Part shown: piece by piece, positions 1 through 64,000 of the stretch
Position numbering within the stretch: the stretch's first letter is position 1
How the letters are laid out: every line of letters starts with the position of its first letter
Source: Acidimicrobiia bacterium
GTDB taxonomy: Bacteria > Actinomycetota > Acidimicrobiia > Spongiisociales > UBA11373
Direction: 5' to 3'
DNA length: 64,000 nt
NCBI GenBank assembly: GCA_030584185.1
Contig: CP129495.1
Coordinates: 1,079,628-1,143,627, forward strand
Notes under the pieces: model-generated
What the model was told of the DNA's origin: nothing
Database searches by the model: none
The model's input: the letters and a program-made list of their open reading frames with translations, nothing else
Translations under genes and position numbers: made by a program

Positions 1-124
1 TGCCGCCCGTCGACGAAGCCGCCGCCGGGCGCCTCGCCGAGACTGCTGAACGGATCCGAGCGGCGGCGGGCTGAACCACTCGGAAGTTCGCCCGGCTACA
101 TTTCCTGCCAGTAGAGGGAGGTCG

Positions 125-685
125 ATGCCCCGAGTGGAGCACGCCGATGGTTCAGGTCAAGCCGGTGTGGAGCCGATCGCGAGGGCGATTCTGGCGGCCA
201 ACCAGCGCGAGTTCCTCAGGGCGGCCCGCGGCCAACGGTTCGCCTTCGCCACGATGAAGTGGCTGTTCCTGGTCGTGTTCCTGATCTCGCTGGGGGCGAT
301 GATCGCCGCCGTCCGCCTCGCCTCCAACCCTCCTGCAGCCGGGTACGACTGGGCGTACGCCGGCACCGTGGCAGCCGTCGCCGCCATGGCGGTGATCCTC
401 TTTGCCCTCGTGCTCTACATGCGCCCCATGGCCACGCTTGAGCGGAACTCGGTCGTGCAGTCGTTCCTAACGGTCGTGGTCAACTCGTACTGGACGCGCC
501 TGCTGTACACGGCGGACGCCGCCGACGTCGACGCCCACCTCGAAGGGGCCACCGCCTACACCGTGGGGCACCTCGGGGCGCTCCTCGACCGGCAGATCCT
601 GGGGGCATCGCGCTTCATGGACCTGGTGAAGAAGGCACAGGACGACGCCGACCTGGATCCCGGGGCGTACACCTCGCCGCTGTGA
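125..685 (+). CDS. hypothetical membrane protein (two hydrophobic segments)
   Basis: 186-aa ORF preceded by AGGGAGG RBS 5 nt upstream of ATG; TM-like segments WLFLVVFLISLGAMIAAV and VAAVAAMAVILFALVLYM; no recognisable catalytic motif. Confidence 0.5.
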   Translation: MPRVEHADGSGQAGVEPIARAILAANQREFLRAARGQRFAFATMKWLFLVVFLISLGAMIAAVRLASNPPAAGYDWAYAGTVAAVAAMAVILFALVLYMRPMATLERNSVVQSFLTVVVNSYWTRLLYTADAADVDAHLEGATAYTVGHLGALLDRQILGASRFMDLVKKAQDDADLDPGAYTSPL

Positions 686-719
686 ACGCCTTCGCCCGGA
701 CGCGTCGACCGTCCGGCGC

Positions 720-1253
720 TCAGTCTTCGGTGTGCTCCAACACGCAGATCCGGGGCAGCGTGCGGTGCCGCTCGGCGAAGTCGAGCCCGTACCCGACTAC
801 CCATACGTCGGGGATGTCGAACCCCAGGTAGTCGATGGGCACATCCACCTCTGCGCGGTCGGGCTTGCGCAGCAGGGTGCAGGTCTTGAGCGACGCCGGA
901 AGGCGGGCCCGCAGGAGACGCAGCAGGTAGGAGAGGGTGTGGGCAGTGTCCACGATGTCCTCGATCACCAGCACGTGCTTCCCCCCGATGTCGTGACGCA
1001 CGTCGAGGATGAGGCGCACCGCGCCCGGGTCCTCGCTCTCGCGATCACCGTATGACGACACCGAGATGAACTCGACCCGATGCGGCGTCCGAATCCTTCG
1101 CGACAGGTCGGCCAGGAATAGGAACGACCCCTTGAGGACGCCGATCAGAACCAGCTCGTCCGAACCCGCGTAGTCCCGGTCGATCTCACCGGCGAGCTCG
1201 GCGACTCGTGCGGCGATCTGCTCCTCGTCTATCAGGGTGGTGAGGGATTCCAC
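720..1253 (-). CDS. hpt: hypoxanthine-guanine phosphoribosyltransferase
   Basis: 177 aa; PRPP-binding motif VLVIEDIVDTAHTL and typical Hpt N-terminus (IDEEQIAARVAELAGEI...VLIGVLKGSFLF). Confidence 0.9.
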   Translation of the reverse strand: MESLTTLIDEEQIAARVAELAGEIDRDYAGSDELVLIGVLKGSFLFLADLSRRIRTPHRVEFISVSSYGDRESEDPGAVRLILDVRHDIGGKHVLVIEDIVDTAHTLSYLLRLLRARLPASLKTCTLLRKPDRAEVDVPIDYLGFDIPDVWVVGYGLDFAERHRTLPRICVLEHTED

Positions 1254-1476
1254 CGGGCGAGGATACCGGGTGCCCCGACGCCCGCCGTGGCCTGTTGACG
1301 GCTGCCCGAGTTCCTGCGAGAGTCGATCCGTCCTCGATGGGAGGACGAAGGAGGCCCACGATGTTCAGGAACCCGACCCAGGTCCGCTGACCCGGAGCGT
1401 CGCCTGAATTCGTGCGGCCCGCCGGCGGCGAGCAGCTACCCACCCCCCCTGGTGGCGCGCCCGCGCCACCTCCCGC

Positions 1477-3243
1477 TTGAGGAGATCGATGATCCCGGTG
1501 CGCGCCTACTGGCGCCTCTTACGAAGGTACCTCCGCCCGCTGCGAGCCCGGGCGGCGGTCATGGCCGCCCTTCTCCTGACCGGCATCGCCTTCCAGGTGA
1601 TCAATCCTCAGCTGATCCGGGCCTTCATCGATGGGGCCCTGGAGGGCGCCCCCACATCGGAACTGCTGGCGCCTGCCATCTGGTTCGTCCTACTGGCGGT
1701 GGGCCATCAACTGCTCAGTGTCGCCGCCACCTACTTCGCCCAGCAGGTCGGCTGGTCCGCCACCAACACGATGCGCACCGACCTGACCGCCCACCTCCTC
1801 GACCTCGACCTCTCCTTCCACAAGACCCGCAGCCCGGGCGAGCTGATCGAACGCGTCGACGGCGACGTCACCACGCTCTCCAACTTCTTTTCGGCGTTCG
1901 TGGTGCACGTGATCGGCAACCTGGTCCTGGTGGCGGCAGTCGTCGCCCTGATGTGGCGGGAGCATCCGTGGCTGGGCATGGGGATGGGCCTGTTCGCCAC
2001 CGCGGCGATGGTCTTCATGATCCGCATCCAGGCGCTCGCCGTGCCCTGGTGGCAGGCGGTTCGAGCGAAGCGGGCCGAGTTCTTCGGGTTCCTCGGCGAG
2101 CAGCTGGGAGGCACCGAGGACATCCGTGCCAACGGGGCGGTTCCCTACATGATGCACCGGTTCACCTCCTTCCACAGGGAGTGGCGCCCGCTCGAGGTGA
2201 GGGGTGAGCTCGGGTTCGGGCTCCTGTGGGGGTCGTCGATCACGGTCTACGTGTTCGGTCTGGCGATGGTGTTCGGTCTCGGTGCCAGGCTGCTCGGCGA
2301 GGGTGCCCTCACCGTGGGAACCGTCTACCTGGTCTTCCACTACACGGAGATGATCCGTCATCCCATCGACCAGATCCGCACCCAGATGCAGGACCTGCAG
2401 AAGGCGGGGGCCGGCATCGCCCGGGTCGAGGAGATCTTCGCCGCCACGCCACAGCTCGAGGAGAACGGGACGGCATCGCTTCCCGACGGTCCCCTTGCAG
2501 CGGATCTTCGGTCGGTGACCTTCCGCTATCGCGACGAGGCGTCCGACGGCGAGATCGTCCTCGACGGGGTGAACCTGAGGCTGGCGCCGGGACGGGTGCT
2601 CGGGGTCCTCGGCCGCACCGGCTCGGGGAAGTCCACACTGGCCCGGCTGCTCACCCGCCTCTACGACCCCGTCGCCGGCGAGATCCTGCTCGGAGGCGTC
2701 GACCTTCGCCGGGTCCACCGTGACAGCCGGCGCGCCCGGATCGGCATGGTCACCCAGGAGGTGCAGCTCTTCCGGGCGACCGTCCGTCAGAACCTGACCT
2801 TCTTCGACGGCACCATCGAGGACACCCGTCTGTGGGAGGTGCTGTTCGACCTCGGGATCGGGGACTGGGTGGCGGGACTTCCCGAGGGCCTGGACACCAT
2901 GCTGGAGTCGGGTTCGGGAGGGATCTCGGCCGGCCAGGCACAGCTGCTCGCCTTCACCCGGATCTTCCTTCGCGACCCGGGCCTGGTCATCCTCGACGAG
3001 GCGTCTTCGCGTCTCGACCCAGCCACGGAGATGCTCATCGAGAGGGGTGTGGCCCGCCTGCTATCGCGCAGAACCGGGATCATCATCGCCCACCGGCTGG
3101 CCACCGTGGAACGGGCCGACGACATCCTCATCCTCGAGGGTGGGCGCGTCGCCGAGCACGGCCCTCGAGAGGCCCTGGCGGCCGACCCGAACAGCCGGTT
3201 CGCATCGCTGCTGCGAACCGGGATCGAGGAGCTGCTGGCATGA
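1477..3243 (+). CDS. ABC transporter, fused permease/ATP-binding subunit (heterodimeric exporter, subunit 1)
   Basis: 588 aa; N-terminal 6-TM exporter domain, Walker A GRTGSGKST, Walker B VILDEAS with glutamate, degenerate signature ISAGQ. Confidence 0.85.
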   Translation: MRRSMIPVRAYWRLLRRYLRPLRARAAVMAALLLTGIAFQVINPQLIRAFIDGALEGAPTSELLAPAIWFVLLAVGHQLLSVAATYFAQQVGWSATNTMRTDLTAHLLDLDLSFHKTRSPGELIERVDGDVTTLSNFFSAFVVHVIGNLVLVAAVVALMWREHPWLGMGMGLFATAAMVFMIRIQALAVPWWQAVRAKRAEFFGFLGEQLGGTEDIRANGAVPYMMHRFTSFHREWRPLEVRGELGFGLLWGSSITVYVFGLAMVFGLGARLLGEGALTVGTVYLVFHYTEMIRHPIDQIRTQMQDLQKAGAGIARVEEIFAATPQLEENGTASLPDGPLAADLRSVTFRYRDEASDGEIVLDGVNLRLAPGRVLGVLGRTGSGKSTLARLLTRLYDPVAGEILLGGVDLRRVHRDSRRARIGMVTQEVQLFRATVRQNLTFFDGTIEDTRLWEVLFDLGIGDWVAGLPEGLDTMLESGSGGISAGQAQLLAFTRIFLRDPGLVILDEASSRLDPATEMLIERGVARLLSRRTGIIIAHRLATVERADDILILEGGRVAEHGPREALAADPNSRFASLLRTGIEELLA

Positions 3244-5030
3244 CCGGACCCATCGAGCCCCGCGCCGTCCCCACCGCCCGTCTCGGCTGGCGCCTGATCA
3301 CCTTCCAGAAGGCGCGCTATGTGGCCAACATCGCCGCCTGGGCCGCCATGTGGGTGATGCCGGTGATCCCGGCGATGATCACCCGCAACTTCTTCGACTC
3401 CCTGGGTATCGACACGGCCAATGGCCCGTCGGTGGCGTTCCTGGTGGCGTTGGTGCTGGCCTACGGGGCGGGAAGGATCTCCATGGTCATTGTCGGCGTG
3501 TGGACCTGGGCGAACCTCGGGTTCCGCATCGCCACCCTGCTCCGGCGCAACATGCTGAAGCGGATCTTCGATCTCCCCGGGGCCCAGTCGATGAAGGAGT
3601 CCCCCGGCGACGCCATCAGCCGGTTCCGCGACGACGTCGACGAGAACGTGGAGTCGTTCGGCTGGTCGGTCGACATGCTCGGCCTGGGGCTGTTCTCCGT
3701 CGTCGCCCTGTGGATGCTGGTGTCGATCGATGCCGGCCTCACCCTCGCCGTGTTCGGCCCCACCGTGGGCATCGTCTACGTGGCAGCCATCGCCCGGCCC
3801 AGGATCAAGCGGTACCGGGAGGCGGCGCGTGAGGCGACGGGCCGGGTCACCGAGGCCCTCGGGGAGACCTTCGGGGCGGTTCAGGCGATCAAGGTGGCCG
3901 GGGCCGAGGCTTCCATCACCGAGCACGTCGCTCGCCTCAACGACATCCGGCGCGACGCCACGGTCAAGGACAAGGTGCTCACCTCGATGCTGGAGTCGCT
4001 GTTCTGGAACACCATCAGCATCGGGACCGGGATCATCCTCATCCTGGCCTCCGGAACGATGCGTTCGGGGGAGTTCACGGTGGGCGAGTTCGCCCTGTTC
4101 GTCTACTTCCTCGGGTTCGTCACCGACGCCGTGTTCTTCCTCGGCCTCTTCATCGCCCGCTACCAGCAGGCATCCGTCTCCTTCGCCCGGATGCTGGCGC
4201 TGATGGGCGACGAGGTCGATCCGATGGCCCTGGTGGAGCATGTCGATCTGCAGCTGCGGGGACCGCTCTTCGACCCGGAGGTGGTGCCGCCACACCTGGC
4301 GCCGCTCGAGCACCTCGAGGTGAGCGACCTCACCTTCCGGTATCCGGGCACCAACGAGGGCATCACCGACGTGGGTTTCGGCGTTCCGGCCGGGTCCTTC
4401 ACGGTCATCACGGGCCGTGTGGGCGCCGGCAAGACCACGCTCCTGCGGGCCATACTCGGCCTGGTCGAGGCCGATTCGGGAACCGTCTCCTGGAACGGCG
4501 AGGTCGTGGAGGACCCCGCCGGCTTCTTCGTCCCGCCTCGCTCGGCGTACACGCCGCAGGTGCCCCGCCTGTTCTCGCTTGCCCTCATCGACAACCTCCT
4601 GATGGGTCGCGACGACTCGGTGCGTCAGGTCGAAGAGGCTGTGAACTCGGCGGTGATGGCACCCGACGTCGCCGCCATGCCCGCCGGCCTGGACACGATG
4701 GTGGGACCCATGGGAGTGCGCCTCTCCGGTGGCCAGATTCAGCGCTCGGCAGCGGCGCGCATGTTCGTGCGCCGTCCCGACCTGCTGGTGTTCGACGACG
4801 TATCCAGCGCCCTTGACGTCGAGACCGAGCGCATCCTCTGGGAGGGCCTGTTCCGCGACCGGTTGGGGGTCACCTGCCTGGTGGTCTCGCATCGCCGGCC
4901 GGCGCTGCAGCGGGCCGATCAGATAGTGGTGATGGCCGGGGGCCGCGTCGCCGCCGTGGGCACCCTCGAAGAACTCCTCGCCTCCAGTGCCGAGTTCAGG
5001 GCGATGTGGGAGTCGCCCGGCGAAGACTGA
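3240..5030 (+). CDS. ABC transporter, fused permease/ATP-binding subunit (heterodimeric exporter, subunit 2)
   Basis: ATG overlaps upstream stop (ATGA at 3240-3243); TM domain then Walker A GRVGAGKTT, canonical signature LSGGQ, Walker B LLVFDDVS (catalytic E replaced by D). Confidence 0.85.
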   Translation: MTGPIEPRAVPTARLGWRLITFQKARYVANIAAWAAMWVMPVIPAMITRNFFDSLGIDTANGPSVAFLVALVLAYGAGRISMVIVGVWTWANLGFRIATLLRRNMLKRIFDLPGAQSMKESPGDAISRFRDDVDENVESFGWSVDMLGLGLFSVVALWMLVSIDAGLTLAVFGPTVGIVYVAAIARPRIKRYREAAREATGRVTEALGETFGAVQAIKVAGAEASITEHVARLNDIRRDATVKDKVLTSMLESLFWNTISIGTGIILILASGTMRSGEFTVGEFALFVYFLGFVTDAVFFLGLFIARYQQASVSFARMLALMGDEVDPMALVEHVDLQLRGPLFDPEVVPPHLAPLEHLEVSDLTFRYPGTNEGITDVGFGVPAGSFTVITGRVGAGKTTLLRAILGLVEADSGTVSWNGEVVEDPAGFFVPPRSAYTPQVPRLFSLALIDNLLMGRDDSVRQVEEAVNSAVMAPDVAAMPAGLDTMVGPMGVRLSGGQIQRSAAARMFVRRPDLLVFDDVSSALDVETERILWEGLFRDRLGVTCLVVSHRRPALQRADQIVVMAGGRVAAVGTLEELLASSAEFRAMWESPGED

Positions 5031-5054
5031 GGCCGCCACCCGGCGACGACAAGG

Positions 5055-5960
5055 TCAGTCGTCGGTGACGCTGAACCCGTCGACCTCCATCGACTGGCCG
5101 GGCCATCCGACCAGCACCACGCCGACGTGCCCGGAGGTGAACTCGATGGGCGGATCGAACTGCTGCGCCAGGGCGCCGTTCACGTAGATCGACACCATGC
5201 CCCCGCTGGTCACCACCTTGATCGTCGTCCACTGGCCGGCGAGGAATGCGCTTTCGGGCGGCAGAGCCTCACTGGCTCCATCTTCTTCTATGCCCACCCT
5301 TTCCCAGAGGACCAGCTCTCCGGCGAAGGGCCGGATGCCGACGCCGAAGAAGTGATCGACGACGGCGTCGGAAGGATCATCGGCGAACAGGGCGATCCCG
5401 CCGAAGGTCCAATCGCCGGGTGGTGCCTGCCACCTGACGGACGCCTCGATCGTCACCGTGTCGTCGACCGCCGTCGGGTACAGCGCCATGAAGGTCGCCG
5501 GGTCGGTCTCCGTTCCCTCGGTCACCGTGATGATGGAAAAGGAATCACCGAGGCTCAGCGTCCCGGCACCCGGCAACGCCACCAGGCAGGTCGACCCTTC
5601 GAACCCGTCGAAGATCACCTTCCCCGACGGCAAATCGGAACACGGCGGCGGAGGTTCCGTGGTCGTCGTCGGCGGCAGTGTCGTCGTGACGACCGTGGTG
5701 ACCGTCGTCTCCTCGGTGGTGGTTGCCGACTGCTCGGCACCATCACCACGGAGAAGGAGAACGATGAGCGTCACCAGGAGTGTGAGAGCGACTCCGGCGA
5801 GCAAAGGGATCCAGGTCGTGGTCAGGTTGCTCGACGACGAATCGGCCACTTCTTCATGGGGCGGAACGCCGGGCGGGGGCGGTGGTGGAACCGACGAGCC
5901 TTGGGCTGACGGATCGACCTCGCCAGGCGGATCGATCGGGGGTGGTGGGGGTGTGGTCAC
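5055..5960 (-). CDS. membrane-anchored Pro/Thr-rich protein with C-terminal concanavalin-A-like (LamG/DUF1080-like) domain
   Basis: 301 aa; N-term poly-Pro (PPPPPIDPP, PPPPPPG), one TM helix (WIPLLAGVALTLLVTLIVLLL), Thr-rich linker (TTTEETTVTTVVTTTLPPTTTTEPPPP), C-term beta-rich domain (WTFGGIALFADD ... SIYVNGALAQQF). Confidence 0.6.
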   Translation of the reverse strand: MTTPPPPPIDPPGEVDPSAQGSSVPPPPPPGVPPHEEVADSSSSNLTTTWIPLLAGVALTLLVTLIVLLLRGDGAEQSATTTEETTVTTVVTTTLPPTTTTEPPPPCSDLPSGKVIFDGFEGSTCLVALPGAGTLSLGDSFSIITVTEGTETDPATFMALYPTAVDDTVTIEASVRWQAPPGDWTFGGIALFADDPSDAVVDHFFGVGIRPFAGELVLWERVGIEEDGASEALPPESAFLAGQWTTIKVVTSGGMVSIYVNGALAQQFDPPIEFTSGHVGVVLVGWPGQSMEVDGFSVTDD

Positions 5961-6254
5961 GATCTCAGGGTATTCGGATGGCGTCTATCGCGCCGGGCGT
6001 TCTCACGTGTAGCCGATGACTGGGAAGATCGCTGTTGGCCGAGGCACCGAGTCCTCTCATGAATGCGGAGCCCCGCAGGGCCGACGGCGGCTTTTCCTCC
6101 CCCGAAGGGGGGTGGCCCGAAGGGCCGGAGGGGGCACCAGCACGACGAGGCGTGTGTCGCGTTCCCTCCCCCGAAAAGGGGGGTGACAAGACGCTTCCCT
6201 GCATGGCCGTGCTTCTACCTGCGGGAATCGGAACACGACGTCTCCTCTCACCTC

Positions 6255-7046
6255 TCAGCCGCCCGACTCACGCTCCAGGTGCTGGTGCCGGCCCGGCACG
6301 GGACGGTGGGCCGGGTCCTCGATGAAGAAACCCCCGTCGGTGAGATGGAGGAACGACTGGCCGTAGGCTTCGGAGAGGTGCTCCAGGGTCAACACCTCTT
6401 CGGGTGGACCGGCCGCCACCACCCGCCCGGACAGCAGCAACACCCAGTCGGAGGCCGCCGCCTCGTTGAGATCGTGGGTGGTGATCACGACGGTCCGGCC
6501 AGCCGCCTGCTCCTGATGGATCACATCGTCGATCGCTCGCGCCGAGGCCAGGTCGAGCCCGGTGAGCGGCTCATCGAGCAGCAGGACGTCGTGCTCCTGC
6601 GCTATCCCCTGGGCGACGAACACCCGCTGCCGCTGCCCTCCCGAGAGCTCGTGGAGGTGACGGCCGGCAAGGTCGGACACGCCCATCCTCTCCATCGCCG
6701 CCATGACGAGCCGGCGATCGTGCGCCTTGAGCCGCCGATATGCGCCGACGGTTGCGTAGCGGCCCATCGTCACCACCTCGCCGACGGTCACCGGGAGCGA
6801 CTCGTTGACCTTGGTGGACTGCAGCACGTAGGAGATCTTCGGCTCTCCGGCTACCTGCAGAGAGCCGGTCGCCGGAGACAGCAGCCCGGCGATGGCATGA
6901 AGCAAGGTCGACTTGCCCGATCCGTTGGGACCGATGAGCGTCGAGACCACTCCCTCCGGGATCACGAAGTCGGAGGCATCCAGGGCCAGGCTGTTCCCGT
7001 AACGAAACGACACCCCGACGCCGGTGACCACAGGGCTCAGGCGCAT
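6255..7046 (-). CDS. znuC: metal (zinc) ABC transporter ATP-binding protein
   Basis: Walker A GPNGSGKST, signature LSGGQRQR, Walker B LLLDEPLTGLD; start taken at MRLSPVV (7046) rather than ORF-track 7220 because the upstream part is occupied by zur in another frame. Confidence 0.8.
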   Translation of the reverse strand: MRLSPVVTGVGVSFRYGNSLALDASDFVIPEGVVSTLIGPNGSGKSTLLHAIAGLLSPATGSLQVAGEPKISYVLQSTKVNESLPVTVGEVVTMGRYATVGAYRRLKAHDRRLVMAAMERMGVSDLAGRHLHELSGGQRQRVFVAQGIAQEHDVLLLDEPLTGLDLASARAIDDVIHQEQAAGRTVVITTHDLNEAAASDWVLLLSGRVVAAGPPEEVLTLEHLSEAYGQSFLHLTDGGFFIEDPAHRPVPGRHQHLERESGG

Positions 7047-7468
7047 CGGGCACACCTGCCCTCGATCTCCAGGACATGGTTCGCCGCGGAAAAGCCCGCC
7101 CGATCGGCGATCTCGACGACAATCGACTCCAGGTCCTGCTCCTCCACCGCGGGTACCGCCACGTCCTCCACCGCACCGCAGGTGACGCACACCAGGTGGT
7201 GATGATGCCCCGAGAGCCACTCCGCCGGTTCGTAACGGGTGACGCCGCGTGCCCCGTGATGGGGGGTGAGGACCCCGGCGTCCTCGAGGACGGCGAGCGA
7301 CCGGTAAAGCGAGGAGAGGGGGATGGCAGCACCGAGCAGATCATGTACCTCGGCAGCAGACTTGGGCCCGTCGGCGGCGAGGAGGGCGCCGACCACCGCC
7401 CGCCGCGACGGCGTGAACCGAACGCCGCGCTCCCTGAGCCGTTCTTCCACCCGAGAGTCGGTTGGCAT
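7037..7468 (-). CDS. zur: Fur-family zinc uptake regulator
   Basis: 143 aa from MPTDSRVEERLRERGVRFTPSRRAVVGALL; metal sites HHHHLVCVTCG ... CARC typical of Fur/Zur; 4-nt overlap with znuC start (operon). Confidence 0.85.
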   Translation of the reverse strand: MPTDSRVEERLRERGVRFTPSRRAVVGALLAADGPKSAAEVHDLLGAAIPLSSLYRSLAVLEDAGVLTPHHGARGVTRYEPAEWLSGHHHHLVCVTCGAVEDVAVPAVEEQDLESIVVEIADRAGFSAANHVLEIEGRCARCA

Positions 7469-7555
7469 CGTCGATCGCTCCTGATATCGTCCACGGCGAT
7501 GGTAAGAATGATTCTCAATATCGTCAACCCGTTGGGAAGCCGCAGTGCGGTCGTC
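7469..7555. promoter_or_regulatory. divergent zur-znuC / znuA-znuB promoter region with candidate Zur box
   Basis: TAAGAATGATTCTCAATATC at 7503-7522 resembles actinobacterial Zur box core AATGATTTTCA (1 mismatch); AT-rich relative to flanks. Confidence 0.45.
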
Positions 7556-8461
7556 ATGGCCCTGACACTCTCGCTGGTCGTGGCGGCATGCGGCGACGAG
7601 ACCGAAACCTCCGACGATCGCCCGTTGGTGGTCGCCACCACGACGATCCTGGGCGATCTGGCACGCCAGGTGGTCGGCGAATCGGCGCGAGTGGAGGTCC
7701 TGATGCCGATCGATGCCGACCCTCACGACTTTCAGCCCTCGTCGGGCCAGGTGGCCCTGCTCGCCGACGCCGAGCTGGTGGTGGCCAACGGCCTCGGCCT
7801 CGAGGAGGGACTCGAAGACGCCATCGAGTCCACCGCCGGAGATGGCGTGACCGTCCTCTGGCTGGCCGCGGCCCTGAATCCGATCCCGTTCGCCGATCAC
7901 GGCGAGGAAGCCGAGAACGGCAGCGATCACGGTGACCTGGATCCCCATGTATGGATGGATCCACTCCGAATGGCCGAAGGCGCTCGCCTGCTGGCCGCAG
8001 CCCTCGAAGAAGCCGCTCCCGGCGAGGACTGGACGACACCGGCCGAGGCGTATGCGCAAGAACTGCTCGATGCCGACCGACAGATCACGGAGATCCTGGC
8101 GGTGGTCCCCGACGAGAGACGGCTGCTGGTCACCAACCACGACTCACTCGGCTACTTCGCAGCCCGCTACGGGTTCGAGATCCTGGGAACGGTGATCCCT
8201 GGCGGCTCGACCACCGGCGAGCCCTCCTCACGGGATCTGGCCGCCCTGGCCGCCCTCATCACCGAGGCCGGAGTGCCGGCGGTCTTCTCCGAGACCACCG
8301 CACCCCAGAACGTGGTCGATGCGATCGTCGCCGAGGTGGGCACGGAGGTCGCGGTGGTCGACCTGTACTCCGGTTCCCTGGGGCCGGCGGGCACCGAAGC
8401 CGACACGCTCATCGGAATGCTCGTGGAGAACGCCCGCCGGATCGCCGGGGCCCTGTCATGA
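7532..8461 (+). CDS. znuA: metal (zinc) ABC transporter substrate-binding lipoprotein
   Basis: ZnuA/TroA-like SBP with His/Asp/Glu-rich loop (HGEEAENGSDHGDLDPH); lipobox LVVAAC. Start ambiguous: ATG 7499/7508 would overlap the Zur box, TTG 7532 gives a 21-aa signal peptide, ATG 7556 also possible. Confidence 0.75.
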   Translation: MGSRSAVVMALTLSLVVAACGDETETSDDRPLVVATTTILGDLARQVVGESARVEVLMPIDADPHDFQPSSGQVALLADAELVVANGLGLEEGLEDAIESTAGDGVTVLWLAAALNPIPFADHGEEAENGSDHGDLDPHVWMDPLRMAEGARLLAAALEEAAPGEDWTTPAEAYAQELLDADRQITEILAVVPDERRLLVTNHDSLGYFAARYGFEILGTVIPGGSTTGEPSSRDLAALAALITEAGVPAVFSETTAPQNVVDAIVAEVGTEVAVVDLYSGSLGPAGTEADTLIGMLVENARRIAGALS

Positions 8462-8486
8462 TCCCGCCGACACCCGGGAGGGGCCC

Positions 8487-9323
8487 GTGGACTGGCTGAC
8501 CGAACCGTTCTCCCACGCCTTCCAGCAACGCGCCCTGCTCGGCGCCGCCCTGGCGGCCGTGGCCACCTCCACGGTGGGGATCTGGGTGGTGGTGCGCGGG
8601 ATGAGCTTCCTCGCAGACGCCCTGGTCCACGGCGTCGTCCCGGGAATCGCCCTGGCTGTCCTCTTCGGGTTCGACCCAGCCCTGGGAGCCGCCGCTGCCG
8701 CCCTGGTCATGATCGGTGGGATCCGCCTGGTGCACCGCCAGACTCCCTTCTCCGAGGACACCGGTATCGGGCTGCTGTTCGTGGGAATGCTCGCCCTCGG
8801 CGTCATCCTCGTCTCTCGAACCGCTTCGTACAGCGTCGCCCTCAACTCGATCTTGTTCGGCAACGCCCTTGGGGTCACCGTTGGCGACATCGTCTGGCTG
8901 GCTGTGATCGCCGCCGTGGCGCTCGCCGTGTCGCTGCTGTTCTATCGGCGCTTCCTGGTCCTTGCGTTCAACGAGCAGAAAGCGGCTCTGCTCGGGCTCC
9001 GCCCCGGCCTGTCGCACGCCGTGCTGCTGGGGCTCACCACCCTGGCGATCGTCGGCGCCTTCCGCACCGTGGGTACCCTGCTCGTGTTCGGGCTGCTGGT
9101 GGGCCCTCCCGCCACTGCCGCCCTTCTGGTACGCAGGGTCCCGACGATGATGGCGGTGTCGATGGCGATCGGCGTCGCCTCGGCCGCACTCGGGCTGTTC
9201 ATCTCATATCACGCCGACACTTCCGGCTCGGCCACGATGGCACTGGTCCCGGTGGTCGGCTTCTTCCTCGTCCTCACCGTCAAGGGCGTGCTCAGAGGGG
9301 TGACTCGAAGCCCGGTTCGATGA
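8487..9323 (+). CDS. znuB: metal (zinc) ABC transporter permease
   Basis: GTG start 8487 in frame of ORF 8319..9323; 8-TM ZnuB/TroCD-like permease (LADALVHGVVPGIALA motif). Confidence 0.8.
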   Translation: MDWLTEPFSHAFQQRALLGAALAAVATSTVGIWVVVRGMSFLADALVHGVVPGIALAVLFGFDPALGAAAAALVMIGGIRLVHRQTPFSEDTGIGLLFVGMLALGVILVSRTASYSVALNSILFGNALGVTVGDIVWLAVIAAVALAVSLLFYRRFLVLAFNEQKAALLGLRPGLSHAVLLGLTTLAIVGAFRTVGTLLVFGLLVGPPATAALLVRRVPTMMAVSMAIGVASAALGLFISYHADTSGSATMALVPVVGFFLVLTVKGVLRGVTRSPVR

Positions 9324-9400
9324 CGGTCCCAGGGACCGAACTTTGGCGAGTGCCCGCATCCAATTAGGGTCTCGCCCTCCCGAACGCACCAGGAGATGAC

Positions 9401-9940
9401 ATGAGATCTCGACACACTGGTTTCGCCGCCATCGCCGTTCTCGCGCTGATCGTGGCAGCATGCGGTGACGACGCCGCACCAAGCACCGCGGCAACCACCG
9501 CCTCCACGGCGGCCGCATCGACAGACGAATCCCTCGAAGACTCGATCGAGGACATGGTCGAGGATCTCGAGGACCAGCAGGCGGCGGTCGGTGGCGGCGG
9601 CGCCACGCTCACCGTCGGCGACAACACCTGGACCTTCGACTCGGTCCTGTGCGCTTTCGGTCCTGAGCAGATCGGGCAGGAGGACGCTGTGTTCGTGCTC
9701 TCCGCCATCAAGGACGGGCTCCAGTTGTATGTCTCTGTCGACGGATTCGGCGACAGCGTGAGCATCGACGACATCTCCGACTTCGAGAACCCTTCGGTGA
9801 GCCTGTCTGCGTTCGATGCCGAACAAGGCTCCTTCGTGGCGATCGACGGCAAGAATGTCAGCGCCCAGGCGGAGTTCCTGGACAGCCTGTCCGATGACTT
9901 CGCCTCCTACCCCGGGACGCTCCAGGCCACCTGCCCGTAG
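9401..9940 (+). CDS. hypothetical lipoprotein
   Basis: signal peptide MRSRHTGFAAIAVLALIVAAC with lipobox; Ala/Thr-rich linker, acidic mature domain; no known domain recognised. Confidence 0.55.
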   Translation: MRSRHTGFAAIAVLALIVAACGDDAAPSTAATTASTAAASTDESLEDSIEDMVEDLEDQQAAVGGGGATLTVGDNTWTFDSVLCAFGPEQIGQEDAVFVLSAIKDGLQLYVSVDGFGDSVSIDDISDFENPSVSLSAFDAEQGSFVAIDGKNVSAQAEFLDSLSDDFASYPGTLQATCP

Positions 9941-9989
9941 CCGGAAGCCAAGGCACCGAGCCGCAGGAGCCCAGCCCTACGCTGGGCCC

Positions 9990-11144
9990 ATGAAGAGGGT
10001 CGTCGTCGTCGGTGGCGGCATCGCCGGTGCTTCGGTCGCCTACGAGCTGGCGGCCGAAGCCACGGTGACCGTCCTCGAGCAGGAGGTCACCTGCGGTCAC
10101 CACTCCACCGGGCGTTCGGCTGCGATCTTCACCGAGTGCTATGGCGACGAGGTGGTTCGCCGCCTCGCCATCGGGAGCCGAAGGTTCCTCCAGGATCCGC
10201 CAGACGGATTCACCGACGCCCCTCTCGCCACGCCGCGGCCCCTCCTCTTCGTGGGTGGACCCGAGGACACCACCGCCCTCGATGCCGCCTTCGTGGAGTT
10301 CAAGGCACTGGTGCCCTCGATCGAGCGGCTGGACGCCACCGGGTGCGTGAAGGCGTGTCCGATCCTGCGGCCCGATACCGTCATCGGAGGGGTGCTCGAG
10401 CCGAACGGCGCCGACCTCGACGTGCACGCCCTGCACGCCGGGTTCCTCGGCGGCATCCGCCGGCGTGGTGGACGCGTCCACACCGGCTCACCGGTGGTCG
10501 GACTCGAGAGGAGAGGCGAGGCCTGGCTCGCCTCCACCCCGTCGGGCGTCTTCGAGGCCGACGTCGTGGTCGATGCCGCCGGCGCCTGGGCAGATCGCGT
10601 GGGTGCCCTCGCCGGGGCCGATCCGATCGGGCTGACCCCGATGCGGCGCACGGCGTTCACCTTCCCGGCACCCGAAGGAGCGTCCACCTCCGGTTGGCCC
10701 ATGGTCATCGACGTGCACCACGAGCAGTTCTATTTCCGCCCGGAGGGCCGGTCGCAGCTCCTCGCCTCGCCATGCGACCAGACGCCGATGGAGCCCCACG
10801 ACGTCAGACACGAGGAGCTCGATGTTGCGCTCGGCATCGAGCGAATCGAGTCGGTCACCACGCTGCGGATCCGGTCCGTCGCTCACGCCTGGGCCGGGCT
10901 GCGCTCGTTCGTGGCGGACCACCGGCCGGTGAACGGGTGGGACCCTTTGCTCCCCGGCTTCTACTGGCTGGCGGGACAGGGGGGTTTCGGGATCAAGACC
11001 TCGCCCGCCATGGCCCGCTTCGCCGCCGGGCTGATCCTGCGCGGGACCGTTCCCGATGACCTGACGGCGATCGGCCTCGCCGTCGGTGACCTCTCGGTCA
11101 CCCGACCAGGTCTACACGATGACATCACCTCGCCGTCACCCTGA
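9990..11144 (+). CDS. FAD-dependent oxidoreductase (DAO / glycine-D-amino-acid oxidase family)
   Basis: start MKRVVVVGGGIAGASVAYELA (GxGxxG dinucleotide fold); ORF-track upstream extension (9816) lacks protein-like composition. Confidence 0.8.
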   Translation: MKRVVVVGGGIAGASVAYELAAEATVTVLEQEVTCGHHSTGRSAAIFTECYGDEVVRRLAIGSRRFLQDPPDGFTDAPLATPRPLLFVGGPEDTTALDAAFVEFKALVPSIERLDATGCVKACPILRPDTVIGGVLEPNGADLDVHALHAGFLGGIRRRGGRVHTGSPVVGLERRGEAWLASTPSGVFEADVVVDAAGAWADRVGALAGADPIGLTPMRRTAFTFPAPEGASTSGWPMVIDVHHEQFYFRPEGRSQLLASPCDQTPMEPHDVRHEELDVALGIERIESVTTLRIRSVAHAWAGLRSFVADHRPVNGWDPLLPGFYWLAGQGGFGIKTSPAMARFAAGLILRGTVPDDLTAIGLAVGDLSVTRPGLHDDITSPSP

Positions 11145-11173
11145 GGTCAAGCGGCCCCGATAGTTTCGGCTCA

Positions 11174-11764
11174 GTGATCACGGCGCCAGCGCTCAGACCG
11201 GCACGTCCAGCAGAGGCAGAAAAGATCGCCGATCTGCTGGCGAGGGCCTACGCCGCAGACCCGGTGTTCCTCTGGCTCCTGGAGCGCCGGGCTGCATCCA
11301 CTCTGCCACGGCTGTTCAATCCGCTGGTGAGGTGGTTCGCCCGGGGTGGATCGGTGACGGTCGCCGCTGATCCGGTTCGCCTTCTCGGCGCCGCCGTGTG
11401 GTCTCCGACCACCGGCAGGCGGCCTCCGGGCACGACCTGGGGGGGTCTGTTTCCCGGGCGAGGCGGCGACCCCTTGGTCCGCCTCCTCTGGTCACACTCC
11501 GCTCGGGAGCGTCAACCAACCCGCCCCCATCGGCACCTCGTGCTCCTCGGGGTCGAGCCAGGACTCGGCGGTGAGGGCAGCGGCACCCGACTGCTCGCCG
11601 CGGGCCTCGCCGGATGCGATGCCCGTCGGCTAGGGGCCTACACCGAGGTCAACACGCCGAGTGCCGTCGGCTTCTTCCTCGGCCACGACTTCGAGGTGGT
11701 GGCCGAGGGGCCCCTCATGGCCGGTGCCCCCGACTCCTGGGGGCTGTGGCGACATCCCCGGTAG
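11174..11764 (+). CDS. GNAT-family N-acetyltransferase (putative)
   Basis: 196 aa; C-terminal acetyl-CoA binding-like region (LLGVEPGLGGEGSGTRLL); weak family assignment. Confidence 0.55.
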   Translation: MITAPALRPARPAEAEKIADLLARAYAADPVFLWLLERRAASTLPRLFNPLVRWFARGGSVTVAADPVRLLGAAVWSPTTGRRPPGTTWGGLFPGRGGDPLVRLLWSHSARERQPTRPHRHLVLLGVEPGLGGEGSGTRLLAAGLAGCDARRLGAYTEVNTPSAVGFFLGHDFEVVAEGPLMAGAPDSWGLWRHPR

Positions 11765-11848
11765 GACCTTCGGCCCTCCCCGGAGCCACCGCTCCCGATA
11801 ACCTGGCGCCAGGCAGCAGTCGCGCCACGCCACCCTAGGAGGACACCC

Positions 11849-13111
11849 ATGGCGAAGTGGAGCGACATCGACGCCTCCGGCCTGCATCCGGAGAGCCTGA
11901 TGATGACCTACGGGTACCGACCCGAGTGGTCGGAGGGGGCGGCGGCCCCTCCCATCTTCCAGAACTCGACCTTCGTGTTCCCCTCGGCCGCCGTGGGAGA
12001 ACGCTGCTTCGCCGTGGCCTACGGCCTCGCCGCCCCTCTCCCCGACGAGCACCCGGACCTCATCTACTCGCGAATCAACAACCCGGACCTCGAGATCGCC
12101 GAGGATCGCCTGGCGCTGTGGGATCGCGCCGAGACCGCAGCCCTGTTCGTGAGCGGCATGGCGGCGATCACCACCACGCTATGGGCACACCTGCGACCCG
12201 GCGACGTGATCGCCGCCTCCTCCCCCATCTACGGCGGCACCCACCACTTCATCGAGACCGTGCTGCCCCAGTTCGGGATCGAGTCGGTGCGCTTCGACCC
12301 CGACGCCAAGGCCGGCGACGTGATCGCAATGGTCGAGGCCACGGGCAGGCCGCTGGGCATGGTGTATGCCGAGACCCCAGCCAACCCCACCAACGCCCTG
12401 ATCGACCTGGGGATGTGCGCCGAGGTCGCCGCCCGATTCTCGACGCCGGCACGGAGGGTGCCGGTGGCGGTGGACAACACCTTCCTGGGGCCTGTCTTCC
12501 AACGCCCCCTGGAGCACGGAGCCGACATCGTGCTCTACTCGGCCACCAAGTATCTGGGTGGCCACGGCGACCTGATCGCCGGCGCCGCCGTCGGGGCGAA
12601 GGCGCTCCTCGATCCGATCCGTGTGATGCGCACCTTCACCGGCAACATGCTCACGCCGTTCGTCTCCTGGCTCCTGATGCGCAGCCTGGCCACGCTGCAT
12701 CTGCGCATGGAACGGCAGGCCGACAACGCCCAGAAGGTGGCCGACTTCCTCAGGGGGCATGCGAAGGTGGAGTCGGTCAACTACCTGGGTCACCTCGAGT
12801 CCGGCGACCCCGGCCACGACCTGTACCGAAAGCAGTGCCTCGGGCCCGGGGGGATGATCTCCTTCGAGGTCGCCGGCGGGAAGCCGGAGGCGTACCGCTT
12901 CCTCGATGGCCTTCGCCTCTTCAAGCTGGCGGTGAGCCTGGGCTCGGTGGACTCCCTCGCCGAGCATCCGGCCACCATGACCCACTGCGAGGCGGGCAAG
13001 GAGGCCAACGACGCCAAGGGGATCACCGAGTCGCTGATCCGGATGTCGATCGGGGTGGAGCATCCCGACGACCTCGTGGCCGACGTGAAGCAGGCCCTCG
13101 AAGCGATCTGA
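11849..13111 (+). CDS. PLP-dependent Cys/Met-metabolism enzyme (methionine gamma-lyase / cystathionine gamma-synthase family)
   Basis: 420 aa; PLP-lysine motif YSATKYLGGHGD, NPTN motif (ETPANPTNALIDL), trans-sulfuration family architecture. Confidence 0.85.
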   Translation: MAKWSDIDASGLHPESLMMTYGYRPEWSEGAAAPPIFQNSTFVFPSAAVGERCFAVAYGLAAPLPDEHPDLIYSRINNPDLEIAEDRLALWDRAETAALFVSGMAAITTTLWAHLRPGDVIAASSPIYGGTHHFIETVLPQFGIESVRFDPDAKAGDVIAMVEATGRPLGMVYAETPANPTNALIDLGMCAEVAARFSTPARRVPVAVDNTFLGPVFQRPLEHGADIVLYSATKYLGGHGDLIAGAAVGAKALLDPIRVMRTFTGNMLTPFVSWLLMRSLATLHLRMERQADNAQKVADFLRGHAKVESVNYLGHLESGDPGHDLYRKQCLGPGGMISFEVAGGKPEAYRFLDGLRLFKLAVSLGSVDSLAEHPATMTHCEAGKEANDAKGITESLIRMSIGVEHPDDLVADVKQALEAI

Positions 13112-13142
13112 GCGGCGGTCGCCGCTGCGGTACCGTCGGCCC

Positions 13143-13910
13143 ATGAGGATCACCGTCTGCGAGCTTCCCGCCGATCCGGCGCGCCTCGACCCGGCATGGG
13201 ATGGGCTGGTCGAGCACACCGCCGCCCACCGGCCCGACCTGGTGGTGCTGCCCGAGATGCCGTTCTACGCCTGGCTGGCGGCCAGCAGCGTCGTCGATGC
13301 CCACCGATGGTTCGCCGCCGTCGCGGCACACGAGGAATGGCTACCCCGCCTCGCCGACCTGGGTGCGGCGACGGTCGTCGCCACACGACCGGCGATGATC
13401 GGCGATGGGCCGCGCAACGAGGCCTTCGCCTGGACGCCGACCGGCTATCTGTTCCTCCATCACAAGCGCCATCTGCCCGACGAGGACGGCTTCTGGGAGG
13501 CCTCCTGGTACGAACGGGGGCCGTCCGAGTTCGTCGCCGTCGACACGCCGGCGGGGAGGCTGGGGGCCATGGTGTGCACCGAGATCTGGTTCACCGACCA
13601 TGCCCGGAGCTACGCCCGGCAGGGCGTCGACGTCGTGGTGTCGCCGCGGGCGACCCCGTGGTCGAGCCGCGGCCGCTGGCTGGTGGGTGGCCGGGCGGCG
13701 GCGATCATGGCCGGAGCGTTCTGCGCCTCCTCCAACCGGTCCGGAACGGGCGAGGACGCAATGCGCTGGGCAGGCACGGGCTGGGTGATCGACCCCGAGG
13801 GTGATGTCCTGGCCACCACCGACGGGGACAACCCCTACGCCACCATCGAGGTGGATCTCGCCGCCGCCGAGGCGGCGAAGTCGACCTACCCCCGCTACGT
13901 GGAGGAGTGA
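13143..13910 (+). CDS. carbon-nitrogen hydrolase (nitrilase superfamily amidohydrolase)
   Basis: E-K-C triad context: VVLPEMPF, HHKRHLP, MVCTEIWF. Confidence 0.8.
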   Translation: MRITVCELPADPARLDPAWDGLVEHTAAHRPDLVVLPEMPFYAWLAASSVVDAHRWFAAVAAHEEWLPRLADLGAATVVATRPAMIGDGPRNEAFAWTPTGYLFLHHKRHLPDEDGFWEASWYERGPSEFVAVDTPAGRLGAMVCTEIWFTDHARSYARQGVDVVVSPRATPWSSRGRWLVGGRAAAIMAGAFCASSNRSGTGEDAMRWAGTGWVIDPEGDVLATTDGDNPYATIEVDLAAAEAAKSTYPRYVEE

Positions 13911-13923
13911 GGTCGGGAACGGG

Positions 13924-14574
13924 ATGGTTTCACGTGCGCCAGACTTTGCCAGGCATGCTACGGTTCCGGCGATGGTGGCGAGGCGCCCCCTGGTGGCCGT
14001 ATTGGGGCTGGAGCCAGCGTTCACTGCTGGCCTCGAATACGCCGCTCAAGATCGATTCTGTGTCGTGACCACTGGGCAAGCCGCGCTTGGAAGTGTTGAT
14101 CGCTTCCTCGCTGCCCTTGCACTGGACTCAGCCGGGGACAACGGCCTCGCCACGCTCGTCGCCCGGTTTGATCCGAAGCCGGTGGTTGCGATCACAAGGG
14201 AGGACGACCCGAGCCATTGGGTGGAGGTGATGGCTAAGGGTGTCGCCGGTATAGCCCCATACGCCGATACTCCCGAAGGCATTCTGGACGTACTGAGCCA
14301 CTCGCTCAGGGGTATGTTTTTGCTCCCCGTCGGCATCCTCAGGTGGGTCGTGGATCGGGTACATCAACCTCCATCAGGACTCCTGTCCGACCGCGACACC
14401 CGAGTGCTCGTCAGGCTGGCCCGCGGCGACACTGTTGCAGACGTGGCGACCGCCGAGGCATGTGCCCCCCGGACGATGCATCGCATGCTCGCTCAGCTCT
14501 ACGCCAAGATCGGGGTCGATCGTATTGACGGCGCCCGGCGACTGGCGATCCGATGGGGGTTCGCAGATGACTGA
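13924..14574 (+). CDS. LuxR-family transcriptional regulator with N-terminal receiver-like domain
   Basis: C-terminal GerE/LuxR HTH (LSDRDTRVLVRLARGDTVADVATAEACAPRTMHRMLAQLYAKIGV); start at MVSRAPDF; stop overlaps next gene (ATGA). Confidence 0.7.
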   Translation: MVSRAPDFARHATVPAMVARRPLVAVLGLEPAFTAGLEYAAQDRFCVVTTGQAALGSVDRFLAALALDSAGDNGLATLVARFDPKPVVAITREDDPSHWVEVMAKGVAGIAPYADTPEGILDVLSHSLRGMFLLPVGILRWVVDRVHQPPSGLLSDRDTRVLVRLARGDTVADVATAEACAPRTMHRMLAQLYAKIGVDRIDGARRLAIRWGFADD

Positions 14575-15655
14575 ACCTGGACGCGCTCGCAGCGCAGCGA
14601 CCAAGCGCGCTCTCGGCGCGATCGCACTCTCCGGCGTTGCCGCGGCCGCCGGGTTCTGGGCCGGTCGGATCGTGTTCCTGCCCCCTTCCGATCCGCTGGA
14701 CGACACTCCCGAGCCCATCACATATACAGTCGCCCAAGGTGAACTGGAACGATCATTGCGATTCACCGCCGTCGCCGAGTGGCGACTCATTCCGACGGCG
14801 CGCAATGCCAAGCAGGGGGTCGTGACCACGGTCGAATTCCACTCGGGTGGTGTCGCAACGCCAGGGCAGATCATCTGCACTGTCGACCTACGACCCATCG
14901 TCGTGGCGGAGGGCAAGGTCCCGGCCTTCCGTAGCATGTCCCTCAACGCACGGGGTGCCGATGTCGCGCAGCTGCAGACCTTCCTTGCCGACCTCGGACT
15001 CTTCACACAGGAGTCCGACGGCGTCTTTGGAACGTCAACCCGTGCCGCGGTGATGGAGTGGCAGCGGATGCTCGGCGTCCGTGCCGACGGGATCGTGGGT
15101 CTGGGCGATGTGGTATTCGTCCCGACGCTACCCGCCCATCTCACCCTGGACCCCAACTTCGTTCCAGGCACGCCGTTGGCCGGCGGTGAACCCTTCCTCT
15201 CACTGGTCCCGGACGCTCCCGAGTTCCGCGTGCCGCTCGCCCAAGAGCAACTGAGGCTCGTCCCCCTCACCGCTCAGGTCCGCGTGAGCTACGCGGACGG
15301 TGAGTGGAGCGGGAGGATCGAGCAAGCGGTTGAGGATTCGGGCACCAACCTCGTCAATCTCCTGCTCACGGCGGAGGACGGCGGTCCAGTGTGCGGCGGG
15401 AATTGCACTCGTTGGGTCGACCTGGGAGCACCGACCGACTTTGACGTCGAGATCGTCGTGATTCCACATACCGTGGGCCCGGCGGTGCCCGTGGCGGCCA
15501 TACACTCCGATGCCGGCAATCAAACCTATGTCATCACCTCGGATGGGACCCGGATCGACATCACCGTCGTGGTGGCCGCGAAAGGGATCGCAATCGTCGA
15601 AGGCCTCGACCAGGGGACGGTGATCGCTCTGCCGATTGTCCCGGTGGGGGGCTGA
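14567..15655 (+). CDS. HlyD/MacA-family periplasmic adaptor with embedded peptidoglycan-binding (PG_binding_1) domain
   Basis: N-terminal TM anchor (ALGAIALSGVAAAAGFWAGRIVFL); PG-binding repeat GADVAQLQTFLADLGLFTQESDGVFGTSTRAAVMEWQRMLGVRADGIVG; beta-barrel/lipoyl-like adaptor remainder; translationally coupled to ABC ATPase. Confidence 0.7.
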   Translation: MTEPGRARSAATKRALGAIALSGVAAAAGFWAGRIVFLPPSDPLDDTPEPITYTVAQGELERSLRFTAVAEWRLIPTARNAKQGVVTTVEFHSGGVATPGQIICTVDLRPIVVAEGKVPAFRSMSLNARGADVAQLQTFLADLGLFTQESDGVFGTSTRAAVMEWQRMLGVRADGIVGLGDVVFVPTLPAHLTLDPNFVPGTPLAGGEPFLSLVPDAPEFRVPLAQEQLRLVPLTAQVRVSYADGEWSGRIEQAVEDSGTNLVNLLLTAEDGGPVCGGNCTRWVDLGAPTDFDVEIVVIPHTVGPAVPVAAIHSDAGNQTYVITSDGTRIDITVVVAAKGIAIVEGLDQGTVIALPIVPVGG

Positions 15656-16290
15656 TGATCGAAGTCGAGGATCTGTCGTTCGGGTACCGGCGGACACAGC
15701 CCATCCTCGAGCATCTCTCTTGGTGCATTCCTCCGGGTCTGATCTCCGGGGTGACCGGTCAATCGGGGTCGGGCAAGTCGACATTGCTGTACATCCTCGG
15801 CCTTCTGCTGTCTCCCTGGAGCGGAAGGATCGTCGTTGACGGCGAGGACGTCGGCGCAGCATCTGACGGCGTCAGATCGCAGATCCGAGCGCGGCGAATC
15901 GGCTTCGTGTTCCAGGACGCCGCCCTTGATCCAACCAGAACGGTCGTCGACAACATCGTCGAAGGATCCCTCTACTCGGGAATGGGAAGAAGGCGGGCGA
16001 TCCGGCGTGCCCACGAGCTCTTGGAGAAGTTCGATGTCGGGTTGCGCGCCGAGCACAGGCCGGGCGAGGTGTCGGCGGGCCAGGCTCAGCGCGTCGCCTT
16101 GTGCCGAGCGCTGCTCCCAGAACCACGCATCATCCTGGCAGATGAGCCGACCGGCAACCTGGACACGGACACCGCTGCGGTGGTGCTGGCAGCGTTGAGA
16201 TCGCTCTCCCATGGTGACGGCGCCACCGTCGTCATGGTCTCACACGACCCGACAGTCGTGGTCGCGTGCGATCGAGTGCTGACGCTTTGA
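15655..16290 (+). CDS. ABC transporter ATP-binding protein (MacB/LolD-like)
   Basis: Walker A GQSGSGKST, Q-loop, signature VSAGQAQRVA (SGGQ variant), Walker B IILADEPTGNLD. Confidence 0.85.
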   Translation: MIEVEDLSFGYRRTQPILEHLSWCIPPGLISGVTGQSGSGKSTLLYILGLLLSPWSGRIVVDGEDVGAASDGVRSQIRARRIGFVFQDAALDPTRTVVDNIVEGSLYSGMGRRRAIRRAHELLEKFDVGLRAEHRPGEVSAGQAQRVALCRALLPEPRIILADEPTGNLDTDTAAVVLAALRSLSHGDGATVVMVSHDPTVVVACDRVLTL

Positions 16291-17384
16291 GGGTCATCAG
16301 GTACGCTCTGGAGTCGGCACGGGTGGCCCGAAGCCAACCGGTGTCCTCCGTCGTGACGATGCTCGTCGTCGGAAGTGTGTGCGCGGTCATCCTCTCCACG
16401 ACGGGACAGACCGAGGCGGCAGAACGCCAGGTGATCGCCCGCATCGATGAGGCCGGGACTCGATCGATCGTGGTCACCGACGTTCAAGGCGGAGCCGGAA
16501 TCCCTCCTTCGGCGGTCGGGCGTATCGAGCGCCTCGCCCACGTGGAGTGGGTGATCGGGCTGGGTACCGCCTTCGATGCTCGACCAGTCGGAGTGCCCGG
16601 CGGAACGCCGATCCCCATCCGCTTCCTCTACGGCGACATACCACCGGTGGTCGAGATGTCCCCATGGACCCGCGACATTGGAACGGTCGTCATCGGGCCA
16701 GAAGCCCAAGCAACCCTCGGACTGCTGGTCCCGGCCGGAGGTGTCGTCACCGGCAACGATGACCACCTCGCGGTCGTCGGATCGTTCCACCCCTCTGAGC
16801 CATTGGCCTTCCTCGAGCAGTCCGGTCTGGCAGCCCCGGACCCGCACGACGAGCTGCCATGGGTACGTACCATCTTCGTATCGGTGGAGCGGCCAGAAGA
16901 CGTCACGTCGGTGACGCAAGGAGTCCTCATGGTCCTCGGGGCCAACGACCCGACCCAGGTGTCAGTCGAAACGTCGAGCAACCTCGCGGCGGTCCGGGCT
17001 ACGGTGGAGGGTGAACTCGGCTCGTTCGGTCGCAACCTCGTGCTGATGGTGCTCGGAGCGGGAATCGTGTTGGTAACGCTCACAACCTACGGGTCGGTGA
17101 CGGCAAGGCGTAAGGACTTCGGACGCCGCCGAGCTCTGGGGGCAGAAAGGGCAACGATCATCGCCCTGGTGACGCTTCAGGCGACAATCACTGGGAGTCT
17201 TGGTGCGGCCCTGGGGTCGCTCATTGGTGGCGGCATCGTTTGGAGGCTCACCGGTGAGCCCCCGAACGCCGGATTCGCAACGGCGGTGGCCACACTCGCC
17301 ATGCTGGCCACGATCATTGCTGCCGCACCGCCAGCGATGATCGCTGCTCATCGAGACCCGATCAGGGAACTGCGAGTGCCCTGA
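16266..17384 (+). CDS. ABC transporter permease, FtsX-like
   Basis: GTG start overlapping ATPase stop; N-terminal TM, large extracytoplasmic domain, C-terminal 3 TM helices (LVLMVLGAGIVLVTL ... LGSLIGGGIVW ... LAMLATIIAAA) typical of MacB/FtsX permeases. Confidence 0.75.
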   Translation: MRSSADALRVIRYALESARVARSQPVSSVVTMLVVGSVCAVILSTTGQTEAAERQVIARIDEAGTRSIVVTDVQGGAGIPPSAVGRIERLAHVEWVIGLGTAFDARPVGVPGGTPIPIRFLYGDIPPVVEMSPWTRDIGTVVIGPEAQATLGLLVPAGGVVTGNDDHLAVVGSFHPSEPLAFLEQSGLAAPDPHDELPWVRTIFVSVERPEDVTSVTQGVLMVLGANDPTQVSVETSSNLAAVRATVEGELGSFGRNLVLMVLGAGIVLVTLTTYGSVTARRKDFGRRRALGAERATIIALVTLQATITGSLGAALGSLIGGGIVWRLTGEPPNAGFATAVATLAMLATIIAAAPPAMIAAHRDPIRELRVP

Positions 17385-17834
17385 GAGCGCTTCGGTTGCA
17401 CGACCCAGGGGAACCTCGGGCGGAGTGATGCACCTGCCCCTCGGGAACGGCGGTGGCGCGGGCCACGGCCATGTGCAACACGTCGACGACAAGCTCGACG
17501 CCAGCACGGTCACCATGGACAATCCCAGGATGTCCCGACGACTCAGATCCTAGGTTCCAGCGACATGCAGCGGATCCTCGCCGGCAGGAAACTGGGCCAG
17601 GCACGCCACGCGCCGTTGGTCGGGCCCGTCGGCGGTGAGGTTCTGAACCAACAAGGCAGCAGCCGTGGCGATGTCGGGACGCCGCCACCGCCACTTCTTG
17701 CGGAAAAGCACCCACACCGGGCCGCTTCTTGCCATCGACCGAGCCACCCGGCTCTGGCTCACCCCGAAACCCCGGCGGGCTTCCCCCCCGCTTCTCCGAA
17801 CACTTGGCCTGTGGGCCCCGAGAGAGGAGAAGTC

Positions 17835-18437
17835 GTGCCTGCACCTCATCCACCTGAGTTCCGCCAGCGGGCGGTGGAACTGGCCCGGGAGGGCTCGAGG
17901 CCGATCGCCCTGGCTGCCCAAGACATCGGGATCTCGGAGTCGTGTCTTGGTATCTGGCTTGTCCACGCCGATGTCGACGAGGGGAAGCGGGGGGTCTGTC
18001 GACCCCGGAGCGGAGAAACTGGCCCGGCTCCGCAAGGAGAACCCGGTGCCCAAGATGGAGCGTGATCTACTCTCTCGGGCCGCAACCTTCTTAGCCTCGG
18101 AGAATGCCCTGCCGAAGTGATCAATCGGTTGATGGACGCGAACAAGGCCGACTTTCCGAGCCGGTTCATGGCCGAGCGGCCGGAGGTGTCCACCAGCGGG
18201 TTCCATGACAGGCGGGCACGGCCGTGTGATCCCGCGGCTCGAACGATCGCCGATGCCGCCTTGAGCGTGCTGATCATCGAGATCCAGGATCGATCCCGGG
18301 GCACCTACGGGTCGCCTCGAGTGTGGACCGACCTCAGGTTGGGTCTGGGGATTCGGGTTGGTCGTGAGCGGGTCGAGCGGCTGATGCGTCACGCCGACCT
18401 GGCCGGGATGACGGGGATGTCCGATCGTATCGTGTAA
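17835..18437 (+). mobile_element. IS3-family insertion sequence remnant (frameshifted orfA plus truncated orfB N-terminus)
   Basis: GAGAGGAGAAG RBS then GTG 17835; orfA HTH PEFRQRAVELAREGSRPIALAAQDIGISESCLGIWL; frame switch to KLARLRKENPVPKMERDLLSRAATFLASE (IS3 orfA leucine zipper); orfB fragment 18117..18437 with HTH_21-like YGSPRVWTDLRLGLGIRVGRERVERLMR but no DDE core. Confidence 0.65.
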
Positions 18438-18630
18438 GCGGTCCGGACCTCTACCCGATAGGAGACCACGATGACCAAGCCAGACTCCGAGAGCGAGGAG
18501 CGTCGCCGGCGCCAGAGCGAGATCGCCGATTCGTTGAAGGAGTCCGGGGCGCTTCTTCAGATCTTCGCCCGGATCGACGCGGGGGAACTCCTGACTGGTC
18601 ATGTCCCAGGTCCTCAACGAGACCCCGTCG

Positions 18631-19311
18631 CTACGGCCCGAGACCGGCGCCGTAGTCGTGCGGGCTCTGAGGGCATCGAGCCTCGAGTTCGGACGACGTG
18701 TTGCTGACATACCGCCAGGGAACCCATTCGACGTCGGGATAGTTCTCGACGAACGAATCGACCGACGGCGGGTCCGGAATGTCGTAGCCTTCTGCCTCGA
18801 GGCATGGCTTGAGTACGTCGACCCAGAACGTGTAGATGTTCTCTACTTCGACCCCTGACTCGACCCCATACTCTGGAATGCTGAGACCGGCGACACATCT
18901 CGCGAAGCCGACCTGAGCCGCTTCGTTCTGTTCGAAAGGTATGGCCAGCCACGAGATTCCGGTATCTCCGATAGGCTCCACAGGCCAGCCCTGGTCGCGC
19001 ATGCACGCTATCTCGGCCGCTGTGACGAGGCCCCAAGGGACCTTGGAGTACGGGTAGGCTGAGTAGTCGCCATAGCCGTAGATCGGATCGACCTGTTCGA
19101 TCAAGACCTCGAATGGTGGGAGGCTGGAAGTTGCCTCCTCTCTCTCGCTGGTGGGGAGAAAGGTCGCGTTCGGATCAGACTGCTCGACACCGACTGTGGT
19201 CGCGGTGCCACCTTGTCCGATACACGCCGCTCCAAGGACTATCACGGCAATCGATCGCACGGTCGCCGTGATCGGCCGACTGGCGAGGCGTTGCCAAGTC
19301 TTCCTTTTCAC
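18631..19311 (-). CDS. hypothetical lipoprotein (Trp/Tyr/acidic-rich)
   Basis: signal peptide MKRKTWQRLASRPITATVRSIAVIVLGAAC; located in lower-GC island; overlapping antisense ORFs 18471..18707 and 18601..18858 judged less likely. Confidence 0.45.
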   Translation of the reverse strand: MKRKTWQRLASRPITATVRSIAVIVLGAACIGQGGTATTVGVEQSDPNATFLPTSEREEATSSLPPFEVLIEQVDPIYGYGDYSAYPYSKVPWGLVTAAEIACMRDQGWPVEPIGDTGISWLAIPFEQNEAAQVGFARCVAGLSIPEYGVESGVEVENIYTFWVDVLKPCLEAEGYDIPDPPSVDSFVENYPDVEWVPWRYVSNTSSELEARCPQSPHDYGAGLGP

Positions 19312-19356
19312 GGCGCTGCATCCATTCCAATCCAGTGATGGAGTGCTGTCTCCGAC

Positions 19357-19674
19357 TCAATAGCAGTAAGAGAAGGTAAGCCCATAGTTCATGTACCCGT
19401 TGGTTTCCGCCTTCCATGATGTGCTCTGCAGACCGCTCAACGAGTAGCGTGCCTGGAGGAACACGCCATTGTTGTAGGTCCCGATCAGGTGACCGAGCGG
19501 GGCGTAGTGCCTCGTGGGGCCCGTCGTCTCCGACGTGACCCCCACATACCACGAGGCGGGGCAGCTTCTGGTTCCCTGCTTCGAGCCAGTGGCCATGGCT
19601 GGCACGGCCGAGAGAAACGCCAACAGGACGACACCCACCGTCAGTCTTGAACCAAGTCGAGATCTCGAATGCAT
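19357..19674 (-). CDS. small secreted protein, 2 Cys (putative disulfide), unknown function
   Basis: GGGAGG RBS 7 nt upstream; Sec signal MHSRSRLGSRLTVGVVLLAFLSAVPAMA; ~76-aa mature Tyr/Asn/Gly-rich beta-type composition, Cys near both ends (SCPASW ... FSYCY-stop); region GC ~55% vs ~70% genome. Confidence 0.5.
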   Translation of the reverse strand: MHSRSRLGSRLTVGVVLLAFLSAVPAMATGSKQGTRSCPASWYVGVTSETTGPTRHYAPLGHLIGTYNNGVFLQARYSLSGLQSTSWKAETNGYMNYGLTFSYCY

Positions 19675-19979
19675 CGATCAACCTCCCATTCTCGTCAAGC
19701 CATTCCCTGCTCAAGCTACGCCAAGATCGCGAGCGATCGCAATGACAATCGGTGGCGGCCGGACCGACGCCCATCGGCAGTAGCGCCGTCACCGGGTTCT
19801 TGAGAAACGGCAGCCGGGGAGTGTGTGCCACTGACGGACCGACCCGCATGGTCCGAGCACTTCGCGCTGGCTGTTGGCGAGCACTCGCGTGGGACATGGA
19901 GTGCAGTAGACGCACCTGGTCTTGGCGTCTTCCCCAAACCGCCGCGGCGCGTCTTGGCCAGAGCGGGTCGGAGGCATGG

Positions 19980-21245
19980 ATGACCGGCCGCAGCGCCTCT
20001 AGCCTCGCGGGCGTGACCCGGCGACTGACCGTCCTCCTCGGCATGATCCTGGCTCTCGCCGCCTGCGGCGACGACGGCGCCGACACCACGACCTCGGCTC
20101 CGACGACCACCGAGCCGCCGGCGACCACCACCACTCTTGGAGGAACCACCACCCCGGCGCCGGACACGACTGCCACGCTTCCCACGACGCCCACGACCGT
20201 GCCTCCCCCGCCGCCTCTCGGCGAGGTGGGGATCGCCCTGGTGCCCGTCGCCGCCGGCCTCTCCAACCCGGTGCTCGTCACCGCCCGTACCGGCGACGAC
20301 CGGCTGTTCGTCGTCGAGCAGCCGGGGGTGGTGCTCGCCCTCACCCCAGGAGGCGACCGCGAGACGATCCTCGACCTCCGTTCCCGGGTGGAGTACGGAG
20401 GTGAGCAGGGCCTGCTCGGACTCGCCTTTCACCCCACCGACCCGGACCGCACCTTCCTCCACTACAGCGCCGCCGGAAGCGGCGACACGGTCCTAGAGGA
20501 GTTCGACCTCACCACCGGCGAGTCGGTGGGAGTGGTCCTCACCGTCGCCCAGCCGGCCGGAAACCACAACGGGGGGATGATCGCCTTCGGCCCCGACGGG
20601 ATGCTCTACGTCGGGCTCGGTGACGGGGGCGGCGCCAACGACCAATACCGCCACGGCCAGAACCGTGACAGCCTGCTCGGGGCGATCCTGCGCATCGACG
20701 TCGACTCGGCCTTCCCCTACGCCATCCCCGCCGACAACCCCTTCGCCACCGACGGTGGCGCCCCCGAGGTGTGGGCTTACGGCCTGCGCAACCCGTGGCG
20801 GTTCTCCTTCGACGGCGACGACCTGTGGATCGGTGACGTCGGCCAGGGCGAGTGGGAGGAGGTCTCGATGGTCTCCATCGACCAAGGCGGCCACAACCTG
20901 GGCTGGTCCGTCTACGAGGGGACTCACTGCTTCGGAGCGGCTGCCCTCTGTGTCCCCGACGGGTTCACCATGCCGGTGTTCGAGTACTCCCACGATGGCG
21001 GCCGCTGCTCGATCACCGGCGGGTACGTGTACCGGGGCTCCGCCGTCCCGGGCCTCGCCGGGGCCTACCTCTTCGGGGACTGGTGCACCGGTGAGGTCAT
21101 GGGCCTTCGGATAGGAGATGACGGCACCGTCGAACGTCGCGCCTTTTCGGTGGACGCCCCTCGGATCACCTCCTTCGGGGTCGGTCCCGACGGTGAGGTA
21201 TACCTGACTGCAGGCGACTCGGTGTTCCTGATCGTCGCAGGCTGA
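19980..21245 (+). CDS. PQQ-dependent sugar dehydrogenase (soluble glucose/sorbosone dehydrogenase family) lipoprotein
   Basis: lipobox LALAAC, Thr/Pro-rich linker, beta-propeller GSDH motifs (HNGGMIAFGPDGMLYVGLGDGG, YGLRNPWRFSFD). Confidence 0.8.
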   Translation: MTGRSASSLAGVTRRLTVLLGMILALAACGDDGADTTTSAPTTTEPPATTTTLGGTTTPAPDTTATLPTTPTTVPPPPPLGEVGIALVPVAAGLSNPVLVTARTGDDRLFVVEQPGVVLALTPGGDRETILDLRSRVEYGGEQGLLGLAFHPTDPDRTFLHYSAAGSGDTVLEEFDLTTGESVGVVLTVAQPAGNHNGGMIAFGPDGMLYVGLGDGGGANDQYRHGQNRDSLLGAILRIDVDSAFPYAIPADNPFATDGGAPEVWAYGLRNPWRFSFDGDDLWIGDVGQGEWEEVSMVSIDQGGHNLGWSVYEGTHCFGAAALCVPDGFTMPVFEYSHDGGRCSITGGYVYRGSAVPGLAGAYLFGDWCTGEVMGLRIGDDGTVERRAFSVDAPRITSFGVGPDGEVYLTAGDSVFLIVAG

Positions 21246-21432
21246 ACCGGCCCGCCCGCCGTGGTGACCGTGGTCGCTCGGTGACCCTTGTCGAGTGTTG
21301 GGGGTGGCCTGGCCCCCACTCCGAACCGCACTTGCTGGCTGTCGGCGGCTCGTGACCGTCGATCTGAAGGCGTGTGATGGTGAACGGGCATCCCCCCTTG
21401 CACTTTGTCATACGATCCGTATATTGCTCCGT

Positions 21433-21684
21433 ATGACAACCCCGGTGCCTACCCGGTTCACCGAGGCGGAACTCGCCCTCATCGACGAGCTCGTGACCAA
21501 GGGCATAGGAGACAGTCGATCGGCCGTGATCCGCCGAGGCGTTCACCACCTCGCCGACGCCGTTCACCGAGCCCAGATCGGTGCCGCCATCGCAGCGTCG
21601 TATCGGGAACGGCCCCAGGGCCCCGAGGACGACGCCCTTGCCATGTCCAACGCCATCGCGATGACCGAGGCGGAACCGTGGTAG
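21433..21684 (+). CDS. type II antitoxin, ribbon-helix-helix (CopG/MazE-like)
   Basis: 83 aa; MTTPVPTRFTEAELALIDELVTKGIGDSRSAVIRRGVHHL RHH fold signature; immediately upstream of MazF-like toxin. Confidence 0.65.
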   Translation: MTTPVPTRFTEAELALIDELVTKGIGDSRSAVIRRGVHHLADAVHRAQIGAAIAASYRERPQGPEDDALAMSNAIAMTEAEPW

Positions 21685-21989
21685 CCCAGACCGAGATCTG
21701 GTTGATGGAGACGCCCAACCAGAAGCGCCGACCGGTGCTCGTCATCTCGCGCGACGAGGTCATCCCGGTCCTTGCCAACATCATCGTGGCCCCCATCACG
21801 AGCACGATCCGCAACATCCCCACCTGTATCCCGGTCGGACCCGATGAAGGCATCGACCACGACAGCGTGGCCACATTCGACAACCTCGCCGCCGTGCCCA
21901 AATCGGTGCTCACCAGACGCCTCGGCAAGCTCGGCGCCGACGGACGCCGGCTCATCTGCGAGGCCCTCGCCGCAGCTGCCAACTGTTGA
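21678..21989 (+). CDS. type II toxin, MazF/PemK-family endoribonuclease
   Basis: GTG start overlapping antitoxin stop by 7 nt; VVAQTEIWLMETPNQKRRPVLVISRDEV ... IVAPITS matches MazF/PemK core (GEIWxVDL...RPVLVxS...VAPxTS). Confidence 0.75.
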   Translation: MVAQTEIWLMETPNQKRRPVLVISRDEVIPVLANIIVAPITSTIRNIPTCIPVGPDEGIDHDSVATFDNLAAVPKSVLTRRLGKLGADGRRLICEALAAAANC

Positions 21990-22268
21990 CCGATCTCGTC
22001 GATCCCCTCCACAGCGGGGACGCATCCGGAGAGACAAGTGCCATTTCGGCGCGCCCCGGCATGCGGACGGTCGGCGCCCCTTCGAGACCCCTGACTGTGA
22101 GGATGACACTCGTAGCTCGGTGCGTGTGCTGGGCTGCTGTTGGTGGCGGCGATACACCCGCCCACCCCCCTTCCCACCGCGTCTGCCTCCCGGGCACGCC
22201 CAGGGAGTCGCTGATACTCTTACGGTGTCCGCCTGCGGGGCAGGGCGGCGTGGTCTGCGGAGGGACTG

Positions 22269-24626
22269 ATGGCACGCCTGCCGCGCGCACCGACGCTCTT
22301 GGTGGTGGTGCTCCTCCTCGCCTCCGTCGTTCCCACAGCCCTCGCCGAGGTGGGCTGGAGCCGTGCCGCCCGGTTCGGTGGCGACAACCAGACGGTGGCC
22401 TGGGCCTCGGCGATGGACCGGATGGGCAACGTCTACGCAACCGGCGTCCTCAACGGGACCGCCGACTTCGACCCTGGCGGCGGCACCTTCAACCTGACCA
22501 GCGCCGGCGCCCAGGATGTGTTCGTCGCCAAGCTCACCCCCGATGGTGATCTGCTCTGGGCGCACGCCATCGGCGGAACCAGCTCCGACGAGGGGATGGG
22601 TATCGCCACCGACCCGGCGGGGAACGTGTACGTCACCGGATACTTCATGGGCACCGTCGACTTCGACCCCGGCCCGGGCACGTCGAACCTCACCTCGGCA
22701 GGCGACCAGGACATGTTCGTCCTCAAGCTGTCCACCGACGGCGACCTGCTCTGGGCAAAGCGGATAGGCGGAGCGGGCGCCGACACCGGCTCCGCGATCG
22801 CGGTCGATCGCGGCGGCAACGTCCTCACCACGGGCTACTACACGGGCACCGTCGACTTCGACCCGGGCGCCGGTGAGGCCAACCTCCCCGGCGTGGGCGA
22901 CACCGACGCCTTCGTGTCCAAGCTCGATGCCGACGGGACCCACGTCTGGGCTCGACTCCTCGGCGGCACCGGGCCGGACGAGGGCATGGCGGTCGCCACC
23001 GACGCCGCAGGCAGCGTCTACTCGGCGGGCCGTTTCAGCGGCACCGTCGATTTCGACCCGAGCGGTGCAGTGAGCAATCGCACCTCGAACGGAGGGATCG
23101 ACGGCTACGCCTGGAGGCTCGACCCGGACGGGTACCTTGAGTGGGCCGCCCCGCTCGGCGGCGCCGGAGACGACACGGCGACGGCGATCTCGGTCGACCG
23201 TTACGACTTCGCCGTCATCGGCGGGAGCTTCGCGGGTACGGCCGACCTCGATCCTCATCCCACCGAGACCTTGAACCTGGTCTCCGCCGGCGGCCTCGAC
23301 GCCTTCCTCGTTCGGCTCGATCAGAACGGCGAGCTCTCCTGGGCCAAGCGCGCCGGTGGCGTCAACGACGACGAGGTCACCGGTGTTCACCTGGGCGGCG
23401 CCATCGAATCGGCGACCGCAACCGGCACCTTCTCGGGAACGGTCGACTTCGACCCCGGCCCCGACACCGCCTCGTCGGCCTCGGCCAATCCCGCCGGGTT
23501 CGTGTGGAAGCTGAGCGCTCTGGGCGACTACGAGGACCACGGGGCGATGTCGGGCACCGGAACCGTCCGATCCGAGGGCCTCGGCTGGGACGGCTCCGGC
23601 GGCTTCGCCGCCTCCGGCCGGCTCTTGGGGACCGCCGACTTCGACCCGGGACCGGGCGTGGCCGAACTCACGGCGAGCGGACCGCTCGATGCCTATGTCA
23701 CCACGATCGGAAAGCCGACACTGCTGACCCACATGGGCAGCAACCGCTACCACACAGCCTCCCTGGTGGGCTCCTGGGCATTCCCACGCGGCCCCAAGAC
23801 GGCTTTCGTCGCCGTCGGCACCAACTTCCCCGATGCCCTCGCCGGAGCGGCGGTGGCCGGCCTCTTGGATGCCCCCCTCTTCCTGGTCCGTTCCGACTCT
23901 ATCCCGTCGGAGACCCTCACCGGGATCACCAACATGGACCCGGACTCGATCGTCGTGCTCGGAGGGACCACCGCAGTCTCCCAGGTCGTGTTCGACCAAC
24001 TCACCGCCATCCAGACCAACACCGTGCGCGTCTTCGGGAGCAACCGCTACGCCACCGCGGTGGCGATCTCCCAGCTCGGGTTCCCGGCGACCGCCAGGAC
24101 CGTGGTGATCGCCACCGGGCTCAACTTTCCCGACGCCCTCGCCGCCGCGCCCGCTGCCGTCGTATACGGCGGTCCGGTGCTGCTCACCGATCCGAACACC
24201 GTCCCGCAGGTGGTGAGGGACGAGATCACCCGCCTGGCACCGGAACGGATTGTGGTCGTCGGCGGAACGGCGGTGATCTCCGACGATGTCGTGAACGCCT
24301 TGAAGGAGATACAGCCCAACACGGTCCGCATCGCCGGCGCCAACCGCTACGACACCGCCATCGGCCTCGCCCAGGACGCCTTCCCCGACGGTGCCAGCCG
24401 GGTGACGGTCGCCACCGGCCTCGCCTTCCCCGACGCCCTGGCGGGGGCGGCGGCGGCGGGGGCCTGGCGGGGGCCGATCCTCCTCGTCCCCGGGACCAGC
24501 CTCCCCGCTGCGGTGTCGACCGAACTCCTCCGTCTCGACCCGTTCCACGTCGACCTGCTCGGAGGGGACGCCGCGATATCGCCTCTGGTCCGCTACCAGA
24601 TCGGTGCCCTGCTGTTCGGCTGGTGA
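22269..24626 (+). CDS. secreted surface protein: SBBP beta-propeller repeats plus three cell-wall-binding repeat-2 (CWB2) domains
   Basis: Sec signal MARLPRAPTLLVVVLLLASVVPTALA; ~8 repeats of G-TVDFDPG-x-NLTSAG-DAFV-KL-DG-LWA (SBBP); C-terminal three repeats of GSNRY-TA-AIS...FP....V..ATG.NFPDALA (CW_binding_2). Confidence 0.75.
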   Translation: MARLPRAPTLLVVVLLLASVVPTALAEVGWSRAARFGGDNQTVAWASAMDRMGNVYATGVLNGTADFDPGGGTFNLTSAGAQDVFVAKLTPDGDLLWAHAIGGTSSDEGMGIATDPAGNVYVTGYFMGTVDFDPGPGTSNLTSAGDQDMFVLKLSTDGDLLWAKRIGGAGADTGSAIAVDRGGNVLTTGYYTGTVDFDPGAGEANLPGVGDTDAFVSKLDADGTHVWARLLGGTGPDEGMAVATDAAGSVYSAGRFSGTVDFDPSGAVSNRTSNGGIDGYAWRLDPDGYLEWAAPLGGAGDDTATAISVDRYDFAVIGGSFAGTADLDPHPTETLNLVSAGGLDAFLVRLDQNGELSWAKRAGGVNDDEVTGVHLGGAIESATATGTFSGTVDFDPGPDTASSASANPAGFVWKLSALGDYEDHGAMSGTGTVRSEGLGWDGSGGFAASGRLLGTADFDPGPGVAELTASGPLDAYVTTIGKPTLLTHMGSNRYHTASLVGSWAFPRGPKTAFVAVGTNFPDALAGAAVAGLLDAPLFLVRSDSIPSETLTGITNMDPDSIVVLGGTTAVSQVVFDQLTAIQTNTVRVFGSNRYATAVAISQLGFPATARTVVIATGLNFPDALAAAPAAVVYGGPVLLTDPNTVPQVVRDEITRLAPERIVVVGGTAVISDDVVNALKEIQPNTVRIAGANRYDTAIGLAQDAFPDGASRVTVATGLAFPDALAGAAAAGAWRGPILLVPGTSLPAAVSTELLRLDPFHVDLLGGDAAISPLVRYQIGALLFGW

Positions 24627-24627
24627 C

Positions 24628-25773
24628 TCAGAGCGCCCGGCACCAGGCGTCGTAGTCGACGAGCGGCGGCGGGCGGGCCTCGTCCCCGCAGGCGGGGCAG
24701 TCCCGAAGCCGCTCGAACCGCAGCGTGGTCGACTCGCCGGAGAGGGCGTCGTGGATGAGCAGCCTTCCCACCAGGGCGTCGCCGGCACCGACCAGGATCT
24801 TGATGGCCTCCACCACCTGCAGCGAGCCGATCGCCCCGGTGAGCGCCCCCAGCACCCCGCCCTCGGCGCAGTCGGCCACAGTCCCCGGATCGGGTGGCAG
24901 CGGATACAGGCAGCGGTAGCACGGCCCCCGATAGGGGTCGAAGACGGTCACCTGGCCCTCCCACCGGTACACCGAGGCGTGCACCACCGGCACCCGCAGG
25001 TGCAAGGAGGCATCGTTCACCAGGTAACGGGTCGGGAAGTTGTCGGTCCCATCGATCACCACGTCGTAGTCCGACATCACATCCAGGGCATTGCCCGCCA
25101 TGAGGGGTTCCTCCCTCGGGAGCACCTCCACGCCGGGATTGAGGCGGCACAGCGCCGCCGCCGCCGAGGCCACCTTGGGCTGTCCGATGCGGTCGGTGTC
25201 GTGGATCACCTGTCGCTGCAGGTTGGAAAGCTCCACCCGGTCGGAGTCGACGATCCCGACCGTGCCCACGCCGGCGGCCGCCAGGTACAGGGCGGCCGGT
25301 GACCCGAGCCCACCGGCCCCGATCACCAGGACCCGGGCGGCGGCTAGTCGCTCCTGGCCCGCCCCCCCGATCCCGGGCAAAGCGACGTTGCGGGCGTAGC
25401 GGGCCGGCCCGGTCCCTTCGGGAAGCATCACCTCCCTTCCCTCGATCCTCCACAGGACGATCCCCCCACTCATGGAGGCGACCCTCCCGTACCCCATCTC
25501 CCGCAGTTCGAGCCCGGCGAGCAGCGACCGCCTGCCGGTGGCACAGAACAAGACGATCTCCGCATCCCGATCGGGCGCGGCATCCGCCACCTCGTCGGCG
25601 AGCCGCTCCCACGGGACCGCCAGCGACCCGGGGATGGTCCCGGCGACGATCTCGTGGTCGTGCCGGACGTCGATCAGCACCAATCCCCCTCCGAGACGCT
25701 CCTCCACGTCACCCGGGGTGACCTCGGGGACGCGGAGCCGCGCCTCCTCCATGCGATCGACGAAGGCGGTCAC
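24628..25773 (-). CDS. sulfur-carrier-protein adenylyltransferase/sulfurtransferase (MoeZ/MoeB-like) with N-terminal rhodanese domain
   Basis: GTG start with GGAGG 8 nt upstream; rhodanese active site LFCATGRRS at N-term, then ThiF/MoeB E1 fold (VLVIGAGGLGSPAALYLAAAGVGTVGIVD, ELSNLQRQ) and Zn motifs CYRC...CPAC; ORF-track N-terminal 190 aa rejected. Confidence 0.8.
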   Translation of the reverse strand: MTAFVDRMEEARLRVPEVTPGDVEERLGGGLVLIDVRHDHEIVAGTIPGSLAVPWERLADEVADAAPDRDAEIVLFCATGRRSLLAGLELREMGYGRVASMSGGIVLWRIEGREVMLPEGTGPARYARNVALPGIGGAGQERLAAARVLVIGAGGLGSPAALYLAAAGVGTVGIVDSDRVELSNLQRQVIHDTDRIGQPKVASAAAALCRLNPGVEVLPREEPLMAGNALDVMSDYDVVIDGTDNFPTRYLVNDASLHLRVPVVHASVYRWEGQVTVFDPYRGPCYRCLYPLPPDPGTVADCAEGGVLGALTGAIGSLQVVEAIKILVGAGDALVGRLLIHDALSGESTTLRFERLRDCPACGDEARPPPLVDYDAWCRAL

Positions 25774-26168
25774 TCCCCTGCCTCCAGGGGTTCCTCGACC
25801 GGCACTCCTTCGACGATCCTCCACGCCCGCATCTCCGGATGGCGGCCTTCGAGGCCGACGATGACATCGATCCATTCGCCTCCGGGAGCACCTGCCATGT
25901 CCGTCGCCGAAGGCAACGCCGGGCCGGCGGGATGCGAGTGGAAGGCGCCCCGGATCGTCCAGCCGTTGGCGTCCGCCATGCGCACCACGCGATGGTGCTC
26001 TGCCGGGTCGATGGTGAACTCGACGGTGGACTGATCGGCGTTGGGCACGCAGTACGCCTTGCGCAGCACACCCTCGGTGTCGAACGCCAGCAGGCCACAG
26101 GCTTCCATCGGCCGCGCCGCCAAGGCTCGCTCCAAGACTTCGACACGGACTAGATCGGTGATGATCAC
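25770..26168 (-). CDS. JAB/MPN-domain metalloprotease (Mec/CysO-hydrolase-like)
   Basis: 132 aa; JAMM motif E..x.. HSHPAGPALPSATD; GTGA overlap with downstream moeZ-like gene. Confidence 0.8.
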   Translation of the reverse strand: MIITDLVRVEVLERALAARPMEACGLLAFDTEGVLRKAYCVPNADQSTVEFTIDPAEHHRVVRMADANGWTIRGAFHSHPAGPALPSATDMAGAPGGEWIDVIVGLEGRHPEMRAWRIVEGVPVEEPLEAGE

Positions 26169-26211
26169 GGCGTGACGCTACCGCGGCCACGCCCACAGGT
26201 GGCCGGGCGCA

Positions 26212-26475
26212 GTGACCGGCCACCTGGCTACTCTTTGCCCCGTGAACGAGCAGATGACCCGAATGTTCGAGGCGGCCTCGCGGCGCACCGTGGCCGTGCG
26301 CACCGCCGAGGGCAAGCCCCTCGCCCGCCTCAAGCTCCTCCATGCCGCGGCGGTCGCCGCCGCCGGGATCGTGATGGCACCCCGCCTCACGGCGACGGCG
26401 GTACTGGGAGCAATGTTCAAGGGGCTGCGGCTCGAGGTCGAGGAGCAGGTGGACCAGCAGCCCGCTGCCGCCTGA
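26212..26475 (+). CDS. small hypothetical protein (possible membrane-associated)
   Basis: 87-aa ORF exactly filling gap between mec start and MFS stop; Ala-rich hydrophobic stretch LLHAAAVAAAGIVMAPRLTATAVLGAMF; start uncertain (ATG 26254 alternative). Confidence 0.3.
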   Translation: MTGHLATLCPVNEQMTRMFEAASRRTVAVRTAEGKPLARLKLLHAAAVAAAGIVMAPRLTATAVLGAMFKGLRLEVEEQVDQQPAAA

Positions 26476-26478
26476 TCA

Positions 26479-27786
26479 TCACGGACGGGGCGGCCCGTCC
26501 CTCTCCACCAGCAGTCCGGCGACGAACACGGTCTGGGCCGCCAGGGCGGCGGCGCCCGCCACCGCCAAGCCGACCCGGGCATCGATGGTCAGCGTCACCG
26601 GGATGATGGCACCCACCACCCAGGCGAGCTGGAACAGTGTCTCCGAGCGGGTGAACGCCGCTCCCCGGCCATCGGGTGCCACCCGACTCTGCAGCAGCCC
26701 GTCGAAGGCGAACTTGGCCGTGCCCCAGGCGAGACCGGCAGCCGCCGCCAGCGCCGCCGCCGCCGCCAGGCTGAAGAACTGACCGGCCACGAATGCGGCG
26801 GCGGCCTCGATCGCCAGGGCGGCCACCACCATCGGCTCCTCTCGCAGCAGCCTCTCCAACGCCGGGCTGATCAGGGAGGCCAGGCCGTACCCGAGCCCGG
26901 CGGCACCGATGAGGGCGGCGAAATCCACCCCGCCCGCCTCCTGGCCCCGGAACTCGAAAGCCAGCAGCAGGAGGAGGAAGCCGTTGATGAGCCGCACCCC
27001 GGCGGTGGCGAGACGGGAGAGCCGCAGCGAACGGGTCGCCCCCGAGGTCATCGGTTGCATCACGTCGTCGGGAGCGAGAAAGGTCCGGTCGCGACGCGCC
27101 GCATCACGCGGATCGGGGAGACCCAGGCTGGTGAAAGCGGAGAACCCGAAGAACACCGCCGCCAGCGCCAGCGCCAGAGACGGCTCGATCGAGACCAGTG
27201 CCGCCCCGATCGGCAGCACCACGGCACCGGCGTAGATCCCGATGCGGGCCAGAAAGGCGTTGGCGCCCACGAGGGCGACCGGCTGCGGCAGCGCCACCGG
27301 AAGCATGCTGGAGCGGGCGATCCCGTAGAGGCGTGACAGCACCAGCATCCCGAAGGCGAGCGGGTACAGCCAGAGGGTGGTGAGGCCCATCATCATCACC
27401 ACGGCCAGGATGGTTCTCAGGCTGGATGCGATGGTCAGAGCCGCCCGGTAGACGCCGCCGAGACGGGAGAACAGCCCACCCATGATCGGGGCGATCACCG
27501 TGAACGGCACCAGCGTGAGGCCCAGGTAGAGGGCCACGTTTCCCCGCGCCTCGCTGGTGGGAACGCTGAAGAACAGGGTTCCGGCGAGGGCCACCGCCAC
27601 CAGGGTGTCGCCGGCGACGTTGGCCGCCCACGACACGGCCAGCTGCTTGAAGGCGGGCCCGTGGCGGCTGAACATGGCGTCCACCCGCTTGGCGGCGGCA
27701 CGCGCCGTCCTCCTCGTCATGCCGGCAGACGGCCGGTCGTTCATGCCGGGACGACCGCGAGATGTCATGGAGACGAACTTAGCCAA
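26479..27786 (-). CDS. MFS-family transporter
   Basis: 435 aa, ~12 predicted TM helices, MFS-like loop motifs; start among several in-frame Met (MTSRGRPGMNDRPSAGMTRR). Confidence 0.75.
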   Translation of the reverse strand: MAKFVSMTSRGRPGMNDRPSAGMTRRTARAAAKRVDAMFSRHGPAFKQLAVSWAANVAGDTLVAVALAGTLFFSVPTSEARGNVALYLGLTLVPFTVIAPIMGGLFSRLGGVYRAALTIASSLRTILAVVMMMGLTTLWLYPLAFGMLVLSRLYGIARSSMLPVALPQPVALVGANAFLARIGIYAGAVVLPIGAALVSIEPSLALALAAVFFGFSAFTSLGLPDPRDAARRDRTFLAPDDVMQPMTSGATRSLRLSRLATAGVRLINGFLLLLLAFEFRGQEAGGVDFAALIGAAGLGYGLASLISPALERLLREEPMVVAALAIEAAAAFVAGQFFSLAAAAALAAAAGLAWGTAKFAFDGLLQSRVAPDGRGAAFTRSETLFQLAWVVGAIIPVTLTIDARVGLAVAGAAALAAQTVFVAGLLVERDGPPRP

Positions 27787-27802
27787 CCAGGGCGACGACG
27801 CC

Positions 27803-29137
27803 TCAGAGCAGACCTGCCGCCAGCTCGGCCAGCGGGCTGCGCACGGTCCGCTCCAGGGTCACGTGGCCGAACAGCCGGTTGCCCTTCATCTTCTCGATCA
27901 GCGCCGCCGCCCCGCCGAACGGTGAGACGTACGGGTTGTCCACCTGGCTGAAGTCCCCGCAGAACACCACCTTGGCGTCTGGGCCGATCCGGGTCAGGAT
28001 CACCTTGAGCGTCGACAGCTCCAGGTTCTGCGCCTCGTCGACGATCACGAACTCTCCGGTGATCGACCGGCCCCGCAGATAGGTGATCGCCGCCAGCTCG
28101 AGGGCGTCGCGCTCCATCAGCTCCTCGAGGGCCCCTCGAGCCGCCGCCGGGCCGCCCTCGGCGAACAGGGCGTAAAGGTTGTCGTGCACCGCCGCCATCC
28201 ACGGGGCGAGCTTCTCGTCGAGGTCCCCCGGCAGGTAGCCCACCTCCTGACGGCCCACCGCGATCAGGGGTCGATACACCGACACCTTTCGGTAACGGCC
28301 GGCCTCCAGGACCTGCTCCAGCCCGGCCGCCAGAGCGAGGAAGGTCTTTCCCGTTCCCGGCGGGCCCATCACCGATACCGCCGGGATCTCCGGATCCAGG
28401 AGCAGGTCGAGGGCGAAGGCCTGGCGCAAGTTCTTCGATTCGACCCCGAAGACGCGGCGGCTGCCCGGAACCCGCACCACCACCGTCTCCGGCTCCAGAT
28501 CCACCACCTGTCCCACCGCCGTCTGCGATGCCGAGGCGCGCAACACGACGAACTGGTTGATCAACAACCCGGACACTCCCGGCAGCACCACCTTGCCATC
28601 GATGTAGATCCGATCGACGGTGGCGGCCTCGACGTCCACCTCGGCGACGCCGGAGTAGGACTCGTCGACGGCGACCGTGTCGGCGCGATAGTCCTGGACG
28701 GCGACCCCGAGCTGCGCCGCCTTGATACGAAGCGAGGCATCCCTGGTGACCAGCACCGTCTCCCTCGACTCCATCCGATCGGCCAGCTCCAGGCAGGTGG
28801 AGAGGATCCGGTGGTCGGGGGTGGCCGGGTCGAGCACCTCGGGGAGGCGCCTCGAGTGGATCCCGTTGATCTCGATGCGCAGCGTGCCGCCGGAAGGCAG
28901 AGGTGTCGCCTGCGAAAGGCCTCCGGGCCGGGACGCCCCGTGCTCTTCGAGGAGGCGAATGGCGCGACGGGCGTTGGCGCCCACCTCGTCCATCAGGGTC
29001 TTCTTGCGATCCAGCTCCTCGATCACCGCCAGGGGCAATACCAGGTCGTGCTCATCGAAGCGGAACAGTGCCCCCGGATCGGCGAGGAGCACACAGGTGT
29101 CGAGAACGAAGGTCCGTCTGTCGGGGCCCGCCGCCAC
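27803..29137 (-). CDS. phoH2: PhoH-like ATPase with N-terminal PIN domain (PhoH2/YlaK)
   Basis: PIN acidic residues (FVLDTCVLLADP, AVIEELD, VLVTRD) followed by PhoH P-loop VMGPPGTGKTFLALAAGL. Confidence 0.85.
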   Translation of the reverse strand: MAAGPDRRTFVLDTCVLLADPGALFRFDEHDLVLPLAVIEELDRKKTLMDEVGANARRAIRLLEEHGASRPGGLSQATPLPSGGTLRIEINGIHSRRLPEVLDPATPDHRILSTCLELADRMESRETVLVTRDASLRIKAAQLGVAVQDYRADTVAVDESYSGVAEVDVEAATVDRIYIDGKVVLPGVSGLLINQFVVLRASASQTAVGQVVDLEPETVVVRVPGSRRVFGVESKNLRQAFALDLLLDPEIPAVSVMGPPGTGKTFLALAAGLEQVLEAGRYRKVSVYRPLIAVGRQEVGYLPGDLDEKLAPWMAAVHDNLYALFAEGGPAAARGALEELMERDALELAAITYLRGRSITGEFVIVDEAQNLELSTLKVILTRIGPDAKVVFCGDFSQVDNPYVSPFGGAAALIEKMKGNRLFGHVTLERTVRSPLAELAAGLL

Positions 29138-29180
29138 GGGCCCAATCTTGCCGGTGACGGGCCCGAGGTCAAGGATCCCC

Positions 29181-30224
29181 GTGGCGGGACCCCGGAAGCG
29201 GCGTTACGGTTCCCCGGTGCGTGTCGCCGTGATCGGAGCCGGATCCTGGGGAACTGCGGTTGCAGAGATGTGCGGCCGCGCCGCCCCCACCAGCCTGTGG
29301 GCGCGCCGCCCGGATCTGGCCAGGGCGATCGAAACGGAGCGATGCAACGACGCCTACCTCCCCGACGTGGCGCTCCCCGACTCGGTGCGAGCCACCTCCG
29401 ATCTGGGGAAAGCCCTGGACGGTGTCGAACTGGTGGTGATGGCGGTGCCATCCCACGGCTTCCGTCCGGTGCTCCAGGAGGCGGCGCCGCTGGTGCCACC
29501 GGGCACGCCGATCCTCAGCCTCACCAAGGGGATCGAGCAAGGCACGCTGCTGCGCATGACCGAGATCGTGGAGCAGGTACTGCCCCAAGCCGACCCCGCC
29601 AAGGTCGGCGTCCTCACCGGCCCCAACCTCGCCGCCGAGGTCGCCGCCGGGCAGCCCACCGCTGCGGTGGTCGCCGTCAGGGATCCGGCCACCGCCGCAG
29701 AACTGCAGGGCCTCCTGATGACTCCCACCTTCCGGGTGTACACCAACCCCGATGTCGTCGGCTGTGAGGCGGCGGGTGCCCTGAAGAACGTGATGGCCAT
29801 CGCCGCCGGCATGGCCCACGGACTGGGCTACGGCGACAACTCCAAGGCGGCACTGGTGACCAGGGCCCTGGCCGAGCTCACCCGCCTCGGGATCGTGCTC
29901 GGCGGCAACCCGCTCACCTTCGCCGGTCTCGCCGGGATGGGCGACCTCATCGCCACCTGTTTCTCGGAGAAGAGCCGCAACCGGCGGGTAGGGGTGGCGC
30001 TCGGCGAGGGACGGTCCCTCGACGAGATCGTCGGCGAGATGCGCATGGTCGCCGAAGGCGTGAAGACCACCGAGGCGGTGCTGGCCCTGGCCGATCGGCA
30101 CGGCCTCGACATGCCCATCGCCCGCATGGTCGGGGCGGTCCTCTACGAGGGACGCTCCCCGGCCGACCTGGTGGAAGGTCTGATGACCCGGGAGGCGAAG
30201 GCGGAGCTGCACGGGATCGGCTGA
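29181..30224 (+). CDS. gpsA: NAD(P)H-dependent glycerol-3-phosphate dehydrogenase
   Basis: VAVIGAGSWGTAVAEM NAD-binding, GLKNVMAIAAG, typical GpsA length; GTG 29181 (AAGGA RBS) or GTG 29217 as start. Confidence 0.85.
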   Translation: MAGPRKRRYGSPVRVAVIGAGSWGTAVAEMCGRAAPTSLWARRPDLARAIETERCNDAYLPDVALPDSVRATSDLGKALDGVELVVMAVPSHGFRPVLQEAAPLVPPGTPILSLTKGIEQGTLLRMTEIVEQVLPQADPAKVGVLTGPNLAAEVAAGQPTAAVVAVRDPATAAELQGLLMTPTFRVYTNPDVVGCEAAGALKNVMAIAAGMAHGLGYGDNSKAALVTRALAELTRLGIVLGGNPLTFAGLAGMGDLIATCFSEKSRNRRVGVALGEGRSLDEIVGEMRMVAEGVKTTEAVLALADRHGLDMPIARMVGAVLYEGRSPADLVEGLMTREAKAELHGIG

Positions 30225-30269
30225 CCGGGGCGCATACTCCCGATGCCGCCCTAGCCTGGCCCGGGCAGC

Positions 30270-31676
30270 ATGAAGCATCGCCCCCCGATCGTCAGGGCAG
30301 TCGCCCTCGTCGCCGCCATTGCGGTCGCCGCGGCACTTCCCGATGCGCCGGCAGCCGATGCCGGCGAAGGGGCGCTCTTCCACCTAGGGGACCGCGGTGC
30401 CGGTGTCATCGACCTCCAGGCCCGGCTCCTCGATGCCGGCTTCGACCCCGGGCCGAGGGACGGCGTCTTCGGGCCCAAGACCAGGCAGGCGGTCTCCTCC
30501 TTCCAGACCAGCCGGTCACTCCCGGCGACCGGCGAGGTCGACCAGGCCACCTGGGATGCATTGGCCGCATCCCCTTCGGCTCCGAGCCTGGCGCCCGGCG
30601 ACCGGGGTACCACCGTCGCCGACCTGCAACGGCGCCTGGCGGCGGCAGGTCATGATCCCGGTCCGATCGACGGCATCTATGGAGGCAAGACCGAGGCTGC
30701 CGTCCGGTCCTTCCAGACGGAGTCCGGCCTGGCGGCGACCGGTCGGGTCGACGCTGCGACCTGGGACGCCCTCGGCGCCGGGTTCGACTCGCTCGAGCCG
30801 GGGGACACCGGAGCCCGGGTCTCGGAGGCACAGCGCATGCTCGCCGCCGCCGGTCACGATCCGGGCCCGATCGACGGCAAGTTCGGCCTTCGCACCGCGG
30901 CGGCGGTGCGGTCCTTCCAGAGTGTCGCCGGATTGACCGCGACCGGATCGGTGGACTCGGCGACCTGGACGGCGCTGGTCGCTGCCGGGGAGGGGTCGGA
31001 AACCGTCGTGCTGCGCCGGGGCGACCGCGGGGAGGCGGTACGCGACCTGCAGACGAGGCTCGCCTATGTCGGGATCAGCCCCGGAACCATCGACGGCGTG
31101 TTCGGCAGCCGCACCGAGGCAGCGGTCGCCCGGTTCCAGAAGACGTTCCGGCTGCCCGGGGAAGGCGTCGTCCACGAAGGCACCCTGACCCGTCTCGCCG
31201 AGCACGAAGGCAACGTGGCGCGCGGATACGCAGCCGGATACCAGCCCGGCGCCGGCGCCGAACAATGGCGCCCGCTGGTGACCGAGGTGTTCGCCCGCTG
31301 GGGCCTCGACGAGACGGTGTGCGCCGACCCGGCTCGTGCCGAGACCTGCGTGCCCTCACAGGTCGATGCCGCCATCCAGATCATGGCCTGCGAGAGCCAC
31401 GGGATCCCGTTCTCGGTGAACGTGACCTCCGGGGTGACCGGATTGTTCCAGCATCGCCTGCAGTACTGGCAGGCCCGCGTGGAGCGGGTGCGCCAGCAGT
31501 TCCCGGAGTTTCCCGTCGACGCCTCCCCGTTCGAGCCGGAACACGACGCGATGGTGGCGGCGCTGCTCGTCTGGGAGTCGCGCGGCGCCCTGCTGCGCAA
31601 CCTCGCAGACGGCCGGCCGATGAGCGACGGTCCCAGCCCGTGGAGCCACTGGAGCTGCCGGCGCGTGCTGGGCTGA
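30270..31676 (+). CDS. secreted protein with four peptidoglycan-binding (PG_binding_1) domains and C-terminal lysozyme-like/transglycosylase-like domain
   Basis: signal peptide MKHRPPIVRAVALVAAIAVAAALPDAPAADA; four repeats GDRG..V.DLQ.RL...G.DPGP.DG.FG..T..AV..FQ; C-term IMACESHG...SGVTGLFQHRLQYW resembles SLT/Rpf-type catalytic core (E-S ... GLxQ). Confidence 0.7.
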   Translation: MKHRPPIVRAVALVAAIAVAAALPDAPAADAGEGALFHLGDRGAGVIDLQARLLDAGFDPGPRDGVFGPKTRQAVSSFQTSRSLPATGEVDQATWDALAASPSAPSLAPGDRGTTVADLQRRLAAAGHDPGPIDGIYGGKTEAAVRSFQTESGLAATGRVDAATWDALGAGFDSLEPGDTGARVSEAQRMLAAAGHDPGPIDGKFGLRTAAAVRSFQSVAGLTATGSVDSATWTALVAAGEGSETVVLRRGDRGEAVRDLQTRLAYVGISPGTIDGVFGSRTEAAVARFQKTFRLPGEGVVHEGTLTRLAEHEGNVARGYAAGYQPGAGAEQWRPLVTEVFARWGLDETVCADPARAETCVPSQVDAAIQIMACESHGIPFSVNVTSGVTGLFQHRLQYWQARVERVRQQFPEFPVDASPFEPEHDAMVAALLVWESRGALLRNLADGRPMSDGPSPWSHWSCRRVLG

Positions 31677-31679
31677 GGG

Positions 31680-32720
31680 TCAGTCCAGCGACTCCAGGGC
31701 GCCCTCCGCCAGCGGCCCCACGAGGTCGCCGAGAACCGCGAAGCGTTCGTCGCGGGTCTGGCCGCGGACCCACCGGATGTGGATCTGCTGGAGGATGACG
31801 GCGATGCGGAAACTCCCCAAGGCGCGATACCAGTCGAGTTCGCCGAGGTCGAGACCGGTCCTGACTGCGTAGCGCCGGGCCGCCTCCTCGGCGGGCATCA
31901 CCACCCCCGGGGCGGTGGCGTCGGAGGTGACCATCCGAGTCTTCGACCCGGTCCCGCCCCAGTAGCTGAGGGCCGTGCCCAGGTCGACGAGGGGATCCCC
32001 CAGGGTGGCCATGTCCCAGTCGAACACCGCCACCACGTCGCCGCCCGAACCGATCATGGTGTTGTCCAGCTTGAAGTCGTTGTGCAGCAACACGGCGCGC
32101 TGCGGAGCAGGCACCCGTGACAGCAGCCGCTCACCCAACGCATCCATCGCCGGCACCTCGTGGTGTTGCGCTCGAATCCAACGCTCGGTCCAACCCTCCA
32201 CCTGACGGGTGGTGAAGCCCTCGGGCCGCCCCAGGTCGCCGAGGCCGAGGACGACATGGTCGACGAGATGGAGGTCGGCGAGAGTGTCGACCAGGTTTCC
32301 GGCGACCGTCCTGCGGCCGGCTTCGGTGCCGTCCACGGAGGGTGGCCACTCCTCCCGTATCACCTCGCCCCGCCGGCGTTCCATGACGAAGAACGGCTTG
32401 CCCATCACCTCGGGGTCGCCGCAGAAGTGCAGGGCCTCTGGTGCCTGTGGGAAGACGGAGTGGAGGACCGAGAGCACCCGGTACTCGCGTGCCATGTCGT
32501 GGGACCTGGGGGCGACCTCCCCTAGCGGCGGGCGGCGCAGCACCAGTTCCACGTCGCCTGCCCGTGCCAGATAGGTCAGGTTGGCCTTGCCGCCGGGAAA
32601 CTGCTCGAAGACGATCGACGAGTCTCCCAGCAGGTCAGGCAGGTTGCGGCGGAGGTGGTCCGCCACCCGCTCCTCGTCGAACCGCTCGTCGGGTCGAATC
32701 GGAGCAGTGTCGCTGCTCAC
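31680..32720 (-). CDS. phosphotransferase-family protein (APH/choline-kinase-like fold)
   Basis: GTG start overlapping lgt stop; Brenner motif LLHNDFKLDNTMI and DWDMATLGDP; N-term FPGGKANLTYL nucleotide loop. Confidence 0.75.
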   Translation of the reverse strand: MSSDTAPIRPDERFDEERVADHLRRNLPDLLGDSSIVFEQFPGGKANLTYLARAGDVELVLRRPPLGEVAPRSHDMAREYRVLSVLHSVFPQAPEALHFCGDPEVMGKPFFVMERRRGEVIREEWPPSVDGTEAGRRTVAGNLVDTLADLHLVDHVVLGLGDLGRPEGFTTRQVEGWTERWIRAQHHEVPAMDALGERLLSRVPAPQRAVLLHNDFKLDNTMIGSGGDVVAVFDWDMATLGDPLVDLGTALSYWGGTGSKTRMVTSDATAPGVVMPAEEAARRYAVRTGLDLGELDWYRALGSFRIAVILQQIHIRWVRGQTRDERFAVLGDLVGPLAEGALESLD

Positions 32721-33595
32721 TCGGCCGCAGGCACCGCCCCTCGGGCGGCGTCCTCCTCGGGCGACACGATCGGCGTGCGGCGGCCCACGACCAGCCAGGC
32801 GACCAGGCCGAGGGCCAGCAGCGATGCCGTCAGCCCGGTCCACTGATTCCAGGTGAACGGGCCGGCGGTGGCATCGGCCCCGGGAAGGTCGGTGTTGCGC
32901 ACGAAGTCGATGAGGAACCGCTGCATCCCGTACCAGGCGGCCCACACCAGGATCAGAACGCCGTAGCGGATGCGCGACCAGTTACGGGCCAGCAGGTAGA
33001 GGAGTCCGAGCAGCAGGGCGGCACCGAAGAGGTCGTAGAGGGCGGCGTGGTGGTACGGGCCGCAGTCGCCTGCGGTCTCGCACAGCACCTCCAGGCCGTC
33101 GTGCTGTGGTGCCAGGTCGTAACCCGGCTTCACCAGGTATCCGAGGAAGAAATCGGTGCGGGCACCGAGGTGCTCGACTATGAACAGGTCGCCGATCCGC
33201 CCGATCACGGTGCCGATGGCCAGCCCGAAGGAGGCCATGTCCATGTGGGCGGCGACGTCGATGCCCAGCCGCCGCATCCGCCAGGCCCCGACCAGGATCC
33301 CGCCGGCGAACCCGCCCATGATGGAGAAGGTGCCAAAGGGACGCAGCGCCTCCACCAGCCCTTCGTCGAGATGGGCCGGAACCGTGAAGTAACGCGCCCC
33401 GACGAGCGAACCCACCAGCGCCCAAGTGAGCACCGAGGTGATCTTCTCCTCGTCGAAGCCCCGGCGGCGGGCCTCCCTGATCATCAGCATCGCCCCCACC
33501 AGGAATCCCACTCCGGCCATGACCCCGTGCAGCGAGAGGCGGATCGGGCCGATCTCGAAGATCGGAATCGGCGGGTAGGAGACGGAGGCCAACAT
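32717..33595 (-). CDS. lgt: prolipoprotein diacylglyceryl transferase
   Basis: 293 aa from MLASVSYPPIPIFEIGPIRLSLHGVMAGVGFLVG (Lgt signature N-terminus), multiple TM helices. Confidence 0.85.
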   Translation of the reverse strand: MLASVSYPPIPIFEIGPIRLSLHGVMAGVGFLVGAMLMIREARRRGFDEEKITSVLTWALVGSLVGARYFTVPAHLDEGLVEALRPFGTFSIMGGFAGGILVGAWRMRRLGIDVAAHMDMASFGLAIGTVIGRIGDLFIVEHLGARTDFFLGYLVKPGYDLAPQHDGLEVLCETAGDCGPYHHAALYDLFGAALLLGLLYLLARNWSRIRYGVLILVWAAWYGMQRFLIDFVRNTDLPGADATAGPFTWNQWTGLTASLLALGLVAWLVVGRRTPIVSPEEDAARGAVPAAE

Positions 33596-33788
33596 CGGGC
33601 CGAACCGTAACAGCGCCGATGGGCCTACAAAGCGGCCCAGGCGGCCACCACCAGGGCGATGGCGCCGAACACCGTCGTCGCCAGGTACACCACGTCCATA
33701 CCCTTGGGCCGGGGCCGGGCGGCGAGCGCAGCCCCGACCAGTGGAGCCAGGGTGAGGACCGAGGCGATCGCCAGCGTTCCCCGATCGG

Positions 33789-34649
33789 TCATGCTGCCCT
33801 GAGCACGTCGAGAGCGATGCTGCCGAACAGCAGCGCCAGGTACAGGTTGGAGTAGCGGAAGGCGCCAAGGGCACGGTCGGGACGGCCTCGAAGGCGCCAG
33901 GCCGCCGCCACCAGGCCGGACCCGAGAACGATCGCGGCCACCGGGTAGATCGGTCCCAGCCCCGCCACGGGAGCGAGCAACAGGCTGACACCGACCACCG
34001 TGATCGAGTAGAGGACGATCTGCGTGACCACCGCTTCCTGACCGGCGACCGCCGGCAGCATCGGCACGCCGGCGGCGGCGTAGTCCTCCCGGAACCGGAT
34101 CGCCAACGCCCAGAAGTGGGGCGGGGTCCAGAAGAACACGATGCCGAACAGTATCCACGCCTCGACCGCCGTGGTCCCGGAGACGGCGGACCACCCGATC
34201 AACGCCGGTGCCGCCCCTGCGGCGCCCCCGATCACGATGTTCTGCGGCGTAGAGCGCTTCAGCCCGAGCGTGTACACCAGCACGTAGAAGAGGAGCGCTC
34301 CGGCGGCGAGGGCGCCGGCGAGCGGCGTGGTCGCCACCGCCAGCAGGCCGACGCCGGCCACGCCGAGCACCAGCCCGAGAAGCAGAGCCTCGGAGGAGGA
34401 GATCCGCTGGCTGGGAAGCGGTCGCTTGCGCGTGCGCGCCATCCGGGCGTCGATGTCGCGATCGATCACGTTGTTCAGCGCGTTGGCCCCACCGGCGGTG
34501 AGGAACCCTCCGGCCAGCGTCGCCGACACCAGGCCGTTGCCCGGCCACCCACCCGCCGCCATCACCATTGCCGGAAGTGTCGTGATGAGCAGCAACTCGA
34601 TGATGCGGGGCTTCACCAGCGCCGACCAGGCGGCGAGACGGCCGCTCAC
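33789..34649 (-). CDS. ctaB: protoheme IX farnesyltransferase (heme O synthase)
   Basis: GTG start (GGAG RBS); UbiA-family motifs LVKPRIIELLLITTLPAM, NALNNVIDRDIDARMARTRKRPLP, WTPPHFWALA. Confidence 0.85.
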   Translation of the reverse strand: MSGRLAAWSALVKPRIIELLLITTLPAMVMAAGGWPGNGLVSATLAGGFLTAGGANALNNVIDRDIDARMARTRKRPLPSQRISSSEALLLGLVLGVAGVGLLAVATTPLAGALAAGALLFYVLVYTLGLKRSTPQNIVIGGAAGAAPALIGWSAVSGTTAVEAWILFGIVFFWTPPHFWALAIRFREDYAAAGVPMLPAVAGQEAVVTQIVLYSITVVGVSLLLAPVAGLGPIYPVAAIVLGSGLVAAAWRLRGRPDRALGAFRYSNLYLALLFGSIALDVLRAA

Positions 34650-34730
34650 GAGGCGACTCCGGCGCGTCTCAGGTTCCCGACATTGAGCAGGTCGGGGAGT
34701 ACGATCACCCGCAGAAGGGAGTCGAAGACC

Positions 34731-34811
34731 ATGAAGAAGATCCTGCTCCTCCTCATCGTGGTCGCGGTTGGCCTGCTGATCGCCAAGCAGTTCACCAGCC
34801 ACGAGCACTGA
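34731..34811 (+). CDS. 26-aa single-TM small peptide (candidate small membrane protein)
   Basis: AGGGAG RBS 8 nt upstream of ATG; MKKILLLLIVVAVGLLIAKQFTSHEH; GC3-rich codon usage consistent with host coding bias; divergent from ctaB. Confidence 0.3.
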   Translation: MKKILLLLIVVAVGLLIAKQFTSHEH

Positions 34812-34869
34812 GCCGAAACCCTGTCGGCGGCCTCCCACCATCGGGAGGCCGCACGCATCTCGACGCCGA

Positions 34870-35781
34870 TCACCCGGAGACGAACCCGGCGATGGCCTTG
34901 GCGATCTCCTCGTGATGGGTGAGCACCGCCTCGTGACGCCCCCCGACCACCTCGTACACCTGTGCGTCCGCGATGGCGGCGGCGGTGGCGTACTGCCTCG
35001 CCGGAAGCACCAACTGATCCTCGGTCGGGATGACGCACAGCGTCGGTATCCGAATCCGTGACACCCGGTCGCGGGCGTCGAAGCGGAGGATGGCGAATCC
35101 GGCCTCGTAGTAGAGGTCCGGATCGCGTTCCATCAGCGACTGCCACAGCCAGGCGGAGTGCTCGGGAGGGATCACCCCGGCGAGCATCATGTACCGATGG
35201 GCGAGGCGCGGCAGGAGAGTGCGGTCGATGCGGCCCAGTGCCCTGCCTGCCACCAGGAGCGGCACCCCCACCGAGCGGGGTACGAACGAAGGGTGTGCGG
35301 CGGTCGCTCCGAGCACCAGCCGGGTGACCCTGCCCGGATGTCGCAGCACGAGCTCCTGAGCCACCATTCCCCCCAGCGAGTACCCGACGACAGGGACGGC
35401 GTCCAGTCCGAGCACGTCGAACACCCTGGCCACGTCGTCGGCGACGTCGGCCACCTCGAAACGACTGCGGATCCGGTCGCTGCGGCCGTGGTTGCGCAGG
35501 TCGATGGCGACCACCCGATGGCTGGTGTCTAGACCGGAGCGAATCCGATGCCAGGTGGCGTGGCTGTCGTACAGCCACCCGTGCAGCAGGACCAGCACAG
35601 GGCCGTCGGCCGGTCCCGACTCGCGCACGAAGAACTCGTGGCGACCGGCGAGCACGGTGCGTCCCGTGGGGCCCGAAGGCCGCTCCTGCGGCCCGGAGGC
35701 CGCCGGAGAGCTCTCCTTGCCGAAAAGGCGCCACAGCACCCATCCCACGAGCGCAGTCAGGACGAGGTTTCGCCGCTTCAC
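34870..35781 (-). CDS. alpha/beta-fold hydrolase
   Basis: nucleophile elbow GYSLGG, HGW oxyanion region (VLVLLHGWLYDSHATW), N-terminal TM anchor. Confidence 0.8.
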   Translation of the reverse strand: MKRRNLVLTALVGWVLWRLFGKESSPAASGPQERPSGPTGRTVLAGRHEFFVRESGPADGPVLVLLHGWLYDSHATWHRIRSGLDTSHRVVAIDLRNHGRSDRIRSRFEVADVADDVARVFDVLGLDAVPVVGYSLGGMVAQELVLRHPGRVTRLVLGATAAHPSFVPRSVGVPLLVAGRALGRIDRTLLPRLAHRYMMLAGVIPPEHSAWLWQSLMERDPDLYYEAGFAILRFDARDRVSRIRIPTLCVIPTEDQLVLPARQYATAAAIADAQVYEVVGGRHEAVLTHHEEIAKAIAGFVSG

Positions 35782-35791
35782 GACACCGAGC

Positions 35792-36223
35792 CTAGGTGTC
35801 GCCGGAATGCAAATCGTCTACGGCGAAGGCGTGTTCGGTCACGACCCGGCCCTCGATGACGTGCTCCCGCACGATCCGCTCCATCACCTCGGGGGTGACC
35901 CGTCGATACCAGACGCCCTCGGGGTACACGACGGCGATCGGCCCATCCTCGCAGATGCGCAGACAGTCGACCTTGGTCCGCAACATGATCCCGTCTCCTG
36001 GCTCACGCACTGGGTCGGCTGTGGGATCGTCCCGCCATGGGGGCGGCGGCGACGCCAGGCCCAGCTCCTTGCTCAGCCGCTTGAGGTGGATCCAGGTCTC
36101 ACGGCTCTCGGGGACGGAAGAACAGCGGGGCACCGTCTGGTCGGCGCAGAGGAACACGTGACGGCGGAGGCGGCCTATGGAGAGGGCGTCGGCGATCGCG
36201 GGGAGCCGGTCGGTGTCGGTCAC
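35792..36223 (-). CDS. thioredoxin-like [2Fe-2S] ferredoxin family protein
   Basis: Cys pattern FLCADQTVPRC ... VDCLRIC typical of thioredoxin-like 2Fe-2S ferredoxins; 4-nt overlap with selD stop. Confidence 0.6.
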   Translation of the reverse strand: MTDTDRLPAIADALSIGRLRRHVFLCADQTVPRCSSVPESRETWIHLKRLSKELGLASPPPPWRDDPTADPVREPGDGIMLRTKVDCLRICEDGPIAVVYPEGVWYRRVTPEVMERIVREHVIEGRVVTEHAFAVDDLHSGDT

Positions 36224-37251
36224 GTCACCACCACGGTACCGGGATGCTCCTCTGTGAACTGCCCGATGACGGCCACGAACACGGCCTCCCGGGTGAGCCC
36301 GGCGAGCAACGGGATCGCCGCGGCCTCGGCGACGGCAATGAGGAGCCCGCCGCTGGTCTGGGCGTCGGCGAGAAGGATGCGGCCCGCCTCGTCGACATCG
36401 CCGAACTCCGTGAACCCCGAAGCGTGCTCCAGGTTGCGGCGCGTGCCGCCCGGCACGACGCCCTCGGCAGCGAAACGGAGCGCCCCGGGAAGGATCGGCA
36501 CCGCCGCCGCATCGAGCCGAACCCCGACGCCGTCGAGCATCTCACCCAGATGTCCAAGGAGCCCGAACCCGGTGACGTCGGTGGCCGCCGACGCCCCGGC
36601 GGCGACTGCGGCACGGCCGGCGCGATCGTTGAGCGCCACCATGGAGGCCACGGCCGCCGCCCGCTCCGCAGGCCCGGCAAGCCCCCGCTTGATCGCGGTG
36701 GAGATCACACCGGTGCCGATCGCCTTGGTCAGGAGCAGCAGGTCGCCTGCCCGAGCCCCACGGTTCCTCAGGATGCGATCCGGATGCACCAGCCCGGTCA
36801 CCGCCAGACCGAACTTGGGCTCCGGGTCGTCGATGGTGTGACCCCCGACGATCGTCACCCCGGCGGCGGCGAGGACCTCGGCCGCCCCGGCGAGGACCTC
36901 CCCCAACAGTTCGAGCGGGAGCGCCTCACGAGGCCACCCCACGATCTGCAGCGCCGTGATCGGGCGCCCGCCCATGGCATAGACGTCGGACAGGGCGTTG
37001 GCGGCGACGATCCGACCCCAGTCGTCGGGCTCGTCGACGATCGGTGTGAAGAAGTCGACGGTCTGGACCAGGGCGGCGTCGTCTGAGACCCGGAACACAC
37101 CGGCGTCGTCCGACCCCTCGATCCCGACCAGCAGGTCGGGATGATGGACCGCATCCAGGTTCTCCAGACGGCGCAGGACCTGCGCCAACTCACCGGGGGC
37201 GAGCTTGCAGGCTCAGCCGGCCCCGTGCGAGTACGACGTCAAGCGCTCCAC
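36220..37251 (-). CDS. selD: selenide, water dikinase (selenophosphate synthetase), selenocysteine-containing form
   Basis: ORF track truncates at TTG 37188; in-frame upstream extension gives GTG 37251 (AGGAGG 5 nt upstream) M-ERLTSYSHGAG-[TGA 37213..37215]-ACKLAPGELAQVL, matching SelD N-terminal SHGAG(C/U)GCK active-site motif; rest of protein has SelD/AIR-synthase-related fold (DAGVF..., GGHTIDD). Confidence 0.8.
37165..37212 (-). promoter_or_regulatory. candidate SECIS element downstream of selD UGA
   Basis: hairpin GGCGCAG-GUC-CUGCGCC (7-bp stem) beginning ~28 nt 3' of UGA codon within coding sequence. Confidence 0.4.
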
Positions 37252-37337
37252 GGTCACCTCCTTCCCGCCCGGAGTGTACGAACGTGCTGCCGTCGAGCGA
37301 TCGAGGCGTCACCGCCTCCGGCTACATTCGGCCGGAG

Positions 37338-37922
37338 ATGAGCCGCTCCGCCAAGATCGCCTTCATCGGGTCCCACTCGGTGCGAAAGACCAACGCCGTG
37401 CACTCCTTCGCCGGCGCAGTCGGGCGCAGCGGACGAAGCGTCGAAGTGGGTCGGGAGGTGGTTCGCTTCAATCCCCTCGGCCTCAACGAGGGAGCGTCCG
37501 CCGAGGCGCAGCTCTGGGTGCTGGTCACCCAGATCCAGCAGGAGCTGGAGCTTGCGGACCGATGCGACGTCCTGGTCACCGATCGGGCGGTGGTGGACAA
37601 CTACGCGTACTTCCTGCGTGTCACCGACGGGGCCGATCCCTTCGGCGTCGAGGCCCTGGTGAGACGATGGGCCTCCACCTACGACCTCTTCGTGCGGCTG
37701 CTCCCCGACGTCGCCCTCCAGGCCGACGGCGTGCGCTCGGTCAACGACGCCTTTCGCCAGGAGATCGAAGAGATCCTGGACCGGCTGCTGCCCGACTTCA
37801 TCGCCGATGAGAGGCTGATCACCATTCCGGCTTCCCAGGTGAGCGACCGATTCGACTGGGGCGCCCTGGTGGAGCGTCTCTTCACCGAAGAGACGGCGGG
37901 CGCCGTACCGGGCCCGACCTAA
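37338..37922 (+). CDS. P-loop ATPase/kinase-like protein (AAA_28-like)
   Basis: divergent from selD; N-terminal KIAFIGSHSVRKT (deviant P-loop), DRAVVDNYAY; weak family assignment. Confidence 0.45.
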   Translation: MSRSAKIAFIGSHSVRKTNAVHSFAGAVGRSGRSVEVGREVVRFNPLGLNEGASAEAQLWVLVTQIQQELELADRCDVLVTDRAVVDNYAYFLRVTDGADPFGVEALVRRWASTYDLFVRLLPDVALQADGVRSVNDAFRQEIEEILDRLLPDFIADERLITIPASQVSDRFDWGALVERLFTEETAGAVPGPT

Positions 37923-37931
37923 CCTGGCGAG

Positions 37932-39137
37932 ATGATCGGGGTCGAGGAGTTCCGTGCCGAGGCCCGGGATTGGCTTGCCGCCAACGTTCCTCTTCGCAGC
38001 GGTGACGACAACCCGGCGGTGCTGTTTCCCGAGAGGCGCGACGAACCCGCCTATGTGGCCGAGGCCAAGCGATGGCAAAGGCGCATCGCCGAGGCCGGGT
38101 TTGCCGGGATCACCTGGCCCGGCGAGTACGGCGGTCGCGACCTGACGACGGCGCACCAGGTGGCCTGGGTACGGGAGGCCGCCGCCTACGACCTCCCCCT
38201 CGAGCTGTTCGCCATCGGCGTGGGCATGGGAGGGCCCACCGTGCTCGCCTGGGGCACCCTGGAGCAGAAGGAGAGGTGGCTGCGCCCCATGCTGCGCGGC
38301 GACGAGATCTGGTGCCAGCTGTTCTCCGAGCCCAACGCAGGCAGCGACGTCGCCGGCATCCAGACGCGTGCAACCGCCGACGGCGACGAGTGGATCGTGC
38401 ACGGACAGAAGGTGTGGACCAGCGGCGCCCATCTCTCCAGGTGGGGGATGCTGATAGCCCGCACCGACCCGGAGGCACCGAAGCATGCCGGGATCACCTA
38501 CTTCATCCTCGACATGGAACAGCCCGGGGTGGAGGTGAGACCGCTGCGACAGATGACCGGCGGCGCCAACTTCAACGAGGTGTTCCTGGATGGAGCCCGG
38601 ATCCCGGCCGCACAGATGCTCGGTGAGCCGGGAATGGGCTGGTCGGTGGCGCTGACGACGCTCATGAACGAGCGCACCTCGATAGGTGCCCTTGGTGGCC
38701 TGTCCAGTGGAGCCGGGATGGCGGCCCTTCGTCGGCTCCTCGGCGAGGTCGAGGACCGCCTCCGAGCCGATCCGATGCAGGACACGGTGACCCGGCAGGC
38801 TCTAGCCGACATCTACGTGCGCGCCCGCGTGCTCGAGTTCCACGGGGGGAGGATCCTGGCCAAGATGGAGCGGGGCGAGATCCCCACCGCCGAGGGTTCG
38901 GTTGCCAAGCTCGCTCTCGGCGACCTGCTCGAGAGGCTCGCCTCCTTCGGTGTGGGAGTCCAGGGAAGCACTGGGATGCTCGCCGGGGACGACGCCATCG
39001 GCGACGGCCAGTGGACGCAGGTGCTTCTGGGATGGCCCGGGCTTCGTATCGCCGGAGGCACCGACGAGATCATGCGCAACGTCATCGGCGAACGCGTCCT
39101 CGGCCTCCCTCGAGAGCCGCGTCCCACCGGCACCTGA
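37932..39137 (+). CDS. acyl-CoA dehydrogenase family protein
   Basis: 401 aa; ACAD motifs QLFSEPNAGSDVAGIQTRA, WTSGAH, C-terminal four-helix domain. Confidence 0.85.
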   Translation: MIGVEEFRAEARDWLAANVPLRSGDDNPAVLFPERRDEPAYVAEAKRWQRRIAEAGFAGITWPGEYGGRDLTTAHQVAWVREAAAYDLPLELFAIGVGMGGPTVLAWGTLEQKERWLRPMLRGDEIWCQLFSEPNAGSDVAGIQTRATADGDEWIVHGQKVWTSGAHLSRWGMLIARTDPEAPKHAGITYFILDMEQPGVEVRPLRQMTGGANFNEVFLDGARIPAAQMLGEPGMGWSVALTTLMNERTSIGALGGLSSGAGMAALRRLLGEVEDRLRADPMQDTVTRQALADIYVRARVLEFHGGRILAKMERGEIPTAEGSVAKLALGDLLERLASFGVGVQGSTGMLAGDDAIGDGQWTQVLLGWPGLRIAGGTDEIMRNVIGERVLGLPREPRPTGT

Positions 39138-39358
39138 CCCCCACCGGACGGTCATCGGGATGTCGCTCACAGCCGGTTAGCATTCCGACCCGGTGACCTC
39201 CCCCAGGGTCACCCACCCGCAGGCGCTCGTGCCCCCCACGAGGGCCTGCCACCCACCGGGATCGGCCCGCGGCTGCCTTGCAGTTGCGGGCCGATCCTCT
39301 TTCTCCGTGGCAGGAGACCTGCCCCGCCTCCCGAACGCGGTGCTTGAATCGGCCCGGC

Positions 39359-40735
39359 ATGAAGATCCGTCTGCGCCGTCCCCGCGACCTCGCAATCGCA
39401 CTGCGCGAGCTGGCCCGTCGCCGCCCCGATGAGGCCGCCGACTACCTCGATGCCCACGAGGAGGAGTGGGCTTCGCTCGCCGAGGCCGACCCCCAGAACG
39501 CCGCCGACATCCTCGAGGCGATCCCGGAGGAGGACGCCGCCGACCTGATCTCCGAGCTGACACCGGGTGAGGCGGCCGAGGTGCTCGAGGAGATGCAGGA
39601 CGCCGCCGCCGCCGACATCCTCGAAGAGCTGACCGCCGCCGAGGCCGCCGCCGCCGTCACCGAGCTCCCGCCCGAGGAGGCTGCCGACATCGTCGGTCTG
39701 ATGCCCGAGGACTCGCGTCAGGCCATCTTCGAGGAGATGGATGAGGAACGGGTCGAGGAGATCCTCGACCTGCTCCGGCACCCGCCGGACTCGGCGGGCG
39801 GACTGATGACCCCGGGTCCGGCGACGCTGCCATCGGGGATCACCGCCGGCGAGGCCATCGAGGCTTTGCGGCGCCTCCACGAGGGTCTCGAGGAGATGAA
39901 CTACGTCTACGTGACCGAACTGGATGGCCGGCTCACCGGTGTGGTCTCGTTTCGCGACCTGGTCTTCGCCCGGCCACTCACCTCCCTTGCCGAGGTCATG
40001 GTCCCCAACCCGGTCGCCGTGGGGCCCGAGACCGACCGAGAGGAGGTCGCCGAGCTGATCCAGCGATACGGGCTGTTGGCGCTGCCGGTGGTCGACGAGG
40101 CCGGGGTGCTGCTGGGCATCGTCACCATCGACGACGTGATCGAGGCGGTGCAGCGTGAAGCATCCGAGGACATCGCGGCGATGGTCGGCGCCGGCGTCGA
40201 GGAGACCATCTACACCACCTGGTACCAATCGGTGCTTCACCGGCTCCCCTGGACGGTGTTCAACCTGGCGAGCGCCTTCTTCGTGGCCCTGGTGGTGAGC
40301 CGCTTCGAGCCGGTGATCGGGCGGATCGCCGTACTCGCCGCCTACATGCCGGTGGTGGCATCGGTGGGTGGCAACAGCGGGGCCCAGAGCCAGGCGGTTG
40401 TGATCCGCTCGATGGCGGTCGAGGAGATCCCTTCGCACATGGTCCGCCGCCTGTTGGGCCGGTCGCTCCTGATCGGGTTCGTGAACGGCCTGGCCGTGGC
40501 CGCGATGTCGGGGTTGGTGGCTGCCTTCTTCACCGGGCGGGCAGACATCGGCGTGGTCATCGGGCTGGCCGCCCTGGCCAACCTGGTGATCGCCAACCTG
40601 GCGGGGAGCGGAATCCCCCTGCTTCTGCATCGGCTAGGGCAGGACCCGGCGATGGCATCGAACATCTTCATGACGATGATCACCGACATGGTCGGGTTCG
40701 GCGGGTTCCTGGCGATCGCCACGCTGCTGCTCTGA
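39359..40735 (+). CDS. mgtE: magnesium transporter MgtE
   Basis: N-domain acidic helices, tandem CBS domains, 5-TM C-terminus with PVVASVGGNSGAQS and MITDMVGF motifs; start at MKIRLRRP. Confidence 0.85.
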   Translation: MKIRLRRPRDLAIALRELARRRPDEAADYLDAHEEEWASLAEADPQNAADILEAIPEEDAADLISELTPGEAAEVLEEMQDAAAADILEELTAAEAAAAVTELPPEEAADIVGLMPEDSRQAIFEEMDEERVEEILDLLRHPPDSAGGLMTPGPATLPSGITAGEAIEALRRLHEGLEEMNYVYVTELDGRLTGVVSFRDLVFARPLTSLAEVMVPNPVAVGPETDREEVAELIQRYGLLALPVVDEAGVLLGIVTIDDVIEAVQREASEDIAAMVGAGVEETIYTTWYQSVLHRLPWTVFNLASAFFVALVVSRFEPVIGRIAVLAAYMPVVASVGGNSGAQSQAVVIRSMAVEEIPSHMVRRLLGRSLLIGFVNGLAVAAMSGLVAAFFTGRADIGVVIGLAALANLVIANLAGSGIPLLLHRLGQDPAMASNIFMTMITDMVGFGGFLAIATLLL

Positions 40736-40794
40736 TACCGGCGGGCTGCCGCCGCTCAGGAAGACCCCGAGCGTGACGATGGAGGGGCCGGGGG

Positions 40795-41661
40795 GTGCCT
40801 GGTCGACGACCGCCGCTGGTAGCGTGGCCCGGCCCTCACCGGGAGACGCCGACCTTGCGGATCTGGGATCAGGTGCGCCGCATTGGCCGCGGAGTGCGGC
40901 GATGGCCCACGAGGACCATCGAACGCGGCCTTGTGGAGTCGCCCTACCACGCCCCGGAGGTGGAAGCCGGGGTCAGATCGGAGCTGGCCGCTCCCTCACC
41001 GACTGCGGCGGGCCAGGACAGATTCGACGCCCGCCGCATCGCCGTGGCGATCGAGTACATCCGCCGATTCGACCTCTCTCGGGGGACGGTGATGGAGGCG
41101 GGGAGCCTCGACAACCCGGCGGCCCGCCTGATCTGGGAGCGGTTCCCCGATGCGCGGCCTCGACCGGCGCTCAACGACTTCCGGAAGGAGCCGCTGCAGT
41201 TCGAAGACGGCTCGGTCGACTCGGTCGTGTGCCTGGAGGTGCTCGAGCACCTCTCCGACATCGAGTACCGCCACGCCACGACGCTCAGCGGGCTGTTCTA
41301 CTTCCTGGAAGAGGTGTACCGGGTGCTTGGCGTCGGTGGACGGGCACTGTTCACCACACCCAACGCGGCATCGCTGCTGACCATCGGAAGAGCCCTGGAA
41401 CACGAACCACCCATGCAGTACCCGTGGCACTTTCGCGAGTACAGCGTCGGCGAGCTGCGTCGGATCCTGGAGCACGTCGGGTTCCGCGTCGTTTCGTTGC
41501 GCACCGAGTTCGTGTGGAGGACCTGGGACCTGGGCCGTCTCGCTCGATCGGTCTCCCGGCTCGGCCACTCGCTCGAAAACCGGGGGGATGACATCTTCGC
41601 AGTGGTGGAGAAGCCGGCCGAGAGGGTCCGACCTCCCCATGGCCTCGATCTCCCAGTGTGA
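40795..41661 (+). CDS. class I SAM-dependent methyltransferase (type 11)
   Basis: C-terminal MTase fold (VVCLEVLEHL, GGRALFTTPN); first ~50 aa Arg-rich and may not be coding (GTG 40933 alternative start). Confidence 0.6.
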   Translation: MPGRRPPLVAWPGPHRETPTLRIWDQVRRIGRGVRRWPTRTIERGLVESPYHAPEVEAGVRSELAAPSPTAAGQDRFDARRIAVAIEYIRRFDLSRGTVMEAGSLDNPAARLIWERFPDARPRPALNDFRKEPLQFEDGSVDSVVCLEVLEHLSDIEYRHATTLSGLFYFLEEVYRVLGVGGRALFTTPNAASLLTIGRALEHEPPMQYPWHFREYSVGELRRILEHVGFRVVSLRTEFVWRTWDLGRLARSVSRLGHSLENRGDDIFAVVEKPAERVRPPHGLDLPV

Positions 41662-41801
41662 GGGGAGGTCACCGACGCGGCGCCAGGCGGGCCGGCGCCC
41701 GGCGACGGCTACGGATTCGTTGGAGAGAGAAGGTGGCCCCGACCGCGCGGTTCTGCTCGGTCACGGCCATGCCATAGGCTGCGAACGCCACAGGAGGTGG
41801 G

Positions 41802-42824
41802 ATGGGCAGAGCGCGACTCGAGGCTTCCCGGCAGCAGATCCTGACCTTTCGCAGGAGGGTGGGTGCCCTCGATCGACGGCTGCCGGAAGGCAGCGAGTCC
41901 CTGCGGGCCGCCGCCTGGGCGGGCCTGCAGGATTCGATGCCGCGGGCGGCGCTGCTCTCGATCAACGCCCGTGTCACCGCCACGGATCCACGAGCATGGC
42001 AGCACCACACTCTGGTGCAGGTGTGGGGTCCGCGCTACAGCGCATACGTGGTGGCCGAGGTCGATCGGCATGTGTTCACGATGGGGCGTCTCCCCGACTC
42101 CACCGCGGCCCGGCGACGCGCCTTCGAGCTCGCCGATCGGCTCGAGGCCCTGCTCGACGGGGCGGAGATGGAGTACGCTGCCGCCGGTCGCGCCCTCGGT
42201 GAGCCACCCAACAGGCTCCGGTACGCCACCACCAGCGGGCGGGTGCTGATCAGATGGACGGGTGCCGGCCGGCCCACCATCAGGGCGGTGCCGGCACCCT
42301 CGGTCGATGCCCAGGTCGCCCGGCTCGAGCTGGCGCGCAGGTACCTTCGCGTGTTCGGTCCGGGCAGTCACCGATCCTTCGCCACCTGGGCCGGGGTCAC
42401 ACCGAAACAGGCCGCTGCCACTCTCGCCGCGCTCGGTGCCGACCTGATCCCTGTGTCGACTCCGCTGGGCGAAACCTGGCTGTTGGCGGACGATGAACCC
42501 TTGCTCCGACTCTCGCCGGAGTCTTCTCCCGAAGCCCGACTCCTCCCCAGCGGCGACGCCTACTACCTGCTCCAGGGACCGGACCGGGGCCTTCTCGTTC
42601 CCGACGCCCGGCATCGTTCGACGCTGTGGACCTCCCGGGTGTGGCCCGGAGCCGTGCTGGTCTCCGGCGAGATCGTCGGGACCTGGCGTCGGGCGCAGCA
42701 CCGGATCACCATCAGTCCTTGGCGACGTCTGTCCACCGCCGAGTCGGGGAAGGTGGAGGCCGAGGCGGCTGCACTGCCGCTTCCCGATGTCGAAGCGGAG
42801 GTCGCGATCGACTGGGAGAGGTGA
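41802..42824 (+). CDS. winged-helix DNA-binding domain protein (DUF1006/AlkZ-YcaQ-like)
   Basis: 340 aa; architecture and motif spacing reminiscent of HTH_42/AlkZ-like DNA glycosylases (QQILTFRRRVGAL ... LLQGPDRGLLVPD); low-certainty family call. Confidence 0.5.
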   Translation: MGRARLEASRQQILTFRRRVGALDRRLPEGSESLRAAAWAGLQDSMPRAALLSINARVTATDPRAWQHHTLVQVWGPRYSAYVVAEVDRHVFTMGRLPDSTAARRRAFELADRLEALLDGAEMEYAAAGRALGEPPNRLRYATTSGRVLIRWTGAGRPTIRAVPAPSVDAQVARLELARRYLRVFGPGSHRSFATWAGVTPKQAAATLAALGADLIPVSTPLGETWLLADDEPLLRLSPESSPEARLLPSGDAYYLLQGPDRGLLVPDARHRSTLWTSRVWPGAVLVSGEIVGTWRRAQHRITISPWRRLSTAESGKVEAEAAALPLPDVEAEVAIDWER

Positions 42825-42904
42825 CACCAGGACACCCGCTCCCGAACGACGCCAACCCGGCCGGGCGTCCGATCCGCTCGGCGAGCAGGACGAGCTCCCC
42901 TCTC

Positions 42905-43342
42905 TCAGAACATCGGCTCGCCCGGCAGCTCGCTCGCCTGTCTCACCCACTCGGCGAACTGCGCCTCGTCGAAATCCCCATCCTCGAAGACGTGGAGGTA
43001 ACGCACCGACTCCATCTTCGACTCCACGGGCGGGAGGGGCCGAAGCGATGAGCCATTGAAGAAGGCCACCTTCACGTACCTGGAGATGCAGTGGAAGTTC
43101 AGGAACCAGCCGGCGCCTTCGATCCCGTAGAACGGCGAGTTCCACCTCACGGCCTTGCGGACCTGGGGCACCGTGGCGACGACCAGGGCGTCGAGTCGGC
43201 GTCCCACGTCACCCTTCCACCCGGGCATGGCGGCGATGTAGGCCTGCACGGGAGCATCGCCGTCGCCCTTGGGCATCTGCGGGTTGCCGCCGGTGAGGAG
43301 AACCGGTTCCGATGCCTTGGACGACTTCTTGGATCCGACCAT
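42905..43342 (-). CDS. DUF1801 (YdhG-like) domain protein
   Basis: start MVGSKKSSKASEPVLLTGGNPQMPKGDGDAPVQAYIAAMPGWK typical of DUF1801 N-termini; ORF-track N-extension rejected. Confidence 0.55.
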   Translation of the reverse strand: MVGSKKSSKASEPVLLTGGNPQMPKGDGDAPVQAYIAAMPGWKGDVGRRLDALVVATVPQVRKAVRWNSPFYGIEGAGWFLNFHCISRYVKVAFFNGSSLRPLPPVESKMESVRYLHVFEDGDFDEAQFAEWVRQASELPGEPMF

Positions 43343-43442
43343 GACCACCCCCTCGGTGCTCGTCGTGCCCGTCAGGGTAGGAGGGCGGACTTGCTGGCGT
43401 CCCGACGGCGCTGCGCACTCGGGGCTCGCTCGACTACGGGAC

Positions 43443-43769
43443 TCAGTCGCAGGCGACGGCGACGGCGAGCGCCTCACAGATCTCTCGCATGCGGCCGCCG
43501 CTCAGACGGCCGAGTCTCTCGGTGAGCGTGCCGATGGAGACGCTCTCGACAGAGTCGAGGTTCACGGCCGAGTCGAGGGGCACCGGATCGCGCCCTGCGC
43601 TCAGAATCACTTCGCTGGGCAGGCGACGAACCCTCGTCGTGCATGGGGCGACCAGCGCACGTCGAAGACGCGGGATCGCGGGATCGCGGGAGAGAACGAC
43701 GACGGGACGCCGGCCTATCTCCGGGAGCTCACACCACCACACCTCGCCACGAGCAGGCAGGTCCCTCAC
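43443..43769 (-). CDS. type II toxin, MazF/PemK-family endoribonuclease
   Basis: GTG start; [23 protein letters not shown] ... VAPCTTRVR core; GTGA overlap with upstream antitoxin. Confidence 0.75.
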
Positions 43770-44002
43770 GATCGTCCTGCGGCCTCGCCAAAAGACGCCA
43801 GGTCCCCCCAGGCGTCCGGTTGGTCGAGAGGGTGCATGTCGTACGCCTCATAGGCGCGATCGAACTCCGCTGTCCGGTGGCGGCGAAGGAGTGCTTCGAG
43901 CGCCTCGTCGAGGAGGGTGGCGTCGTTGGTTCCGACCCGCACCTCCCGCGCCCTCGTCAAGAGAGCCTCATCGACGGTGGTGCTGACACGGATTCGCGGC
44001 AT
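43766..44002 (-). CDS. type II antitoxin (RHH/MazE-like)
   Basis: 78 aa from [21 protein letters not shown]...[11 protein letters not shown]; coordinates +/-1 (local register disagreement between my reading of the sequence lines and the ORF track near 43979). Confidence 0.6.
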
Positions 44003-44095
44003 GCCACAAGCATGCCACACCTGTGGCATGGAAACAACGGGGTCGACCGCGGACGCCACAGGTGACGGCTTCGTTCCCCACACACGCCCGGCCCC

Positions 44096-44470
44096 TCACT
44101 CCTCCAGGTCGACGAAGTGGACCGCCCGATAGCGCTCCCTGAGCTCGGCCATCGTGTCGTCGCCGGGGGTGGACTCCCAGGCCCAGCGGGCCAGGTCGAG
44201 CTGCGGCTCCCACCCGGCGCTGCCCAGTGCCTCGTCGACGCCGTTGCGCCAGTCGGGAAAGTCTCCGAGTCGGGACGAGTACCGGCGAGCCAGCCGGATC
44301 GCCAACCGGGTGGCCCGTCTCAGAGCCTTCATCGCCGTGCGGTCACCTTCGACCGCTGCCGCTGCTTCGGTGAACCACTCGCCGAGCAGCACCTCGTCCA
44401 CGGTGTCAGGCTGTTCGATGGCAGTTCGGTACAGGTCGTCGACCAGGGCGGCGGCAGACCTTCCGCTCAC
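44096..44470 (-). CDS. hypothetical protein translationally coupled to pckA
   Basis: GTG 44470 overlaps pckA stop (GTGA); 125 aa, helical acidic protein (AALVDDLYRTAIEQPDTVDEVLLGEWF...); ORF-track upstream 68 aa is antisense of pckA and rejected. Confidence 0.45.
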   Translation of the reverse strand: MSGRSAAALVDDLYRTAIEQPDTVDEVLLGEWFTEAAAAVEGDRTAMKALRRATRLAIRLARRYSSRLGDFPDWRNGVDEALGSAGWEPQLDLARWAWESTPGDDTMAELRERYRAVHFVDLEE

Positions 44471-45984
44471 ACCGCCGCCGAGATCTCCGCGAGCAGGTCG
44501 GGGTAGCGGGCGAGGTGGGCACGGCGCTCCTCGTGCAGCCGGGACACGATCTCGGCGTACTCCGCCGAACGCCCCTGCTCCTGGTAGAGAAGAGACGGAC
44601 GCAGCAGGCCTGCATCCTCGACCCCGGGCACCGACACCGCCACGTGGTACCCGAAGTCTGGATCCTCGTCCCACTCGACCGTTCCCGAGGCGACTGCGGC
44701 GACGATCGCCCCCGAAACCCCAGGGGTCACCTTGCGCGACCTCTCGTCGTCATCCGGCCCCCCCACGCGACCCGTGTTGAGGACGAACACCTCCAGGTCA
44801 CAGGTCTCCAGGATCTCGCGCAGCCGGTTTGCCTGCCACTCGTGGCGATACACGAAGAACGGATTGGTTCCGGGCACCCTGAGGAACTTTCCGGCCTCGG
44901 CCTTACCGCCGGCGCTGGTGCCCTGCGTCTCGCCGAGCATGAAGTAGGCGGCGGCCTGGTCCCTGGTGAGGCGGGCCACGGCAGGGATGATGTTGGCGTT
45001 ACGGTTGAGGATCAGCATGAAGTCGGCCCGATCCACCTCGGCGGGCGGCAGGAACCCCGGAATGTCGCGCCCCGAGATCACGGCCCTGCCGTTCTCGGTG
45101 TGGCTGCGATCGCTCCAGTCGACCCGGCCGTCCGGCCCCACCGCCACGTTCTCCAGGTACGACCCCGGTCGGGTGGCACCGTGCCAGACGGCGGGCTCCG
45201 AATCCGGGCTCAACCCGAACACCTTGGCGAAAGTGCCCGCCTCGGTCCCGTACACCCGGCCGCCGGGGAACAGGGCCACGAAGTCGTCCTGCACCGGGCG
45301 CCCATTCCCCGCCGGGGAGAACGTCGTGGTCGTCTTGCCGGTGCCGGAGAGCCCGACGACGAGACCGACCCTGCGATCCGGCCCCTCCCCCATCACCCGC
45401 AGGCCGCTGTGCATCGCCAGGCCACCCCGTCGGTACATGGCGGCGTCCCACATCCGCAGGCCACCCATCTTCGACTCGCCGAAGTAGTCGGAGTTGAGCA
45501 CCCGGGTCACACCGGCCTCCAGGTCGACGGCGATCACCCGATCGTCGGGGTACCCCGGCGCCGTCAGGTTCGGCGTGTAGATCACGGTCAGCTCGGGCTC
45601 GGCGTCGTCGTCGGCCGGGAAGAAGAGAAGCCTTTGCTTGGCGGCGATGTTGGCGTTCGACTTCTCGACGACCAGCCGGGTGCGCATGCGGGCATCGGGG
45701 TGATCGCCGATGTACCCGTCGAGCACGATCACGTCGCACCCGGTCAGGTACTCATCCTGGCGGACGGCCAGCGCCTGGTACGCGGCGCGGTCGATTGTGG
45801 GATCGGTGTGGCGCTCCGGCGTGTCGGAAACCACGAAGGTGGACGACTTCGACCGGGCGGTCACCGAGGTGATGACATCGAGGTTGTCGTACTCGGTGAC
45901 ATGCGCGTTGGGCTGGGTCTCGGCCAGTCGGCGCAGCTCCTCGCCGCCCGGGTTTGCCAGCGCCGATCGCGTTCTGATCTCCAT
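44467..45984 (-). CDS. pckA: phosphoenolpyruvate carboxykinase (ATP)
   Basis: 505 aa; ATP-PEPCK kinase-1a motif GLSGTGKTT, PEPCK-specific domain NTGRVGG. Confidence 0.9.
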   Translation of the reverse strand: MEIRTRSALANPGGEELRRLAETQPNAHVTEYDNLDVITSVTARSKSSTFVVSDTPERHTDPTIDRAAYQALAVRQDEYLTGCDVIVLDGYIGDHPDARMRTRLVVEKSNANIAAKQRLLFFPADDDAEPELTVIYTPNLTAPGYPDDRVIAVDLEAGVTRVLNSDYFGESKMGGLRMWDAAMYRRGGLAMHSGLRVMGEGPDRRVGLVVGLSGTGKTTTTFSPAGNGRPVQDDFVALFPGGRVYGTEAGTFAKVFGLSPDSEPAVWHGATRPGSYLENVAVGPDGRVDWSDRSHTENGRAVISGRDIPGFLPPAEVDRADFMLILNRNANIIPAVARLTRDQAAAYFMLGETQGTSAGGKAEAGKFLRVPGTNPFFVYRHEWQANRLREILETCDLEVFVLNTGRVGGPDDDERSRKVTPGVSGAIVAAVASGTVEWDEDPDFGYHVAVSVPGVEDAGLLRPSLLYQEQGRSAEYAEIVSRLHEERRAHLARYPDLLAEISAAV

Positions 45985-46119
45985 CGGAACCTTCCGAAGT
46001 CGGGAGGCGACAGTCTACGGAAGGTGTGAGGGGTCGCGTCCTGCCGGTCCGATCCCACCCGCCACGGGCGAACCTGCGATCGCGGGCCGTCGCTCCGGCC
46101 GGTCACGTACGCTCGCGCC

Positions 46120-48918
46120 GTGATCCGCACCATCCAGGAAACCCTGGCAGGCACGCCGTGGGGTGATGACGAGCAGGGTGTCGAGCGAGCCATCGAGAGG
46201 ATCGCCACCGGGCCCGATCCGACCGGCACCGCCACCCGCCTGGCCCGCGTGCTCCCGGCAGCCCCGGCCCTAGCGTCCGAGTCTTCCCGAGATCCTCTTC
46301 TCGCCGAGGCGCTAGTCGCCGTCTGCTCGTCGGGCCGTGCCCTCACCGCGGCGCTCACCGCCCTCGGCGACGATGCACTCGAGCCACTGCGTTGGGCCTC
46401 CCCGCCGGCTCCCCGAATCGAGGCAGCGGGTCCCGATCCCGGTCTGGCCATCCGACGCGGGGTCAGACGACACATGCTCGGAGTCGCCGCACTCGATCTG
46501 ACCCGCCGCATCGACATGCCCGCCGCCGGCATCGCATTGGCCGACCTCGCCGACGCCGCCGCCGATGCCGCACTGCGCTCGGTGGCCCGGCCCGGCGACC
46601 CCTCGATGGCGGTCGTAGCCCTGGGAAAGTGGGGTGGCCGCGAGCTCAACTACGCCTCCGACATCGACCTGGTCTTCGTCCACGAGGGGGATGAGGCTGC
46701 TCTCGCCGCGCGGCTCGCCGAGCGCTTCATCGCCATCCTGTCCTCCCGCACGGCCGACGGCATCGCCTTCAGGGTCGATCCCGACCTGAGGCCAGAGGGT
46801 CGGGACGGCCCCCTCTCGCGGACGGTCGAATCATTCCGCGCCTACTGGGAACGGTGGGCCCACACCTGGGAGCGCCAGGCCATGCTCAAGGCGCGCCCCG
46901 CCGCAGGCGATCGGGCGCTGGGGACTGCTTTCGTGGAGGCGTCGCTGTCGTTCGTCCATCCTGAAGTGCTCCCCCACGATGCGGTCAGGGAGATTCGGGC
47001 CATGAAGATACGCAGCGAGCGCCTCGTATCCGGAGCCGCCGACGAGCTGAAGCGGGGGGTGGGCGGCATCCGCGACATCGAGTTCGCCGTTCAGTTGCTG
47101 CAGTTGGTTCACGGCGGAGCCGACCCCCTGCTGCGCTCCGCCAACACCCTCGATGCTCTGGCCAGGCTCGGCAGCGGCGGGTACGTGGACCCGGCGGATA
47201 CCGAAGAGCTGTCGGACTCCTACCGCTGGCTGCGTGACCTCGAGCACCGCATCCAGCTCCAGGATCTGCGCCAGACCCACACGGTCCCCGGTGGCGGCGC
47301 GGCGCGTGAGCGCATCGCCAAGCTGATGGGGTACCGCGACCGGCCAGACGCCTCGGCCGTCGAAGCCTTCGAGGGTGAAATGGTCGAACGCCGCTCAGCA
47401 GTACGCGACATCCACCAGCGGCTCTTCTACCGACCGGCGTTGGAGGCGTTCGCCAGTGCCCGCCGGGACGGCAGGATCGACCGCCAGATGGCCGCACTCG
47501 GCTTCACCGACTCCGAGGCGACACGCGCCGCCGCCGCCGACCTGACGGCGGGCCTGTCGCGCAGGAGCCGCTTGATGCGTCAGGTCCTCCCGCTCATGAT
47601 GGAGTGGCTTTCGGCGGCGCCGGACCCCGATCTGGGATTGGCGCAACTGAGACTCCTGGTGGCCGGCTCCGGTGACAACGGCCTGCTCATCGCCGCCCTG
47701 CGCGACGACCCGGGAGTCGGTGAGCGCCTGTGCCGACTGCTGGGAACGGCGCGCCTGGCCGGTCGGCTCGTCGATCGGATTCCTTCGGCGCTGACCCTGC
47801 TCGGCGATGACGTCGCCCTGGGCACACCTCCCGAACCGTCGTCGCTCCGTGCCGAGGCGCTAGGACGGGGGGCGATCAGGCCGGACCACGCCGAGACGAT
47901 CGAGTCTCTGCATCGATTCTGGGGCGAGCGGCTCCTGGTGACGATGGCCGCCGACGTCGCCGGCCTGTCCGACGTCCAAGAAGTGGGACGCCGCCTCTCA
48001 GACGCCGCCGACGCCCTGGTGGAGGCGCTCCTGGCCGCCGCCATCGACGAGGTCGGTGCCGGCGGTCTCCAGGCACCGCCGATGGCGGTGATCGCCATGG
48101 GCAGCTGGGGCGGCCGCGAGCTCACCTACGCAGGAGACCTCGATGCCCTGGTCGTCTTCGATCCCGACGCCGGTGACGAGGAAGCCGCATCCCGGGTCGC
48201 AGAGGTACTCGTCGGATCTCTCGCCGCTCCGTCACCAGGTGTCTCTCCACCGGCGGTCGATCTCGACCTCAGGCCCGAAGGCCGCAAGGGGGCACTGACC
48301 CGTTCCCTCGCCGCCTACGAGGCCTACTGGGACCGGTGGGCCCTCACCTGGGAGTTCCAATCGCTGCTGAGGGCTCGTTTCGCCGCAGGCGACGCCGCCC
48401 TCGGCGATCGGTTCGTCGCCGCCGCCACGGTTCGGGCGCATCCCGCGAGCTTCGACGCCGACCGCGAGGTACGGTCGATGAAGCTGCGCGTCGAGAAGGA
48501 GCGCATCCCCCTCGGCGAGGACCCCGACTTCCATGTCAAGCTGGGCAAGGGCGCCCTGTCCGACGTGGAGTGGACCGTTCAGCTCCTGCAGATGAGACAC
48601 GGCCACGCCCACCCGGCGATTCGGACCCCCGCCACCCTCGAGGCGTTGCGGGCCCTCGCCAGGGGCGGCCTGGTGCGCCCCTCCGACGCCGCCGCACTTG
48701 AGGCCGCCTACCTGTTCTGCGCCCGGGTCCGCAATCGCCTGGCGCTTCGCGCAGGGCGGACGTTCGACTCTCTCCCCACCGACCCCGACGAGAGCGCCGC
48801 ACTCGCCCGCTCCCTCGGATACGAGATCTCACCTCGCACGGCGCTACGTGAGGAGTACCGCAGGGTGACCCGGCGCGCCCGCAAGGTCGTCGATCGGGTG
48901 TTCTACGGCCGGAGTTGA
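46120..48918 (+). CDS. glnE: bifunctional glutamine synthetase adenylyltransferase/adenylyl-removing enzyme
   Basis: 932 aa with two nucleotidyltransferase domains (GKWGGRELNYASDIDLVFV and GSWGGRELTYAGDLDALVVF). Confidence 0.9.
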   Translation: MIRTIQETLAGTPWGDDEQGVERAIERIATGPDPTGTATRLARVLPAAPALASESSRDPLLAEALVAVCSSGRALTAALTALGDDALEPLRWASPPAPRIEAAGPDPGLAIRRGVRRHMLGVAALDLTRRIDMPAAGIALADLADAAADAALRSVARPGDPSMAVVALGKWGGRELNYASDIDLVFVHEGDEAALAARLAERFIAILSSRTADGIAFRVDPDLRPEGRDGPLSRTVESFRAYWERWAHTWERQAMLKARPAAGDRALGTAFVEASLSFVHPEVLPHDAVREIRAMKIRSERLVSGAADELKRGVGGIRDIEFAVQLLQLVHGGADPLLRSANTLDALARLGSGGYVDPADTEELSDSYRWLRDLEHRIQLQDLRQTHTVPGGGAARERIAKLMGYRDRPDASAVEAFEGEMVERRSAVRDIHQRLFYRPALEAFASARRDGRIDRQMAALGFTDSEATRAAAADLTAGLSRRSRLMRQVLPLMMEWLSAAPDPDLGLAQLRLLVAGSGDNGLLIAALRDDPGVGERLCRLLGTARLAGRLVDRIPSALTLLGDDVALGTPPEPSSLRAEALGRGAIRPDHAETIESLHRFWGERLLVTMAADVAGLSDVQEVGRRLSDAADALVEALLAAAIDEVGAGGLQAPPMAVIAMGSWGGRELTYAGDLDALVVFDPDAGDEEAASRVAEVLVGSLAAPSPGVSPPAVDLDLRPEGRKGALTRSLAAYEAYWDRWALTWEFQSLLRARFAAGDAALGDRFVAAATVRAHPASFDADREVRSMKLRVEKERIPLGEDPDFHVKLGKGALSDVEWTVQLLQMRHGHAHPAIRTPATLEALRALARGGLVRPSDAAALEAAYLFCARVRNRLALRAGRTFDSLPTDPDESAALARSLGYEISPRTALREEYRRVTRRARKVVDRVFYGRS

Positions 48919-48937
48919 GGCGAGCCGGCCGGCACCA

Positions 48938-49972
48938 TCAACCGCTGTCAGCCAGGGCGGCGTGGATGGCCTGCACGGCCCTCATCATGGCGGCGAACTC
49001 CTCGGGGAGGAGCGCCTGGGCACCGTCCACACGGGCCGTGTCCGGAGAGGCGTGAACGTCCACCATCACCCCGTCGGCGCCCGCCGCCACCGCAGCACGC
49101 GCCAGTGCCGGCACCAGCTCGCGGCGACCCGCCGAGTGTGAAGGGTCGACGAGGATCGGAAGGTGGCTGATGCCCTTCACCACGGGAACAGATGAGAGGT
49201 CGAGGGTGTTGCGGGTCCTCTGCTCGAAGGTGCGGATTCCGCGCTCACAGAGGACCACACCATGGTTCCCCTCCTTGTACACGTACTCGGCGGCATAGAG
49301 CCACTCGTCGATCGTGGCGCTCATCCCCCGCTTCAGCATCACCGGCTTCGGCTGGCGGCCCACCTCGGCGAGCAATGTGAAGTTGGCCATGTTGCGCGCT
49401 CCGATCCGGATCATGTCGGCGTACGACGACACCAACTCGACGTCTCGAGGATCGAGGACCTCGGCGACGAACGGCATGTCGAACTCGTCGCGAGCCTCGG
49501 CGAGCAGCTGCAGTCCCTTCTCCCCGAGACCCTGGAACGCATACGGGGAAGTCCGAGGCTTGAAGGCGTCCCCCCTGAGGATCACACCCCCGGCGGCCCG
49601 TACCGCAGCCGCCGCGGCGAACAGCTGTTCACGGCTCTCCACGGCACAGGGACCGGCGACCACCACCAGCCGATCCCCACCGACAGGAACCCCGCCGACC
49701 TCCACGATCGAGTCCTCAGGGTGGAAGTCGCGGCTCACGAAGCGATGGCTCTGCAGGATCGGGACGGCCCGCTCCACACCGGGGAACGCCTCCCACGGCA
49801 CCTGCTGGATGGCCGACCGGTCGCCGGCGGCACCGATCACCGTGCGCAGGGCGCCCTCCGACACGTGCGCCTCGGCGCCGAGATCCCGGAGCCGGTCCAC
49901 CAGATGCTCGATCTGGACGCCGGTGGCATCGCGCCGCATGACGATGATGATCGAGTCGTCCTGGCCGGCCAA
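48938..49972 (-). CDS. 3-deoxy-7-phosphoheptulonate (DAHP) synthase, type I-beta, with N-terminal regulatory domain
   Basis: TTG start with AAGGAG RBS; ~70-aa ACT/ferredoxin-like N-domain (DSIIIVMRRDATGVQIEHLVDRL) then KDO8P/DAHPS I-beta core (VVAGPCAVES, ARNMANFTLL, PILVDPSH). Confidence 0.8.
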   Translation of the reverse strand: MAGQDDSIIIVMRRDATGVQIEHLVDRLRDLGAEAHVSEGALRTVIGAAGDRSAIQQVPWEAFPGVERAVPILQSHRFVSRDFHPEDSIVEVGGVPVGGDRLVVVAGPCAVESREQLFAAAAAVRAAGGVILRGDAFKPRTSPYAFQGLGEKGLQLLAEARDEFDMPFVAEVLDPRDVELVSSYADMIRIGARNMANFTLLAEVGRQPKPVMLKRGMSATIDEWLYAAEYVYKEGNHGVVLCERGIRTFEQRTRNTLDLSSVPVVKGISHLPILVDPSHSAGRRELVPALARAAVAAGADGVMVDVHASPDTARVDGAQALLPEEFAAMMRAVQAIHAALADSG

Positions 49973-50040
49973 AGACCGCTCCTTTCGGTGTGGCGAGGAT
50001 AACTGAGGCCTGGGAGCAGGCCATCCCTCGCCGCTTGCAT

Positions 50041-50073
50041 TTGCTAGCACTCCGCTGTTACACTGCTAACACA
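50041..50073. promoter_or_regulatory. candidate operator: palindrome TTGCTAGCA and direct repeat TGCTA(G/A)CAC x2 in DAHPS/XRE divergent promoter
   Basis: TTGCTAGCAC-13nt-TGCTAACAC immediately upstream of XRE regulator ATG 50074. Confidence 0.35.
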
Positions 50074-50421
50074 ATGAAGACGAGAGTGAGCGAGGTCGGA
50101 GAGTTCATCCGCCAACAGCGCGAGCGAAGCGCCATTTCGATGCGCAAGCTCGCCGAGCGGGCAGGGATCTCCAACCCGTACCTCAGCCAGATCGAGCGGG
50201 GCCTTCGCAGGCCGTCGGCAGACATCCTCAAGGCCATCGCCCGAGGGTTGTCGATCTCGGCGGAGAGCCTCTACGAGCGGGCCGGGTTCCTCGACGGGAC
50301 GCCTCGTCCCGAGGTCGAGGACGCCATTCGCACGGACGCGGCCCTCACCGAACGTCAGAAGCAGGCCCTCACGGAGATCTATCGCAGCTTCGTGGAGGGA
50401 TTTCGAGAGGAGAGAGAATGA
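50074..50421 (+). CDS. XRE-family helix-turn-helix transcriptional regulator
   Basis: ISMRKLAERAGISNPYLSQIERGLRRPSADILKAIARGL HTH_3 signature; ATGA overlap with downstream gene. Confidence 0.75.
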   Translation: MKTRVSEVGEFIRQQRERSAISMRKLAERAGISNPYLSQIERGLRRPSADILKAIARGLSISAESLYERAGFLDGTPRPEVEDAIRTDAALTERQKQALTEIYRSFVEGFREERE

Positions 50422-50888
50422 AGGAAAAGGTCACGGAGATCCGCCAGCGCACCGCCAAGGTGGCAGGTGCGGTGGGAACCTCCGCCAAGAAGGCCGCCTA
50501 CGCGGCCATCGGGGCACCGGCGGTCGCCCGTAAGCGCATCGCCGCCAACTCCGACAAGTGGCGCAAGGGCGTTCGCAGTGAGTTCGACACCTGGGTGGCC
50601 GCCGGTGAGCGGCTGACCACCGAGATGCGGGACGGCAAGATGGTCGAGGACCTGAAGGACAAGGTCGATCTCGACCAGCTGCAGGACCGCGTGGAGAAGC
50701 TGCGCGATCAGCTCGAGGACGTGCTCGCCGGCTGGCGCGCCAGTTTCATGCCCGAGAAGTCCGCCACCGCGGCGAAGAAGCCGGCGGCGAAGAAGCCGGC
50801 AGCCAAGGCTCCTGCCAAGGCCCCGGCGGCGAAGAAGCCGGCAGCCAAGGCTCCTGCCAAGAAGGCGAGCGCTGCCACCAAGTCCTGA
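50418..50888 (+). CDS. HbhA-like protein (coiled-coil N-domain plus Lys/Ala/Pro-rich C-terminal repeats)
   Basis: C-terminal AAKKPAAKKPAAKAPAKAPAAKKPAAKAPAKK histone-H1-like repeats; gene order XRE regulator then HbhA-like mirrors mycobacterial Rv0474-hbhA. Confidence 0.65.
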   Translation: MKEKVTEIRQRTAKVAGAVGTSAKKAAYAAIGAPAVARKRIAANSDKWRKGVRSEFDTWVAAGERLTTEMRDGKMVEDLKDKVDLDQLQDRVEKLRDQLEDVLAGWRASFMPEKSATAAKKPAAKKPAAKAPAKAPAAKKPAAKAPAKKASAATKS

Positions 50889-50952
50889 CCACCCGGATGC
50901 GCACACGACCGAGGGGCCCCGTCACAGGGGCCCCTCGACGCGACCGAAGCGC

Positions 50953-51357
50953 CTAGTACTTGACGACCGCCTCGAGGCCGGACGCCGACTCGATCCAGCC
51001 CTCGACCATCTTCGACGTGGGGAGCCGCCTCACCAAGCGCTTCTTGGTGTTGACCTCGACCATCTTTGCCAGGAGGTTGGCGGCGTTGCGAGTCCGCAAC
51101 TCCTTGACCGTGTCGACACCGGCCGCCTCGAGCAGATCGGAGTACTCCTCGCCGATCCCCTTGACCCGCATGAGGTCGGCTCGATTGACCCACTCCAGGA
51201 CCTGGGCATCGGTCAACCCGGCGTTGGCGGCAACTTCCTTGCGGCCGCCGCGAGTGGCTCCTCGCTTGAGCAGCGCCTCGGTGGTTCGGATGCCCGCCTT
51301 GCGAAGTTTGGTGGCGAACTTGGGTCCGATGCCCTCGATGGCATCAATTGAAGGCAT
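50953..51357 (-). CDS. helix-hairpin-helix (DUF4332-like) DNA-binding protein
   Basis: start MPSIDAIEGIGPKFATKLRKAGIRT (GGAAAGGA RBS); two HhH motifs (IEGIGPKF, VKGIGEEY). Confidence 0.5.
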   Translation of the reverse strand: MPSIDAIEGIGPKFATKLRKAGIRTTEALLKRGATRGGRKEVAANAGLTDAQVLEWVNRADLMRVKGIGEEYSDLLEAAGVDTVKELRTRNAANLLAKMVEVNTKKRLVRRLPTSKMVEGWIESASGLEAVVKY

Positions 51358-51419
51358 TGCAGTCCTTTCCGTCACGGGGCCGGTGTCAGGCGTCGCCCGG
51401 GGGCGTCGCATTCGCGAGC

Positions 51420-52049
51420 CTAACCTCCCGCCGGAGGCGATGGCCTGCGGCCGCCTCTGCCGGCGGTGAGGTCGGTGACATCGTCCTCGGTGTCGAGATC
51501 CCCGGGAGCCCTGTGATCGACGCGGACCTCGTGGACCCAGTCGGTGTGTGCCTTCAGCAACCCGGCGGCGCCGACATCCCCCTCCAGGGCCATCAGGCGA
51601 TCCCACAGCCGGCGACGGAAGAGCACCGGGTTGCCCCGCTCCCACCGGTACACCGGGACCAACGCCGGGCGATCGCTCTCCTCGGCGGCGGCGAGCAGGG
51701 CATGCGGAACATCGGTCGGGATCTCGGGCTGGTCACCGAGCACGACGAACGCCTTCTCCACGTGAGGGTGACGCGTCAGGAAGTCGAGACCGACCCGCAG
51801 GGATGAGGCCATGCCCTCCTCCCACTCCTCGTTGAGCAGGACGACGGCGTCACCGAACTCGACGGCGTCGAGGATCTCGTCGGCGTGCGCACCAAGCACC
51901 ACCACGACCAGATCCACCGGCCAGGACCGCACCGACGCCACCACCTTGGCCAGCAGCGGCCCGTCGCCATAGGGCACGAGCTGCTTGGGGCGCCCCAATC
52001 GGCGGCTGGCGCCGGCCGCCAGGATCAGGGCGGCGGTCGTGGGATTCAT
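51420..52049 (-). CDS. MobA-like NTP-transferase domain protein (molybdenum cofactor nucleotidyltransferase family)
   Basis: start MNPTTAALILAAGASRRLGRPKQLVPYGDGPLL (LAAGxSxRxG motif of MobA/MocA). Confidence 0.65.
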   Translation of the reverse strand: MNPTTAALILAAGASRRLGRPKQLVPYGDGPLLAKVVASVRSWPVDLVVVVLGAHADEILDAVEFGDAVVLLNEEWEEGMASSLRVGLDFLTRHPHVEKAFVVLGDQPEIPTDVPHALLAAAEESDRPALVPVYRWERGNPVLFRRRLWDRLMALEGDVGAAGLLKAHTDWVHEVRVDHRAPGDLDTEDDVTDLTAGRGGRRPSPPAGG

Positions 52050-52160
52050 TCGTCGCACAGTAGCCCCGCGGTGCGCGTCCACCAGGAAGTGCCGATTGCG
52101 GTCGCCGCCGGGCTCCCGGCGTGGCAATCTTGGGGGCTGCATGTCACCTTGGAGGTTCAG

Positions 52161-53276
52161 TTGATCGTCGGTGTCCCCCGCGAGATCAAGACCGAGGAGT
52201 ACCGCGTCGCCATGACGCCCGTCGGAGCACGCGAGCTGGTCGGTCACGGACATCGCGTCCTTATCGAGTCAGGTGCGGGCACCGGATCGTCGATCACCGA
52301 CGACGACTTTGTCGCCGTGGGGGCCGAGGTGGTGCCCACCGCGACAGAAGTCTTCGCTGCAGCGGACATGATCGTCAAGGTCAAGGAGCCCCAGCCCTCC
52401 GAGATCGCCATGCTCGAGCCGCGCCACGTCCTGTTCACCTACCTCCATCTGGCGGCGTATCCGGCCGAGGCCAGGGGCCTGCTCGACTCCGGGGCCACCG
52501 CCATCGCCTACGAGACGGTTCAGCTGCCCAACGGTGCCCTGCCGCTGCTCGCCCCGATGAGCGAGATAGCCGGGCGGATGGCGGTGCAGGCGGGAGCGCA
52601 CTTCCTGGAGCGACCACGGGGGGGTCGCGGCGTTCTGCTCGGTGGCGTCCCCGGAGTGGCTCCCGGTCGGGTCACCGTCCTCGGCGCCGGCATGGCGGGC
52701 CGCAACGCGGCGATGATCGCTGCCGGGATGGGTGCCGAGGTGGTGGTGCTCGACGTCAACCTGATGCCGTTGCGTCACCTCGACGAACTGCGCTGGGGAA
52801 GCGTGTTCACCGTGAAGTCTTCGATCCTCGCCATCGAGACATACGTTTCGACCTCGGAGCTGGTCGTGGGTGCAGTTCTGATTCCGGGTGCTCGCGCCCC
52901 GATCGTGGTCAGCGAGGAGATGGTGAAGGGGATGAAGCCGGGGAGCGTGCTGGTCGACATCTCGATCGACCAGGGGGGATGCATCGCCACCGCTCGGGAG
53001 ACCACGCACAGCGATCCGGTTTACGAGCAGCACGGAGTGATCCACTACGCCGTGGGAAACATTCCGGGGGCCGTGCCCAACACCGCCACCTACGCCCTGA
53101 CCAATGCCACGCTCCCCTATGTGGTGGCGCTGGCCGACGGGGTGGCTCCGGCGATGCGTCGCCACCCGGAGCTCCTGGGGGGTGTCAACGTCGCAGCCGG
53201 CCAGGTGACCAATCAGGCAGTCGCCGCCTCACTCGGGATGGAGACGGTCGACGCCTCAGCCGCCCTCGGGCTCTAG
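52161..53276 (+). CDS. ald: alanine dehydrogenase
   Basis: TTG start with GGAGG RBS; MIVGVPREIKTEEYRVAMTP, NAD-binding VTVLGAGMAGRNAA, AlaDH/PNT family. Confidence 0.9.
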   Translation: MIVGVPREIKTEEYRVAMTPVGARELVGHGHRVLIESGAGTGSSITDDDFVAVGAEVVPTATEVFAAADMIVKVKEPQPSEIAMLEPRHVLFTYLHLAAYPAEARGLLDSGATAIAYETVQLPNGALPLLAPMSEIAGRMAVQAGAHFLERPRGGRGVLLGGVPGVAPGRVTVLGAGMAGRNAAMIAAGMGAEVVVLDVNLMPLRHLDELRWGSVFTVKSSILAIETYVSTSELVVGAVLIPGARAPIVVSEEMVKGMKPGSVLVDISIDQGGCIATARETTHSDPVYEQHGVIHYAVGNIPGAVPNTATYALTNATLPYVVALADGVAPAMRRHPELLGGVNVAAGQVTNQAVAASLGMETVDASAALGL

Positions 53277-53728
53277 CCCAACACCTCCACCAGACGGTCC
53301 TGCAGATGGCCGAGGTAGAGGAGCAGAGCCATCTCGGCGTCCTCCGCCGGCTCGGACTCGTCCTCCCAGCCGTCGTCCTCCACGCCGAGCGCATGGGCCA
53401 GGAGGAGGCGGGCCTCGCCTATCACCCGCAGCCAAGCCTCGGCCTCGTCGGCGTCGATTCGCTCCCGACCCAGGCCGGAGAGGAACACGGAGCGGTCCTG
53501 CTGCCGCGCCTCCTCCAGGGAGGCGCCGACCAGGTCGCGGTACCTGCGGTCGGCCGCTTCATCGTCGGGGTGAGCGACGTATGTGAGCCTGCCCCCGGCG
53601 TCGCCGCCACCATCCAGCATCTCGGGGAGCGCGGCCAGGGCCGTGCGCTCCAGGTCACCGAGACGAACCACGATCTCTCGCTCGTCCCTGGCGAACGGGC
53701 CCCTCACGTCCGCTCCAACGTCGCCCAC
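53273..53728 (-). CDS. DUF2017 domain protein (ClpS-associated)
   Basis: 151-aa acidic protein immediately downstream of clpS on the same strand, conserved actinobacterial synteny. Confidence 0.55.
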
Positions 53729-53991
53729 AGCCCGTGATGGTGGAGGCGATGGCAGTCGAGCTCGGCCTTCTCAAGGGGGCCGCTCGACACCACCGCCCTT
53801 CCCTCGTGGTGGACCTGGAGCATGAGGCGGGTCGCCTCCTCCAGGGAGTGGCCGAACAGCTTGCGGAACACCCAGACCACGTAGGACATCAGGTTCACCG
53901 GATCGTTCCACACCACCACCTGCCAGGAGCGGTGGCGAGCGGTCGACTCGTCGACTTCCGGGGTGTCTACGCGTTCGGGGGCGACGGTCAT
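53704..53991 (-). CDS. clpS: ATP-dependent Clp protease adaptor protein ClpS
   Basis: 96 aa from MTVAPERVD; [46 protein letters not shown] matches ClpS core. Confidence 0.85.
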
Positions 53992-54278
53992 CGTCGCTGA
54001 TCTGCCGGGCGCTCCGAGAGCCTGGAGGCCAGCCGCTGGGCGTTGAGCCAGTCCTCGAAGTCGAGGCGGGCGACCCGCCACTCACGGCCCATCTTCACCG
54101 CCGGCAGCTCGCCGCTGCGCAGCACCCTGGTCACCACGAAGGTGGATACGTCCATGTACTCGCAGATGTCGGCCACGGACAGCCACTCCTTGCCGACGTC
54201 GACCACGATTCGTTCCACACGCGCAGGGTACCGCCGCCTGGATGAGCGTGGAAGTGGGCCGGCTTCGGGGTGGAACAT
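53988..54278 (-). CDS. helix-turn-helix (excisionase/MerR-like) DNA-binding protein
   Basis: [47 protein letters not shown]; ATGA overlap with clpS; start chosen at MFHPEAG. Confidence 0.5.
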
Positions 54279-54339
54279 CGAAAAGAATTCGCGAGAATCC
54301 GCTAAACCGGCGCGCACTAGTGCCGATTGACTAGTCACG

Positions 54340-55272
54340 ATGGACCCGCGCGAGACGACACTGGTGCGCTTCCCACTGATACGGCGGTTCCCCAACGGTG
54401 CGCCGCTGGCAGTCGGTGTCGTCCTCGCCACCGGGATCGCCGGCCTCGACTGGTGGTCCGGACCCGCCTACTCGCTGTCCCTCCTCTACGTGCTGGCGGT
54501 GATGGCCGTCTCCTGGATCGGAACCCGTCGCCACGGCATCGTCGTCGCCGCCCTCGCCGCCGGCGAGCAGATGATCGCGGGCTCCGGCGTCACCGTCCTG
54601 GCGCGCCTGTGGAACTCCGTGATGCTCGGCGGCGTGCTGATGATCGTCGCCGTCATGCTGTGTTCGCTGCGCCGTTCCCTCGTGGACCAGCGCCGCCACG
54701 CCACGATCGACAACCTCACCGGAGCCATGAACCGCAGGTCGTTCGCCATCATCGCCGAGCGCGAGCGGCTGCGGGCCGGTCGCGACGGCAGCCCCCTCAC
54801 CATGGCCTACTTCGACATCGACGCCTTCAAGACGGTGAACGACGCCCACGGCCATGCCCTGGGGGACCGGATCCTGGAGGCGTTCGCCGAGGCCGTGGAG
54901 TCCACGATTCGCGGCACCGACCTCTTCGCCCGCCTCGGCGGTGACGAGTTCGTCCTGCTCCTCCCCGACACCGACGCCCACCGCGCCATGGTGGCCGTGG
55001 ACCGGGTCCGGCAGCGACTCGCCGCCACCTGCGTGGTCGACGGCAGCCCCCTCACCACCTCGGTAGGGGTCGCCACCTTCCGGTTCCCGCCCCACTCCGT
55101 CGATGCCATGATCGCCGGCGCCGACGAACTCATGTATCAGGCGAAGCAGCGCGGTGGCGATACCGTGGTCGGCATGGTGTTCATTGGACCGTGGGCGCGC
55201 TGGTCGGACACGATGGCCGCAGGTGAACCCCATCTGGTCCCGGCACAGCGACTGCCGGTCGACGTCCGCTGA
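54340..55272 (+). CDS. membrane-anchored GGDEF-domain diguanylate cyclase
   Basis: 4 TM N-domain then GGDEF: NLTGAMNRRSF, active site RLGGDEFVLLLP, I-site-like RGTD. Confidence 0.8.
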   Translation: MDPRETTLVRFPLIRRFPNGAPLAVGVVLATGIAGLDWWSGPAYSLSLLYVLAVMAVSWIGTRRHGIVVAALAAGEQMIAGSGVTVLARLWNSVMLGGVLMIVAVMLCSLRRSLVDQRRHATIDNLTGAMNRRSFAIIAERERLRAGRDGSPLTMAYFDIDAFKTVNDAHGHALGDRILEAFAEAVESTIRGTDLFARLGGDEFVLLLPDTDAHRAMVAVDRVRQRLAATCVVDGSPLTTSVGVATFRFPPHSVDAMIAGADELMYQAKQRGGDTVVGMVFIGPWARWSDTMAAGEPHLVPAQRLPVDVR

Positions 55273-55278
55273 GTCAGC

Positions 55279-55416
55279 TCAGGTCCGGCTGGGCTCCGGG
55301 ACAGCCGGCTCCGCTTCGCGCTCGAGGCCCGGCGGCTCCTCGAACTCCGGCCGCTTTTCGTCGGGGAACTCCATCGGCTCGACGATGATCACCCGCTTCT
55401 GCTCACCTATGTCCAT
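55279..55416 (-). CDS. 45-aa acidic small protein (hypothetical)
   Basis: strong RBS GAGAAGGAGAG 6 nt upstream of ATG; MDIGEQKRVIIVEPMEFPDEKRPEFEEPPGLEREAEPAVPEPSRT; not in ORF track (below length cut-off). Confidence 0.35.
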   Translation of the reverse strand: MDIGEQKRVIIVEPMEFPDEKRPEFEEPPGLEREAEPAVPEPSRT

Positions 55417-55711
55417 GTCTGTCTCTCCTTCTCAATGAGGAAGTCACCTATCCCGGGTTGGCGCCATCGGCGGAACATACGCCCCCGAACGCACGTTTGG
55501 CAAGGTCGATCCGAATCGTTTTCGCACCCCAGACCGGCCCGGGTGGCCGGGTGCGAACGTCGCCCGCCCGGACCCGGCACTGCGGCCACGACGCCCTCGA
55601 CCGACAGTGCCTGGAGCCGTCCACCGGGTAGAAGGGCCCGCGCCGAGAGTGCTTCCGACCCTGGCCGCCATGTTGCCGGCCCGATACCTTCACCGCGAGA
55701 AGGAGATCACG

Positions 55712-56221
55712 ATGCGAGTTCTCGTCACCGCAGCCAGCAAACACGACGCCACCGGCGAGATCGCCGAGGCCATCGGCCAGACGCTCTCCGACCACGGCGT
55801 GGAGGCGGTGGTGACCCCGCCCGGCGAAGCTCCCGGCCCCGAGGGTTTCGACGCCGTGGTCCTGGGCAGCGCCGTGTACGCCGGGCACTGGCTGAAGCCC
55901 GCCCTGGCCTACGCCGAGGAGCACCAGGATGCCCTTGCCGGGCTGCCCGTGTGGATGTTCTCGTCGGGCCCGGTGGGTGACCCACCGCGTCCCATTGAGG
56001 AGCCGGCCGACGCCGTTCGGGTGGCCGGCGAGATCGGCGCCCGGGAGCACCGCCTCTTCTCCGGTCGCCTCGACCCGACGATCCTCGGGCGGGGCGAGCG
56101 CCTGATCGTCAAGGCGATGCGGGCCCCTCAAGGTGACTTCCGGGAGTGGGCGGCGATCACCGGGTGGGGCACCGGAATCGCCGCCGAGTTGGGCGCCTCT
56201 AGGGCGAGAAAAGAGACGTGA
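55712..56221 (+). CDS. flavodoxin-like fold protein (FMN-binding)
   Basis: AGAAGGAG RBS; MRVLVTAASKHDATGEIAEAI and VVLGSAVYAGHW flavodoxin-like motifs. Confidence 0.7.
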   Translation: MRVLVTAASKHDATGEIAEAIGQTLSDHGVEAVVTPPGEAPGPEGFDAVVLGSAVYAGHWLKPALAYAEEHQDALAGLPVWMFSSGPVGDPPRPIEEPADAVRVAGEIGAREHRLFSGRLDPTILGRGERLIVKAMRAPQGDFREWAAITGWGTGIAAELGASRARKET

Positions 56222-56631
56222 TCGCACCCGAGTTGGTCACCGCCCGCTCCGGCCCGGCCTGGCGAAGCCGCCTGGTGACGGGCCTCGGTCTGCTCACCAT
56301 CCTCCATGGCGCCATCCACATGATGGCTCCCGCCGACATCTGGGACCTGGCCGAGTTCGAACAGGAGGTATCCCCATCGGTCGAGTTCGGTGGGGCAGCG
56401 CTCGACGCCCTCGCCGTGGGATGGACCATCACCGCCCTGATCCTCGCCTTCGCCGGGGTCATGCTGCTGTTGCGGCGTCCCTCCTGGTCGATCCCCGCGC
56501 TCACCGGGGTCGCCGTCTCGCAGGCCCTGATCGTCCTCTGGTGGGGATCGGCCTGGGTGGGGACCATCCCCAACGCACTCATCCTGCTCGGTGTGGTGCT
56601 CGACCGGCGTCTACGGCTCACCGCGCGATGA
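56218..56631 (+). CDS. hypothetical membrane protein (4 TM)
   Basis: GTGA overlap with flavodoxin gene; hydrophobic segments LVTGLGLLTILHGAIHMMA, ITALILAFAGVMLLL, GVAVSQALIVLWWG. Confidence 0.5.
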   Translation: MIAPELVTARSGPAWRSRLVTGLGLLTILHGAIHMMAPADIWDLAEFEQEVSPSVEFGGAALDALAVGWTITALILAFAGVMLLLRRPSWSIPALTGVAVSQALIVLWWGSAWVGTIPNALILLGVVLDRRLRLTAR

Positions 56632-56756
56632 CGCCCGCTCGCGAAAACATTCCCGCGGCGACCCCCTTGAGTGGCCGCCTCACGGCTGATACGTAGACGC
56701 TGCCGCCACCCGCCGACCGGCGGGGCACTCCCCTGGCTGCCGAAGAAAGGGGACGC

Positions 56757-57059
56757 GTGGACGTCAGCGGCCATCCCGACCTGGTCCACATCGGCCGCCT
56801 GCTGCGCGACCGAATGGACCGCACCCTCGAGGCGGAGATGGAGGCGGCCCGGGCCGCAGCCCGACGCAACCGGACCCTGCGCGAGATACTGCTCGCCGCC
56901 GAAGACGCCACCGAACGGGTCTGCCTCACCTCCAGCGACGGCGCCGCCCACCACGGCACGATCACCGCCGTCGGCTCCGACCATGTCGAGCTCACCTCCG
57001 GACCGGGCTCCCGGATACTCTCCCTGGCCCACCTGGTGGCGGTCGAGTGGCAACGATGA
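56757..57059 (+). CDS. hypothetical protein, first gene of tad operon (overlaps cpaB start)
   Basis: 100 aa, GTG start; helical Arg/Ala-rich N-half, beta-like C-half (RVCLTSSDGAAHHGTITAVGSDHVELTSG); no recognised domain. Confidence 0.4.
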   Translation: MDVSGHPDLVHIGRLLRDRMDRTLEAEMEAARAAARRNRTLREILLAAEDATERVCLTSSDGAAHHGTITAVGSDHVELTSGPGSRILSLAHLVAVEWQR

Positions 57060-57619
57060 AGGCGGTTCGCCTCGACCTGCGCCTGATGGCGGCCTCCGCC
57101 CTAGCCCTCATGGCAGGCCTCGCAGTCCATCTCGCTACACGACCAGAACCAACGACCGAGGTCCTGGTGGCGGCGACGGTGCTGCCACCGGGGGTTCCCC
57201 TTGCCGAACTCGAAGTCGACACGAGGTCGCTCCCGCCACTCCCCGGGCTGGTCGAAGCCTCTCGCCTCGATTCCGTGTCACAGCACTCGCTGCTTGCCGC
57301 CCTCGCCCCCGGCGAGCCCCTCCTCGAATCCCTGCTCCTTCCGCCGGGCGATCGTCCTGACTCCGTGGCCCTCACCCTCGATCCGTCCCAAGCGGTTCAG
57401 GGTGACCTGCTTCCCGGGGATCGCGTGGACATCTACGCCTCGGGCGACGAGGGCACCGCGCAGATCGCCTGGGATGTGCTCGTGCTCTCGGTCGGCGCAT
57501 CCAGCGGGATGGCCGGGGAACAGGTGGCCCTGGTGCTCGCTGCCGACCCCGACCTCGCCGCGGCGATCATCGCTGCCGCCGCCGGGTCGCGCATCGACCT
57601 GGTGAGGAGGGCGCGATGA
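57047..57619 (+). CDS. cpaB: Flp pilus assembly protein CpaB/RcpC
   Basis: N-terminal TM anchor, SAF-like domain (VLVAATVLPPGVPLAELEVDTRSLP), CpaB C-domain (GDRVDIYASGDEG...VLVLSV). Confidence 0.7.
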   Translation: MATMKAVRLDLRLMAASALALMAGLAVHLATRPEPTTEVLVAATVLPPGVPLAELEVDTRSLPPLPGLVEASRLDSVSQHSLLAALAPGEPLLESLLLPPGDRPDSVALTLDPSQAVQGDLLPGDRVDIYASGDEGTAQIAWDVLVLSVGASSGMAGEQVALVLAADPDLAAAIIAAAAGSRIDLVRRAR

Positions 57620-58647
57620 CGCTTCGCGTGGCCACGGTGCTGTCGGCCCGGGAGTGGGAGGCTCGACTCGTGGGAGCGGCTCGCAGCACCGCGGCCGTTC
57701 GCCTCGTGGTGCGGGCCTTCCGGCCCGACGAGATCCTGGAACGCGGCTCCGAGATCGATGTCGTCGTGGTCGGCTCCGAGGTCCCCTGGGCGACGACGGC
57801 GCGAATCGCCGCCTGGTCGCGCAGCGGGCTGCGGGTGGTGGGAGTTCACCCGGCTGGCGACCGGCCCGCCTGCGAGCGCCTGAAGGCAGGGGGTGCCGAT
57901 CTGGTGATCCCCGATGACCTCCCGGCCGAGGCCATGCTGCGCGAGATCCGCCTCCTGGAGCCGGCGTCGAGCCGAGCCGCCGTCGAGTTCCCCCTGGTCG
58001 CGGTCACCGGTCCGCGGGGGGCTCCCGGCCGCACCGAGGTTGCCCTGGCTCTGGCCTGGCTGATGGCGGGCCACGGGATCGTGGTCCTCGCCGACGGCGA
58101 CCTGGAGGCGCCCGGCGTCGCCATCCGAATGGGTGTGCCACCGCGTCCCGATCTCACCGATGCCGTGGACGAGGTTCACGGATCGGGATCGATCTCGTCT
58201 GACGCCCTCCACGCCGTGGGCCGCCTCCGGGTGCTGCCCGGGTCGCATCGACCGGGTGAGCCACCTCTGCGCATCGAGCCGGTCCAGGACGTCCTCGATG
58301 CCATCCGCTCCGACTCGGGCGTCGTCGTCGACTGCGGGCCGTGGCCCCTGCGATCGGAGTTGGTCAAGGCCGCCACCACCGCCGTCGTGGTCGTCGACTC
58401 GTCACCGCGCGGGATAGTGCGCGCCGCCGGGATGCTCGCCGAGTGGGCGGGACCGCCGCCCTGCCTGGTGCTCAACCGGCTGCCGAGGTCGGGCCGTGAA
58501 GACGCCGTGCTTGCCACCCGCCGTTGGACGGGGCTCGATCCCGTGGCGCTCATCCCCGACACGCCCCGGGTGGCTGCGGCGGCCCGGGCGGGAGCACCAC
58601 CGGCCCGCCCGCTCCTGAAGCACCTCCACGCGGTGGCCGGCCGATGA
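57616..58647 (+). CDS. cpaE: Flp pilus assembly protein TadZ/CpaE-like (receiver-like N-domain plus ParA/MinD-like domain with degenerate Walker A)
   Basis: ATGA overlap with cpaB; N-terminal REC-like fold; ParA-like region VAVTGPRGAPGRTEVALALAWLMAGHGIVVLADGDL where the deviant Walker A lysine/threonine are replaced (GAPGRTE). Confidence 0.7.
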   Translation: MTLRVATVLSAREWEARLVGAARSTAAVRLVVRAFRPDEILERGSEIDVVVVGSEVPWATTARIAAWSRSGLRVVGVHPAGDRPACERLKAGGADLVIPDDLPAEAMLREIRLLEPASSRAAVEFPLVAVTGPRGAPGRTEVALALAWLMAGHGIVVLADGDLEAPGVAIRMGVPPRPDLTDAVDEVHGSGSISSDALHAVGRLRVLPGSHRPGEPPLRIEPVQDVLDAIRSDSGVVVDCGPWPLRSELVKAATTAVVVVDSSPRGIVRAAGMLAEWAGPPPCLVLNRLPRSGREDAVLATRRWTGLDPVALIPDTPRVAAAARAGAPPARPLLKHLHAVAGR

Positions 58648-59576
58648 CCGGGTTCCTCGCCGACGTGCTCGCCGATCCTCTGGTCGAAGAGGTCATCGTT
58701 CACGGCGGAGAGCGCACCTTCGTGGTGCGCCAGGGCGAGAAGCGACTTCTGCCCATCGTCTCCGACCCCGACTCGGTGCGAGACCTGGTCGAGCGTCTCC
58801 TGAGCGGCACCGGAAGGCGGCTCGACCTGGCCAGCCCGATCGTCTCCGCACAGCTCCCCGATGGCAGCCGCCTCCATGTGACCGGACCGCCCGTGACCCG
58901 ACCCGGAAACCTCAACGTCCAGATCCGGCGGTTCGTGGTCGCAGCCTCGGGCATGGAGGAGCTGGCGCGCCGCGGCAGCGTCCCATCCGAGATCGCCGAA
59001 CTGCTCGCGACGGCCATCGCCGACGACCGGACGGTGCTGGTGGCGGGAGCGCCGGGGGCCGGCAAGACGACCCTCGCCGGGTGTCTGCTGGCAGCGGTGC
59101 CTCCCGACCGTCGCGTCGTCACCTGTGAGGAGGTCTTCGAGATCTCGGTCGAGCTCCCCGACATGACCCGCATGCAGACCCGCGACGAGGGCCTCGACGG
59201 AGGAGCCGCCATCACGCTGCGCGATCTGGTGCGGGCGTCGCTGAGGCAGCGCCCCGACCGCATCGTGGTCGGAGAGGTGAGGGGTCCCGAGGCTCTCGAC
59301 CTCCTACTCGCCCTCAATGCCGGGTGCTCCGGGCTGGCCACGCTCCATGCCAACTCGGCGATCGACGCCCTCGACAAGCTGGTCGGCTACTGCGTGCTCG
59401 CCGGCTCCAACGTGTCCATCGACTACGTCCGCTCGGCCCTGGCGGCGGTCACCGACCTGGTGGTGTTCCTGCGACGCAGTCCCGAAGGCAGGCGGGTCGA
59501 GGAGGTCGCCCAGGTCACGGGATGGGATGGAGCGTGCTGGACCCACGAGATGCTCTACCGGGCGGCCGGAGGATGA
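58644..59576 (+). CDS. cpaF: Flp pilus assembly ATPase TadA/CpaF (secretion NTPase)
   Basis: Walker A GAPGAGKTT, Asp box/Walker B RIVVGEVRGPEA, His box LATLHANSA. Confidence 0.9.
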   Translation: MTGFLADVLADPLVEEVIVHGGERTFVVRQGEKRLLPIVSDPDSVRDLVERLLSGTGRRLDLASPIVSAQLPDGSRLHVTGPPVTRPGNLNVQIRRFVVAASGMEELARRGSVPSEIAELLATAIADDRTVLVAGAPGAGKTTLAGCLLAAVPPDRRVVTCEEVFEISVELPDMTRMQTRDEGLDGGAAITLRDLVRASLRQRPDRIVVGEVRGPEALDLLLALNAGCSGLATLHANSAIDALDKLVGYCVLAGSNVSIDYVRSALAAVTDLVVFLRRSPEGRRVEEVAQVTGWDGACWTHEMLYRAAGG

Positions 59577-60349
59577 GGATGGTGGCAACCGCAGCGGCGA
59601 CGGGAGCGGTCCTGGTGGCGCTCGGCTCACCGTGGTCGGCGGAAGTGAGGTTTCCCCGGCCGGGCACCCTGGGTGTCGGGCTCGTCGCCGGCGTCACTGC
59701 CTTCTTGGTCGCAACGGCCCTGGGCCTTCCGCTGGGCGCCACCCTGATCGCCGGCCTGACGGCGGCGCCGGCTCCTTCGTGGTCGATGCGCCAGGCGGCG
59801 GGTCGCAGGGCACGCACCGCCGCCGAGCGCTGGCCCGACTTCCTGACCGCAGTTCGCAGTCGCCTTGCCACCGGAGCCTCGATGCCGGAGGCGTGCGCCG
59901 CCGCCGCCCGGCACCTCGGCGGCGCCTTCGCCTGCCTCGACCGGGGACCGGGACAGCCGTTCTCGACGACCATCGCCCAGGCCCGCCAGACCTGGTCGGA
60001 CTCGCTTGCCGACCGTGTGCTCATGTCCCTGGAGGCTGCCGAGACGGCAGGCGGACCCACAGTCGGTGCGGTCCTGGGATCGCTAGCCGCTTCGGTCGCC
60101 GACGACCTTCGGCTTCGCCGCGCTCATCACGCCGCACTCACCGAGCAGCGGCTCACGGCAGCCGTTGCCCTGCTGGCGCCATGGGCGATCCTGGTCCTCT
60201 CCATCCTCACCAATCCCACCGCCGCCGAGGCGTTCGCCACGCCGACCGGCAACGCCATCGTCGGCGGAGGAGCCATCGCCACCCTGGTCGGCTTCGCCAT
60301 GGCACGCCGGGCGGCGCGTCTGTCTCGACCCCCGCGGGTGTTCTCGTGA
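59573..60349 (+). CDS. tadB: Flp pilus assembly inner-membrane protein TadB (GspF-like)
   Basis: ATGA overlap; 258 aa, T2SS-F family topology (TM, cytoplasmic helical domain with RWPDFLTAVRSRLATGASM, C-terminal TMs). Confidence 0.75.
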   Translation: MRMVATAAATGAVLVALGSPWSAEVRFPRPGTLGVGLVAGVTAFLVATALGLPLGATLIAGLTAAPAPSWSMRQAAGRRARTAAERWPDFLTAVRSRLATGASMPEACAAAARHLGGAFACLDRGPGQPFSTTIAQARQTWSDSLADRVLMSLEAAETAGGPTVGAVLGSLAASVADDLRLRRAHHAALTEQRLTAAVALLAPWAILVLSILTNPTAAEAFATPTGNAIVGGGAIATLVGFAMARRAARLSRPPRVFS

Positions 60350-61074
60350 CCGCCCTATTGGCAGCGGCGGCGGTCGGCCTGGCGACCATGGCGATCAGGC
60401 CGGCGCGGGTCCATCCCGGCAGGTATCTGCAGGCCACCGACTCGCCCGGGAAGACGGTGAGCCGTCGGTCGTATCGGCCCCCGCCTGCGATGCTGTGGGG
60501 AGGTGGTGCCGGTGCCGCCCTGGCCACCAGCACGGTGCCCGACCGCATCCTCCCTCTCGTCGCTGTCGGTGGTCTCGCCGGGCTCCTGGTGCGCCGGGCC
60601 ATCAGCAGCACCCGGGCCGATCGGCGGGGACGCAGGCTCGCCCAGGAGGTTCCCGCCGTGGCCGACGCCCTCGCCCTGCGCACCCTCGCGGGCGACTCCG
60701 TGGCGGGGGCCATCCACGGTGTGATCCGGCGCTGCAGAGGCGTTGCCGCCGAGGAGCTGAGCGCCGTGCTCGCCCTGGAGGGTGGACTCGAGGATGCACT
60801 GCGCCAGGCGGCCCGGGACAGTGCCCATCCCTCGGGAGCCCGACTGTGGGACCTGCTCGCCCATGCCCATCGCACCGGGGGCAGGCTCGCCGAAGCCTTG
60901 TTCTCCCTGGCGACCGACCTGAGGGCGACGCTGGCCGCCGATCTCACCGCCGAGGGGGGACGGCGCGCCCTCGCCTCCTACGGGCCGATCCTGGCGTTCA
61001 TGGTGCCGGTGACGATCGTCTTTCTCATGTACCCGACCCTCGCAGGGCTCAACGCCCTGTCCGCCCGACCATGA
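60346..61074 (+). CDS. tadC: Flp pilus assembly inner-membrane protein TadC (GspF-like)
   Basis: GTGA overlap; 242 aa, T2SS-F family (VPAVADALALRTLAGDSVAGAI ... ILAFMVPVTIVFLMYPTLAGL). Confidence 0.75.
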   Translation: MTALLAAAAVGLATMAIRPARVHPGRYLQATDSPGKTVSRRSYRPPPAMLWGGGAGAALATSTVPDRILPLVAVGGLAGLLVRRAISSTRADRRGRRLAQEVPAVADALALRTLAGDSVAGAIHGVIRRCRGVAAEELSAVLALEGGLEDALRQAARDSAHPSGARLWDLLAHAHRTGGRLAEALFSLATDLRATLAADLTAEGGRRALASYGPILAFMVPVTIVFLMYPTLAGLNALSARP

Positions 61075-61086
61075 AAGGAGCCCGTG

Positions 61087-61254
61087 ATGAGTTCGACGTT
61101 GCATCGAGACGACAGTGGGGTGACCACCGTGGAGTGGCTGGGGATGGCGGCGATCGCCGTGCTGGTGATCGCCATCCTGCTCCCCCAGGTTCGCTCGGCG
61201 GCCAGCAGATTGTGGTCGTCGATCGTCAGCCAGCTCACCGGCTTCCTCGCCTAG
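61087..61254 (+). CDS. flp: Flp-family type IVb prepilin
   Basis: AAAGGAG RBS 6 nt upstream; MSSTLHRDDSG/VTTVEWLGMAAIAVLVIAILL fits Flp motif G/xTxVEYxL with cleavage after Gly; 55 aa, absent from ORF track. Confidence 0.65.
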   Translation: MSSTLHRDDSGVTTVEWLGMAAIAVLVIAILLPQVRSAASRLWSSIVSQLTGFLA

Positions 61255-61289
61255 AACGGGGAAGCGCCATCCTCGAGGAGACAGTGGGC

Positions 61290-61610
61290 ATGGCGATCAC
61301 GTTCCTGCTGCTCACCGTGCTGGTCCAGGCCTCGACGGCCCTGGCGGCACGATCGGTGGCCGATGCCGCCGTGGCGGCCTCGGTCCGCCGCCTCTCCCTG
61401 CCGGGTGCCGACCTGGCCGGGGAGGAGCGTCGGCTGGCCCAAACCCTGGAGTCGGTGGTGCCCGGGGCGGCCGGGGTCGGCGTGCGCCTGTTCGCCGGGC
61501 CGACTTCGACCTGGGGCATCGCCACCATCGAGTGGAGGCCACCGGGACCGCTGCTGGTGCCGATCACGCTCCACTCCCGAGCCGAGGTACCGCGTGCCAT
61601 CCCCCCGTGA
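61290..61610 (+). CDS. TadE-like pilus assembly protein
   Basis: GAGGAG RBS; N-terminal hydrophobic segment MAITFLLLTVLVQASTALAARSVADAA characteristic of TadE/TadF. Confidence 0.6.
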   Translation: MAITFLLLTVLVQASTALAARSVADAAVAASVRRLSLPGADLAGEERRLAQTLESVVPGAAGVGVRLFAGPTSTWGIATIEWRPPGPLLVPITLHSRAEVPRAIPP

Positions 61611-61620
61611 TCGCGGCTCG

Positions 61621-61959
61621 GTGCTGATCGCCGACCTGGTCCTGGCGTCCGCAGTGGTGGTGCTGGTGGCGGCGGCGACGGCTGCCGCCGGCCGGGTCTC
61701 CGTCTACCAACAGGAACAGCGTGAGGCGGCCCGGGTGGCCGCCGTGACCGCCGCCCGCACCGGAGACGTACCGGCGGCGGTCGCCGCGGCCGGACGGCTG
61801 GCCCCGGGCCGAAGCGTGGCACTGAGCGCCGGCGGAGGCAGGGTGGTTGCCCGCCTCACCGGGAGCGTTCGGCTCGCCCACCCCGAGGGCGCCGCAAGCC
61901 TCACCATCACCGAGACTGTCGTCGTACCCATCGCCCCGTACCGATCCAACCGTGGCTGA
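61621..61959 (+). CDS. TadE-like pilus assembly protein (second copy)
   Basis: N-terminal LIADLVLASAVVVLVAAATAAAGR hydrophobic segment; start GTG 61621 (GTG 61594 alternative). Confidence 0.5.
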   Translation: MLIADLVLASAVVVLVAAATAAAGRVSVYQQEQREAARVAAVTAARTGDVPAAVAAAGRLAPGRSVALSAGGGRVVARLTGSVRLAHPEGAASLTITETVVVPIAPYRSNRG

Positions 61960-62338
61960 ACGCGGCGCAGTCCACCTGACGCTGCTCGCCCTGCTGCTGG
62001 GCGGGATGCTGATGCTGGGGCTCGCCGTCGACCTGGCCAGGTTCGCCGCGACCTGGCGGGAGGCTTCCCACCTGGCCGCCACCTCGGCCGAGGCAGGCGC
62101 CGGCTGGATCGACGAGACGGCTGCCCGCCGGGGGGAGTTGGAGGTCGATGCCACCCGATCCCGTGTCGCGGCCACACAGGTGGCGTCGGGCTCCGGGAGG
62201 TCGGTGCTGATCTCGGTCACGCCGGCACGGGTCTGCGTGCGGGTCTCGATCCCGGTGCACCCCACCCTGCTGGCGATGGTGGGCGCCGCCCCTCGCCAGG
62301 CATCGGCTGTGGCGTGCGCCGAGCCGCGCCGGGGGTGA
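61952..62338 (+). CDS. TadE/TadG-like pilus assembly protein (third copy)
   Basis: GTG start overlapping previous stop; ERGAVHLTLLALLLGGMLMLGLAVDLARF N-terminal TadE/G-like motif. Confidence 0.55.
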   Translation: MAERGAVHLTLLALLLGGMLMLGLAVDLARFAATWREASHLAATSAEAGAGWIDETAARRGELEVDATRSRVAATQVASGSGRSVLISVTPARVCVRVSIPVHPTLLAMVGAAPRQASAVACAEPRRG

Positions 62339-62502
62339 GGTCAGACACCATCGGGTGCCACCTGCCGAGCACACACCTCCGTCGCTCGCTCGGAGATCCC
62401 ACATTCCGGGGAAGCTTCCCTCGAGTGATGGAAAGGCGGTTTCCATGCATCGCCGTAACTGATAGTATCACGTACGACGCTAGTTGGTGACAGATTCCAA
62501 TC

Positions 62503-63654
62503 ATGTTGTTCGAGACACCTGAACTCCAAGGCCCCGAACTGCAAGTCCTCGACCAGTTGCGCAAGCTCCGGGAGGACTTGCGAATCTACCTGCATGAACC
62601 GCGACGCTGGCACGGTCCACTTCGGCGCCAGGCGTTGGCGCGCGCCATCCAAGGTTCGAACACCATCGAGGGCTACAGCGCCGAACTCGACGACGCTGCT
62701 GCCATCGCCCTCGGCGAAGACCCGCTCGACGCCGACGAGGAGACACGCCTCGCCTTGAGGGGGTATCGCGAGGCGATGACATTCGTTCTGCAGATGGCCG
62801 ACGATCCGGACTTCAGGTTTGGCGAGCAACTCATTCGCAGCCTCCACTTCATGATGTTGAGCTACGACCTCTCCAAGCGACCGGGACGCTGGAGGCCAGG
62901 GGCCGTCTACGTTCACCACGACCAGACGGGGGAGATCGTCTACGAGGGAGCGCCAGCCGAGGAGGTGGTCGATCTCATGGCAGAGCTCCTCGACGACCTC
63001 AATGGGACCAACGACACGCCGGCAATGGTGCGAGCAGCGATGGCCCACCTCAATCTGGTTCTCGTGCACCCATTCTCAGACGGGAATGGCCGCATGGCTC
63101 GATGCCTGCAGAGCCTGGTACTGGCGAGAGAGGGAATCCTCTCACCGGTCTTTCTGAACATCGAGGAGTACCTTGGCCGCAACACCCAGGCCTACTACGA
63201 CGTGCTCGCTGATGTCGGCGGTGGATCGTGGCAGCCCACCCGGGACGCTCGCCCGTGGCTTCGATTCGCGCTGACCGCGCACCTGCGCCAAGCACGCACC
63301 TGGTTCCAGCGCGTGAAGGAGACCGAACGGCTGTGGGGCGAACTCGAAGCTCTCGTTGCTCACCACGGTCTTCGGGAACGTTCGACCGTCGCGCTCTATG
63401 ACGCAGCGATGCGATTCCGAGTTCGTAACGCGACTTACCGGGCGGCATTCGATGAGGCCGATGATGAACTCAGTGACCAAGCGGCGGGCCGAGACCTAAG
63501 GGCACTTGTCGACGCGGGACTCCTGGTGAAGAGAGGAGCGAAGCGAGGCACGTACTACGTCGCGTCCCCGAGGCTCGCAGCTGTGCGGAAGGCCATCGTC
63601 GAGAAACGAGGTCCGCGTGACGATACGGACCCCTTCGCCGGAACCGGATCGTGA
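62503..63654 (+). CDS. fic: Fic-family protein (AMPylator/toxin-like)
   Basis: Fic motif HPFSDGNGRMAR (HPFx[DE]GNGR); C-terminal winged-helix-like region; gene and 160-bp upstream region have lower GC than surroundings. Confidence 0.85.
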   Translation: MLFETPELQGPELQVLDQLRKLREDLRIYLHEPRRWHGPLRRQALARAIQGSNTIEGYSAELDDAAAIALGEDPLDADEETRLALRGYREAMTFVLQMADDPDFRFGEQLIRSLHFMMLSYDLSKRPGRWRPGAVYVHHDQTGEIVYEGAPAEEVVDLMAELLDDLNGTNDTPAMVRAAMAHLNLVLVHPFSDGNGRMARCLQSLVLAREGILSPVFLNIEEYLGRNTQAYYDVLADVGGGSWQPTRDARPWLRFALTAHLRQARTWFQRVKETERLWGELEALVAHHGLRERSTVALYDAAMRFRVRNATYRAAFDEADDELSDQAAGRDLRALVDAGLLVKRGAKRGTYYVASPRLAAVRKAIVEKRGPRDDTDPFAGTGS

Positions 63655-64000
63655 CCGCAGGAGAGCCTTCTGGGGCAACACCACATCTCCCGCCTCACGA
63701 CAACCTCGATGACGCCGTGCGTCCCCGGGGTGGCGATGCCTCGCCGGGCGCCGGTTCCGCCTGCTCGGCACCAGCCAGGGTGACCACGACAGTGTGACCA
63801 CGGGCCGCGCCGCCGGCCCACTCGTACCCCACTCCAGCGAAGTGGGGCAGCGCTGTCTCCGCTCGAAGGCGCCGGCCAGGGGGAACAGACAGCCGGCAAT
63901 CGCGGAGCCGGGATCCTCCTCGTGCGCCAATCCCCAAGCGTGACGCTCCGGACGACGAGAATGCCCGGTCATGAGGCGACGCGGCGTGTTTCTCATGACG

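Follow-up and report, generated by a model that had tools for sequence, protein, structure and literature searches.

Gene content of the locus

The locus lies in a 64,000-nt stretch of DNA, here called the window, from a member of the Acidimicrobiia, a class that is abundant and almost entirely uncultured. It is a six-gene accessory module spanning ~13.9-19.75 kb. Genes for a LuxR-type regulator, a peptidoglycan (PG)-binding adaptor, an ABC ATPase and a MacB-type FtsX permease are followed by a convergent two-gene operon in which S, encoding a small secreted protein, precedes L, encoding an acidic lipoprotein (Table 1).

Table 1. Features of the module in the window, with positions counted from the first letter of the window.
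Feature	Positions	Strand	Evidence or description
LuxR-type (GerE HTH) regulator, atypical receiver-like N-terminus	13924..14574	+	216 aa; GerE
Membrane-anchored adaptor-like protein with PG_binding_1 domain	14567..15655	+	Pfam
ABC ATPase, LolD/MacB type	15655..16290	+	ABC_tran; PDB
FtsX-family permease (MacB-type, type VII)	16266..17384	+	FtsX; PDB
Spacer	17385..17834	.	450 bp, FtsX stop to IS3 remnant
IS3 orfA remnant, two frameshifts	17835..18120	+	HTH_Tnp_1; three-frame reading; blastn
IS3 orfB N-terminal remnant, DDE catalytic domain missing	18117..18437	+	HTH_21; NCBIfam IS3; blastn
Spacer including start of ORF 18471-18707	18438..18630	.	No family or plasmid blastn match
L, acidic lipoprotein, putative immunity/binding partner	18631..19311	-	Lipobox; domains A and B
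S, precursor of ~77-aa Sec-secreted all-beta protein, putative effector	19357..19674	-	RBS; signal peptide; invariant Cys pair
Conserved motif CCACCGATTGTCATTG, possible promoter or operator	19740..19755	-	Begins ~80 nt upstream of S start codon

The transporter genes are predicted to encode a MacB-type (type VII) ABC transporter made of an FtsX permease and a separate LolD/MacB-like ATPase. The ATPase matches Pfam ABC_tran (6e-29) and, in the PDB, the nucleotide-binding domains of LolD and MacB (~1e-36). The permease matches Pfam FtsX (6e-11), and among solved chains it comes closest to MacB (5gko), S. pneumoniae Spr0695 (5xu1_M), LolF and YtrF, with the likeness limited to its FtsX domain at the C-terminus (E about 1e-3). 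Transporters of the MacB/Spr0695 class rid the outer surface of the membrane of peptides and toxins. The adaptor carries a PG_binding_1 domain (Pfam, 1.5e-13), has PDB matches that cover the PG-binding region only, and shows a weak match to the RND_mfp model TIGR01730 (E=0.04). The regulator (GC3 0.68) matches Pfam GerE at E=3.9e-4, under the gathering score; it is called as a 216-aa gene in locus L021, and locus L001 has a counterpart of 201 aa at the same position.

The S gene encodes a 105-aa precursor and has a GGGAGG sequence 7 nt ahead of its ATG. The signal peptide (MHSRSRLGSR-LTVGVVLLAFLSAV-PAMA, cleaved before TG) ends in an AxA site (AMA) that is kept in 19 of the 20 family members, A26 and A28 being near-invariant. 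The mature protein has 77 residues, against the ~76 given in the original prediction, which otherwise described correctly a secreted precursor with a strong ribosome-binding site and a Cys near each end. It has a pI of 9.0 and is modelled as a beta-sandwich with one Cys in its first strand and one in its last (Cys38 and Cys104); both are invariant in the family, and a putative bond between them would staple the fold. S gave no Pfam match at E<=0.1 and no NCBIfam match at E<=1, a PDB search with sequence profiles of the S family returned nothing, and a search with the fold matched generic beta-sandwiches only. An assignment as an MPT63-like protein was rejected. The family is rare, with about 18 clusters in 1.84e9 representatives, and a search of metagenome contigs with S recovered only an already-known contig. 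S is apparently missing from the NCBI record of the source MAG.

Upstream of S, the motif CCACCGATTGTCATTG is conserved between the window and L001/L003, and the rest of the upstream region is divergent. It occurs once in the window, with no second copy before the pump operon, so shared regulation of S-L and the pump through CCACCGATTGTCATTG is not supported. A scan for sigma-70 promoters and terminators found nothing meaningful.

L encodes a 226-aa protein with two domains, A (residues ~70-150) and B (residues ~150-220), behind a lipobox (SIAVIVLGAAC, PROSITE PS51257-type pattern) whose invariant Cys is Cys30 and by which L is predicted to be anchored on the outside of the membrane. The pattern is present in all ten L family members with complete N-termini; lipoboxes elsewhere include LALTGC in L012, LIGC in the second L of L011 and LALASC in the L022 paralogue. 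With a mature pI of 4.05 and a net charge of -24, the protein is the acidic lipoprotein that had been proposed, and the family has four conserved Cys beyond the lipid-bearing one. L matches nothing in Pfam, NCBIfam or the PDB, whether by sequence or by fold, and no similarity to known immunity proteins was found. PADLOC and family scans of S and L returned nothing. A contig search found L at three loci in 185,579 species genomes.

Composition and boundaries of the module

The original prediction placed a 2.3-kb island of IS element, L and S at 17385-19720. The block of atypical GC3 is in fact the whole regulator-exporter-L-S module (13924-19674; GC3 0.68-0.79, flanking genes 0.875-0.914), of which the IS, L and S stretch is the distal part; the position claimed for that stretch, directly downstream of an ABC exporter, is correct. 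A fall in GC had also been reported, from ~70% to 52-58%. The dip is real and shallower, at 57-65%: the lowest value over 300 nt is 0.573 and the window as a whole has 0.689. S (0.591) and L (0.608) have the lowest GC in the region, and the IS3 remnant, at 0.65-0.68, is not low.

GC3 of the module is below that of host genes in the window, L001, L005 and L012, and the genes flanking the module are not the same in the window, L001 and L005. Distant loci adjoin genes for a TrwC relaxase and a T4SS coupling protein. These mobile-element neighbours, the differing flanks and the low GC3 suggest that the module behaves like mobile cargo. At its left edge, a nitrilase-family (CN_hydrolase) gene is only 13 nt away, and the window contains no tRNA genes and no att sites that we could find, so a recent insertion at the present site is not demonstrated. 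A repeat search found no direct repeats flanking the ends except a 26/31 match between 14499 and 19716, which may be chance.

The IS3 remnant

The degraded IS3 element was described accurately in the original prediction, with a frameshifted orfA and a shortened orfB. OrfA has a GTG start 5 nt past GGAGAAG, and in our reading of the sequence its frame is broken twice at ~17990-18015; it can be followed across three frames (DEGKRG / GLSTPER / EKLARLRKEN...). It matches Pfam HTH_Tnp_1 at E=3.6e-4 (21.1 bits, cut-off 24.1) and, by blastn, a Pseudonocardia transposase. OrfB, which overlaps the orfA stop, matches Pfam HTH_21 (6e-16) and ends at 18437 after ~106 aa; of the 369 positions in the NCBIfam IS3 model it matches 92-183 only, and no DDE/rve domain remains. 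Blastn of the remnant also matched annotated IS3 transposases of Streptomyces and Iamia. The order of OrfA HTH and OrfB HTH_21 and the overlap between the two genes are shared with the IS3 family; unlike a functional member, this element has lost the orfA frame and the catalytic part of orfB. No inverted repeats turned up at ~17.4-18.6 kb when the whole window was searched for repeats (seed 14, minimum 30 nt), and the right end is deleted. The fragment is dead. On the strand opposite to it, gene callers predict a 350-aa ORF that is spurious.

The spacer between FtsX and L measures 110 bp in the relative L001 and 1246 bp in the window, which makes the IS3 remnant a secondary, later insertion between the permease and L genes. 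The comparison with relatives that the original prediction had proposed thus argues against IS3 as the vehicle that delivered S-L, as L001 keeps the same arrangement of S-L beside the same exporter without an IS. In the part of the spacer before the remnant (17385-17834), no ORF has a Pfam match, no plasmid blastn match was found and the sequence is absent in L001. The part after it (18438-18630) likewise has no plasmid blastn match and no L001 counterpart. Two overlapping small ORFs had been taken as signs of a mosaic region. Neither stands as a gene: 18601-18858 overlaps the conserved L gene in antisense, and 18471-18707 has only a sub-threshold match to DUF1263 (E=0.034) as its best family match.

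Conservation of the S-L pair

S is followed directly by L in about 10 independent loci: the window, L001-4, L005 (where S is truncated), L006/7, L015, L011 (two pairs), L012/13, L022 and L023. Identity between S proteins falls to 26-40% in distant loci, and hhalign identifies the genes paired with S as L homologues in both L011 (Prob 97.7) and L012 (Prob 96.7). L014 was left out of the pairs, since its second gene was not supported as an L homologue (Prob 26%). Secretion signals are kept family-wide, the AxA site and two Cys in S and the lipobox and four Cys in L. The charges of the two proteins are often complementary, with S mostly basic or neutral and L at a pI of about 4, a pattern that is not universal as some S proteins are acidic (pI 4.6-5.8).

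The link between the pair and the neighbouring exporter, which had been raised from position only, is strongly supported, as the PG_binding_1/ABC/FtsX trio adjoins S-L in six independent loci (the window, L001, L005, L011, L012/13 and L022). The adaptor is kept beside S-L in L001, L005, L011 and L012. The arrangement varies: trio and pair either converge or run in the same direction, and in the latter case S-L may lie upstream or downstream of the trio. In L006/7 no ABC genes lie within ~8 kb downstream of L, on a contig that holds only ~2.4 kb upstream of S. The cassette is also duplicated: in L011 the pump lies between two S/L pairs, and the arrangements S-L-L' and S-L-S' are found in L022 and L023, respectively. 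In L005 an IS has destroyed S, and L is intact.

The dN/dS ratio is 0.35 for each of S and L, which indicates real genes under purifying selection, and 0.14-0.28 for the pump and regulator genes. Across the six genes dS is 0.77-1.1, apart from the regulator at 1.4. From these sequence comparisons, S and L are most probably a functional pair and not debris of the IS. A literature search found no description of the S-L/pump module.

Domain A in anti-sigma proteins

Domain A of L, with the signature PIYGYGDYS...CMxDQGWP...C.AGLNLP, is also found in anti-sigma-like proteins, whose genes directly follow ECF sigma genes and in which it makes up the extracytoplasmic C-terminus. Proteins P0013-P0022 have 55-77% identity to L across its residues ~62-150. 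In L008-10 the gene carrying domain A overlaps the stop of a Sigma70_r2/r4 gene. Two such architectures were seen, one in L008-10/L018 and one in L019. The anti-sigma role belongs to these relatives; L in the window is itself a lipoprotein and not an anti-sigma factor.

Proposed function

To our knowledge, nothing has been reported on how Acidimicrobiia compete. The bacteriocin/immunity pair guessed at in the original prediction stays the best reading of the locus, drawn as it is from genomic context, and we put it a little short of an even chance that the module combines a secreted antibacterial protein (S), a lipoprotein immunity factor (L) and a protective MacB-like pump. S would leave the cell by its Sec signal peptide as a ~77-aa protein and act as a diffusible antibacterial agent, with the cell envelope of competitors as its target. 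L would bind and neutralise S at the surface of the producer, and the pump, anchored to peptidoglycan by the adaptor, would expel S from the membrane or wall zone, for self-protection and/or release. The LuxR-type regulator may control the pump. This reading comes from the strict pairing of S and L, the duplication of the cassette, the retention of L where S is lost and the links to mobile elements; duplicated cassettes and the L005 case are behaviour typical of toxin/immunity loci. Against it stand the dN/dS of 0.35 without diversifying selection, the dissimilarity of L to any known immunity protein, the incomplete charge complementarity and the lack of nearby ABC genes in L006/7.

A role in the envelope and not in conflict is somewhat unlikely, with S and L as extracytoplasmic accessory factors of the MacB-like machine. 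S might then be a lectin-like binder of the wall or its precursors, and L a surface partner coupling S to the FtsX-type permease. The model for such an arrangement is FtsEX, in which an extracellular domain controls wall-acting proteins.

It is rather doubtful that S is a secreted signal and domain A of L its receptor, in a unit for cell-cell or stress signalling whose ligand class is also sensed by the ECF anti-sigma variants. The place of domain A at the extracytoplasmic end of anti-sigma-like proteins (L008-10/L018 and L019) and the presence of a regulator in the module fit this view. However, L has a lipid anchor only and no transmembrane signalling part, the anti-sigma loci are without an S gene nearby, a kinase to partner the regulator is missing from the module, and duplicated S/L cassettes are unusual in signalling pairs. 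A recent 2.3-kb low-GC islet, brought by IS3, whose secreted-protein genes are unrelated or in decay and have nothing to do with the exporter, would account for the lowest GC over L and S and the adjoining IS remnant, but is highly improbable given the IS-free relative L001, the lower GC3 common to the whole module, the higher GC of the remnant than of S and L, and the intact, conserved state of two genes under purifying selection.

The toxin/immunity reading can be extended to a proposal that we consider unlikely in its entirety. S and L would represent a new class of Sec-exported, disulfide-stapled beta-sandwich toxins with acidic lipoprotein immunity, carried as swappable cassettes, alongside a PG-anchored MacB-type pump, on conjugative elements of the Acidimicrobiia and of Actinomycetota more widely. 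Domain A would have been recruited as an ECF anti-sigma sensor, letting non-producers detect incoming toxins of the S type and respond with a defence regulon.

The S and L families are uncharacterised and the module is found in uncultured Acidimicrobiia. If toxin and immunity are the right reading, the pair would be a new protein-toxin/immunity family to which no known bacteriocin is related in sequence or fold. It would be coupled with a MacB-type pump anchored to peptidoglycan, and might offer a case in which an immunity domain has taken on a new role as an anti-sigma sensor. Should the toxin reading prove wrong, the strict linkage of S, L and pump would still mark an uncharacterised envelope module. 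Both proteins are well modelled and small (about 77 aa and about 160 aa), and lend themselves to direct expression. The annotation of the locus is also corrected, with regard to the apparently missing S gene and the spurious ORF called at the IS remnant.

Comparison with known systems

The lactococcin 972 family comprises Sec-dependent, beta-sandwich, lipid II-binding bacteriocins with ABC-type immunity genes. S is likewise a small precursor with a Sec signal, all-beta and rich in Tyr, Ser, Thr, Asn and Gly, encoded beside ABC transporter genes. However, neither S nor the 20 family members match Pfam Lactococcin_972 or NCBIfam TIGR01653, and S does not resemble the Lcn972 beta-sandwich structurally, so an assignment to this family was rejected on both counts.

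Bacillus subtilis YknWXYZ protects against the SdpC toxin. By analogy, the logic of the module appears to match that of SdpC/SdpI/YknWXYZ and of LanI with LanFEG and LanRK. In the latter, the LanI lipoprotein and the LanEF(G) transporter, accompanied by LanRK regulators, have been proposed to act jointly on the outside of the membrane (PMC8538875). The lantibiotic sets NisI/NisFEG and SpaI/SpaFEG likewise have a surface lipoprotein, a dedicated ABC transporter and a regulator beside the gene for a secreted antimicrobial, an activity that is putative for S. The components differ: S is an unmodified, folded, Sec-exported protein of ~77 aa and not a lanthipeptide, the permease is of the FtsX/MacB type with a PG-binding adaptor and not of the ABC-2 type of LanEG, and L resembles neither NisI nor SpaI in sequence or fold.

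The closest parallel in the pump itself is with the tripartite MacAB-like ABC pumps of Gram-positive bacteria, Spr0693-0695 and YknWXYZ, for which we know of no S- or L-like partners. The adaptor of the module differs from theirs in being recognisable mainly by an inserted PG_binding_1 domain. As in those pumps, a permease near MacB and Spr0695 and a LolD/MacB-like ATPase are preceded by a gene for a membrane-anchored adaptor-like protein, and the role proposed for the module would likewise be protection from a secreted peptide or protein toxin.

Conserved secreted protein and lipoprotein pair

In a rare accessory module of the window, a Sec-secreted beta-sandwich protein with a cysteine pair (S) is strictly paired with an acidic lipoprotein (L), and the two are usually encoded together with a MacB-type ABC system of a PG_binding_1 protein, an ABC ATPase and an FtsX-family permease. 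S and L are real genes of unannotated families, and searches of Pfam, NCBIfam, PADLOC and PDB sequences gave no match to either family. When 1.84 billion cluster representatives were searched exhaustively with HMMER, S had 21 matches, 18 being proteins of 97-123 aa with the same design and three being repeat-protein artefacts. Residues C38, S48, W87, T100 and C104 are invariant in the family, G34, H56, P59, N69 and R76 are nearly so, and the mature part of each member has exactly two cysteines. The signal peptide of S ends at AMA/TG, and this, the GGGAGG motif and the positions of C38 and C104 bear out the original prediction of a 105-aa secreted precursor with a strong RBS and a Cys near each end. 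AlphaFold2 (20 sequences) models the mature part as a seven-strand all-beta protein (pLDDT ~97) with the invariant cysteines on or beside the first and last strands, where they would form a disulfide. Comparison of S with the Lactococcin 972 family was negative by family models and by Lcn972-fold similarity.

L has a PS51257-type lipobox at Cys30, a feature shared by all 10 homologues whose N-terminus is complete, and its mature form is, as proposed, acidic, and strongly so (pI 4.05, net charge -24). The model is confident and mainly helical over residues 61-220. Four further cysteines are conserved, of which C103 and C139 are invariant and the other two lie in the C-terminal half. A test of homology to LanI was negative.

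The exact 105-aa S sequence is recorded only from Logan assemblies, and the adjoining L is present in the NCBI MAG; GenBank may therefore lack an annotation of S or have one with another start. A 31-nt direct repeat (26/31 identical) occurs at 14499-14529, the 3' end of the LuxR-type regulator gene, and at 19716-19746 upstream of S, where it overlaps a conserved motif at 19740-19755. The repeat may be without meaning, as we estimate that 64 kb would contain ~8 such 14-nt seed matches by chance. The product of the GSDH (glucose/sorbosone dehydrogenase) gene appears to be a lipoprotein itself, and the start of the long ORF given as 19752 probably lies further downstream.

Features of the window and of loci on other contigs carrying relatives
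Locus	Position	Strand	Feature	Remarks
Window	16266-17384	+	FtsX-family permease
Window	17385-19720		Region between permease stop and start of small minus-strand gene
Window	18631-19311	-	L	226 aa; identical to WKZ83723.1 of Acidimicrobiia MAG
Window	19357-19674	-	S	105 aa; GGGAGG 7 nt ahead of ATG; mature part 77 aa
Window	19980-21245	+	GSDH gene	Downstream of S; LALAAC then Thr/Pro-rich linker
Window	21424-21989		Toxin-antitoxin pair	Just past GSDH gene; RHH-type antitoxin then PemK/MazF-family toxin
Window	22425-23650		~195-nt (65-aa) tandem repeat, six copies	Within large gene, called in L021 (contig with the same context) as 785-aa protein with SBBP beta-propeller repeats and CW_binding_2
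Window	50772-50870		Short tandem repeats	AKKPAA-type Lys/Ala/Pro-rich units, known in histone-like or HU-tail proteins of Actinomycetota
L012/13			S-L-PG_binding_1-ABC-FtsX
L011			S1-L1-PG_binding_1-ABC-FtsX-S2-L2
L011	5746-6579		Strongly diverged extra S2-L2	After FtsX
L022			FtsX-S-L-L'
L022	1612-2232		Strongly diverged second L-like lipoprotein	Beside primary pair
L023	1116-1400		Strongly diverged second S	After L
L008	7561-8852		ECF sigma/anti-sigma pair	Anti-sigma ends in domain A of L; one type has FtsX_ECD-like domain
L019	6495-8237		ECF sigma/anti-sigma pair	As L008

Gene order and selection

In the closely related locus L001, S is 76 % identical (BLASTP) and L about 60 % identical to the window proteins, and the order S -> L -> <- FtsX <- ABC <- PG_binding_1 <- 201-aa regulator is the same. 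The placement next to an exporter noted originally is correct. In L005, from another Actinomycetota MAG, L adjoins the same trio; S is cut (501-704, 20-562) by a DDE_Tnp_1 IS that leaves its last ~39 codons upstream of L, while L and the ABC trio are intact. The 768-bp L/FtsX spacer of L005 contains two copies of a short ORF with a NPYDELEAGWML motif. The more distant loci L011, L012/13 and L022 retain the association with the pump genes, each with a gene order of its own. No pump genes are visible around the pairs or arrays of L006/7, L015 and L023 (S-L-S'), the last two being short contigs. By hhalign the diverged partners in L011 (Prob 97.7) and L012 (Prob 96.7) are homologues of L, and the extra paralogues indicate arrays of cassettes. 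TrwC relaxase or T4SS coupling-protein genes adjoin L011, L012 and L014, an IS and a resolvase flank L005, and L001 is flanked by a fragment that by its sequence type is DUF222-like. The 64-kb window contains no flank gene of L001, L005 or L006. The window organism has the same context in 24/24 contigs from different runs, and the arrangement is thus fixed.

In a codon comparison of the window with L001, S and L each have a dN/dS of 0.35, and the pump and regulator genes have 0.14-0.28; dS lies at 0.77-1.1 in S, L and the pump trio and at 1.4 in the regulator. All are rough values as dS is near saturation. They indicate that the block diverged together under purifying selection, and this comparison gave no sign of diversifying selection on S or L.

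Base composition and the IS3 remnant

The claimed GC drop to 52-58 % exists but is shallower: in 300-nt windows GC falls to 0.573-0.61 over 18600-19650, the remainder of 13800-19950 is 0.64-0.68 and both flanks are 0.68-0.74 (window mean 0.689). GC3 is 0.68-0.79 in every gene from 13924 to 19674 and 0.875-0.914 in the flanking CN_hydrolase and aminotransferase genes upstream and GSDH gene downstream, so that the atypical block is wider than the island first placed at 17385-19720. Module GC3 is also below that of host genes in L001, L005 and L012.

The IS3 features were described correctly. An OrfA-like frame (HTH_Tnp_1, E=3.6e-4) starts at a GTG at 17835 preceded by GGAGAAG, and the typical OrfA sequence DEGKRG / GLSTPER / EKLARLRKENPVPKMERDLLSRAATFLASE needs two frame changes near 17990-18015. 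The orfB remnant, overlapping the OrfA stop, is 106 aa (18117-18437; HTH_21, 6e-16) and corresponds to positions 92-183 of the NCBIfam IS3 transposase model, which has 369; it lacks the DDE domain of a functional IS. Only these two pieces matched in blastn against plasmids; their hits are annotated as IS3 transposases and come from Streptomyces, Iamia and Pseudonocardia. The 193 bp at 18438-18630 had no match in that search, nor had the 450 bp at 17385-17834 there or in a Pfam scan of ORFs.

The small plus-strand ORFs at 18471-18707 and 18601-18858, taken originally as a sign of mosaicism, are unsupported as genes, the second being antisense to the conserved L gene. A 350-aa 'hypothetical protein' call (window ~17550-18602, minus strand; L021 8073-9125) is antisense to the IS3 remnant, overlaps the transposase frames, has no family match and is almost certainly a spurious high-GC artefact.

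Predicted function of the module

Our preferred reading, held tentatively at somewhat under even odds, is that S would diffuse and act on the envelope as an antibacterial protein, L would be a surface immunity or binding factor for it, and the pump would add self-protection or release. Conflict rather than housekeeping is suggested by the rare, patchy occurrence, the conjugative-element neighbours, the duplication of divergent cassettes, the retention of L after loss of S in L005, and the fact that S and L evolve faster than the pump genes do. Against an antibacterial role count the absence of homology to known toxin or immunity proteins and of diversifying selection, and the acidity of some S members.

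A reading in which S and L serve the MacB-like machine as envelope accessories is less likely, at roughly one chance in four. That S and L form a signalling pair is doubtful.

The closest solved relatives of the permease are MacB, S. pneumoniae Spr0695, LolF and YtrF, the ATPase is similar to the LolD and MacB NBDs, and the two proteins classify as MacB-type. The 362-aa protein encoded upstream has a clear PG_binding_1 domain and a faint MFP signal, and the regulator has a sub-threshold GerE HTH match.

Domain A of L (residues ~62-150; PIYGYGDYSAYSY...VPW...IACMRDQGWPV...RC.AGLNLPEY) is found again, at 55-77 % identity, at the C-terminus of proteins of 281-291 aa. These begin with a cytoplasmic segment, cross the membrane with a single TM helix and carry a middle part that resembles FtsX_ECD (seven members match; best E=2.2e-6). 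The genes lie directly 3' of ECF sigma genes in L008-10, and the same terminal domain ends a 351-aa anti-sigma of other architecture in L019. No S gene was found near the ECF loci inspected, and domain A is thus a portable module for binding or sensing on the extracytoplasmic side. In L008 and L009 there is a PemK toxin gene within a few kb of the ECF/anti-sigma pair.

The IS-borne islet of the original prediction is very improbable, because the L/FtsX spacer is 110 bp in L001 and 1246 bp in the window: the IS3 fragment entered this spacer secondarily and is incidental to the module.

Gene context gives clean evidence, from which we infer the function of the module, and both proteins lend themselves readily to testing. 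The proposed antibacterial S/L/pump system follows the same logic as SdpC/SdpI/YknWXYZ. LanI with LanFEG and LanRK has this logic also (PMC8538875). In its way of working the module would resemble known lipoprotein-plus-ABC bacteriocin immunity sets, but it differs from them in combining two protein families not recognised before with a MacB-type pump anchored to PG.

What the first reader, a model, noticed from the sequence alone, without database searches (positions are those of the whole stretch)
22269..24626. 785-aa secreted SBBP beta-propeller protein with three CWB2 repeats (candidate cell-surface/S-layer-associated protein)
About eight SBBP repeats follow a Sec signal, each containing a TVDFDPG core. 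Three C-terminal copies of the clostridial-type cell-wall-binding repeat 2 follow (GSNRYATA...NFPDALA...), which in Firmicutes anchors S-layer/Cwp proteins to secondary cell-wall polymers. Finding CWB2 in a high-GC actinobacterial-type genome suggests a related polymer-anchoring mechanism. A 1074-aa antisense ORF across it is a high-GC artefact.
Basis: partly seen in the sequence, partly recalled or inferred. Interest (0 to 1): 0.5.

Follow-up and report, generated by a model that had tools for sequence, protein, structure and literature searches.

The report
Wall-anchored propeller protein of an Acidimicrobiia bacterium
This is a real gene for a secreted protein made of a seven-bladed propeller and a three-part module that probably holds it on the Gram-positive cell wall. 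It is an ordinary combination of two known, widely shuffled modules and is already in the public databases.

Summary
Window 22269..24626 (+) encodes a 785-aa protein with a Sec-type signal peptide, seven (not about eight) 65-aa SBBP repeats and three 100-aa CWB2 repeats. Pfam scores are CW_binding_2 174 bits (cut-off 24.9) and SBBP 56 bits (cut-off 20.5). The 1074-aa antisense ORF is a high-GC artefact.

AlphaFold2 gives a closed seven-bladed propeller (pLDDT 94.7). Its only close solved relative is the CylK propeller. The CWB2 part is predicted as a triad that superposes on C. difficile SlpA-HMW, Cwp6 and Cwp8.

The exact protein is NCBI WKZ83727.1, "cell wall-binding repeat-containing protein", from a 2.21-Mb Acidimicrobiia MAG. 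A published review already records CWB2 in Actinobacteria, and my search found many actinobacterial CWB2 triplets. The phylum-level surprise therefore disappears.

The same genome carries a cluster of at least six CWB2 proteins, interleaved with a TuaD-like UDP-glucose dehydrogenase and glycosyltransferases. This resembles the C. difficile cwp/anionic-polymer arrangement.

The suggested csaB check targets the SLH system, not CWB2. Nothing supports an S-layer role.

Best reading: a non-covalently wall-anchored, surface-displayed binding propeller. It is a new member of a known kind and of low interest.

The parts
22259..22264 (+). Shine-Dalgarno-like GGAGGG, 4 nt upstream of the ATG
   Evidence: Read directly from the sequence. 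NCBI's gene call uses the same start: WKZ83727.1 is 785 aa and an exact match.
22269..22346 (+). Sec-type signal peptide, aa 1-26 (MARLPR / hydrophobic core / TALA|EV)
   Evidence: Hydropathy and the A-x-A rule. No RR motif and no Cys. The n-h-c pattern is kept in the 93% orthologue despite 5 substitutions.
22350..23717 (+). Seven SBBP-type repeats, aa 28-483, forming a seven-bladed beta-propeller. Blade boundaries are aa 28/93/158/223/288/355/419. Each blade has four core strands plus an extra hairpin that carries the DFDPG motif.
   Evidence: Pfam SBBP 56.1 bits. Repeat alignment. AF2 domain model with pLDDT 94.7 and pTM 0.93, all seven repeats folded. Foldseek hit to the CylK propeller, TM 0.72.
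23727..24026 (+). CWB2 repeat 1, aa 487-586 (GSNRY 490, PLFL 536)
   Evidence: Pfam CW_binding_2; AF2 pLDDT above 90.
24027..24326 (+). CWB2 repeat 2, aa 587-686 (GSNRY 590, PVLL 636)
   Evidence: Pfam CW_binding_2, best stretch 587-675.
24327..24626 (+). CWB2 repeat 3, aa 687-785 (GANRY 690, PILL 736), plus the TGA stop
   Evidence: Pfam CW_binding_2. The stop lies 1 nt from the stop of the convergent ThiF/rhodanese gene.
21564..24788 (-). 1074-aa antisense ORF: not a gene
   Evidence: GC1/2/3 = 0.84/0.58/0.68, against 0.68/0.54/0.89 for the sense frame. It is not called in public assemblies of the same locus.

Best explanation
The gene encodes a surface-displayed protein of a monoderm Acidimicrobiia bacterium. 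The proposed sequence of events is as follows. (1) The protein is exported by Sec and the signal peptide is cleaved after Ala26 (inferred from sequence rules). (2) The three non-identical C-terminal CWB2 repeats fold together into one pseudo-threefold triangular prism (predicted with high confidence). This prism binds non-covalently to a secondary cell-wall glycopolymer attached to peptidoglycan, as shown for C. difficile Cwp proteins and PSII. The ligand here is inferred. It is most likely an anionic, possibly uronic-acid-containing polymer, because the genome's main CWB2 gene cluster is interleaved with a TuaD-like UDP-glucose dehydrogenase and glycosyltransferases. (3) The N-terminal seven-bladed SBBP propeller is thereby held at the cell surface as the functional head. 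I take it to be a ligand-binding or adhesive module rather than an enzyme. All of its conserved positions are repeat-framework positions with no blade-specific catalytic constellation. The same propeller type is fused in other phyla to other surface-targeting devices: the T9SS C-terminal domain, dockerin, and a lipoprotein anchor in the matrix-binding LipL53. Its actual ligand is unknown.
For: Domain content. Seven 65-aa and three 100-aa repeats. Signal peptide features and absence of Cys. The CWB2 region has pLDDT mostly 90-98 and superposes on SlpA-HMW 7acy_B (TMt 0.71, rmsd 2.5 A), Cwp8 5j6q (rmsd 2.5 A, 24% id) and Cwp6 5j72. Sequence hits are Cwp6 E 6.5e-25 and Cwp8 E 1.9e-17. A PILL-type motif, shown to be essential for anchoring in Cwp66, is present in all three repeats. 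Three repeats are required in C. difficile and the ligand there is PSII. The host is an Acidimicrobiia MAG. The same 2.21-Mb genome encodes P0222 (M23+CWB2), which sits in a cluster of at least six CWB2 proteins (fn3, SpoIID, S8, M23, GH26). These are interleaved with a nucleotide-sugar dehydrogenase (TuaD model 400 bits; TIGR03026 408 bits, above its cut-off), two GT2 enzymes and a GT-C-like protein. The propeller model is closed at pLDDT 94.7. SBBP homologues carry T9SS CTD, dockerin and other anchors, and SBBP-HYR-CWB2 relatives exist. Conserved columns are only repeat-consensus positions. Selection is purifying and stronger on CWB2 (dN/dS 0.16) than on the propeller (0.29). [quoted passage not shown]
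Against: There is no experimental datum for this protein or for any actinobacterial CWB2 protein in the literature I could search. The wall polymer of this uncultured organism is unknown. The glycosyltransferase cluster lies elsewhere in the genome and was not shown to be homologous to the C. difficile AP locus or CD2777. No wall-polymer genes lie in the 64-kb window. The only solved close relative of the propeller, CylK, is an enzyme, so a catalytic role is not excluded. Alignment of internally repeated domains can blur blade-specific conservation. The signal peptide was not scored with a dedicated predictor.
Confidence: 0.7

Rival explanations
1. Wall-anchored enzyme. The propeller is catalytic, like CylK/BrtB alkyl-halide-using enzymes or propeller lactonases and lyases, and the CWB2 triplet merely localises it. 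The other CWB2 proteins of this genome carry catalytic heads in this way.
For: CylK is the only close solved relative (phmmer E 2.8e-25; TM 0.72). The other CWB2 proteins in the genome's cluster have enzymatic heads: SpoIID, S8, M23 and GH26.
Against: The CylK active site lies between the propeller and an N-terminal Ca-binding beta-roll that supplies the essential Arg105 (PMC8916777). That domain is absent here, since the propeller starts right after the signal peptide. None of the window ORFs scanned against Pfam looks like a natural-product biosynthesis gene, so no halogenase or PKS neighbour was seen. No blade-specific conserved residues were found across 78 homologues.
Confidence: 0.15
2. 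It is the S-layer lattice protein of the organism, or a structural S-layer component, analogous to SlpA.
For: The CWB2 triad is the anchor of the C. difficile S-layer (PMC8881574). There is a weak NCBIfam SlpA hit.
Against: The SlpA model scores 43.9 bits against a cut-off of 650, and only over the CWB2 part. The gene stands alone between a toxin-antitoxin pair and a sulfur-carrier activation gene, not in an S-layer or secretion cassette. CWB2 anchors occur on many non-S-layer proteins and in species without S-layers. No S-layer is known to me in Acidimicrobiia (my own knowledge).
Confidence: 0.05
3. The CWB2 triplet binds peptidoglycan itself, or has a non-anchoring role, rather than binding a secondary wall polymer. 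The protein would then be wall-associated but by a different mechanism from the C. difficile one.
For: The CWB2 ligand has been shown experimentally only in C. difficile. CWB2 was first defined in the B. subtilis amidase CwlB/LytC. No polymer genes are adjacent in the window.
Against: The fold and the PILL motif are conserved. CWB2 genes cluster with glycopolymer-type genes elsewhere in the same genome. In Firmicutes, CWB2 co-distributes with a specific SCWP synthase.
Confidence: 0.1

Closest known systems
[quoted passage not shown]
   Same: It has three tandem, non-identical CWB2 repeats (about 40% identical to each other), each with a PILL-type motif. The predicted pseudo-threefold prism superposes on 7acy_B, 5j6q and 5j72. 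The layout is signal peptide plus a variable functional head. The genome carries a multi-gene CWB2 family clustered with glycopolymer genes, as in the slpA/cwp and AP locus arrangement.
   Different: The host is a high-GC Acidimicrobiia, not a Firmicute. Sequence identity to Cwp6/Cwp8 is only about 17-24%. The head is an SBBP propeller, which to my knowledge is not among the described C. difficile Cwp heads. The ligand polymer is unknown and unlikely to be PSII itself. There is no evidence of an S-layer, SecA2 or Cwp84-type processing.
Actinobacterial and Chloroflexota 'cell wall-binding repeat-containing proteins' (NCBI name), e.g. in Xylanimonas ulmi, Agromyces kandeliae, Intrasporangium and Cryobacterium, and the paralogues of the same MAG (P0222)
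   Same: The C-terminal CWB2 triplets are 40-57% identical and carry the same annotation. It is the same kind of modular exoprotein.
   Different: Most carry CAP, M23, S8, NlpC/P60, amidase or GSDH heads. The SBBP head is rare among them: among the 120 best hits listed for the full-length query, only P0001, P0018 and P0022 combine SBBP and CWB2.
SBBP (PF06739) propeller surface proteins: Bacteroidota proteins with two tandem propellers and a T9SS C-terminal domain; Leptospira LipL53-family lipoproteins
   Same: The same 65-aa repeat with the consensus WAK..GG...D.G..IA.D.SGNVY.TG.F.GT.DFDPG.G..NLTS.G..DIF..K.DASGN, at 37-48% identity over the propeller. They are surface-displayed.
   Different: This protein has a single propeller instead of two. 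Its anchor is CWB2 rather than a T9SS CTD or a lipid. The LipL53 NCBIfam model scores 97 bits against a cut-off of 400, and there is no lipobox.
CylK (PDB 7fh6/7ron), cyanobacterial Friedel-Crafts alkylating enzyme
   Same: A seven-bladed propeller of the same repeat family, with TM 0.72 and 22-23% identity.
   Different: This protein lacks the N-terminal Ca-binding beta-roll domain that forms half of the CylK active site (Arg105). It has an extra DFDPG hairpin per blade, which aligns to gaps in CylK. It is secreted and wall-anchored.

Membership tests
CWB2-anchored cell wall proteins (Cwp-like) | Three tandem CW_binding_2 (PF04122) repeats above the Pfam gathering score | tested here: met
   174.3 bits against 24.9, three stretches. 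Period of exactly 100 aa.
CWB2-anchored cell wall proteins (Cwp-like) | Conserved P-[ILV]-[ILV]-[IV]-type ('PILL') motif in each repeat, required for anchoring in Cwp66 | tested here: met
   PLFL536, PVLL636 and PILL736. The motif definition and mutagenesis are in PMC4973711. Repeat 1 has F at the third position, a conservative departure.
CWB2-anchored cell wall proteins (Cwp-like) | The repeats fold together into a pseudo-threefold triangular prism | tested here: met
   In the AF2 model, residues 481-780 have pLDDT mostly 90-98. Foldseek gives 7acy_B TMt 0.71 at rmsd 2.5 A and 5j6q at rmsd 2.5 A. This is a prediction, not an experiment.
CWB2-anchored cell wall proteins (Cwp-like) | N-terminal secretion signal; monoderm host | tested here: met
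   An n/h/c signal with ALA|E and no lipobox. The host is named Acidimicrobiia (Actinomycetota) by NCBI. No SignalP-type predictor was available.
CWB2-anchored cell wall proteins (Cwp-like) | Non-covalent binding to an anionic secondary wall polymer (PSII in C. difficile) | not testable with these tools
   Requires a binding assay with wall polymer of the host.
CWB2-anchored cell wall proteins (Cwp-like) | The genome encodes a cognate wall-polymer pathway that co-occurs with the CWB2 family | tested here: inconclusive
   A CWB2 gene cluster in the same genome is interleaved with a TuaD-like dehydrogenase, two GT2 enzymes and a GT-C-like protein. Homology to the C. difficile AP locus or CD2777 and the presence of LCP ligases were not tested, because the whole genome was not available.
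SBBP beta-propeller (PF06739) | SBBP repeats above the Pfam gathering score that form a closed propeller | tested here: met
   56.1 bits against 20.5. Seven repeats. Closed seven-bladed model with pLDDT 94.7 and pTM 0.93.
S-layer protein SlpA (NCBIfam NF033435) | Full-length match above the curated cut-off; lattice-forming head | tested here: not met
   43.9 bits against a cut-off of 650, and the match covers the CWB2 part only. Lattice formation is not testable here.
CylK/BrtB alkylating enzymes | [quoted passage not shown] | tested here: not met
   The propeller begins at aa 27-28, directly after the signal peptide. The CylK match covers only CylK residues about 256-643. The requirement is from PMC8916777.
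LipL53-family SBBP lipoproteins (NF047494) | Score above the cut-off and a lipoprotein signal (lipobox Cys) | tested here: not met
   97.4 bits against 400. The protein contains no Cys.
   There is no SLH hit in the protein. No PS_pyruv_trans or SLH hit appeared in any window ORF scanned. The whole genome was not searched.

The most novel reading that the evidence does not exclude
This uncultured Acidimicrobiia lineage organises much of its exoproteome with a C. difficile-like CWB2 system. It has at least seven CWB2 proteins, and most of them lie in one cluster with genes for a uronic-acid-containing (teichuronic-acid-like) wall polymer that would be the CWB2 ligand. In this reading the CWB2 triad is a general reader of anionic wall glycopolymers across monoderm phyla. 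The SBBP-CWB2 protein would be that organism's adhesin or particle-binding head, giving a first handle on the function of the very large 'DFDPG' SBBP propeller family, for which I found no ligand or function reported in the papers I searched.
Probability: 0.3. Interest if true: 0.4.

Novelty: new member of a known kind. Interest (0 to 1): 0.2.

Why it matters
It matters little for this gene alone. It is a correctly recognised, already deposited and generically annotated modular surface protein. There are two modest points of value. First, all experimental knowledge of CWB2 anchoring comes from C. difficile and Bacillus. A compact Acidimicrobiia genome with a clustered CWB2 family next to glycopolymer genes would be a clean comparative case for asking which wall polymers CWB2 triads read outside Firmicutes. 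Second, the SBBP 'DFDPG' propeller is a very abundant surface module. More than 7,700 database clusters matched the full-length query, and the 120 best listed are almost all propeller matches. In different phyla the module is attached to whatever surface anchor the phylum uses, yet I found no ligand reported for it.

Tried and rejected
1. Genome-collection scan with the protein. It found only a weak Ignavibacteriales SBBP hit, so the organism is apparently not among the GTDB representatives reachable by the peptide patterns. The organism was identified instead by exact-sequence look-up.

2. First full-length AF2 run with a mixed MAFFT alignment. Repeat 7 (aa 417-480) came out at pLDDT about 30. 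Inspection showed that blades 3-6 had only 3-8 aligned sequences and that repeat 7 was contaminated with misaligned non-homologous heads of CWB2 proteins. I rejected this as evidence for a six-bladed or open propeller. A clean propeller alignment gave seven blades at pLDDT 94.7.

3. Regulatory RNA, promoter and terminator scans around the gene found nothing meaningful. There was one sub-threshold miRNA-model hit inside the coding sequence and no promoter-like or terminator-like sites.

4. Search for other CWB2 or SBBP genes in the window by tblastn found none.

5. Search for wall-polymer, SLH or CsaB genes among window ORFs found none.

6. Test for diversifying selection on the surface head. 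dN/dS is 0.29, so there is no gene-level signal.

7. A CylK-like enzyme reading was considered and rejected as a membership claim, because the catalytic N-terminal domain is missing.

8. Literature search for experimental work on CWB2 in Actinobacteria. Most 'CWB2' hits were the unrelated strain Gordonia rubripertincta CWB2.
Full report

Yes. The ORF at 22269..24626 (+) encodes 785 aa. GC content by codon position is 0.68/0.54/0.89, the signature of a true reading frame in this 69% GC sequence. The 1074-aa antisense ORF (21564..24788) shows 0.84/0.58/0.68, and a 504-aa ORF in another + frame shows 0.88/0.68/0.55. Both are typical shadow ORFs.

A GGAGGG Shine-Dalgarno-like sequence lies 4 nt upstream of the ATG. 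The identical 785-aa sequence is NCBI WKZ83727.1, with the same start. Against a 93%-identical orthologue in a syntenic metagenome contig (L003), dN/dS is 0.26. This lies within the range of the neighbouring genes (0.16-0.37), so the gene is functional and under purifying selection.

**2. Anatomy**

Pfam gives CW_binding_2 at 174.3 bits (cut-off 24.9, three stretches) and SBBP at 56.1 bits (cut-off 20.5).

- **Propeller repeats.** Cutting the N-terminal part at the D[FL]DP cores gives seven repeats, at aa 28, 93, 158, 223, 288, 355 and 419. The period is 64-67 aa. The count is not about eight. The cores read TVDFDP four times, TADFDP twice and TADLDP once.
- **CWB2 repeats.** The C-terminal part is three repeats with a period of exactly 100 aa. 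GxNRY falls at 490/590/690 and PLFL/PVLL/PILL at 536/636/736. The repeats are about 40% identical to each other.
- **Signal peptide.** The first 26 residues have two Arg, a 16-residue hydrophobic core and TALA|EV. There is no twin-arginine motif, and the protein contains no cysteine, so it is not a lipoprotein. This is a rule-based call, because no signal-peptide predictor was available.

**3. Structure**

A first full-length AlphaFold2 run (pLDDT 83) gave a very confident CWB2 region and six confident blades, but a disordered seventh repeat. I traced this to a poor mixed alignment.

With a clean alignment of 78 propeller homologues, the domain (aa 27-490) folds as a closed seven-bladed propeller with pLDDT 94.7 and pTM 0.93. 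Each blade has four strands plus a small extra hairpin that carries the DFDPG motif, which explains the unusually long 65-aa period.

Foldseek against the PDB finds only one close relative of the propeller, the seven-bladed C-terminal domain of CylK (TM 0.72, 22-23% identity). All other hits are generic propellers with TM below 0.5. phmmer agrees, with CylK at E 2.8e-25.

The CWB2 part superposes on C. difficile SlpA-HMW (7acy_B, TMt 0.71, rmsd 2.5 A), Cwp8 (5j6q, rmsd 2.5 A) and Cwp6 (5j72). By sequence it matches Cwp6 (E 6.5e-25) and Cwp8 (E 1.9e-17).

**4. Organism and context**

Exact look-ups place this protein and several neighbours on a 2,211,559-bp contig named 'Acidimicrobiia bacterium' (MAG). 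NCBI's name for the protein is 'cell wall-binding repeat-containing protein'. The exact protein recurs in 73 blocks of Logan assemblies.

In the window the gene stands alone.
- Upstream is an RHH/PemK toxin-antitoxin pair.
- Downstream and convergent, with stops 1 nt apart, is a rhodanese-ThiF (MoeZ-like) gene followed by a JAB-domain gene.
- No other CWB2 or SBBP gene is present in the 64 kb.
- No wall-polymer, SLH or pyruvyltransferase gene is present either.

Elsewhere in the same genome the picture is different. P0222 (Peptidase_M23 + CWB2) is an NCBI protein on a contig of the same 2,211,559-bp length, and its CWB2 region is 48% identical to ours. It lies in a cluster of at least six CWB2-triplet proteins, with fn3, SpoIID, subtilase S8, M23 and GH26 heads. 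These are interleaved with four other genes:
- a nucleotide-sugar dehydrogenase whose best match is the teichuronic-acid enzyme TuaD (400 bits, below the equivalog cut-off of 700; it passes the TIGR03026 subfamily model);
- two GT2 glycosyltransferases;
- a GT-C-like (PMT_2) protein.

This mirrors the C. difficile layout, where the slpA/cwp cluster adjoins the anionic-polymer locus (PMC4973711).

**5. Mechanism**

Shown in C. difficile:
- Three CWB2 repeats are needed.
- They are not interchangeable.
- The PILL motif is essential.
- The triad forms a prism with positive patches on the wall-facing side.
- The ligand is the anionic polymer PSII.

Shown here: the three repeats, the motif and the predicted fold.

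Inferred here: export by Sec; non-covalent anchoring of the triad to an anionic wall glycopolymer, possibly uronic-acid-containing given the TuaD-like gene; and display of the propeller at the surface.

For the propeller I favour a binding or adhesive role, for three reasons.
- Across 78 homologues every conserved column is a repeat-framework position, and no blade carries unique conserved residues.
- The same propeller is fused to whichever surface anchor a phylum uses. In Bacteroidota this is a T9SS C-terminal domain, usually with two tandem propellers. Elsewhere it is a dockerin, a lipid anchor in the Leptospira LipL53 family, or CWB2 with or without HYR domains in P0001, P0018 and P0022.
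- LipL53-type proteins are reported to bind extracellular-matrix molecules.

A catalytic role is the main rival, because CylK is an enzyme. However, the CylK active site needs an N-terminal Ca-binding beta-roll that contributes the essential Arg105 (PMC8916777). That domain is absent here.

**6. Comparison with the known, and novelty**

CWB2 in Actinobacteria is already documented. [quoted passage not shown] My CWB2-only search returned 1349 hits. The named ones are Actinomycetota and Chloroflexota proteins with many different heads. Recent work describes CWB2, SLH and SH3 anchors as swappable modules on whole surface proteomes, including species without S-layers, with polymer-synthesis enzymes co-distributing with their own anchor type (bioRxiv 10.1101/2025.04.02.646754).

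There is no evidence for an S-layer role: the SlpA model scores 43.9 bits against a cut-off of 650.

The protein is thus a new, uncharacterised member of a known kind, namely CWB2-anchored modular wall proteins. Its head-anchor combination is uncommon but not unique.

**7. Verdict**

The feature is ordinary. The only mildly interesting extension is the clustered CWB2 family next to glycopolymer genes in this Acidimicrobiia genome. It could serve as a comparative system for CWB2-polymer recognition outside Firmicutes. Interest 0.2.

Noticed in passing
L005:1-17841 (Logan SRR25343891; the same Acidimicrobiia genome): A cluster of at least six CWB2-triplet proteins (fn3, SpoIID, Peptidase_S8, Peptidase_M23 and GH26-like heads, plus one truncated at the locus edge). 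They are interleaved with a TuaD-like UDP-glucose dehydrogenase, two GT2 glycosyltransferases and a GT-C-like PMT_2 protein. The layout resembles the C. difficile cwp and anionic-polymer locus.
   Followed up: partly
window:13911-19983: A 6.07-kb segment is absent from the 94-97%-identical relative L003, where the CN_hydrolase and GSDH genes are adjacent. It has lower GC (0.62-0.66). It carries a PG_binding_1 protein, an ABC ATPase plus FtsX-type permease, and three minus-strand ORFs (350, 226 and 105 aa) with no Pfam match. It looks like a strain-variable island.
   Followed up: partly
window:21433-21989: A type II toxin-antitoxin pair lies directly upstream of the finding. It consists of an 83-aa RHH/CopG-like antitoxin (weak hit, 17.9 bits) that overlaps by 7 nt a 103-aa PemK/MazF toxin.
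   Followed up: no
window:24628-26475: Convergent with the finding are a rhodanese-ThiF (MoeZ-like) adenylyltransferase and an overlapping Prok-JAB (Mec-like) gene, followed by a DUF4342 gene. This set is typical of sulfur-carrier or ubiquitin-like protein activation systems.
   Followed up: no
window:30270-31676 and window:14567-15655: Two further exported wall-associated proteins use a different anchor, PG_binding_1. One is a 468-aa protein with four repeats (258 bits) and a weak transglycosylase-like hit. The other is a 362-aa protein inside the island. The organism therefore uses at least two wall-binding module types.
   Followed up: no
window:57616-61610: A probable Tad/Flp-type pilus segment, with a T2SSE/CpaF-like ATPase (58524-59576) followed by a weak T2SSF/TadB-like ORF. 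The 59.5-62.3 kb stretch has many overlapping ORFs with no clear GC3 signal, so gene calls there are uncertain.
   Followed up: no
A2 alignment (78 homologues found): Most SBBP relatives, mainly Bacteroidota, carry two tandem seven-repeat propellers of the same 65-aa 'DFDPG' repeat plus a T9SS C-terminal domain. This is a very large family. I found no ligand or function reported for it in the papers searched.
   Followed up: partly

Follow-up and report, generated by a model that had tools for sequence, protein, structure and literature searches.

A predicted MoeB-class sulfur-carrier-activating enzyme with an N-terminal rhodanese domain and its adjoining JAB protease gene in an Acidimicrobiia bacterium

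The window, a 64-kb stretch of Acidimicrobiia DNA, carries on its minus strand a gene for a JAB-family protease followed by a gene for an E1 enzyme. The E1 gene (24628..25773, minus strand) starts with GTG and encodes 381 residues; its limits were taken from the open reading frame and the sequence, and public assemblies have the same gene call. Its predicted product is a sulfur-carrier-protein adenylyltransferase/sulfurtransferase of the NCBIfam NF006444 family, with a rhodanese domain at the N terminus and a ThiF/MoeB domain at the C terminus. We observed that the rhodanese domain spans residues 19-109 (25447..25719, minus strand; Pfam PF00581, E=1.4e-13) and the ThiF/MoeB adenylation domain residues 126-360 (24694..25398, minus strand; PF00899, E=2.5e-79). 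This bears out the rhodanese-before-E1 order of the original prediction, and the strings on which it relied (LFCATGRRS, VLVIGAGGLGSPAALYLAAAGVGT, CYRC and CPAC) were all found in the protein.

The residues expected of a sulfur-transferring E1 are present. The rhodanese active-site loop reads C77-A-T-G-R-R-S (Cys77 codon, 25543-25545), and C77, G80, R82 and S83 were invariant in an alignment of 15 family members. The adenylation domain contains the GAGGLGS nucleotide loop, R187, D241 and D244, together with a crossover-loop cysteine, Cys302 (codon 24868-24870). Two zinc motifs, CYRC (C285-x2-C288; 24910-24921) and CPAC (C359-x2-C362; 24688-24699), are both present. All of these residues were invariant across the family alignment, including the zinc-motif cysteines. 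The protein closes with the tail RPPPLVDYDAWCRAL (24631..24687, minus strand), which holds a further cysteine, Cys378, that was invariant in the alignments; it ends three residues past the tail motif VDYDAWC. The window E1 is substituted at two nearly invariant family positions, E38 and H129. The nearest solved structures to its adenylation domain were E. coli MoeB (1jw9) and Uba4 (6yub).

The domain order is not an artefact of a frameshift or mis-assembly. We examined 23 contigs carrying the identical 381-residue protein, which the assembly collection records in 77 blocks. Full-length homologues also exist: at least 120 proteins, mostly from Acidimicrobiia metagenome-assembled genomes, were 54-62% identical to the window E1 over 91-100% of its length (nearly all over 97-100%).

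Although the inverted order is real, it is not peculiar to this locus, since it defines a family already catalogued as a curated NCBIfam equivalog (NF006444/PRK08762, "MoeB"). The window E1 matched this profile with 463.3 bits (cut-off 449), residues 6-380 aligning with positions 5-385 of 387, and the first ~126 profile positions are the rhodanese part. Two relatives matched over their full length and above the cut-off with higher scores (L071, 535 bits; L089, 558 bits), so the window E1 is a divergent, low-scoring member. It shares with the family the same rhodanese cysteine, nucleotide loop, CXXC motifs, crossover cysteine and VDYDxxC tail. A control E1 with a C-terminal rhodanese (L007) aligned with profile positions 127-385 only and stayed below the cut-off (438 bits). 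We found no biochemical or experimental paper on any rhodanese-first E1 in the searchable literature.

The protein had been described as MoeZ-like, a label that does not hold. MoeZ and MoeZR are told apart from MoeB and MoeBR by the loss of two CXXC motifs, the first replaced by NYRD and the second missing (Voss et al. 2011, PMC3227635). The window E1 keeps both motifs, as do the MoeB domains of MoeBR, MOCS3 and Uba4, and it reached only 334 bits, over the ThiF part alone, against the cut-off of 647 of the MoeZ model (NCBIfam NF005902). Because of these two results, the sequence places it in the MoeB class and not in the MoeZ class. The family's product name, "molybdopterin-synthase adenylyltransferase MoeB", is an automatic annotation, and the MoaD adenylyltransferase activity that it names is predicted.

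Next to MoeBR/MOCS3/Uba4-type enzymes, the difference lies in where the rhodanese sits. The ThiF domains of the C-terminal-rhodanese E1s that we sampled were 51-60% identical to that of the window E1, and in a neighbour-joining tree the rhodanese-first clade nested among them. Both groups carry VDYDxxC after the second CXXC motif. In the C-terminal-rhodanese enzymes this motif begins an inter-domain linker that leads to the rhodanese, whereas rhodanese-first E1s stop 3-12 residues past it (3 in the window E1). The window rhodanese instead lies at the N terminus, about 15 residues before the N-terminal RYxR helix of the E1. The expected chemistry would be alike in the two arrangements (PMC3227635).

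The origin of the N-terminal rhodanese was assessed by similarity. It scored 40-58 bits against C-terminal rhodanese domains and 82 bits against an unrelated rhodanese (PDB 6mxv). Multi-rhodanese proteins, with scores summed over several domains, dominated a phmmer search; domain by domain, their similarity was about the same as that of the C-terminal rhodaneses. As the N-terminal domain is not detectably closer to the C-terminal ones, these comparisons make its acquisition by independent fusion plausible.

The JAB gene (25770..26168, minus strand) also starts with GTG and encodes a 132-residue JAB/JAMM (MPN+) metalloprotease. We observed a Pfam Prok-JAB match from residue 10 (E=2.5e-18; 66.5 bits, cut-off 25) and a complete JAMM motif, read directly from the sequence, made up of E22 and H77-S-H79-x7-S87-x2-D90 (25899-25940). 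The protein aligns with PDB 2kks and with PfJAMM1 (5lda), the closest to it among solved JABs of known function. As had been claimed, this is a separate gene that overlaps the E1 start: reading the sequence, we found that the TGA ending the JAB gene and the GTG opening the E1 gene share GTGA (25770..25773, minus strand). The long upstream extension of the E1 frame proved to be the JAB gene in another frame, as proposed; the E1-frame open reading frame has 571 residues, and its first 190 yielded no further Pfam domain. A GGAGG stands 7 nt upstream of the E1 GTG. This motif and the GTGA overlap suggest that translation of JAB and E1 is coupled within a two-gene operon. A scan for promoters and terminators detected nothing, and Rfam returned no RNA match, riboswitches included, across the whole window.

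The pairing of the two genes recurs in relatives. The JAB gene adjoins the E1 gene in most of them, and the two coding regions frequently overlap. It lies directly upstream of E1 in the window and in L003/L065, L004, L005, L006, L067, L069, L075 and L076-L085, and L071 and L072 have it directly downstream. No JAB adjoins the E1 in at least four members of the family (L068, L070, L073 and L074), so the protease is not obligatory for the E1.

Pairs of a JAB and an E1-like protein also occur in anti-phage CBASS systems of the Cap2/Cap3 type, and such a role would draw on the matches of the window E1 to PADLOC "E1-E2" (Cap2) models (27-67 bits, among the 25 models listed) and to NCBIfam 6A-MBL_cap2_3 (44 bits). 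None of these matches extended beyond ~160 residues, all within the shared adenylation core, in profiles of 426-778 positions. The E1 has no E2 domain, the JAB protein had no Cap3 match in PADLOC, and no cyclase or effector gene lies near the pair. The order with flanking housekeeping genes is kept across relatives. With NCBIfam and PADLOC matches restricted to the adenylation core, an anti-phage function is effectively refuted, and we assign it a negligible probability.

We then looked in the window for the small protein on which such an E1 would act. A Pfam scan of 150 small window ORFs listed 25 of 29 families, none of them ThiS/MoaD/Urm1, tblastn with carriers and cysteine synthase gave nothing credible in the window, and hmmsearch of its six frames with a CysO/MoaD profile gave no match at E<=1. 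A GG-ending ThiS-type carrier with a PALP enzyme adjoining the JAB or E1, as in CysO/CysM/Mec sets, was thus not seen in the window. The absence of a carrier gene beside the E1, first noted for the flanking 1 kb, therefore extends to the whole 64 kb. Carrier, CysM and MoaE genes were likewise not found in any locus of the clade with JAB before E1, and the annotated contexts of other close relatives held no ThiS/MoaD-type ORF. The suggestion that the carrier is fused to a biosynthetic enzyme found nothing in its favour in the window.

Three features of the window were considered and set aside. An 87-residue ORF on the opposite strand (26212..26475, plus strand) is not a carrier: it matched DUF4342 weakly, lacked a conserved GG end and had an Ala-rich hydrophobic core; its AlphaFold model was poor (pLDDT 56) and not beta-grasp-like, and in both L075 and L069 it accompanies a 417-421-residue membrane protein and not JAB-E1. 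E. coli MoaD gave a weak tblastn match (39857-40024) that belongs to an MgtE transporter, within its CBS region. The ClpS-DUF2017 pair (53273-54081) was considered as the marker of a mec-cysO-cysM cluster, and no such cluster follows it.

CysO-like carrier genes of the ThiS family do adjoin E1s of the same architecture elsewhere (L089, L092, L094, L095 and L103), which fits the expectation that the carrier of the window E1 is encoded at another site in the genome. In L089 and L092, an E1 with an N-terminal rhodanese occurs with a ThiS-family carrier of 90 residues whose C terminus is GG, with a PALP cysteine synthase and with a Prok-JAB protein. In L094 the E1 is accompanied by a carrier and PALP, in L095 by a carrier, and in L103 the carrier precedes the E1. 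Three residues follow the GG of the carrier in L094 (GG-ALA) and 18 in L103. These extended carriers offer a maturation substrate for a protease, and such extensions would explain why one is required. The full operons belong to a different lineage from that of the window. Near-identical carrier proteins indicate that these relatives are probably Chloroflexota/Limnocylindrales, and the ThiF domains of their E1s were ~57% identical to that of the window E1, their N-terminal parts ~43%.

The arrangement in the window has precedents. A JAB with an E1-rhodanese protein, with or without a ubiquitin-like protein (Ubl), was described in 2006, so the carrier-less pairing is already known (Iyer, Burroughs and Aravind 2006, PMC1779556). 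The window fits their type 4b, the pair without a Ubl, and differs from it only in the side of the rhodanese, which is carboxyl-terminal in that account. Type 4b was recorded in cyanobacteria and proteobacteria and not in Actinomycetota, to which the window belongs (PMC1779556). L089 and L092 match type 4c, which adds a Ubl and a cysteine synthase (PMC1779556). In type 4d, mec-cysO-cysM comes after ClpS-DUF2017 (PMC1779556), whereas the ClpS-DUF2017 pair of the window stands without these genes.

The M. tuberculosis set of MoeZR with Mec+, CysO and CysM resembles the window in having a rhodanese-bearing E1 and a stand-alone JAB, and the relatives with operons of E1, CysO-like carrier, PALP and JAB resemble it too. 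The differences are of class and of linkage. The CXXC motifs are absent from MoeZR, whose rhodanese is C-terminal (PMC3227635), whereas the window E1 has both motifs and an N-terminal rhodanese. In Mycobacterium, mec lies with cysO-cysM and the E1 elsewhere; in the window, the JAB gene is the neighbour of the E1 gene, and a carrier and a synthase would be encoded elsewhere. A single E1 acting on carriers encoded at other sites, as MoeZR does, is a likely arrangement for the window E1 as well. The QbsD/QbsE and CxnF/CxnE pairs offer a parallel for the protease, since JAMM proteases have been proposed to cut the residues past the GG of QbsE and CxnE (PMC5925218), and the carriers of L094 and L103 are likewise extended. 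Those pairs sit in secondary-metabolite clusters; the window has no such cluster.

Taken with these comparisons, we consider it likely that the pair is a coupled operon in which the E1 forms the thiocarboxylate of CysO/MoaD-type carriers whose genes lie elsewhere, and the JAB protein trims or recycles these carriers. We infer the E1 chemistry from the conserved residues and from characterised MoeB, MoeBR, MoeZR and Uba4 enzymes. As an enzyme of the MoeB class that activates sulfur-carrier proteins, it would bind ATP in its ThiF domain and adenylate the C-terminal Gly-Gly of a small protein of the ThiS/MoaD/CysO type. A persulfide on rhodanese Cys77 would then attack the acyl-adenylate to give the carrier thiocarboxylate, and crossover-loop Cys302 may assist this attack. 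The JAB metalloprotease would service the same carrier in one of two ways. It may trim residues past the GG so that the carrier can be adenylated, or it may hydrolyse covalent carrier adducts such as CysO-cysteine and so recycle the carrier; Mec+ hydrolyses CysO-cysteine (PMC3227635). By comparison with the full-operon relatives, the carrier would most likely be a CysO/SAMP1-like ThiS-family protein, the partner of a CysM-type cysteine synthase. MoeZR thiocarboxylates CysO and MoaD alike (PMC3227635), and the window E1 may additionally serve MoaD in molybdenum cofactor (Moco) synthesis.

The possibility that the E1 is a housekeeping MoeB acting on MoaD only, beside a JAB protein of general or unrelated role, appears unlikely. 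It would agree with the product name of the family and with several gene neighbourhoods: within 6-8 kb of the E1 lie MoCF_biosynth, XdhC and COXG in L071 and L072, Oxidored_molyb and XdhC in L068, and Moco subunits of the xanthine dehydrogenase type in L065 and L075, and the window itself has a MobA/MocA-like NTP_transf_3 protein (51423-52253). However, the Moco genes of the relatives are separated from the E1 by several genes or lie on a different strand, and the carriers that adjoin E1s are accompanied by a PALP cysteine synthase, not by MoaE. An unrelated JAB is also at odds with a JAB-E1 linkage that occurs in both gene orders, with overlapping frames, across divergent clades. Activity on MoaD as such is compatible with a coupled sulfur-carrier operon, because MoeZR serves both pathways (PMC3227635).

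Bacterial protein conjugation, with the E1 activating a ubiquitin-like modifier that becomes joined to target proteins and the JAB protein removing it, much as in archaeal sampylation or Thermus TtuB conjugation, is far less probable. The top NCBIfam match of the JAB protein was a haloarchaeal desampylase model (NF041370, 63.1 bits), the E1 scored 302 bits on a SAMP-activating E1 model, the L089 carrier passed the SAMP1 model (66 bits, cut-off 60), and PfJAMM1 is the nearest relative of the JAB protein among solved JABs of known function. Yet both window proteins fell well under the cut-offs (63 against 130 bits for JAB; 302 against 450 for the E1). A rhodanese with an invariant catalytic cysteine indicates sulfur transfer, the relatives' operons contain cysteine synthase, and no E2- or E3-like gene lies near the pair.

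A bolder reading, to which we give only a small chance as a whole, holds that the E1 of this lineage lost a MoeBR-type C-terminal rhodanese and gained an unrelated N-terminal one, and that JAB-E1 is a stand-alone, carrier-agnostic module and not a fragment of a CysO operon. The N-terminal RYxR helix closes over the ATP site, and the persulfide cysteine would then sit beside it, a relay geometry unseen in Uba4 and MOCS3. Such a module would handle several dispersed carriers, from maturation and thiocarboxylation to recycling, or might even reverse their conjugation to proteins.

Overall, the JAB-E1 locus is most likely an ordinary sulfur-carrier-activating operon whose domain order, family and gene pairing were already catalogued. 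The rhodanese-first family is common in uncultured Acidimicrobiia and probable Chloroflexota. The NCBI blanket name "MoeB" probably understates its role, given relatives in CysO/CysM/JAB operons, some with carriers that would need C-terminal trimming. Rhodanese-first E1s offer a natural comparison for the effect of rhodanese placement on the sulfur relay in Uba4/MOCS3-type enzymes.

The locus spanning 24628-26168 comprises two minus-strand genes in our ORF reading. The sulfur-carrier activating protein (E1) is encoded at 24628-25773 (minus strand, GTG start, 381 aa) and carries a Rhodanese domain at residues 19-109 (Pfam E = 1.4e-13) followed by a ThiF domain at residues 126-360 (Pfam E = 2.5e-79). 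The JAB gene lies upstream (25770-26168, minus strand, GTG start, 132 aa), and its Prok-JAB product (Pfam E = 2.5e-18) has a complete JAMM motif (E22 ... H77-S-H79-x7-S87-x2-D90). The E1 GTG start overlaps the JAB TGA stop as GTGA, with GGAGG 7 nt upstream of the GTG. The domain order and overlap read by the original prediction were thus confirmed. Public gene calls place the JAB start at ATG 26108 (112 aa). In the 132-aa form, however, the Pfam match starts at residue 10, and PDB alignments include the helix preceding the catalytic Glu, so GTG 26168 is the better start. The 571-aa ORF that continues upstream in the E1 frame gained no additional domain in Pfam, so this "extension" is JAB coding sequence translated out of frame, as had been proposed.

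We asked whether mis-assembly could account for the domain order. An identical 381-aa protein was present in 77 blocks of a public assembly collection (23 contigs carrying it were read), and at least 120 homologues with 54-62% identity covered 91-100% of E1, nearly all 97-100%. Mis-assembly therefore does not explain the arrangement.

E1 scored 463 bits with the NCBIfam equivalog NF006444 (PRK08762; "molybdopterin-synthase adenylyltransferase MoeB"), above the curated cut-off of 449, and the match spanned positions 5-385 of the 387 in the model. Full-length scores of relatives at two comparison loci were 535 bits (L071) and 558 bits (L089). A control with a C-terminal rhodanese (L007) matched positions 127-385 only and fell below the cut-off (438 bits), so the N-terminal rhodanese corresponds to the opening ~126 positions of the model. 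What looked "inverted" is thus the order by which an already curated family is defined. MAG homologues of E1 likewise bear the NCBI label "MoeB". MoeZ/MoeZR proteins are set apart from MoeB/MoeBR by loss of both CXXC motifs (Voss et al. 2011; PMC3227635). E1 keeps both (CYRC and CPAC), and these were invariant in an alignment of 15 family members, as were C77/G80/R82/S83 of the rhodanese loop, the GAGGLGSP nucleotide loop, R187, D241/D244 and C302 of the crossover loop. The NCBIfam MoeZ model was not passed (334 bits; cut-off 647). Judged by its sequence, E1 is of the MoeB class, not MoeZ. The original interpretation was partly right: the lack of an adjacent carrier held, the "MoeZ-like" assignment did not, and the domain order is not peculiar to this locus. 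Our literature search found no paper describing any rhodanese-first NF006444 member. Within this family, which is catalogued but biochemically unstudied, E1 is unremarkable though somewhat divergent.

A neighbour-joining tree built from ThiF domains (no support values) placed the rhodanese-first proteins in one clade, nested among C-terminal-rhodanese E1s. Both groups share "VDYDxxC" after the second CXXC. This motif opens the inter-domain linker in C-terminal-rhodanese E1s; in rhodanese-first E1s the chain ends 3-12 residues past it. The N-terminal rhodanese scored 40-58 bits against C-terminal rhodanese domains versus 82 bits against the unrelated PDB entry 6mxv, and is thus no closer to the former. 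Loss of the C-terminal rhodanese and an independent N-terminal fusion is plausible but not proven. Among other MoeB homologues, those of Rhodobacteraceae (L019, L023, L025, L026, L034, L036, L038 and others) have a hydrophobic N-terminal extension of ~100 aa before ThiF. It resembles 2-3 transmembrane helices, with a conserved "LPxGNxLRxATGGS" stretch, and would make these proteins membrane-anchored.

The JAB gene was directly upstream of E1 in the window and at L003/L065, L004, L005, L006, L067, L069, L075 and L076-L085, and directly downstream at L071 and L072, often with overlapping reading frames. No JAB adjoined E1 at L068, L070, L073 and L074. That the two genes adjoin in either order in divergent clades speaks for a common function. 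The window locus is of a gene-neighbourhood type already described in 2006: Iyer, Burroughs and Aravind (PMC1779556) reported two-gene JAB and E1-rhodanese neighbourhoods without a ubiquitin-like protein (type 4b), and others with a ubiquitin-like protein and cysteine synthase (type 4c).

We searched the window for a carrier. In a Pfam scan of its 150 small ORFs, ThiS/MoaD/Urm1 families were absent among the matches listed (25 of 29 families). With approximate query sequences for ThiS and MoaD of E. coli and for CysO of M. tuberculosis, tblastn gave chance-level matches only; one, inside an MgtE CBS domain, was rejected. A profile built on CysO-like carriers had no match at E ≤ 1 in all frames of the window and of every JAB-before-E1 locus of the clade. 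By all three approaches, no carrier was found in the whole 64 kb, well beyond the flanks of E1. PF02597 was also absent within 6-8 kb of E1 in ten annotated relatives (precomputed Pfam tables). The 87-aa candidate on the opposite strand is a DUF4342 protein that belongs with the neighbouring membrane protein. The carrier and cysteine synthase of this lineage must presumably lie outside the window.

The DUF4342 gene (26212-26475, plus strand) is convergent with, and almost abuts, the gene for this 421-435-aa membrane protein (26479-27786, minus strand; no Pfam match). The pair is kept at L065, L067, L069 and L075, and homologues suggest that DUF4342 truly starts at GTG 26242 (~77 aa). The window, L065, L069 and L075 share the order GpsA, PIN-PhoH, 421-aa membrane protein, DUF4342, JAB, E1, GSDH, (CN_hydrolase), Cys/Met PLP enzyme, DAO. 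Compared with these loci, the window has two insertions. One (21433-24626), between E1 and GSDH, holds a PemK toxin-antitoxin pair (21433-21989), made up of a PemK/MazF toxin and an 83-aa protein, together with a secreted protein of 785 aa that contains SBBP and CWB2 repeats (22269-24626); the other, of about 6 kb, separates GSDH and CN_hydrolase. No sulfur-metabolism genes were found among the immediate neighbours of JAB-E1, and Rfam detected no RNA family in the window.

The 420-aa Cys/Met-metabolism PLP enzyme (11849-13111, plus strand) is possibly an O-acetylhomoserine sulfhydrylase. Enzymes of this kind are known to take part in thiocarboxylate-dependent homocysteine synthesis. Its gene is 11.5 kb from E1 in the window and only 1-4 kb away at L065, L069 and L075, always on the opposite strand and after GSDH; this proximity may be shared gene order only. 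ClpS and DUF2017 genes lie together at 53273-54081 (minus strand). This pair accompanies mec-cysO-cysM in type 4d actinobacterial neighbourhoods (Iyer 2006; PMC1779556), but in the window the next gene is a convergent one for alanine dehydrogenase, with no JAB, carrier or cysteine synthase there.

By analogy with MoeB, MoeBR, MoeZR and Uba4 (PMC3227635), the ThiF domain would adenylate the terminal glycine of a carrier, and a Cys77 persulfide would turn the adenylate into a thiocarboxylate. The JAB protein would either uncover the GG end, the role suggested in the QbsD/QbsE and CxnF/CxnE systems (PMC5925218), or cleave adducts such as CysO-cysteine to free the carrier (PMC3227635). A parallel role of E1 in molybdenum cofactor synthesis is likely. 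In several relatives Moco-related genes lie near E1, and a MocA/MobA-like protein is encoded in the window.

Scanning metagenomes with the family's N-terminal 150 residues recovered rhodanese-first E1s that sit within complete operons. Both L089 and L092 have overlapping coding regions for E1, a ThiS-family protein of 90 aa with AMAGG at its C-terminus, a PALP cysteine synthase and Prok-JAB. The L089 carrier passed the NCBIfam SAMP1 model, and its near-identical homologues are labelled Chloroflexota or Candidatus Limnocylindrales. Just upstream of the L089 operon, a SufU/IscU-like ORF (73-357, plus strand), recognised by reading the sequence alone, hints that the rhodanese there may be loaded via a cysteine desulfurase. 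L094 has E1, a carrier (8409-8690) and PALP, L095 has E1 and a carrier, and at L103 the carrier (1650-1973) precedes E1. The ThiS-family carrier of L094 ends GG-ALA, and that of L103 continues 18 residues past GG, the extension overlapping the E1 gene start. What this analysis usefully adds is the comparative tie of rhodanese-first E1s to CysO/CysM operons and to C-terminally extended carriers.
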